Below are positions 1-16,664 of a stretch of 16,664 bases of DNA, piece after piece. The notes under the pieces were generated by a model. It was given only the letters and a program-made list of their open reading frames with translations. It did not search any database and was not told where the DNA came from. The stretch is from an archaeon (GTDB taxonomy: Archaea; EX4484-52; B79-G9), in NCBI GenBank assembly GCA_043813875.1, contig JBDRKP010000020.1, positions 1-16,664 on the forward strand, in the 5' to 3' direction. The position numbers and the translations under genes were made by a program. How positions within the stretch are numbered: position 1 is the stretch's first letter; each line of letters begins with the position of its first letter.

Positions 1-1026
1 ATGCCGGACGGATGGGAGGCGGACAACGGCCTGAACCCGCTTGACCCTAATGACGGCGCACTTGACAATGATGATGACGGGCTGACTAATGAAGATGAGT
101 TCAAGCACGGGACTGATCCCAATAACCCTGATACGGACGGCGACGGGGTGAATGACGGCGATGAGGTCGCGAACGGGACGGATCCGACCAGGCCGGGACC
201 GGACGATAAGATAAGCGGCGGAGGAAGCGTCGGCAGATTATCGGCGATAACATACGGCTCTGTCACTGAGATGATAAATCTTATCGTCGCTTCGGAGCCG
301 AAACTTGAGATAAGGACAATAGATGTGCCGAAGGTGATGATCGCCGGCGAGCAGGCAAAAATCGAGGCAGTGATAAAGAATAACGGAGATACGGCTTATG
401 ATGTGGAAGTGAGCGCAGATTTACTTGGCGTAACGAATTCTATCAGGAGAAATATAAATGCTGGCGATAAATACACGTACGTATTCGATGTCATGCCGAA
501 GAAAAGGGATGCTGGCTCACATACGGCCAAGTTCAAGGTGCAGTCCGGCTCAAAGGTCATCGAGAGAACGGTGGAGTTCACTGTCATGCTTAGCGCTGCC
601 CCTGAAGAAGAAAAGGGAAAGCTCATTGTAACCGGACTGGTCATCAATGTTTCTGATGCACGTGATTCTGTCACTATCGAGGGATGCATTGCAGATGATG
701 AGTTCAAGACACTTAAGGTGTATGTTGATGATATACTGAGGGATGAAATCGATACTGATGAGGATTACTGCTTTTCTGATGTCGTTTCTGTGGAGCTTGA
801 AGAAGGGGAGCACACTTTAAGGTTAAAGGGAGATGGAAAGGAGTACGTGAAGACGTTTGCTGCCGGGAAGAAGAAAGAGAATGGCGGCGGCGTGACGCCT
901 ACGGGATTTTCTTTCTTTAAGTATATTACTCTGGAGAGGATGTATTATCTGTTCATCATACTGGCCATAATCATCATATTTGCAAGAAGGCACTCGATGA
1001 GGAGAGCTATAGGGATTTCAAAGTAA
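1..1026 (+). CDS. Cell-surface protein, probably 5'-partial: Ca-binding TSP3-like DxDxDG repeats, CARDB/Ig-like domains and a C-terminal membrane anchor
   Basis: The N-terminal PDGWE..GLNPLDPND..DNDDDGLTNEDEFKHGTDPNNPDTDGDGVNDGDEVANGTDP is a typical bacterial TSP3-type repeat, and its Met is usually internal (DGDGMPDGWE). Beta-rich segments (AGEQAKIEAVIKNNGD) are CARDB-like. The protein ends with PTGF, a hydrophobic helix (YYLFIILAIIIIFA) and a basic tail (RRHSMRR). Confidence 0.8.
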   Translation: MPDGWEADNGLNPLDPNDGALDNDDDGLTNEDEFKHGTDPNNPDTDGDGVNDGDEVANGTDPTRPGPDDKISGGGSVGRLSAITYGSVTEMINLIVASEPKLEIRTIDVPKVMIAGEQAKIEAVIKNNGDTAYDVEVSADLLGVTNSIRRNINAGDKYTYVFDVMPKKRDAGSHTAKFKVQSGSKVIERTVEFTVMLSAAPEEEKGKLIVTGLVINVSDARDSVTIEGCIADDEFKTLKVYVDDILRDEIDTDEDYCFSDVVSVELEEGEHTLRLKGDGKEYVKTFAAGKKKENGGGVTPTGFSFFKYITLERMYYLFIILAIIIIFARRHSMRRAIGISK

Positions 1027-1111
1027 AGTGTGTTGTTTTAACTATCAGCCTATAGAAACCAATAATCTGCGAACATATCAAGATATAGTGATTATCCATC
1101 GTGTGTTCTCT

Positions 1112-2782
1112 TCACAATTTCACAATCAGGGTCTTTCCAAGCCCATGCCATCTTATACCATAGCCCATGTGCCCAAGCACCGGCTCGACAACATCAATAC
1201 CCTTCTCAAGGAATCTCTTTTTGAGATATTCACGGTCCATTTTAAGAGAAAATGCCTCATCAGCAACAGACCTTAATTCATCCATCTTTCCATGATCTAT
1301 CAGTCCTGCGCCCCTTATATAGATCCCGCCAGTCTTCTCAAGAACTATGTTCCTGCATTTTTCAAATTCATCGTCAGTAAAGCATCCAAGCCTATCCCTG
1401 AGCTTATCATCCGAAATAAATCCTATTGCTTTAAGCTCTCTTTGGATATCAACTGCGATATCTTCCTTTCCTTCCTTAAGCCAGTCAATCCTTTCATCAA
1501 AATCACTGAATCTCTCTTCAAGTATCCTCAAAACCGGCCCGTAGGGTATGTCCTTTCCCTTGAAATAGACCACGGGGTACCCTATATCCTCTATCTCTCT
1601 TTTGATCTCATCATCGTAGACACTGTTTGCGATGATTATCATCTGTATGTCCCCGCGGTCTTTGAGGCTCTTCAGCTTGTCGATCTTCTTTTTCTGGTAG
1701 TGTTCTGTGTAGTAGCCCATTACCTCGACATAGACTTTCGACTTGCTGCGAAAATAAACGAAATCGGGTATATATAAAAAATTTTCTGTGATTATCGGTT
1801 CCGGCTCTCTTTTTATGTCCCATGACTGCCTGTTCTCTGAAAAGAAACCATATAGCTTCTCCTCAGGCGCGCTGTCAAATCGCGGGGTCTCTTTTTCATT
1901 ACCGGCATCTCTTATCAGGCCGATGTTTCTCATTTCGCGCGAGCCCATTGAAAAATTCAGTTTCCTGTTTTTGATAAAAACAGCAGACCTGAAACTGAAA
2001 TCCTTATCTTTCATGCTATCGAATATCCTGAATGCCACCCTGCTTATATCGTGCCCGTATTTTTCCGGCTTTCCTGCCAATTCAAAAGGGCCTGTGATCT
2101 CAATCACATAATTATTGCCTGCGGTAATTGAAACATCACATAGCAGGCCGCCGTATTTACATAGGTGATATATCTTCCTGACCATGCTGCCGTCAAGTTC
2201 CGGGAGCATGATGTCTACATTCAGCGAGTTCAGAAAAATGGTCCCAAAAAGGCAGAGATTATATGTTTTCACTATATCTTCTTCTTTTGGCTCTCTTTTT
2301 TTACAGAGCCGCTTCTCTTCTTCCTGATCGAGCCACAGTGCCTCATCCAGTTCTGATTTTAAGCCATTCGCATCCCTGAATTCCAAAAGCGCCTCCTTTT
2401 TCAGAGGCGCAAAGCCGCTGTATTTCTGATTGACAAATCCGAATACTGCCCCACGCAATGTTTCAGGGGAGATGATGCCTTTTTTCTTCAGGGCAGCCGC
2501 ATCTTTGGGCAAGAAGATATCGCTAAAACCTAAAGACCCGAAAGAATAGAAATTGCCCATGACAGACATGATGCCTCTTGCAGTCTTAAGGTCACCAACA
2601 GCATCTGTCACTATGCGCTCATCGAAATCTGCTTTTTTTTTGCCAAGAAAACTATCGTAATATGCAATCACTTTTTTTAGCCTTTCTCTTGTTTGAGCAT
2701 CATCTGCAAGGAAAGAGACTACGATGTCCTCTCCTCTTCTTCTATATCTGAGCGCTGAAAGTGGTATCGAGAGGCTATTCAT
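1112..2782 (-). CDS. bax1: DUF790 family / Bax1-like endonuclease, partner of XPB2
   Basis: Carries the DUF790 C-terminal signature FDSAPEEKLY..W.IKREPEPI....YIPDF.......YVEVMGYYTEHYQKKKIDKL and an ITGPFELAGKPEKYG motif. It lies directly downstream of an XPB helicase. The start is more likely ATG 2782 (or 2788) than 2839, because ATGAATAG overlaps the XPB stop codon. Confidence 0.85.
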   Translation of the reverse strand: MNSLSIPLSALRYRRRGEDIVVSFLADDAQTRERLKKVIAYYDSFLGKKKADFDERIVTDAVGDLKTARGIMSVMGNFYSFGSLGFSDIFLPKDAAALKKKGIISPETLRGAVFGFVNQKYSGFAPLKKEALLEFRDANGLKSELDEALWLDQEEEKRLCKKREPKEEDIVKTYNLCLFGTIFLNSLNVDIMLPELDGSMVRKIYHLCKYGGLLCDVSITAGNNYVIEITGPFELAGKPEKYGHDISRVAFRIFDSMKDKDFSFRSAVFIKNRKLNFSMGSREMRNIGLIRDAGNEKETPRFDSAPEEKLYGFFSENRQSWDIKREPEPIITENFLYIPDFVYFRSKSKVYVEVMGYYTEHYQKKKIDKLKSLKDRGDIQMIIIANSVYDDEIKREIEDIGYPVVYFKGKDIPYGPVLRILEERFSDFDERIDWLKEGKEDIAVDIQRELKAIGFISDDKLRDRLGCFTDDEFEKCRNIVLEKTGGIYIRGAGLIDHGKMDELRSVADEAFSLKMDREYLKKRFLEKGIDVVEPVLGHMGYGIRWHGLGKTLIVKL

Positions 2783-4202
2783 TTTCATCCGTCCTGCTTT
2801 TGACTTTGAGTTTCCTGCGCCCTGATGCCTTTGCATCAACTGTCTTTTCGCTTACCAGCTCATAGAGTATGGCGGTCTCTTTTTTCGGCCGAAGGATGCG
2901 CCCGAGGCGCTGTATGTACTCGCGCTTGCTGCCGGTCCCGCTGATGATGATGCCGACTGACGCGTCAGGCACATTTATTCCCTCGTCAAGCACTTTTCCG
3001 CTTGCTATTTTTGAATATGTGCCGTCCCGGAAACATGAAAGGATTGTCTCTCTTTCCTTTTTTGCGGTTTTTGATGTGATGAGCGGTATGAGGTATTTTC
3101 TTGATATCTGATCGACGATCGATATGTACTCGGAAAATATGATGACCTTTTCGTTTTTATGTTTATTGAGCAGCTCAAGCACAACCCGGATTTTCTCTTC
3201 TGCATTGAAGGCGATCTTTCTTGCTTCCTTGTGCGCGATCAGCGCATCGTAAGCTGCCTTGCTCTGCCCTGACATCATGATGATACGGGAGTAGCTTTTT
3301 GGTCCCATGAACCTTATTTTTCCTGAGATAAGAAAATCCCTGAATATCTTCATGTTTTTTTCATATTTCTCTTTTTCATTATCATTCAGCCTGACATTGA
3401 TCTTTTCCAGCCTGAAGGATGCTATATAGCCCGATACATCATCGTGCCCTTTCCTGTATACGATGGGGCCGACCAGCTCGTCGAGATCATGATGGAGCTC
3501 ATCCGGTCTTTCGGGAGTTGCTGAGAGGCCGAGCCGGTATCTTGCGATAAGCCCGGTTGCGATTGTCCGGTATACTTCGCCTGGCAGGTGGTGCGCCTCG
3601 TCAAATACGACTAGATCGAATTTCGTCGCAAGCAGTCTCACGTACTTTTGAGCAGAGGCGTAAGTGATGATTGTCAGCGGCTTTATGTCGCGCTCCCCGC
3701 CACCGAATATGCCTATGTTTTGTTCTTCGATGCCCATGTTTTGAAGGACTGATGATTTCCACTGCGCAAGAAGGTCGATTGTCGGGACGACGACGAGCGT
3801 ATTGCATGAAAGGTGGCTTATCGCTATGAGCGCCTGCACGGTCTTGCCTGTGCCGGTCGGGAGGACGATGATGCCGCGCATGTTGTTTTTTAGCCAGCGC
3901 TTGTGAGCCTCTTCCTGGTATTTTCGCGGCTCTATGTTTAGGCGGGTTCTGAAGATGAGCTTGTTTACGTCTCTGAATCCGATTTGTGGGTTATCGTGAA
4001 GGAGCGCCTCTTTCACAGAAAAATAATGGATCGGCATGAGGCGGTATTTATGTTCCAGGCCCGTCCGGTATGCGGATGATTCCCTTACAAGAAGATGCTT
4101 TTTTTCGTCCGGCCTGACCGCTATGAGGTGGTTTATATGAAGTTCATGGTCTGATTCGACTGCGATATCATGACCTTTCTGGAATATTTTTACCTCTGCC
4201 AT
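2775..4202 (-). CDS. xpb2: Archaeal XPB2/Rad25-type SF2 DNA helicase
   Basis: Motifs PRKYQ, LPTGTGKT (Walker A), VVVPT, DEAHH, SATPER, VLDEGINVPDA and QRLGRILR are present. It is 475 aa with a short N-terminal domain and is coupled to the DUF790 gene. Confidence 0.9.
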   Translation of the reverse strand: MAEVKIFQKGHDIAVESDHELHINHLIAVRPDEKKHLLVRESSAYRTGLEHKYRLMPIHYFSVKEALLHDNPQIGFRDVNKLIFRTRLNIEPRKYQEEAHKRWLKNNMRGIIVLPTGTGKTVQALIAISHLSCNTLVVVPTIDLLAQWKSSVLQNMGIEEQNIGIFGGGERDIKPLTIITYASAQKYVRLLATKFDLVVFDEAHHLPGEVYRTIATGLIARYRLGLSATPERPDELHHDLDELVGPIVYRKGHDDVSGYIASFRLEKINVRLNDNEKEKYEKNMKIFRDFLISGKIRFMGPKSYSRIIMMSGQSKAAYDALIAHKEARKIAFNAEEKIRVVLELLNKHKNEKVIIFSEYISIVDQISRKYLIPLITSKTAKKERETILSCFRDGTYSKIASGKVLDEGINVPDASVGIIISGTGSKREYIQRLGRILRPKKETAILYELVSEKTVDAKASGRRKLKVKSRTDENE

Positions 4203-4245
4203 ATAATTCTATTTGGAAAGCAAAAATAAAAGCATAATACTGGAT

Positions 4246-4769
4246 TTATTCCAGATAAAGATTTGCTGAACTCATGAATGCATCTTCCGGTTTCCCGTGG
4301 AATTGACCGTCAGGGTAGACTGATAATTCATATTTCTCGTTGCTGTATGTATAAAAGGCATATCCCCATTGATCATTACTGTAATAGCGCAGCCTGCACA
4401 GGTGAGTCGGTGTATTTCTCAGCCGCTCAAGATACTCTTCTTTTGTCTCTGGCCAGCCTTTTACAGACCAGCTATCAGCGACTTCGGGTTCTGTATAGGC
4501 GTCAATGTATAGTCAAAGCCCTGATAAACCGTGTGCGTGGCTTTGCCATCTCCTCAAGGCACATTGGTTTTTTGTTGAAGTTTGCTCATTTATTTCATGC
4601 CTTGAGTATAGCAGAACTGGTTTTTGAAGCGGATGTCAATGCGTGTATATTTTCCTTTGAAGTGCTTTTCTGCAACGGCGAGTATCCGATTACGGATGTC
4701 ATCTTTTATGTGTTCCGGTATTTTCACACCGCTTGAACCCGGGCTATAGACCCAATATCCTCTTGGCAT
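4246..4769 (-). pseudogene. Conserved hypothetical gene (140 aa when restored) interrupted by a 101-bp insertion
   Basis: The 5' half from ATG 4769 (GAGGTGG SD upstream) reads MPRGYWVYSPGSSGVKIPEHIKDDIRNRILAVAEKHFKGKYTRIDIRFKNQFC. The 3' half reads IDAYTEPEV...ETKEEYLERLRNTPTHLCRLRYYSNDQWGYAFYTYSNEKYELSVYPDGQFHGKPEDAFMSSANLYLE* with TAA at 4246-4248. Removing 4510-4610 gives one 423-nt ORF with the junction TGC TAC ATT GAC (FCYID). Confidence 0.85.
4510..4608. mobile_element. 99-bp MITE with TA target-site duplication (IS630/Tc1-mariner-like insertion signature)
   Basis: TA flanks both sides (4508-4509 and 4609-4610). The imperfect TIRs are TAGTCAAAGCCCTG-ATAAA and, reverse-complemented, TACTCAAGGCATGAAATAAA, identical at 8 of the 10 terminal bases. 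Excising the element plus one TA restores the host reading frame. Confidence 0.75.
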
Positions 4770-4770
4770 A

Positions 4771-5376
4771 TCATTCCACCTCGTTAAACATATAAGATGT
4801 TTTAATCAGTTCTGCTGTTCTTTTGATATACTCCTCTAACCTGCCGTCATCATGTTTCTTTATGTCATCCAGAATATCAATGAATACACGATTGATGTCA
4901 GTATATAACTTCGATACCTCGATTTTATTCTTTAAATCCAAACCCTTATAGTTATCTGTCAGATTGCCGATAATTACAATCCCGATAAGATTTCCAAGAC
5001 TAATCAACGCCCACTTTTTATATGGTTCAATATCTTTATCGGGAGCATTACCCCCAAAAAGCAATGTTGCTCTTGCTGCAATAATCATTGAGTTGATGAT
5101 AATATCATTCATTTCCTCATCATCCTGATTCGCAAGAAATATACCAAACAGTTCCAAAGATAAGGATTTTGGAAATGATGCAGCATAAAGATTTAGTGCA
5201 TCTACGTAAATGCCATCCTTTTTCCCAACAAGGGATTTCAGATATTCATCATCCGGAGGCGCCTTATTCTCCAGCTTCTGTATTTGAAGCCGCAAATAGC
5301 ATTTGTTGCAGACATCCAATGTATGATATTCGCGATATTCATGCTCTGCCTTGTTGCAAAATGTGCACGCTTTCAT
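4771..5376 (-). CDS. Hypothetical protein with N-terminal CxxC...CxxC zinc-finger-like motif
   Basis: 201-aa ORF with CTFC(x15)CNKC at the N-terminus. It has a GGTGA SD upstream and abuts the next gene start. The rest looks helical and is AT-rich. Confidence 0.75.
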   Translation of the reverse strand: MKACTFCNKAEHEYREYHTLDVCNKCYLRLQIQKLENKAPPDDEYLKSLVGKKDGIYVDALNLYAASFPKSLSLELFGIFLANQDDEEMNDIIINSMIIAARATLLFGGNAPDKDIEPYKKWALISLGNLIGIVIIGNLTDNYKGLDLKNKIEVSKLYTDINRVFIDILDDIKKHDDGRLEEYIKRTAELIKTSYMFNEVE

Positions 5377-5406
5377 ATTATTATCACCTGCATTTGATGA
5401 ATTGTA

Positions 5407-5712
5407 TCATAATCTACCAAAAGCTTTGTCTTTCAGTCTCTTCATCTTCTCGTGAAGGGCTGTTAATACGATTATAGGTTCACTGTTTTTAGCTGGTTTC
5501 TTTTTCAGATCATCAATGCCAAACTCAATTGCCATCACAAGGCATTCGATATCCCAGCGATAGAGTCCGATAGGCCGTTTCCCCTGGTATTTCTCAATTC
5601 TGCGGTCCAGTCCAAATGATTCTTCCATTGCCCATGTAAGCTTTTTTAATTCTGTAAGTTCTGCTCCCTCTATGAGCACTTCATATTTTATTTCTCTTGA
5701 ACCTATTTTCAT
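5407..5712 (-). CDS. Small conserved hypothetical protein (101 aa)
   Basis: The start at ATG 5712 (MKIGSREIKY) avoids overlap with the SEC-C gene. The core ELKKLTWAMEESFGLDRRIEKYQGKRPIGLYRWDIECL is protein-like. Confidence 0.7.
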   Translation of the reverse strand: MKIGSREIKYEVLIEGAELTELKKLTWAMEESFGLDRRIEKYQGKRPIGLYRWDIECLVMAIEFGIDDLKKKPAKNSEPIIVLTALHEKMKRLKDKAFGRL

Positions 5713-5758
5713 GCATATAGCACCATTTTTTGTATTAGGAATCAAATCATGATGGCTA

Positions 5759-6355
5759 TTAATCGAAGTTATGTGAGGAATGCATGTCAAACATTGCGCA
5801 ATATTCGTTCCTGTTGGTAAGGCAGGCGGTAGGGCATATTGTACATGCATCTAGGAGTTGTTTCCATGCGCAGATTGAGGATTCGAGGAGTTTTTCGATC
5901 ATCTTATAATCAAGATATGGGAAGAAGGAGATGATTATTTCGTCTGAAATGTAGGGTTCTTTTATCCTGCCGCCCAATGTCTGCAAAATGATTATCTTAA
6001 TCTTTTTTGAGAGATATATTGAAAATCCTGCAAGCTGAATGTTTGATATTGCATATTTTTTCAATTGTTCTGGATGGTCTTTTTTTATCTGATCATAAAA
6101 TGCCATCGCAACTTCATAACAATGCCAGTTGAGCAGTATTTTGTCATCTTTTGATGAATAGAATGATGATGGCTTTATAATCGCGATCGCTGGCCTGTCG
6201 TCATAAAGGCCACCTGCCTGCCCGGCGAATCTGCTACGCTGTTGAGAGGATAATGGTTCTGTGTTGAGCGAGGGCTCTATTTCTTTTTGGAGGCAGCATT
6301 TCTTGTATTTTTTCCCGGATCCGCAAGGACACGGATCATTTCGGCCTGTTGTCAT
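5759..6355 (-). CDS. SEC-C motif-containing protein with a C-terminal Cys cluster
   Basis: The N-terminal [18 protein letters not shown] is a canonical SEC-C Zn motif. The C-terminus carries [12 protein letters not shown]. Confidence 0.85.
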
Positions 6356-6418
6356 TATGTATATGTTTGTTTGTTGTTTTTTTATGTTTTTGTTTTTGCA
6401 CTGTCTTTCTTTATTTTT

Positions 6419-8125
6419 TTATACGGATTCTTTAAAATCGTCTTCAATATCATACTTGTAGCCGCGCTCGGTCAGGAATAGCTGACGGTTGGCTGAGAAG
6501 TCCTGGTCTCTTGTGTCGCGGGTGACAATAGTATAGAAGTGCGCGATGGACTTATCTTTTTTGGGGCGCAGTATCCTACCGAGACGCTGGGCTTCTTCTT
6601 GTCTTGAGCCGAATGTCCCGGAGACCTGCACAAGGACGTTTGCTTCCGGGAGGTCGATTGCGAAATTCGCCACTTTCGAGACTACCATGAGCTTTATCTC
6701 TCCTGACCTGAATTTGTCGTAGAGTATTTTTCTCTCTTTGTTGGATGTGATGCCTGTTAGTATGGGTGCATCGAAAATTTCTGCAAGTTGCTTGAGCTGG
6801 TCAAGGTACATGCCTACGACAAGGATGCGATCATTGCGCTTTGTGTGGTAGTCAACGATTTTTTTTGCGAGGTCATATTTGTTCGGGTTTTCGGCTGCGA
6901 TACGGTATTTGGACCGATGCTGCGCTGTTGCATAGATCATCCTGTGCTCATCTGGCATAGGTATTCTTATTTCTGTGCATTTCGCTTCCGCGATCCATGC
7001 CTGCTTCTCGAGTTCTTTCCATTGGGCGTCGTATTTCTTTGGGCCTATGAGGGAGAATACATTTTTTTCAAGGCCGTCTTCTCTTATGAGTGTGGCAGTG
7101 AGACCCACGCGGCGGGTAGCCTGGAGTTCTGCTGTTATGCGGAATACGGGTGCGGGCAGAAGATGTACTTCATCATAGATTATGAGGCCCCATTCCCGGG
7201 AATTGAATAAGGTGAAGTGTGGGAATTCTATCTCTTCGCTGCCGCTGGCATCTTTGTTCTTTTTCCTGTAGACGAGTATCTGGTATGTCGCAATTGTGAC
7301 GGGTTTTATCTCCTTTATTTCGCCGCTGTATTCGCCGATTGTGTCTTTTGTGATGGTTGTCTTGTCTATGAGTTCGTCGGCCCATTGCCTTGCAGCGGTG
7401 ATGTTTGTGGTTATTATGAGGGTGTTGCATTTTAGCTTTTGCATGATGCCCATGCCGACGATTGTTTTTCCTGCACCGCAGGGGAGGACGATTGTACCGG
7501 AACCACCGCGCACATCGCCGTCGGCGTAAAATGAATTTATTGCGTTTTTTTGATAGTCGCGCACTTCAAATGGAATGCCGTTTTTTGTTATGTCGAGTAA
7601 ATCGACGGGCATGAATTCGCCGGTGATATAGCCTGCAAGGTCCTCTACCGGGAAACCGATTTCGGTTAGAGCCTGCTTGATATGGCCTCTGAGTTCTGGC
7701 CTGACTTCGAGTGTATGCTGATCTATTGGACGGAGTATGAAGCGCTCCAGTTTTTTTATGTTCATTAGTTCGGTTATCAGTATGGAGTCTTCGCTTTTCA
7801 GGATCATTTGTGTGTCTTCTTTCAGGAGTTTGAGGGAGCCGTATCTTGAGACGTAGTCGATTATGTCTGCCTTGACATTGGGGGGGACGTCGTATTTGCT
7901 GTAGGTCTCAAGAGATGTGATGATGGATTCCGCGTTCATTCCTGAAGCGGCTGCATTCCAAAGGGACAGGTTTGTGATCCTGTAGCTGTGGATATGTTCC
8001 GGGCTTTTGATTAGTTCTGCAAATCGCGATATCATGTTTCTTGCGTCATCGTGGAGGGGGTTGTTTACTTCAAGAAGTATGGATTTATCTCCCTGTACGA
8101 TGAGCGGGTTTTGAGGGTTATACAT
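6419..8125 (-). CDS. xpb: Bacterial-type DNA repair helicase XPB (ERCC3/Rad25 family) with N-terminal Helicase_C_3 domain
   Basis: The N-terminus is PLIVQGDKSILLEV...FAELIKSPEHIHSYRITNLSLWNAAASG. Helicase motifs LPCGAGKT, DEVHLLPA, TATLIREDG (intact RED motif), SKVANFAIDLPEANV and GSRQEEAQRLGRILR are present. Confidence 0.95.
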   Translation of the reverse strand: MYNPQNPLIVQGDKSILLEVNNPLHDDARNMISRFAELIKSPEHIHSYRITNLSLWNAAASGMNAESIITSLETYSKYDVPPNVKADIIDYVSRYGSLKLLKEDTQMILKSEDSILITELMNIKKLERFILRPIDQHTLEVRPELRGHIKQALTEIGFPVEDLAGYITGEFMPVDLLDITKNGIPFEVRDYQKNAINSFYADGDVRGGSGTIVLPCGAGKTIVGMGIMQKLKCNTLIITTNITAARQWADELIDKTTITKDTIGEYSGEIKEIKPVTIATYQILVYRKKNKDASGSEEIEFPHFTLFNSREWGLIIYDEVHLLPAPVFRITAELQATRRVGLTATLIREDGLEKNVFSLIGPKKYDAQWKELEKQAWIAEAKCTEIRIPMPDEHRMIYATAQHRSKYRIAAENPNKYDLAKKIVDYHTKRNDRILVVGMYLDQLKQLAEIFDAPILTGITSNKERKILYDKFRSGEIKLMVVSKVANFAIDLPEANVLVQVSGTFGSRQEEAQRLGRILRPKKDKSIAHFYTIVTRDTRDQDFSANRQLFLTERGYKYDIEDDFKESV

Positions 8126-8307
8126 AAATTTAGTGAGTATGTTAAATATTTATTTATTGCGGTTCTGTTTCTGGTGATGCAGGGAGTGCATAACTTAATA
8201 TGCCTGCTGAGCCAGAATCCTGCAATATGGCAGCTAAAACGATGTCATCCAACTGATTTTGTTACGGATGCACTGAACTCTCTTAATTTCGCTGCAATGC
8301 GGGGTGA

Positions 8308-10449
8308 TTACTCTTTCTTTATCCCGTAACCTTTTTTTTGCAGCAGTTTGTATATCGCATCCATGCTTGATTTATCTTTTACCATGATTATCTTCTGGCT
8401 GTCTTTTGATGACGAGAATTCTTTTAGCTCTTTCATTACAGCCCTGTCAGCCAGTATTTCCTGTGCCAGTATCGGGTCGCTGAAAACAAGGCATCCTGCG
8501 CATTCTTTCATGCCGATCTCGCCGTATCTTGATGAAGCGCTGTCCACAAGTGTTTTTACGGTTGAAGGCAGCGGCTTGCCCGAGTGTTTTTCAAGATATC
8601 CTGTTATCTTTTCGCGGCCGAAGCCTTCGGATACGGATCTCATTACTGATTCTTTTGATATATGGTATATGCAGTACCGGTCTATTTTCTTCGGGTATGC
8701 AAATCCTGATATTTTTGATAATGTTTCAAGGCCGGCATCAAGGCTGACCATTATCTCGTTGTTGGGCTGTATGATGATGCGGATTTCTTTTTGCCTGGCG
8801 ACGTTTTTTTCATGGGTTCTGATGCCTGTTTTTCCCGGCCCTGAAAGCCGCACGTGGGTTATCAGGCCTGGACATGCGGGCTTTACTATCTCAAGGACCC
8901 CGGCATGGAGGAGATCGCGGTATATTTGATCAAGGACGTCTTTTGGATATTTTGTGTCAAGCGTGTTCTTTCCTGACTCTTGTTGTTCTTCCCATATTCT
9001 CATTATCGCTTTAAAGTTCCTGTCCATCCCAAGGTATGCCAGGAATTGAGCAGTGTCAATCCATGCATCTGTTTTTTTCTGCTTTTTCGATAATCCTGTT
9101 AATGCCGATAAGGCGATGTCCAGGAGATTGTTTTCCTTTATTATAATCTGCCTCTGTGATGAATACTGGTAAGCGGTTCTTATCGTTGCGATGCATCTTT
9201 CCTGTATTTCGGATGCAATTGGATTTCCGTCAAATAATGCGATTGCTTTACTGGCGATGGCAGGGATTTTGGATTGCAGGTATTCGCTCCATTTTTCTGT
9301 TGTCCAGCTGTTTTTTGTGCCGAGCATGAAAAAGAAGTTTGCCTTATCGCTGTCAAAGCCGGTAAGTTCTGATATCAGGGAACATGATTTATTCGAGAGG
9401 GTGCCGTTTTTGTTGAGCCTCATTTCCGGTGAGGATATGGCTGCAAGGAATTTGCGGATGTCTTCAACTATGTCAGTGGGTTTCTGTGCGCCTGGCAATC
9501 CGGTGTGCGCGTACATGGCTGATTCGATCTTGTTTCTTGTCCGCTTCAGTTCCTCGAGGTATTCTTTTGACGCGGCATCATACATTTCTTCCGGGATTGA
9601 CACGTGGGTTTTATAGGCATGGTTATCGTAAATGAGCATCAGGAACCCGGTGAGGAATAGCTTTTTTACATCGCTTTTCTCTGTGCAGCTGCTGTTATAG
9701 CGGCCTATGATATTGCTTGTTCTGATGTAATCGTAGCTCCATGAGTATCTCCTTTCATTCATATCTGGATCGAGGGGGTATTTGCTGAATAACTGGTGAA
9801 CTTCGATGCGGTTATCTTTTTCAAGGACAAGGCGCAGTATTTTCTTCTGTTCTTTCGTGAGCCCATCGTATATTTTATTTTTGTTTTCCACCATGTATTT
9901 ATAGGCCATTGCGGCGCAGTATGTCTTTGAATACGTGGTTTCAAATGACTGGCGATATGTGTTGTTTATATGGGCGAGAACGGCCTTTATTTCCTCGCTG
10001 GAATAGCTCCAGATCCATCTGAGCAGCGTGTCCTCGCCTGCGCTGAATTTGCGGATACATTCGCCGCTGCCCAGAACAAAGAAGTATTCCAATGGCAATA
10101 TGAGTTTGCCGCTGCTTCTGAAGAGGATGCCGAGGTTTTCTAATGCTGCCGCCTCATTCGAGTATGACTGGATGCGCTCGTTATTGTCCGGGATTTCGCC
10201 GCCGTTTGTGTACATATAACCGAGCAGTTCCATGAGATTATCCCGGCTGCTTATCTGATAGAAGAGATCCTTTATCTTGTGTGCATTTGACAGCTCACGG
10301 TATACTTTTTCTGAAAGCGGCATGATTTTTTTCTTTTCGTTTGCAGTGTATGCCATGTTTCTGCATTCAAAAAGAAGCCTTAATTTTTTGTCGGGCGATC
10401 TTTTTAATAGCTCATACATTGTGTATGTTGTATTCGGTTTTTGTGTCAT
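8308..10449 (-). CDS. Helicase-associated domain (Helicase_C_3) protein, probable XPB partner, p52/Tfb2-like
   Basis: The C-terminal IIIQPNNEIMV...ISGFA...DRYCIYHISKESVMRSVSEG...ITGYLEKHSGKPLPSTVKTLVDSASSRYG parallels the N-terminal domain of the adjacent XPB. There are no Walker motifs. A GAGGTGG SD is present, and the gene lies directly upstream of xpb. Confidence 0.85.
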   Translation of the reverse strand: MTQKPNTTYTMYELLKRSPDKKLRLLFECRNMAYTANEKKKIMPLSEKVYRELSNAHKIKDLFYQISSRDNLMELLGYMYTNGGEIPDNNERIQSYSNEAAALENLGILFRSSGKLILPLEYFFVLGSGECIRKFSAGEDTLLRWIWSYSSEEIKAVLAHINNTYRQSFETTYSKTYCAAMAYKYMVENKNKIYDGLTKEQKKILRLVLEKDNRIEVHQLFSKYPLDPDMNERRYSWSYDYIRTSNIIGRYNSSCTEKSDVKKLFLTGFLMLIYDNHAYKTHVSIPEEMYDAASKEYLEELKRTRNKIESAMYAHTGLPGAQKPTDIVEDIRKFLAAISSPEMRLNKNGTLSNKSCSLISELTGFDSDKANFFFMLGTKNSWTTEKWSEYLQSKIPAIASKAIALFDGNPIASEIQERCIATIRTAYQYSSQRQIIIKENNLLDIALSALTGLSKKQKKTDAWIDTAQFLAYLGMDRNFKAIMRIWEEQQESGKNTLDTKYPKDVLDQIYRDLLHAGVLEIVKPACPGLITHVRLSGPGKTGIRTHEKNVARQKEIRIIIQPNNEIMVSLDAGLETLSKISGFAYPKKIDRYCIYHISKESVMRSVSEGFGREKITGYLEKHSGKPLPSTVKTLVDSASSRYGEIGMKECAGCLVFSDPILAQEILADRAVMKELKEFSSSKDSQKIIMVKDKSSMDAIYKLLQKKGYGIKKE

Positions 10450-10542
10450 TGCACCACCTCTTGTCTGTGCTTTTTACTGTATCTTATCCCGTCAGGCAAT
10501 ATTCTTGTTGTGCTTTAGCATATGAGAGTTTATCTTTTTTTT

Positions 10543-10581
10543 GGTAGTGTCCTAAGTAACGATATTTGAATGTGAATCAAG
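10543..10581 (+). repeat. 39-bp imperfect direct repeat, copy 1
   Basis: GGTAGTGTCCTAAGTAACGATATTTGAATGTGAATCAAG is 29/39 identical, ungapped, to 11326-11364. Confidence 0.65.
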
Positions 10582-10590
10582 GTGCATATA

Positions 10591-10708
10591 GGGGTTGTTG
10601 CATAAATCATTACGAAAGACCCAACGGATATCGATTGCAGAATTATGCCAAATATACGTCAAATCGCTATCATTAGGTCAAATTTGATCATAGTTATGCA
10701 ACCATCCC
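10591..10708. mobile_element. 118-bp MITE-like element bounded by 15-bp imperfect TIRs
   Basis: The left end GGGGTTGTTGCATAA and the reverse-complemented right end GGGATGGTTGCATAA match at 13/15. The interior is non-coding. No clear target duplication is visible. Confidence 0.6.
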
Positions 10709-10721
10709 AAAACTTTGTTCC

Positions 10722-10738
10722 AAAGAAAGGCATATAAA
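10722..10738 (+). promoter_or_regulatory. Putative archaeal BRE/TATA promoter of the 10761 gene
   Basis: A purine-rich stretch AAAGAAAGG is followed by CATATAAA (10731-10738), 23-30 nt upstream of the ATG. Confidence 0.4.
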
Positions 10739-10760
10739 GATTCAAAAAAACAGGATAGCT

Positions 10761-11315
10761 ATGGACTCACAGTACAGCGGGATGGCGGACTTCAGAAACT
10801 ATATGGACAAAGCCGAAAAGGTCTGTGAAAAGATAGTTACAGAATTACCAGGTACGTACAATATCCATAGTGTTACCGAGAGCATTCAATCAACCTTGTC
10901 TTTTTCTAAAAGAAAGGATCCAGAAATACTTGAAGAAATAAATGATTCTCTAAACGAAAGATTTTCAAGCGTAAAGAGGCAAAAATGCCCGGAGATGGAC
11001 ATAGATAGACAAGTGCCCTGCATGATGGAACAGTTATATGTAATTGCAATTAAATTAGAGGCATTGAAACATTACGAAAAAAGTATAGAAGAACAATCAG
11101 ATCATAAAGCAGAACTATTAGGAAGTACCTGCGACTTTTACATTTCAACATATAATCTAATAAAAGCAGATTACGGGGAACTCGTAAAAAATGGAGCAGA
11201 ATTCGACCAAGAACTAATTGCAGAAATTAAGGGGCTATACAGAGAGGATACAATGGAATTCTTTAAAACTCGTTGTCCTACCCTGAAAGATATAATAGCT
11301 AAATCAGCATTTTAA
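10761..11315 (+). CDS. Hypothetical alpha-helical protein (184 aa)
   Basis: Uninterrupted A-rich ORF on the opposite strand to its neighbours, with a TATA-like box upstream. No family was recognised. Confidence 0.7.
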   Translation: MDSQYSGMADFRNYMDKAEKVCEKIVTELPGTYNIHSVTESIQSTLSFSKRKDPEILEEINDSLNERFSSVKRQKCPEMDIDRQVPCMMEQLYVIAIKLEALKHYEKSIEEQSDHKAELLGSTCDFYISTYNLIKADYGELVKNGAEFDQELIAEIKGLYREDTMEFFKTRCPTLKDIIAKSAF

Positions 11316-11325
11316 TGGAATCCCG

Positions 11326-11364
11326 GGCAGTGCCCTGACTAACGATACTTTAATATAAGCCAAG
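11326..11364 (+). repeat. 39-bp imperfect direct repeat, copy 2
   Basis: GGCAGTGCCCTGACTAACGATACTTTAATATAAGCCAAG starts 11 nt after the stop of the 10761 gene. Confidence 0.65.
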
Positions 11365-11451
11365 CAACACGTTCTTTCTGTACTTTATGCAAATAACCAT
11401 GTGATAACGGATTTTGTATACACAATGACTTGCATGGTTAAGCCTCACACC

Positions 11452-12183
11452 TCACAGGCTTGTGATGCCTGCACTGTTTTTCCTGAGCCATTCGTGCTTG
11501 TCTTTATAGTCAGGCATAACATCCCCGACCAGTGACCAGAATTTTTCCGAGTGATTGAATTCGACAAGATGGGCTAGCTCATGGATGCATATGTACTCCA
11601 GAACGTCTTCGGGAGCAAAGAGCAACCGCGCGGAGATGTTGAGGTTGCCTTTTTTTGAGCAGCTGCCCCATCTTGATCTGGTGTTCTTGAAATATATTTT
11701 GTTTATGCGCTTTTGGAAGTGTTTATCATTCAGTTCATGTATTTTTTGTTCCAGTTTGGAGAGCCTCTTTTTTGCGATGAGCCTCAGGAGGAGGGATGAG
11801 ATGTGGTCATTTGCCTTTTTTTCAGGCAGGTTCGATGATAAAGAAAAGCAGATGTCATTGCCTTCTATCCATGCTGAGCTGCTTTCCTTGTCTTTGAATG
11901 AGATGTTCAGCCTGTATTCCTCGTCACCGGCTTTTATTATCTGGCCGTGCTTGTATTCTTTTTTTGGTTCTGGCCTGAATTTATCCTTGTTTTCGATCAG
12001 TTTCTTTAGTGCCCAGTTTTTCATGCGGATTTTTTCCCTGAATCGCTCTTCCCTGTCCATGGAGGAGGGTATGCGTATGTTGATGGCAGTTCTCCCGATG
12101 GAGACTCTTGAGTTGTTCCTTTTTTCATAATGGACCCTTACAAGATAGGTTCTGCCGTTGACGTCTATTTTTTCTGTTTCCAT
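11452..12183 (-). CDS. YgjP-like / DUF45 metal-dependent hydrolase (M48/SprT-like HExxH protein)
   Basis: Motifs RSRWGSCSKKGNLNIS.RL..AP..VLEY..IHELAHLVEFNHSEKFWSLV...MPDYK are present. Confidence 0.9.
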   Translation of the reverse strand: METEKIDVNGRTYLVRVHYEKRNNSRVSIGRTAINIRIPSSMDREERFREKIRMKNWALKKLIENKDKFRPEPKKEYKHGQIIKAGDEEYRLNISFKDKESSSAWIEGNDICFSLSSNLPEKKANDHISSLLLRLIAKKRLSKLEQKIHELNDKHFQKRINKIYFKNTRSRWGSCSKKGNLNISARLLFAPEDVLEYICIHELAHLVEFNHSEKFWSLVGDVMPDYKDKHEWLRKNSAGITSL

Positions 12184-12267
12184 GTTATGCGCCTTAAAAA
12201 TCTTGAAATATTGATGCTATCGGAGGATTTCAAGCTTTTTAATTGCCAGTATATACTTTATGCGCAA

Positions 12268-12987
12268 TTAAAAATCCCAGTATATTTCGTCGCTTTTGCA
12301 TTTCGAGCAGCGCGCAGCTGTCAGGATCTCTTTTTTTCCGCCGCATAGATGCCCGTAATTCTCTATGCCGTATTTCTTTTTCATGATGCGCTCTATCTCT
12401 TTTTCAATAAGCATATTTTCCGAGGGTATGTTTACTTCAAAAAAGCGTTTTACTATGTTTTTTCTGGTGTTGCAGTTCAGGCATCTGGCTGGCCCGAAGC
12501 CGTCAAAGCCGTCAGGCATTTCTATTTTGTCTGCATCAATTTTGCGGATTTCAATTTCCGGCATGAAGCCTTTGTTTGAGAGTTCGATGTCTTTGATGCA
12601 AAGAAAATCCATGGCATTGTTTTTTAGCTCTTTTTCCCTGTGGGCGTACCATTTTTCCATGAGTTTGGAATCTTTGCTGATTAATTCCCTGAAGCGATTG
12701 AGTGGCTTCGGTCCGAATAGGATGGATACAAGTGTTTTTGATTTCGGCGGAGGCAGGCCGGATTCAAATAATAGTATGTCTCCAATATCCTCTTTTGGAT
12801 TTCTTACGGGTATAGGGATGAAGTTGTCGCTGTCGTTTTTCATCTTTTCGAGTTCGAGGTCTGAACCGGCGCCTCGAGAGCTGATGTGGATTATTGCATT
12901 GTTTTTTATGTCAATAAAATAATGCATCTCATTGGAGGCAAATTCAAAAGCAGTCATAATCTCGTCAAATCCAATGTTCAGTTTCAT
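12268..12987 (-). CDS. UPF0158 family protein with C-terminal CxxC...CxxC extension
   Basis: The pattern AFE...EMHYFID.....I...FIPIP...GPKPLNRFRELI...KWYAHRE fits UPF0158. CLNC and CSKC occur in the tail. A GAGGAGGT SD is present. Confidence 0.7.
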   Translation of the reverse strand: MKLNIGFDEIMTAFEFASNEMHYFIDIKNNAIIHISSRGAGSDLELEKMKNDSDNFIPIPVRNPKEDIGDILLFESGLPPPKSKTLVSILFGPKPLNRFRELISKDSKLMEKWYAHREKELKNNAMDFLCIKDIELSNKGFMPEIEIRKIDADKIEMPDGFDGFGPARCLNCNTRKNIVKRFFEVNIPSENMLIEKEIERIMKKKYGIENYGHLCGGKKEILTAARCSKCKSDEIYWDF

Positions 12988-13086
12988 GTCACCAAAACCT
13001 CCTCGGATGTGTCTCTTTTTACAGGCATGAATTGTGGATTGTGTGTATTCTATTATGCTTTTGGTAGTTGAATTGCTCTTTTTTTA

Positions 13087-13140
13087 TATATTTTCATATA
13101 AGACCGAATTTTTTTATATTTATACTTTCATACAAGACCG
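13087..13140. repeat. Two 20-bp direct repeats with a 34-bp period
   Basis: TATATTTTCATATAAGACCG (13087-13106) and TATACTTTCATACAAGACCG (13121-13140) are 18/20 identical. Confidence 0.65.
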
Positions 13141-13270
13141 CTTTTTGAATGAAATGACTGCATGGACTTTGTCGATATGCAGAGGCGTATGCCTTAGGGT
13201 TCTCTCTTACCTTGAAATCCCCGGCAACACACGTTAGCTTTCGGAGAAGTGCGGGAAGCTTGACCCCTGT

Positions 13271-13303
13271 GTCACAGCCGTATGTCCAGATGAATATTTT
13301 CAT
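13271..13303 (-). pseudogene. N-terminal stub resembling a MiaB/MtaB-like tRNA methylthiotransferase (UPF0004 N-terminus)
   Basis: MKIFIWTYGC matches the MKxYIxTYGC start of methylthiotransferases. Similarity is lost right after it, and the ORF continues as 69 aa of non-family sequence. Confidence 0.4.
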
Positions 13304-13355
13304 GGTTTGTTATTAATCCTCAAAACTTTTAAGCTTTGAAGTACCATATTGTGTT

Positions 13356-14417
13356 ATGAGTATCACAGGCTATCTGACAGAGGTTTTCAACGTTGCAGCA
13401 AACTCAACGTATATTTATGCGCTTTTGATTCTTATAGCGTACGTGGTTGCAGCGAAGATAATATCCTTTACCTTTGAAAAAGTGCTTTTAAGATACGCTG
13501 CAAAAACAAAAACAACTTTTGATGATGAACTCGCCCATGCACTTAAGCATCCCATATATTACCTGATAATTATTGCAGGCGTCTATTTTTCTGTTCAAAG
13601 CCTGGGCATTGAAGGCACAGCGGAACTGTATTTTGGACGGCTAATAAAAAGCATAATAACTCTTATAGTGGCGGTTGCCTCGTACAGGACCATAAATATC
13701 TTTGTGGAAACTTTCGGCAGGAAAATTTCAAAAAGCACAAAGACAACGCTCGATGACGAGATGATCCCGCTAATCAAGAATATTGTTAAAGTCGGTGTGC
13801 TTGTAATTGCGATTCTGCAGGTTTTGTCTATATGGAACTTTGAGATAACCCCTATATTGGCGTCTGCAGGTATAGCTGGGCTTGCGGTCGCTTTTGCTGC
13901 AAAAGACACTATAGGCCACTTCTTTGGAGGGGTCTCAATCTATGTTGACAGGACATTCAAGAAAGGAGACCGGGTTGTACTGCCCTCGGGAGAAACAGCT
14001 ATTGTGGATGAGGTCGGTGTCAGGTCAACAAGGTTCAAGACATTCAACGCATCTACTATAATCATGCCGAATTCAGATCTGGCAAACGCGAAAATAGAGA
14101 ACTTAAGCTGGCCTCCCGGAAACAAGAAGGTCAAGATCACTGTTGGCGTTGACTATGACTCAGATATCGAGAAGGTCAAAAAGGCGCTTTTGGATGTCGC
14201 CAAAAAAGAGAAGACAGTTCTTGATACGCCTGAGCCAGCGGTTTATTTCACCGAGATGGCGGAATCTTCCTTGAAGTTTCTTCTTATATGCTCCGTGAAA
14301 GATATAGAGGATATTTTCACAACAAAAGACGCCCTTAACACGGCAATAATAAAGAAGTTCAGGGCCGAGAAGATAAGCATAGCGTTTCCCACAAGAACTG
14401 TGCATAATGTAAAGTAA
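13356..14417 (+). CDS. mscS: Small-conductance mechanosensitive channel, MscS family
   Basis: Several TM helices are followed by LASAGIAGLAVAFAAKDTIGHFFGG, FKKGDRV, V.EVGVRST, MPNS.L, VGVDYDSDIEKVK and I.IAFPTRTVH. Confidence 0.95.
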   Translation: MSITGYLTEVFNVAANSTYIYALLILIAYVVAAKIISFTFEKVLLRYAAKTKTTFDDELAHALKHPIYYLIIIAGVYFSVQSLGIEGTAELYFGRLIKSIITLIVAVASYRTINIFVETFGRKISKSTKTTLDDEMIPLIKNIVKVGVLVIAILQVLSIWNFEITPILASAGIAGLAVAFAAKDTIGHFFGGVSIYVDRTFKKGDRVVLPSGETAIVDEVGVRSTRFKTFNASTIIMPNSDLANAKIENLSWPPGNKKVKITVGVDYDSDIEKVKKALLDVAKKEKTVLDTPEPAVYFTEMAESSLKFLLICSVKDIEDIFTTKDALNTAIIKKFRAEKISIAFPTRTVHNVK

Positions 14418-14449
14418 AAGCCTAACTTTGGGGACAGATGGCTTTTCCA

Positions 14450-14567
14450 TATCCTTAAAAATCGATGATTTTTAGGATTTTGAAAATTTGTATCAAATTT
14501 CCAATTTTCGAAATTCGAAATGGGTGAACATTTCGAAAATCCTATGAATCGAAGATTCATAAGGATA
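14450..14567. repeat. Nested palindromic REP-doublet/REPIN-like element
   Basis: Two 28-nt hairpins (14451-14478 and 14539-14566) are inverted copies of each other. They enclose further hairpins AAATTTG-tat-CAAATTT and TTCGAAATG-ggtgaa-CATTTCGAA. Confidence 0.75.
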
Positions 14568-14652
14568 GATTAACGTCTATTGGTTTTTGTTTTAATTTGC
14601 CCATTTATTAACGACGTTAACTATAAAGTAATTTCGCATTCAAAGATGCCTT

Positions 14653-14739
14653 ATGTCTGTTCTTGTAAAAAATGCTACCGTTGTAACACAGAACAAAACC
14701 CGCGAGATTCCTGACAACGCAGATTATTTTTTTGCTTTA
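14653..14739 (+). pseudogene. N-terminal stub resembling an amidohydrolase (MtaD/DadD-like deaminase)
   Basis: ATG 14653 gives MSVLVKNATVVTQNKTREIPDNAD, which matches the usual amidohydrolase start (MSILIKNATIVTQN..REI...D). It degrades before the IS. Rejoined across the IS, it stops after ALVAGFSNNDQ. Confidence 0.5.
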
Positions 14740-16059
14740 GGGTCTGTAAAAAAATAACTCACAAACTATATATGTACAATGCGACCATATAACATAGTAT
14801 GATTACTTCAGATAAAATTGATATGGTTTGTAAAAAATATTTTCTATTGATGCCGAATTTAAATGAATGTACTCGTCGCCAATGGGCTGCAACTGAAGCA
14901 TTGGCACTGGGTCATGGCGGCATAACCGCAGTGCATAAGGCAACGGGTATTGCCTTAAGCACAATCTGCATTGGATTAAACGAATTAAAAGATACGTCAT
15001 ATGTACTTGGAAATACAATCCCTGGCCATAAACGCGTCCGCAAAAAAGGAGGGGGACGCAAGAAAATATCAGATTATAATCCTGAGTTGATATCTGCTTT
15101 AGATTCACTCGTTGAACCGCATACGCGTGGAGATCCGATGTCTCCACTACGATGGACATGTAAAAGTACGCGAAATCTGGCAAATGAATTGCTTCAACAA
15201 AAATACCGTGTCAGTCATTCTACTGTTGCAAATATACTTCACGAACAAAAATATAGCCTAAAATCAAATAGAAAAACAGATGAAGGAAAATCGCATCCGG
15301 ATCGCAATGCTCAATTTGAATACATTAGCACGAAAGTAAAATCGTTCAATGAAAAAAGGCAACCATCATTATCTGTAGACACAAAAAAGAAAGAACTTAT
15401 CGGAAATTTCAAAAACAACGGAACAGAATGGTTGCCTAAAGGCATATCAACAAACGTCAAGGTATATGATTTTCCTGAAAAGGACGTTGGCAAAGCAGCA
15501 CCATATGGCGTATATGACATTTTGCAAAACAATGGATTTGTGAATGTAGGAATAAGTAACGATACCGCGGCTTTCGCTGTTGAAAGCATACGTCAATGGT
15601 GGTATCAAATAGGTAAACAATCCTATCCGGATGCGAAAGAAATTTTGATTACAGCTGATTGTGGTGGAAGCAATGGATATAGAGTACGATTATGGAAATT
15701 AGAATTACAAAAATTTGCTGATGAACTCGGATTGCCGATATCTGTATCCCATTTTCCTCCAGGAACCAGCAAATGGAATAAGATTGAACACCGTCTTTTT
15801 TCGTTCATCACAAAAAATTGGCGAGGCAAGCCACTCACGGATTATGTTACAATTGTCGAACTTATCGCTGCAACAAAAACGAACAAGGGATTAAAAGTTT
15901 GTTGTAGACTCGACAAAAAGAGCTATCCGAAAGGTATTAAAATTTCAGATGAAGAATTGAATAAAATTAAAATCAAATCGGATGAATTTCATGGGGATTG
16001 GAACTATACGATTATGCCACGAAATATAGAGAGTTTATGAGTTATTTATTTACACTGAC
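14740..16059 (+). mobile_element. ISAzo13-family insertion sequence (1320 bp)
   Basis: The TIRs are GGGTCTGTAAAAAAATAACTCA (left) and, reverse-complemented, GTCAGTGTAAATAAATAACTCA (right), with a 16/17 inner core. A 3-bp TTA duplication lies at 14737-14739 and 16060-16062. Confidence 0.85.
14799..16040 (+). CDS. ISAzo13-family DDE transposase
   Basis: Motifs LNE..RR.WAA.EA..LGHGGI, R..GGGRK, RGDPMSPLRWTCKS, HPDRNAQF, SVDTKKKEL.GNFKN, ITADCGGSNG, HFPPGTSKWNKIEHRLFS and FHGDWNY are present in an intact ORF. Confidence 0.95.
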   Translation: MITSDKIDMVCKKYFLLMPNLNECTRRQWAATEALALGHGGITAVHKATGIALSTICIGLNELKDTSYVLGNTIPGHKRVRKKGGGRKKISDYNPELISALDSLVEPHTRGDPMSPLRWTCKSTRNLANELLQQKYRVSHSTVANILHEQKYSLKSNRKTDEGKSHPDRNAQFEYISTKVKSFNEKRQPSLSVDTKKKELIGNFKNNGTEWLPKGISTNVKVYDFPEKDVGKAAPYGVYDILQNNGFVNVGISNDTAAFAVESIRQWWYQIGKQSYPDAKEILITADCGGSNGYRVRLWKLELQKFADELGLPISVSHFPPGTSKWNKIEHRLFSFITKNWRGKPLTDYVTIVELIAATKTNKGLKVCCRLDKKSYPKGIKISDEELNKIKIKSDEFHGDWNYTIMPRNIESL

Positions 16060-16457
16060 TTAGTTGCGGGTTTTTCAAACAATGATCAATAATATTTATT
16101 CTAAGGCTGCGGCTTTTGGTGCAGTGGAAAAAGAAGATCAAGTGTCTTTTCTAAATGATAATTGGTCGTTGTACCTTCATAATAGTGCTGTACGACTGGT
16201 TGGTGGAAGAGAAACATCCGAGCAACATCACTAACCAGTTACGAATTCTTTTGAATGATATAATGCCGTTATAAATCGCTGCCAGCAGGTCAATTTATTT
16301 TTTTGGAACAATATCACTTTATATAATTTAATTTCTTCATATTAGGTTTAGGGTTGTACACAGATTCTATATTTTTTATCCCGTGCATATCTGAATCTGT
16401 GAAAGGGAGATAAAAACAAAACCAGGAACAAGAGCACTTTCACGGAGAGACGAGGGA

Positions 16458-16664
16458 ATGGATTGGGATAGGCTATTTGGGATTGTGAATGCGGGAGTAG
16501 CATTTTCTGAATTTAGCTCTGTTAGCCTTGGCACTATAGTTGACGTCGTTACCAGCTGGACAAATACCGCCAATAAACCAATAGACGTCAATTATATGGA
16601 AAAGTCATGTCGTCCAAAAAGTTATGACTTTTACTATAGTTTTCCGGAAAGGAATGAAAAAAAT
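16458..16664 (+). CDS. Possible 3'-partial hypothetical ORF running off the window
   Basis: ATG 16458 is preceded by GAGGGA, and the frame is open for 69 codons to the window end (MDWDRLFGIVNAGVAF...). No family was recognised. Confidence 0.25.
   Translation, partial: MDWDRLFGIVNAGVAFSEFSSVSLGTIVDVVTSWTNTANKPIDVNYMEKSCRPKSYDFYYSFPERNEKN

What the first reader, a model, noticed from the sequence alone, without database searches (positions are those of the whole stretch)
1112..10449. Dual-XPB cluster: bacterial-type XPB with a p52/Tfb2-like partner co-located with an archaeal XPB2-Bax1 helicase-nuclease pair
Seen: eight co-oriented genes in the order helicase-associated protein, XPB, SEC-C protein, hypothetical, Zn-finger hypothetical, MITE-split gene, XPB2, DUF790. 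Established: XPB2-Bax1 is an archaeal bubble-opening and incision complex; bacterial XPBs are often next to a Helicase_C_3 protein; eukaryotic TFIIH XPB pairs with p52 through homologous domains. Inference: both modules in one locus may form a single DNA-opening and incision system, either a TFIIH/NER-like repair module or an anti-MGE defence system given the IS/MITE-rich setting. This is the best candidate for an undescribed system in the window.
Basis: partly seen in the sequence, partly recalled or inferred. Interest (0 to 1): 0.8.

Follow-up and report, generated by a model that had tools for sequence, protein, structure and literature searches.

The report
Two adjacent XPB helicase gene modules
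An archaeal genome carries two DNA-helicase gene pairs side by side, one XPB with a partner that resembles the eukaryotic TFIIH subunit p52 and one XPB with the nuclease Bax1, but their adjacency looks like a local accident and not a shared machine.

Summary
One of them is a small gene split by a ~105-bp MITE-like repeat.

The 475-aa helicase plus DUF790 protein is an archaeal XPB-Bax1 pair, with the nuclease motifs intact.

The 568-aa helicase is a full XPB (NF045503, 839 bits). Its 713-aa neighbour is p52-like. In the PDB its best structural relatives are XPB's N-terminal region and TFIIH p52, and its profile reaches the Tfb2 clutch. This XPB-partner pairing is widespread: 49 of 80 XPB loci have such a partner.

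The "single dual-XPB system" reading is not supported.
- 0 of 80 XPB loci carry Bax1.
- 0 of 15 genomes of another archaeal phylum that hold both families have them on one contig.
- Within the genus, the XPB2-Bax1 block occurs without the XPB module and in other contexts.
- No defence-system model matched beyond generic helicase similarity.

Best reading: two independent modules juxtaposed in a variable region. The p52-like partner is the interesting part.

The parts
8308..10449 (-). p52-like partner of XPB (713 aa). It has an N-terminal extension, a winged-helix array (about residues 190-550), a clutch-like Helicase_C_3 domain (about 552-644) and a C-terminal domain (645-713).
   Evidence: PF13625 scores 53.6 bits at residues 558-672. 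The AF2 model has pLDDT 89.5 and pTM 0.82. Foldseek's top PDB hits are p52 chains, e.g. 6trs_B at E 2.1e-6. VIA-align: model 552-712 against human XPB 70-293 gives Z 13.3-15.1, and model 191-644 against p52 42-400 gives Z 12.8-14.4. The profile of its family hits the yeast TFB2 clutch at E 5e-6.
6419..8125 (-). Full-length XPB helicase (568 aa) with the Helicase_C_3 N-terminal domain.
   Evidence: NF045503 equivalog scores 838.9 bits against a cut-off of 610. PF13625 scores 120 bits at residues 8-134, with ResIII and ERCC3_RAD25_C also present. Walker A (GAGKT), DEVH and RED are invariant in an 18-sequence alignment.
5759..6355 (-). SEC-C-motif protein (198 aa); the rest of the protein has no family.
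   Evidence: PF02810 scores 42.5 bits at residues 5-22. There is no homologue beyond the motif in relatives' loci or in the 80 XPB loci.
5407..5712 (-). Small conserved hypothetical protein. The ORF extends to 5850, but the conserved 101-aa core starts at M47.
   Evidence: It is 69-71% identical to genes upstream of XPB2-Bax1 in G003 (L013:735-1043) and G002 (L015:7022-6726). It has no Pfam family.
4771..5376 (-). Hypothetical protein (201 aa) with an N-terminal CxxC...CxxC pattern.
   Evidence: Translation. No family found. No homologue in relatives' loci.
4247..4768 (-). Small gene (orthologues 142-147 aa) disrupted by a MITE-like insert. The two halves are in different frames.
   Evidence: The intact G003 orthologue aligns over residues 1-54 to 4769-4608 and over residues 48-140 to 4527-4252. 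The frames are shown. No Pfam family. The nearest Atlas clusters are unnamed bacterial proteins, with DUF3024 only at 0.82.
4508..4612 (.). MITE-like repeat of about 105 bp inserted in the small gene.
   Evidence: blastn of 4480-4650 against the genome found 17 further hits of 56-119 nt (75-95% identity) on 16 other contigs.
2775..4202 (-). Short archaeal-type XPB (XPB2-like, 475 aa).
   Evidence: phmmer against the PDB: A. fulgidus XPB (6p66_A) at 340 bits, E 1.7e-100, and S. tokodaii XPBII at 337 bits. It is 71-72% identical to the helicase next to Bax1 in G002, G003 and G006. NF045503 gives only 240 bits, below the 610 cut-off.
1112..2839 (-). Bax1/DUF790 nuclease. The ORF is 575 aa. The likely start is the ATG at 2782, which overlaps the XPB2 stop by 8 bp.
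   Evidence: PF05626 scores 171.2 bits. S. tokodaii Bax1 (6p4o_B) matches at E 1.3e-23, with the FDS..EE, PDF and VEV/IxG motifs aligned. These residues are invariant among 5 Bax1 proteins of the phylum.

Best explanation
The locus holds two separate helicase modules that lie next to each other in a variable, repeat-bearing part of an archaeal genome.

Module 1 (8308-10449 and 6419-8125) is a full-length XPB with a partner protein that is a prokaryotic counterpart of TFIIH p52. The partner has a winged-helix array followed by a 'clutch' domain homologous to XPB's own N-terminal domain. By analogy with XPB-p52, I infer that the clutch pairs with the XPB N-terminal domain and tethers or regulates the ATPase. 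The substrate and pathway are unknown.

Module 2 (2775-4202 and 1112-2839) is an archaeal XPB-Bax1 pair. By homology, the helicase opens or tracks a DNA fork or bubble and the VRR-Nuc-like nuclease domain of Bax1 cuts one arm.

The genes in between are small proteins of unknown function. Two of them travel with XPB2-Bax1 in this genus.

The adjacency of the two modules is specific to this lineage and is most likely the result of gene gain or rearrangement. It is not likely to be a conserved two-helicase machine.

Shown here: domain content, fold similarity, gene-neighbourhood statistics.
Inferred: binding, activities, separate transcription.
For: Identity of the parts.

p52-likeness of the partner:
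- The AF2 model has pLDDT 89.5.
- Foldseek against the PDB gives 24 hits at E<=1e-3, all listed as TFIIH entries, with p52 chains on top.
- The Foldseek-independent scan of 48,161 chains gives only 5 chains at Z>=8. Three are human XPB (Z 13.3, 159 aligned, rmsd 4.0), p52 6trs_B (Z 11.1, 232 aligned, rmsd 10.2) and the p52 N-terminal half 6tru_B (Z 8.2, 167 aligned, rmsd 4.4). The other two are MarR-type winged-helix regulators.
- The family profile hits XPB's N-terminal domain (E 5e-7), the yeast TFB2 clutch (E 5e-6) and human p52 (E 0.03).
- The XPB NTD-p52 clutch pseudo-symmetric dimer is established (PMC6422496, passages read).

Predicted complex of XPB 1-180 with partner 530-713:
- Verdict: weak support. 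Score 0.49, best control 0.02.
- The mark was reached by 116 of 157 solved complexes and 2 of 215 mismatched pairs. At 0.60 or under it was reached by only 18 of the 157 solved complexes and by both mismatches that passed.
- The runs agree in at least 96% of contacts, and the partner's pLDDT is at least 76.
- A like complex (XPB-p52) has been solved, so the pass may be from memory.

The XPB-partner pairing is general. 49 of 80 XPB loci from bacteria and archaea carry a protein with the partner's C-terminal domain, 47 of them within 5 kb, nearly all co-oriented.

Independence of the two modules:
- 0 of 80 XPB loci (flanks up to 10 kb) hold a Bax1.
- In a 401-genome sample of another archaeal phylum, PF13625 is in 25 genomes and DUF790 in 222. 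15 genomes hold both, and in 0 of 15 are they on the same contig.
- In the window's own phylum, PF13625 is in 2 of 42 genomes and DUF790 in 5 of 41.
- G002 and G006 (same genus) have XPB2-Bax1 but no PF13625 match.
- G003 has both, but on two contigs and with another gene order: XPB, then 474-aa and 627-aa proteins, then the partner.
- Genes downstream of Bax1 in G006 have their 84-85% identical G000 counterparts on contig C18, not in the window.
Against: - All eight genes are co-oriented and tightly spaced, with gaps of 2-182 bp. That is what an operon would look like.
- The two genomes of this phylum that have the XPB/p52-like module (G000, G003) both also have XPB2-Bax1. This is 2 of 2, from closely related genomes.
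- If placement were random in a 1.64-Mb genome, two modules 2.2 kb apart would be rare. That estimate is my own, not a tool result.
- 'Different contigs' in fragmented MAGs does not prove distance.
- The Bax1 detector for the 80 loci was my own 5-sequence HMM, not Pfam.
- Binding of the partner to XPB has only weak predicted support, and no expression data exist.
- The p52 match outside the clutch rests on tandem winged-helix domains, a common fold. Generic MarR-type hits reach Z about 8.
Confidence: 0.68

Rival explanations
1. In this lineage the two modules have been joined into one working unit. The p52-like/XPB pair opens DNA and XPB2-Bax1 verifies and cuts, co-transcribed as one operon. 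This would be a lineage-specific TFIIH/NER-like machine.
For: Eight co-oriented genes with short gaps. Both modules co-occur in G000 and G003, the only 2 of 42 genomes of the phylum with PF13625.
Against: - The adjacency was not seen in 0 of 80 XPB loci or in 0 of 15 genomes holding both families.
- In G003 the modules are on separate contigs with a different gene order.
- XPB2-Bax1 stands alone in G002 and G006.
- AT-rich TATA-like stretches sit about 20-30 bp upstream of both helicase start codons. This is read from the sequence and their function is inferred.
- The genome also has UvrA (1448 bits) and Hef, so NER does not depend on this locus.
Confidence: 0.12
2. The region is an anti-mobile-element defence island. 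One or both helicase modules act on invading DNA and not on damaged host DNA.
For: - Patchy distribution of both modules in the phylum.
- Variable genomic context within the genus.
- A MITE and an IS in the window.
- XPB-type helicase cores resemble PbeA (183.6 bits for the 475-aa protein) and Dnd-associated restriction helicases.
- A YgjP-like peptidase lies nearby.
Against: - PADLOC has no model matching the p52-like protein, Bax1 or the small genes. The PbeA and Cas3 hits cover only the generic SF2 core.
- No close XPB or Bax1 relatives on viral contigs.
- No restriction, methylase, CRISPR or abortive-infection genes in the window.
- DUF790 is in 222 of 401 genomes of another phylum, i.e. 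near-core there.
Confidence: 0.1
3. The adjacency is an assembly artefact: the metagenome contig joins two places of the genome.
For: - The window is a MAG contig.
- The XPB to SEC-C spacer (6356-6418) is A-rich, low-complexity sequence.
- No independent contig in four public runs bridges it.
- The genome is rich in a 105-bp repeat.
Against: - The two halves of the split gene flank the MITE in the right order and orientation, so the contig is continuous there.
- The small gene on the XPB side of the MITE (5407-5712) belongs to the block that accompanies XPB2-Bax1 in G002 and G003. This leaves only the 5713-6418 stretch as a possible false join.
- Pieces identical to both modules occur in the same runs, though these may be the source sample.
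Confidence: 0.05

Closest known systems
Archaeal XPB-Bax1 helicase-nuclease complex (A. fulgidus, S. tokodaii; PDB 6P66, 6P4F, 6P4O)
   Same: Adjacent, overlapping genes for a short XPB and a DUF790 protein. The XPB scores 340 bits against AfXPB. Bax1 aligns to StBax1 at E 1.3e-23 with the three acidic nuclease motifs kept (residues E275/D305/E318 of AfBax1 from PMC7293015, passages read).
   Different: - Bax1 is divergent: 138 and 104 bits against NCBIfam equivalogs with cut-offs of 500. Only 8 relatives at 47-55% identity were found in a 5.8-billion-protein search.
- The helicase RED motif reads RPD here, RAD in G002 and G003, and RPD in G006.
- In three relatives an Exo_endo_phos gene sits directly upstream. 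It is missing in the window.
Eukaryotic TFIIH XPB-p52(-p8) submodule (PDB 6NMI, 6TRS)
   Same: XPB with a Helicase_C_3 N-terminal domain, plus a partner whose clutch domain has the same fold. The partner's winged-helix array is colinear with p52 residues 42-400. The profile hits the TFB2/p52 clutch. The predicted NTD-clutch complex has weak support: 0.49 against control 0.02.
   Different: - No Pfam Tfb2 match at E<=0.01.
- The partner has an extra ~190-residue N-terminus.
- The partner's last ~70 residues align with XPB's DRD-like region and not with the p8-binding domain of p52.
- No p8, p34, p44, p62 or XPD genes are in the locus.
- The gene pair is prokaryotic and spread across bacteria and archaea.
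Bacterial XPB (e.g. Mycobacterium tuberculosis XPB) with its neighbouring large 'conserved hypothetical' gene
   Same: Same NF045503 XPB family, 51-65% identical over the 80 loci. Mycobacterial loci have a 747-812-aa co-oriented upstream protein with the same C-terminal domain (L086, L091-L093, L096). M. tuberculosis XPB is a 3'-5' helicase (PMC3353954, abstract seen).
   Different: The partner is only about 20-30% identical, and only in its C-terminal ~160 residues. That the M. tuberculosis neighbour is Rv0862c is recalled. The six papers that name it (listing only) do not appear to describe a function.
PbeA and Dnd-associated restriction helicases (PADLOC PDLC02707; TIGR04095)
   Same: They share the XPB-like SF2 helicase core: 183.6 bits for the 475-aa protein and 83 bits for the 568-aa protein. 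TIGR04095 gives 134 and 59 bits.
   Different: TIGR04095's cut-off is 600 bits. The matches cover the helicase core only. No other Pbe or Dnd components are in the window.

Membership tests
XPB helicase (NCBIfam NF045503 equivalog) | Whole-protein score over the curated cut-off of 610 bits | tested here: met
   The 568-aa protein scores 838.9 bits. The 475-aa protein scores 240.1 bits, so it is not met for that one.
XPB helicase | Walker A, DExH and RED motifs | tested here: met
   In the 568-aa protein, GAGKT, DEVH and RED are invariant in 18 sequences. The 475-aa protein has GTGKT and DEAH, but RPD in place of RED.
Archaeal XPB-Bax1 pair | DUF790 (PF05626) protein over the gathering score | tested here: met
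   171.2 bits against a cut-off of 28.8.
Archaeal XPB-Bax1 pair | NCBIfam Bax1 equivalog cut-offs (500 bits) | tested here: not met
   138.4 bits (EndNBax1SULTO) and 103.5 bits (EndNBax1ARCFU). It is a divergent member of the DUF790 family, not an equivalog of either characterised protein.
Archaeal XPB-Bax1 pair | Three acidic nuclease motifs of the VRR-Nuc-like domain | tested here: met
   FDSAPEE, PDF and VEVMG align with StBax1 and are invariant in 5 sequences. Equating them with AfBax1 E275/D305/E318 is by motif pattern (PMC7293015).
Archaeal XPB-Bax1 pair | Bax1 gene adjacent to a short XPB gene | tested here: met
   XPB2's stop is at 2775. The Bax1 ORF starts at 2839, or 2782 by comparison with relatives. 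The same pairing is seen in G002, G003, G006 and G022.
Archaeal XPB-Bax1 pair | Physical XPB-Bax1 heterodimer and bubble incision | not testable with these tools
TFIIH p52/Tfb2 | Pfam Tfb2 (PF03849) sequence match | tested here: not met
   No Tfb2 family was listed at E<=0.01 for the 713-aa protein. I therefore call it p52-like and do not file it as a member of the Pfam family.
TFIIH p52/Tfb2 | Clutch domain with the fold of the XPB N-terminal domain | tested here: met
   PF13625 scores 53.6 bits. Model 552-712 against XPB 70-293 gives Z 13.3-15.1, rmsd 3.6-4.0, 152-159 aligned. The profile hits the TFB2 clutch at E 5e-6 and human p52 at E 0.026-0.029.
TFIIH p52/Tfb2 | Winged-helix array N-terminal of the clutch, colinear with p52 | tested here: met
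   Model 191-644 against p52 42-400 gives Z 12.8-14.4 with about 325 aligned (rmsd about 20, flexible domains). Model 304-546 against the p52 N-terminal half gives Z 8.2-8.3, 158-167 aligned, rmsd 4.1-4.4. Caveat: single winged-helix regulators also reach Z about 8.
TFIIH p52/Tfb2 | C-terminal p8-binding domain and a p8 partner | tested here: inconclusive
   Residues 645-713 align with XPB's region up to residue 293 and not with p52 beyond residue 400. I did not search for a p8-like gene.
TFIIH p52/Tfb2 | Binds the XPB N-terminal domain | tested here: inconclusive
   Complex prediction gave weak support: 0.49, best control 0.02. The pass may be from memory of solved XPB-p52.
   0 of 80 XPB loci have Bax1. 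0 of 15 genomes holding both families have them on one contig. In the genus, G002 and G006 have only XPB2-Bax1, and G003 has both on separate contigs.
Known anti-phage defence systems (PADLOC-DB 2.0) | System-specific protein models matched | tested here: not met
   Only helicase-core matches (PbeA, mREase_IV, Cas3, Dpd) and the SEC-C motif. There were 0 families for the p52-like protein, Bax1 and the small genes.

The most novel reading that the evidence does not exclude
Prokaryotic XPB works with a true homologue of TFIIH p52: a winged-helix array plus a clutch that pairs with the XPB N-terminal domain. This would be a two-subunit 'proto-TFIIH' module that moves between bacteria and archaea and predates the eukaryotic complex. 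My evidence does not exclude that in this archaeon the module also cooperates with the neighbouring XPB2-Bax1 pair, but I put that extra step at only about 0.1.
Probability: 0.5. Interest if true: 0.7.

Novelty: new variant of a known kind. Interest (0 to 1): 0.5.

Why it matters
The function of XPB outside eukaryotes is still called elusive in a 2026 review (PMC13024598, passages read). Its large neighbouring gene has no described role in the papers I could search.

If that neighbour is a p52 homologue, two things follow. The XPB-p52 pairing at the heart of TFIIH is older than eukaryotes. It could also be studied in simple two-protein bacterial or archaeal systems.

The report also removes a tempting but unsupported idea, that two XPB modules form one repair or defence machine.

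Tried and rejected
- The search of earlier findings was not open.
- phmmer of the 713-aa protein against PDB sequences gave only chance hits (best E 0.29). The link to p52 needed the profile and the fold.
- A word-based search for its relatives found 3 proteins.
- The first genome-contig scan, with the single XPB protein, found nothing. The alignment-based scan worked.
- The metagenome scan with the Bax1 alignment gave 2 loci. One is a 15,917-bp contig, the same length as G003's, with the match at the same place.
- No RNA holder was listed. The laid runs gave only 150-400-nt contigs, and none bridged a gene junction.
- GC content does not set either module apart. The genome is 0.438 and the genes range from 0.37 to 0.48.
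- No overlap was found between the ends of G003 contigs C47 and C14.
- Viral contigs: 29 loci with only distant helicase cores (23-37% identity, matches starting at query residue 172 or later), and no Bax1 relative.
- The small genes of the window do not recur in the 80 XPB loci.
- Long XPB ORFs in L078 and L090 showed no partner-XPB fusion.
- The listing of cluster members could not be made. The Bax1 word search that followed could not tell whether a second assembly, a 14,429-bp contig with 99% variants of XPB and its partner, also carries Bax1.
- Trees of the two XPBs to test co-transfer were not built. Only two genomes of the phylum hold both modules, so there is no power.
- Defence-gene enrichment around homologues was not measured.
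- PubMed Central supplements were not consulted.

Full report
**What is there.** The window is one whole 16,664-bp contig (C20) of a 1.64-Mb archaeal MAG, with 90 contigs and 91.5% completeness. The rRNA operon is archaeal. Between 1112 and 10449 all long ORFs lie on the minus strand. In reading order they are:
- a 713-aa protein with a C-terminal Helicase_C_3 domain
- a 568-aa XPB
- a 198-aa SEC-C-motif protein
- a small conserved protein (core 101 aa)
- a 201-aa protein with an N-terminal CxxC...CxxC pattern
- a small gene broken into two frames
- a 475-aa XPB-type helicase
- a 575-aa DUF790 protein

The broken gene is split by a ~105-bp element. This element has 17 further copies or partial copies on 16 other contigs of the genome. 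Both PF13625 matches and the only DUF790 match of the genome are in this window.

**Module 2, XPB2-Bax1.** The 475-aa helicase matches A. fulgidus XPB at 340 bits and S. tokodaii XPBII at 337 bits. The DUF790 protein matches S. tokodaii Bax1 at E 1.3e-23. The FDS..EE, PDF and VExxG motifs are aligned and are invariant among five Bax1 proteins of the phylum. These correspond by pattern to the three acidic residues of the VRR-Nuc-like site described for AfBax1 (PMC7293015, passages read). The two genes overlap, and the same pair occurs in G002, G003, G006 and G022.

The pair is divergent:
- It falls below both NCBIfam Bax1 equivalog cut-offs.
- Only eight relatives at 47-55% identity were found.
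- The helicase RED motif reads RPD.

**Module 1, XPB plus a p52-like partner.** The 568-aa protein passes the XPB equivalog model (838.9 bits, cut-off 610). It belongs to a very conserved clade. It is 64-67% identical to ANME-1/Methanophagales and other Halobacteriota proteins, and 60-63% identical to Chloroflexota, Ignavibacteriales and deltaproteobacterial ones.

Its 713-aa neighbour has few full-length relatives: 274 representatives at E<=1e-3 but only 8 at E<=1e-30 among 1.84 billion proteins. A 52-sequence alignment gave a confident model, with pLDDT 89.5 and pTM 0.82.

Fold and profile evidence for p52-likeness:
- In Foldseek against the PDB, the 24 hits at E<=1e-3 are all TFIIH entries, led by p52 chains (6trs_B at E 2.1e-6).
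- VIA-align places model 552-712 on human XPB 70-293 (Z 13.3-15.1, rmsd 3.6-4.0).
- VIA-align places model 191-644 on p52 42-400 (Z 12.8-14.4, about 325 aligned). The rmsd is large, as expected for a flexible multi-domain chain.
- A scan of 48,161 representative chains that does not lean on Foldseek found only five chains at Z>=8. Three of them are XPB, p52 and the N-terminal half of p52.
- A profile of the family reaches XPB's N-terminal domain (E 5e-7), the yeast TFB2 clutch (E 5e-6) and human p52 (E about 0.03).
- Pfam's Tfb2 model does not match, so I call the protein p52-like and do not file it as a Tfb2 family member.

In TFIIH the XPB N-terminal domain and the p52 clutch form a pseudo-symmetric dimer (PMC6422496, passages read). 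A predicted complex of XPB 1-180 with partner 530-713 gave weak support:
- Score 0.49, best control 0.02.
- The mark was reached by 116 of 157 solved complexes and 2 of 215 mismatches. At 0.60 or under it was reached by only 18 of the 157 solved complexes and by both mismatches that passed.
- The runs agree in at least 96% of contacts, and the partner's pLDDT is at least 76.
- A like complex has been solved, so the pass may be from memory.

**The pairing is general.** Among 80 XPB loci from bacteria and a few archaea (600 candidate stretches, best 80 kept), 49 carry a protein with the partner's C-terminal domain. In 47 of them it lies within 5 kb, and nearly all are co-oriented. It is upstream in Actinomycetota and downstream in Chloroflexota and others. 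In Chloroflexota and in G003, one or two further large genes sit between XPB and the partner. The G003 627-aa protein has a faint Helicase_C_3 signal (E 0.099).

**Are the two modules one system?** The evidence says no.
- None of the 80 XPB loci holds a Bax1 relative within flanks of up to 10 kb. This used my own HMM from five Bax1 sequences, which recovered all five training sequences.
- In a 401-genome sample of the phylum of a Methanophagales MAG, PF13625 is in 25 genomes and DUF790 in 222. 15 genomes have both, and in none of the 15 do the two lie on the same contig. Several of these contigs extend more than 18 kb on one side.
- In the window's own small phylum, PF13625 occurs in 2 of 42 genomes and DUF790 in 5 of 41.
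- In the same genus, G002 and G006 have XPB2-Bax1 and no PF13625 match.
- G003 has both, but on contigs C47 and C14. Its gene order is XPB, 474 aa, 627 aa, partner. Its flanking genes have G000 counterparts on other contigs.
- Genes downstream of Bax1 in G006 are 84-85% identical to genes on G000 contig C18. So the XPB2-Bax1 block itself sits in different places within the genus.
- What does travel with XPB2-Bax1 in G002 and G003 is the small 101-aa gene, a 168-186-aa gene, the intact version of the split gene, and an Exo_endo_phos gene. G006 also has the Exo_endo_phos gene. It is missing in the window.
- The SEC-C protein and the 201-aa protein have no counterparts there or in the 80 XPB loci.

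**Points that keep the joint reading alive.** The eight genes are co-oriented with gaps of 2-182 bp. The only two genomes of the phylum with module 1 also have module 2. I give that reading about 0.12.

**Defence reading.** PADLOC matched only generic helicase cores (PbeA at 183.6 bits for the 475-aa protein) and the SEC-C motif. It matched nothing for the p52-like protein, Bax1 or the small genes. Viral contigs hold only distant helicase cores and no Bax1 relative. The setting is repeat-rich: a MITE, and an ISAzo13-type transposase with 29-nt inverted repeats. I give defence about 0.1.

**Assembly.** The halves of the split gene flank the MITE in order, so the contig is continuous there. The A-rich spacer at 6356-6418 is not bridged by any independent contig I could lay. 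A false join is unlikely but not excluded.

**Context.** The genome also encodes UvrA (1448 bits) and Hef.

**Literature.** Searches for XPB with Helicase_C_3, Rv0862c, DUF790 with defense, XPB/p52/clutch/bacterial, XPB/p52/prokaryotic origin, XPB/helicase-associated and Tfb2/XPB/archaea/bacteria found no description of a prokaryotic p52 homologue or of a dual-XPB system. The library lacks most subscription journals, so this is not proof that none exists.

**Verdict.** The genes are real and correctly read. The locus is best seen as two independent modules side by side.

Noticed in passing
window 4508-4612: A ~105-bp MITE-like repeat family with 17 further full or partial copies on 16 other contigs of the genome. 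Here it interrupts a small gene.
   Followed up: partly
window 14745-16054: An ISAzo13-type DDE transposase gene (PF07592, 478.8 bits) flanked by 29-nt inverted repeats at 14745-14773 and 16026-16054 (86% complementary). Parts of it are at high depth in public groundwater runs.
   Followed up: no
window 2775-4202; L013, L014, L015: The XPB 'RED' motif reads RPD in the window's short XPB and in G006, and RAD in G002 and G003. A. fulgidus XPB has RED at the aligned place.
   Followed up: partly
L012 (G003:C47) 560-7809: In a congener the long XPB heads a four-gene row: XPB, a 474-aa protein, a 627-aa protein with a faint Helicase_C_3 signal (E 0.099), and the 726-aa partner. The two middle genes have no homologue in the window's genome.
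   Followed up: partly
L013:2381-3304, L014:9057-10079, L015:4633-5648: A membrane-anchored Exo_endo_phos family gene sits directly upstream of XPB2-Bax1 in three congeners. It is frameshifted in G002. It is absent from the window.
   Followed up: partly
window 5407-5712 and 4247-4768; L013:735-2247; L015:5688-7022: Two small genes (about 101 aa and 142-147 aa) accompany XPB2-Bax1 in G002, G003 and the window. Their nearest language-model clusters are unnamed bacterial proteins, and DUF3024 appears only as a weak lead (0.82).
   Followed up: partly
window 6290-6343: The stretch coding the SEC-C motif is matched by many unrelated metagenome contigs that diverge on both sides (loose ends at 6293/6294 and 6331-6340 in all four runs). 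It is a conserved motif and not a repeat of this genome.
   Followed up: no
G000:C14:39695-42439 and G000:C5:12034-14256: The genome encodes a full UvrA (1448 bits) and a Hef helicase-nuclease (about 911 bits in one frame), so other excision or fork-repair routes are present.
   Followed up: no
window 11452-12987: A YgjP-like metallopeptidase (135.6 bits) and a UPF0158 protein lie just upstream of the cluster on the same strand. Their relation to it is unknown.
   Followed up: no
L011 3088-3202: The tRNA match in the 16S-23S spacer spans 115 nt for a 71-position model, which suggests a tRNA gene with an intron.
   Followed up: no
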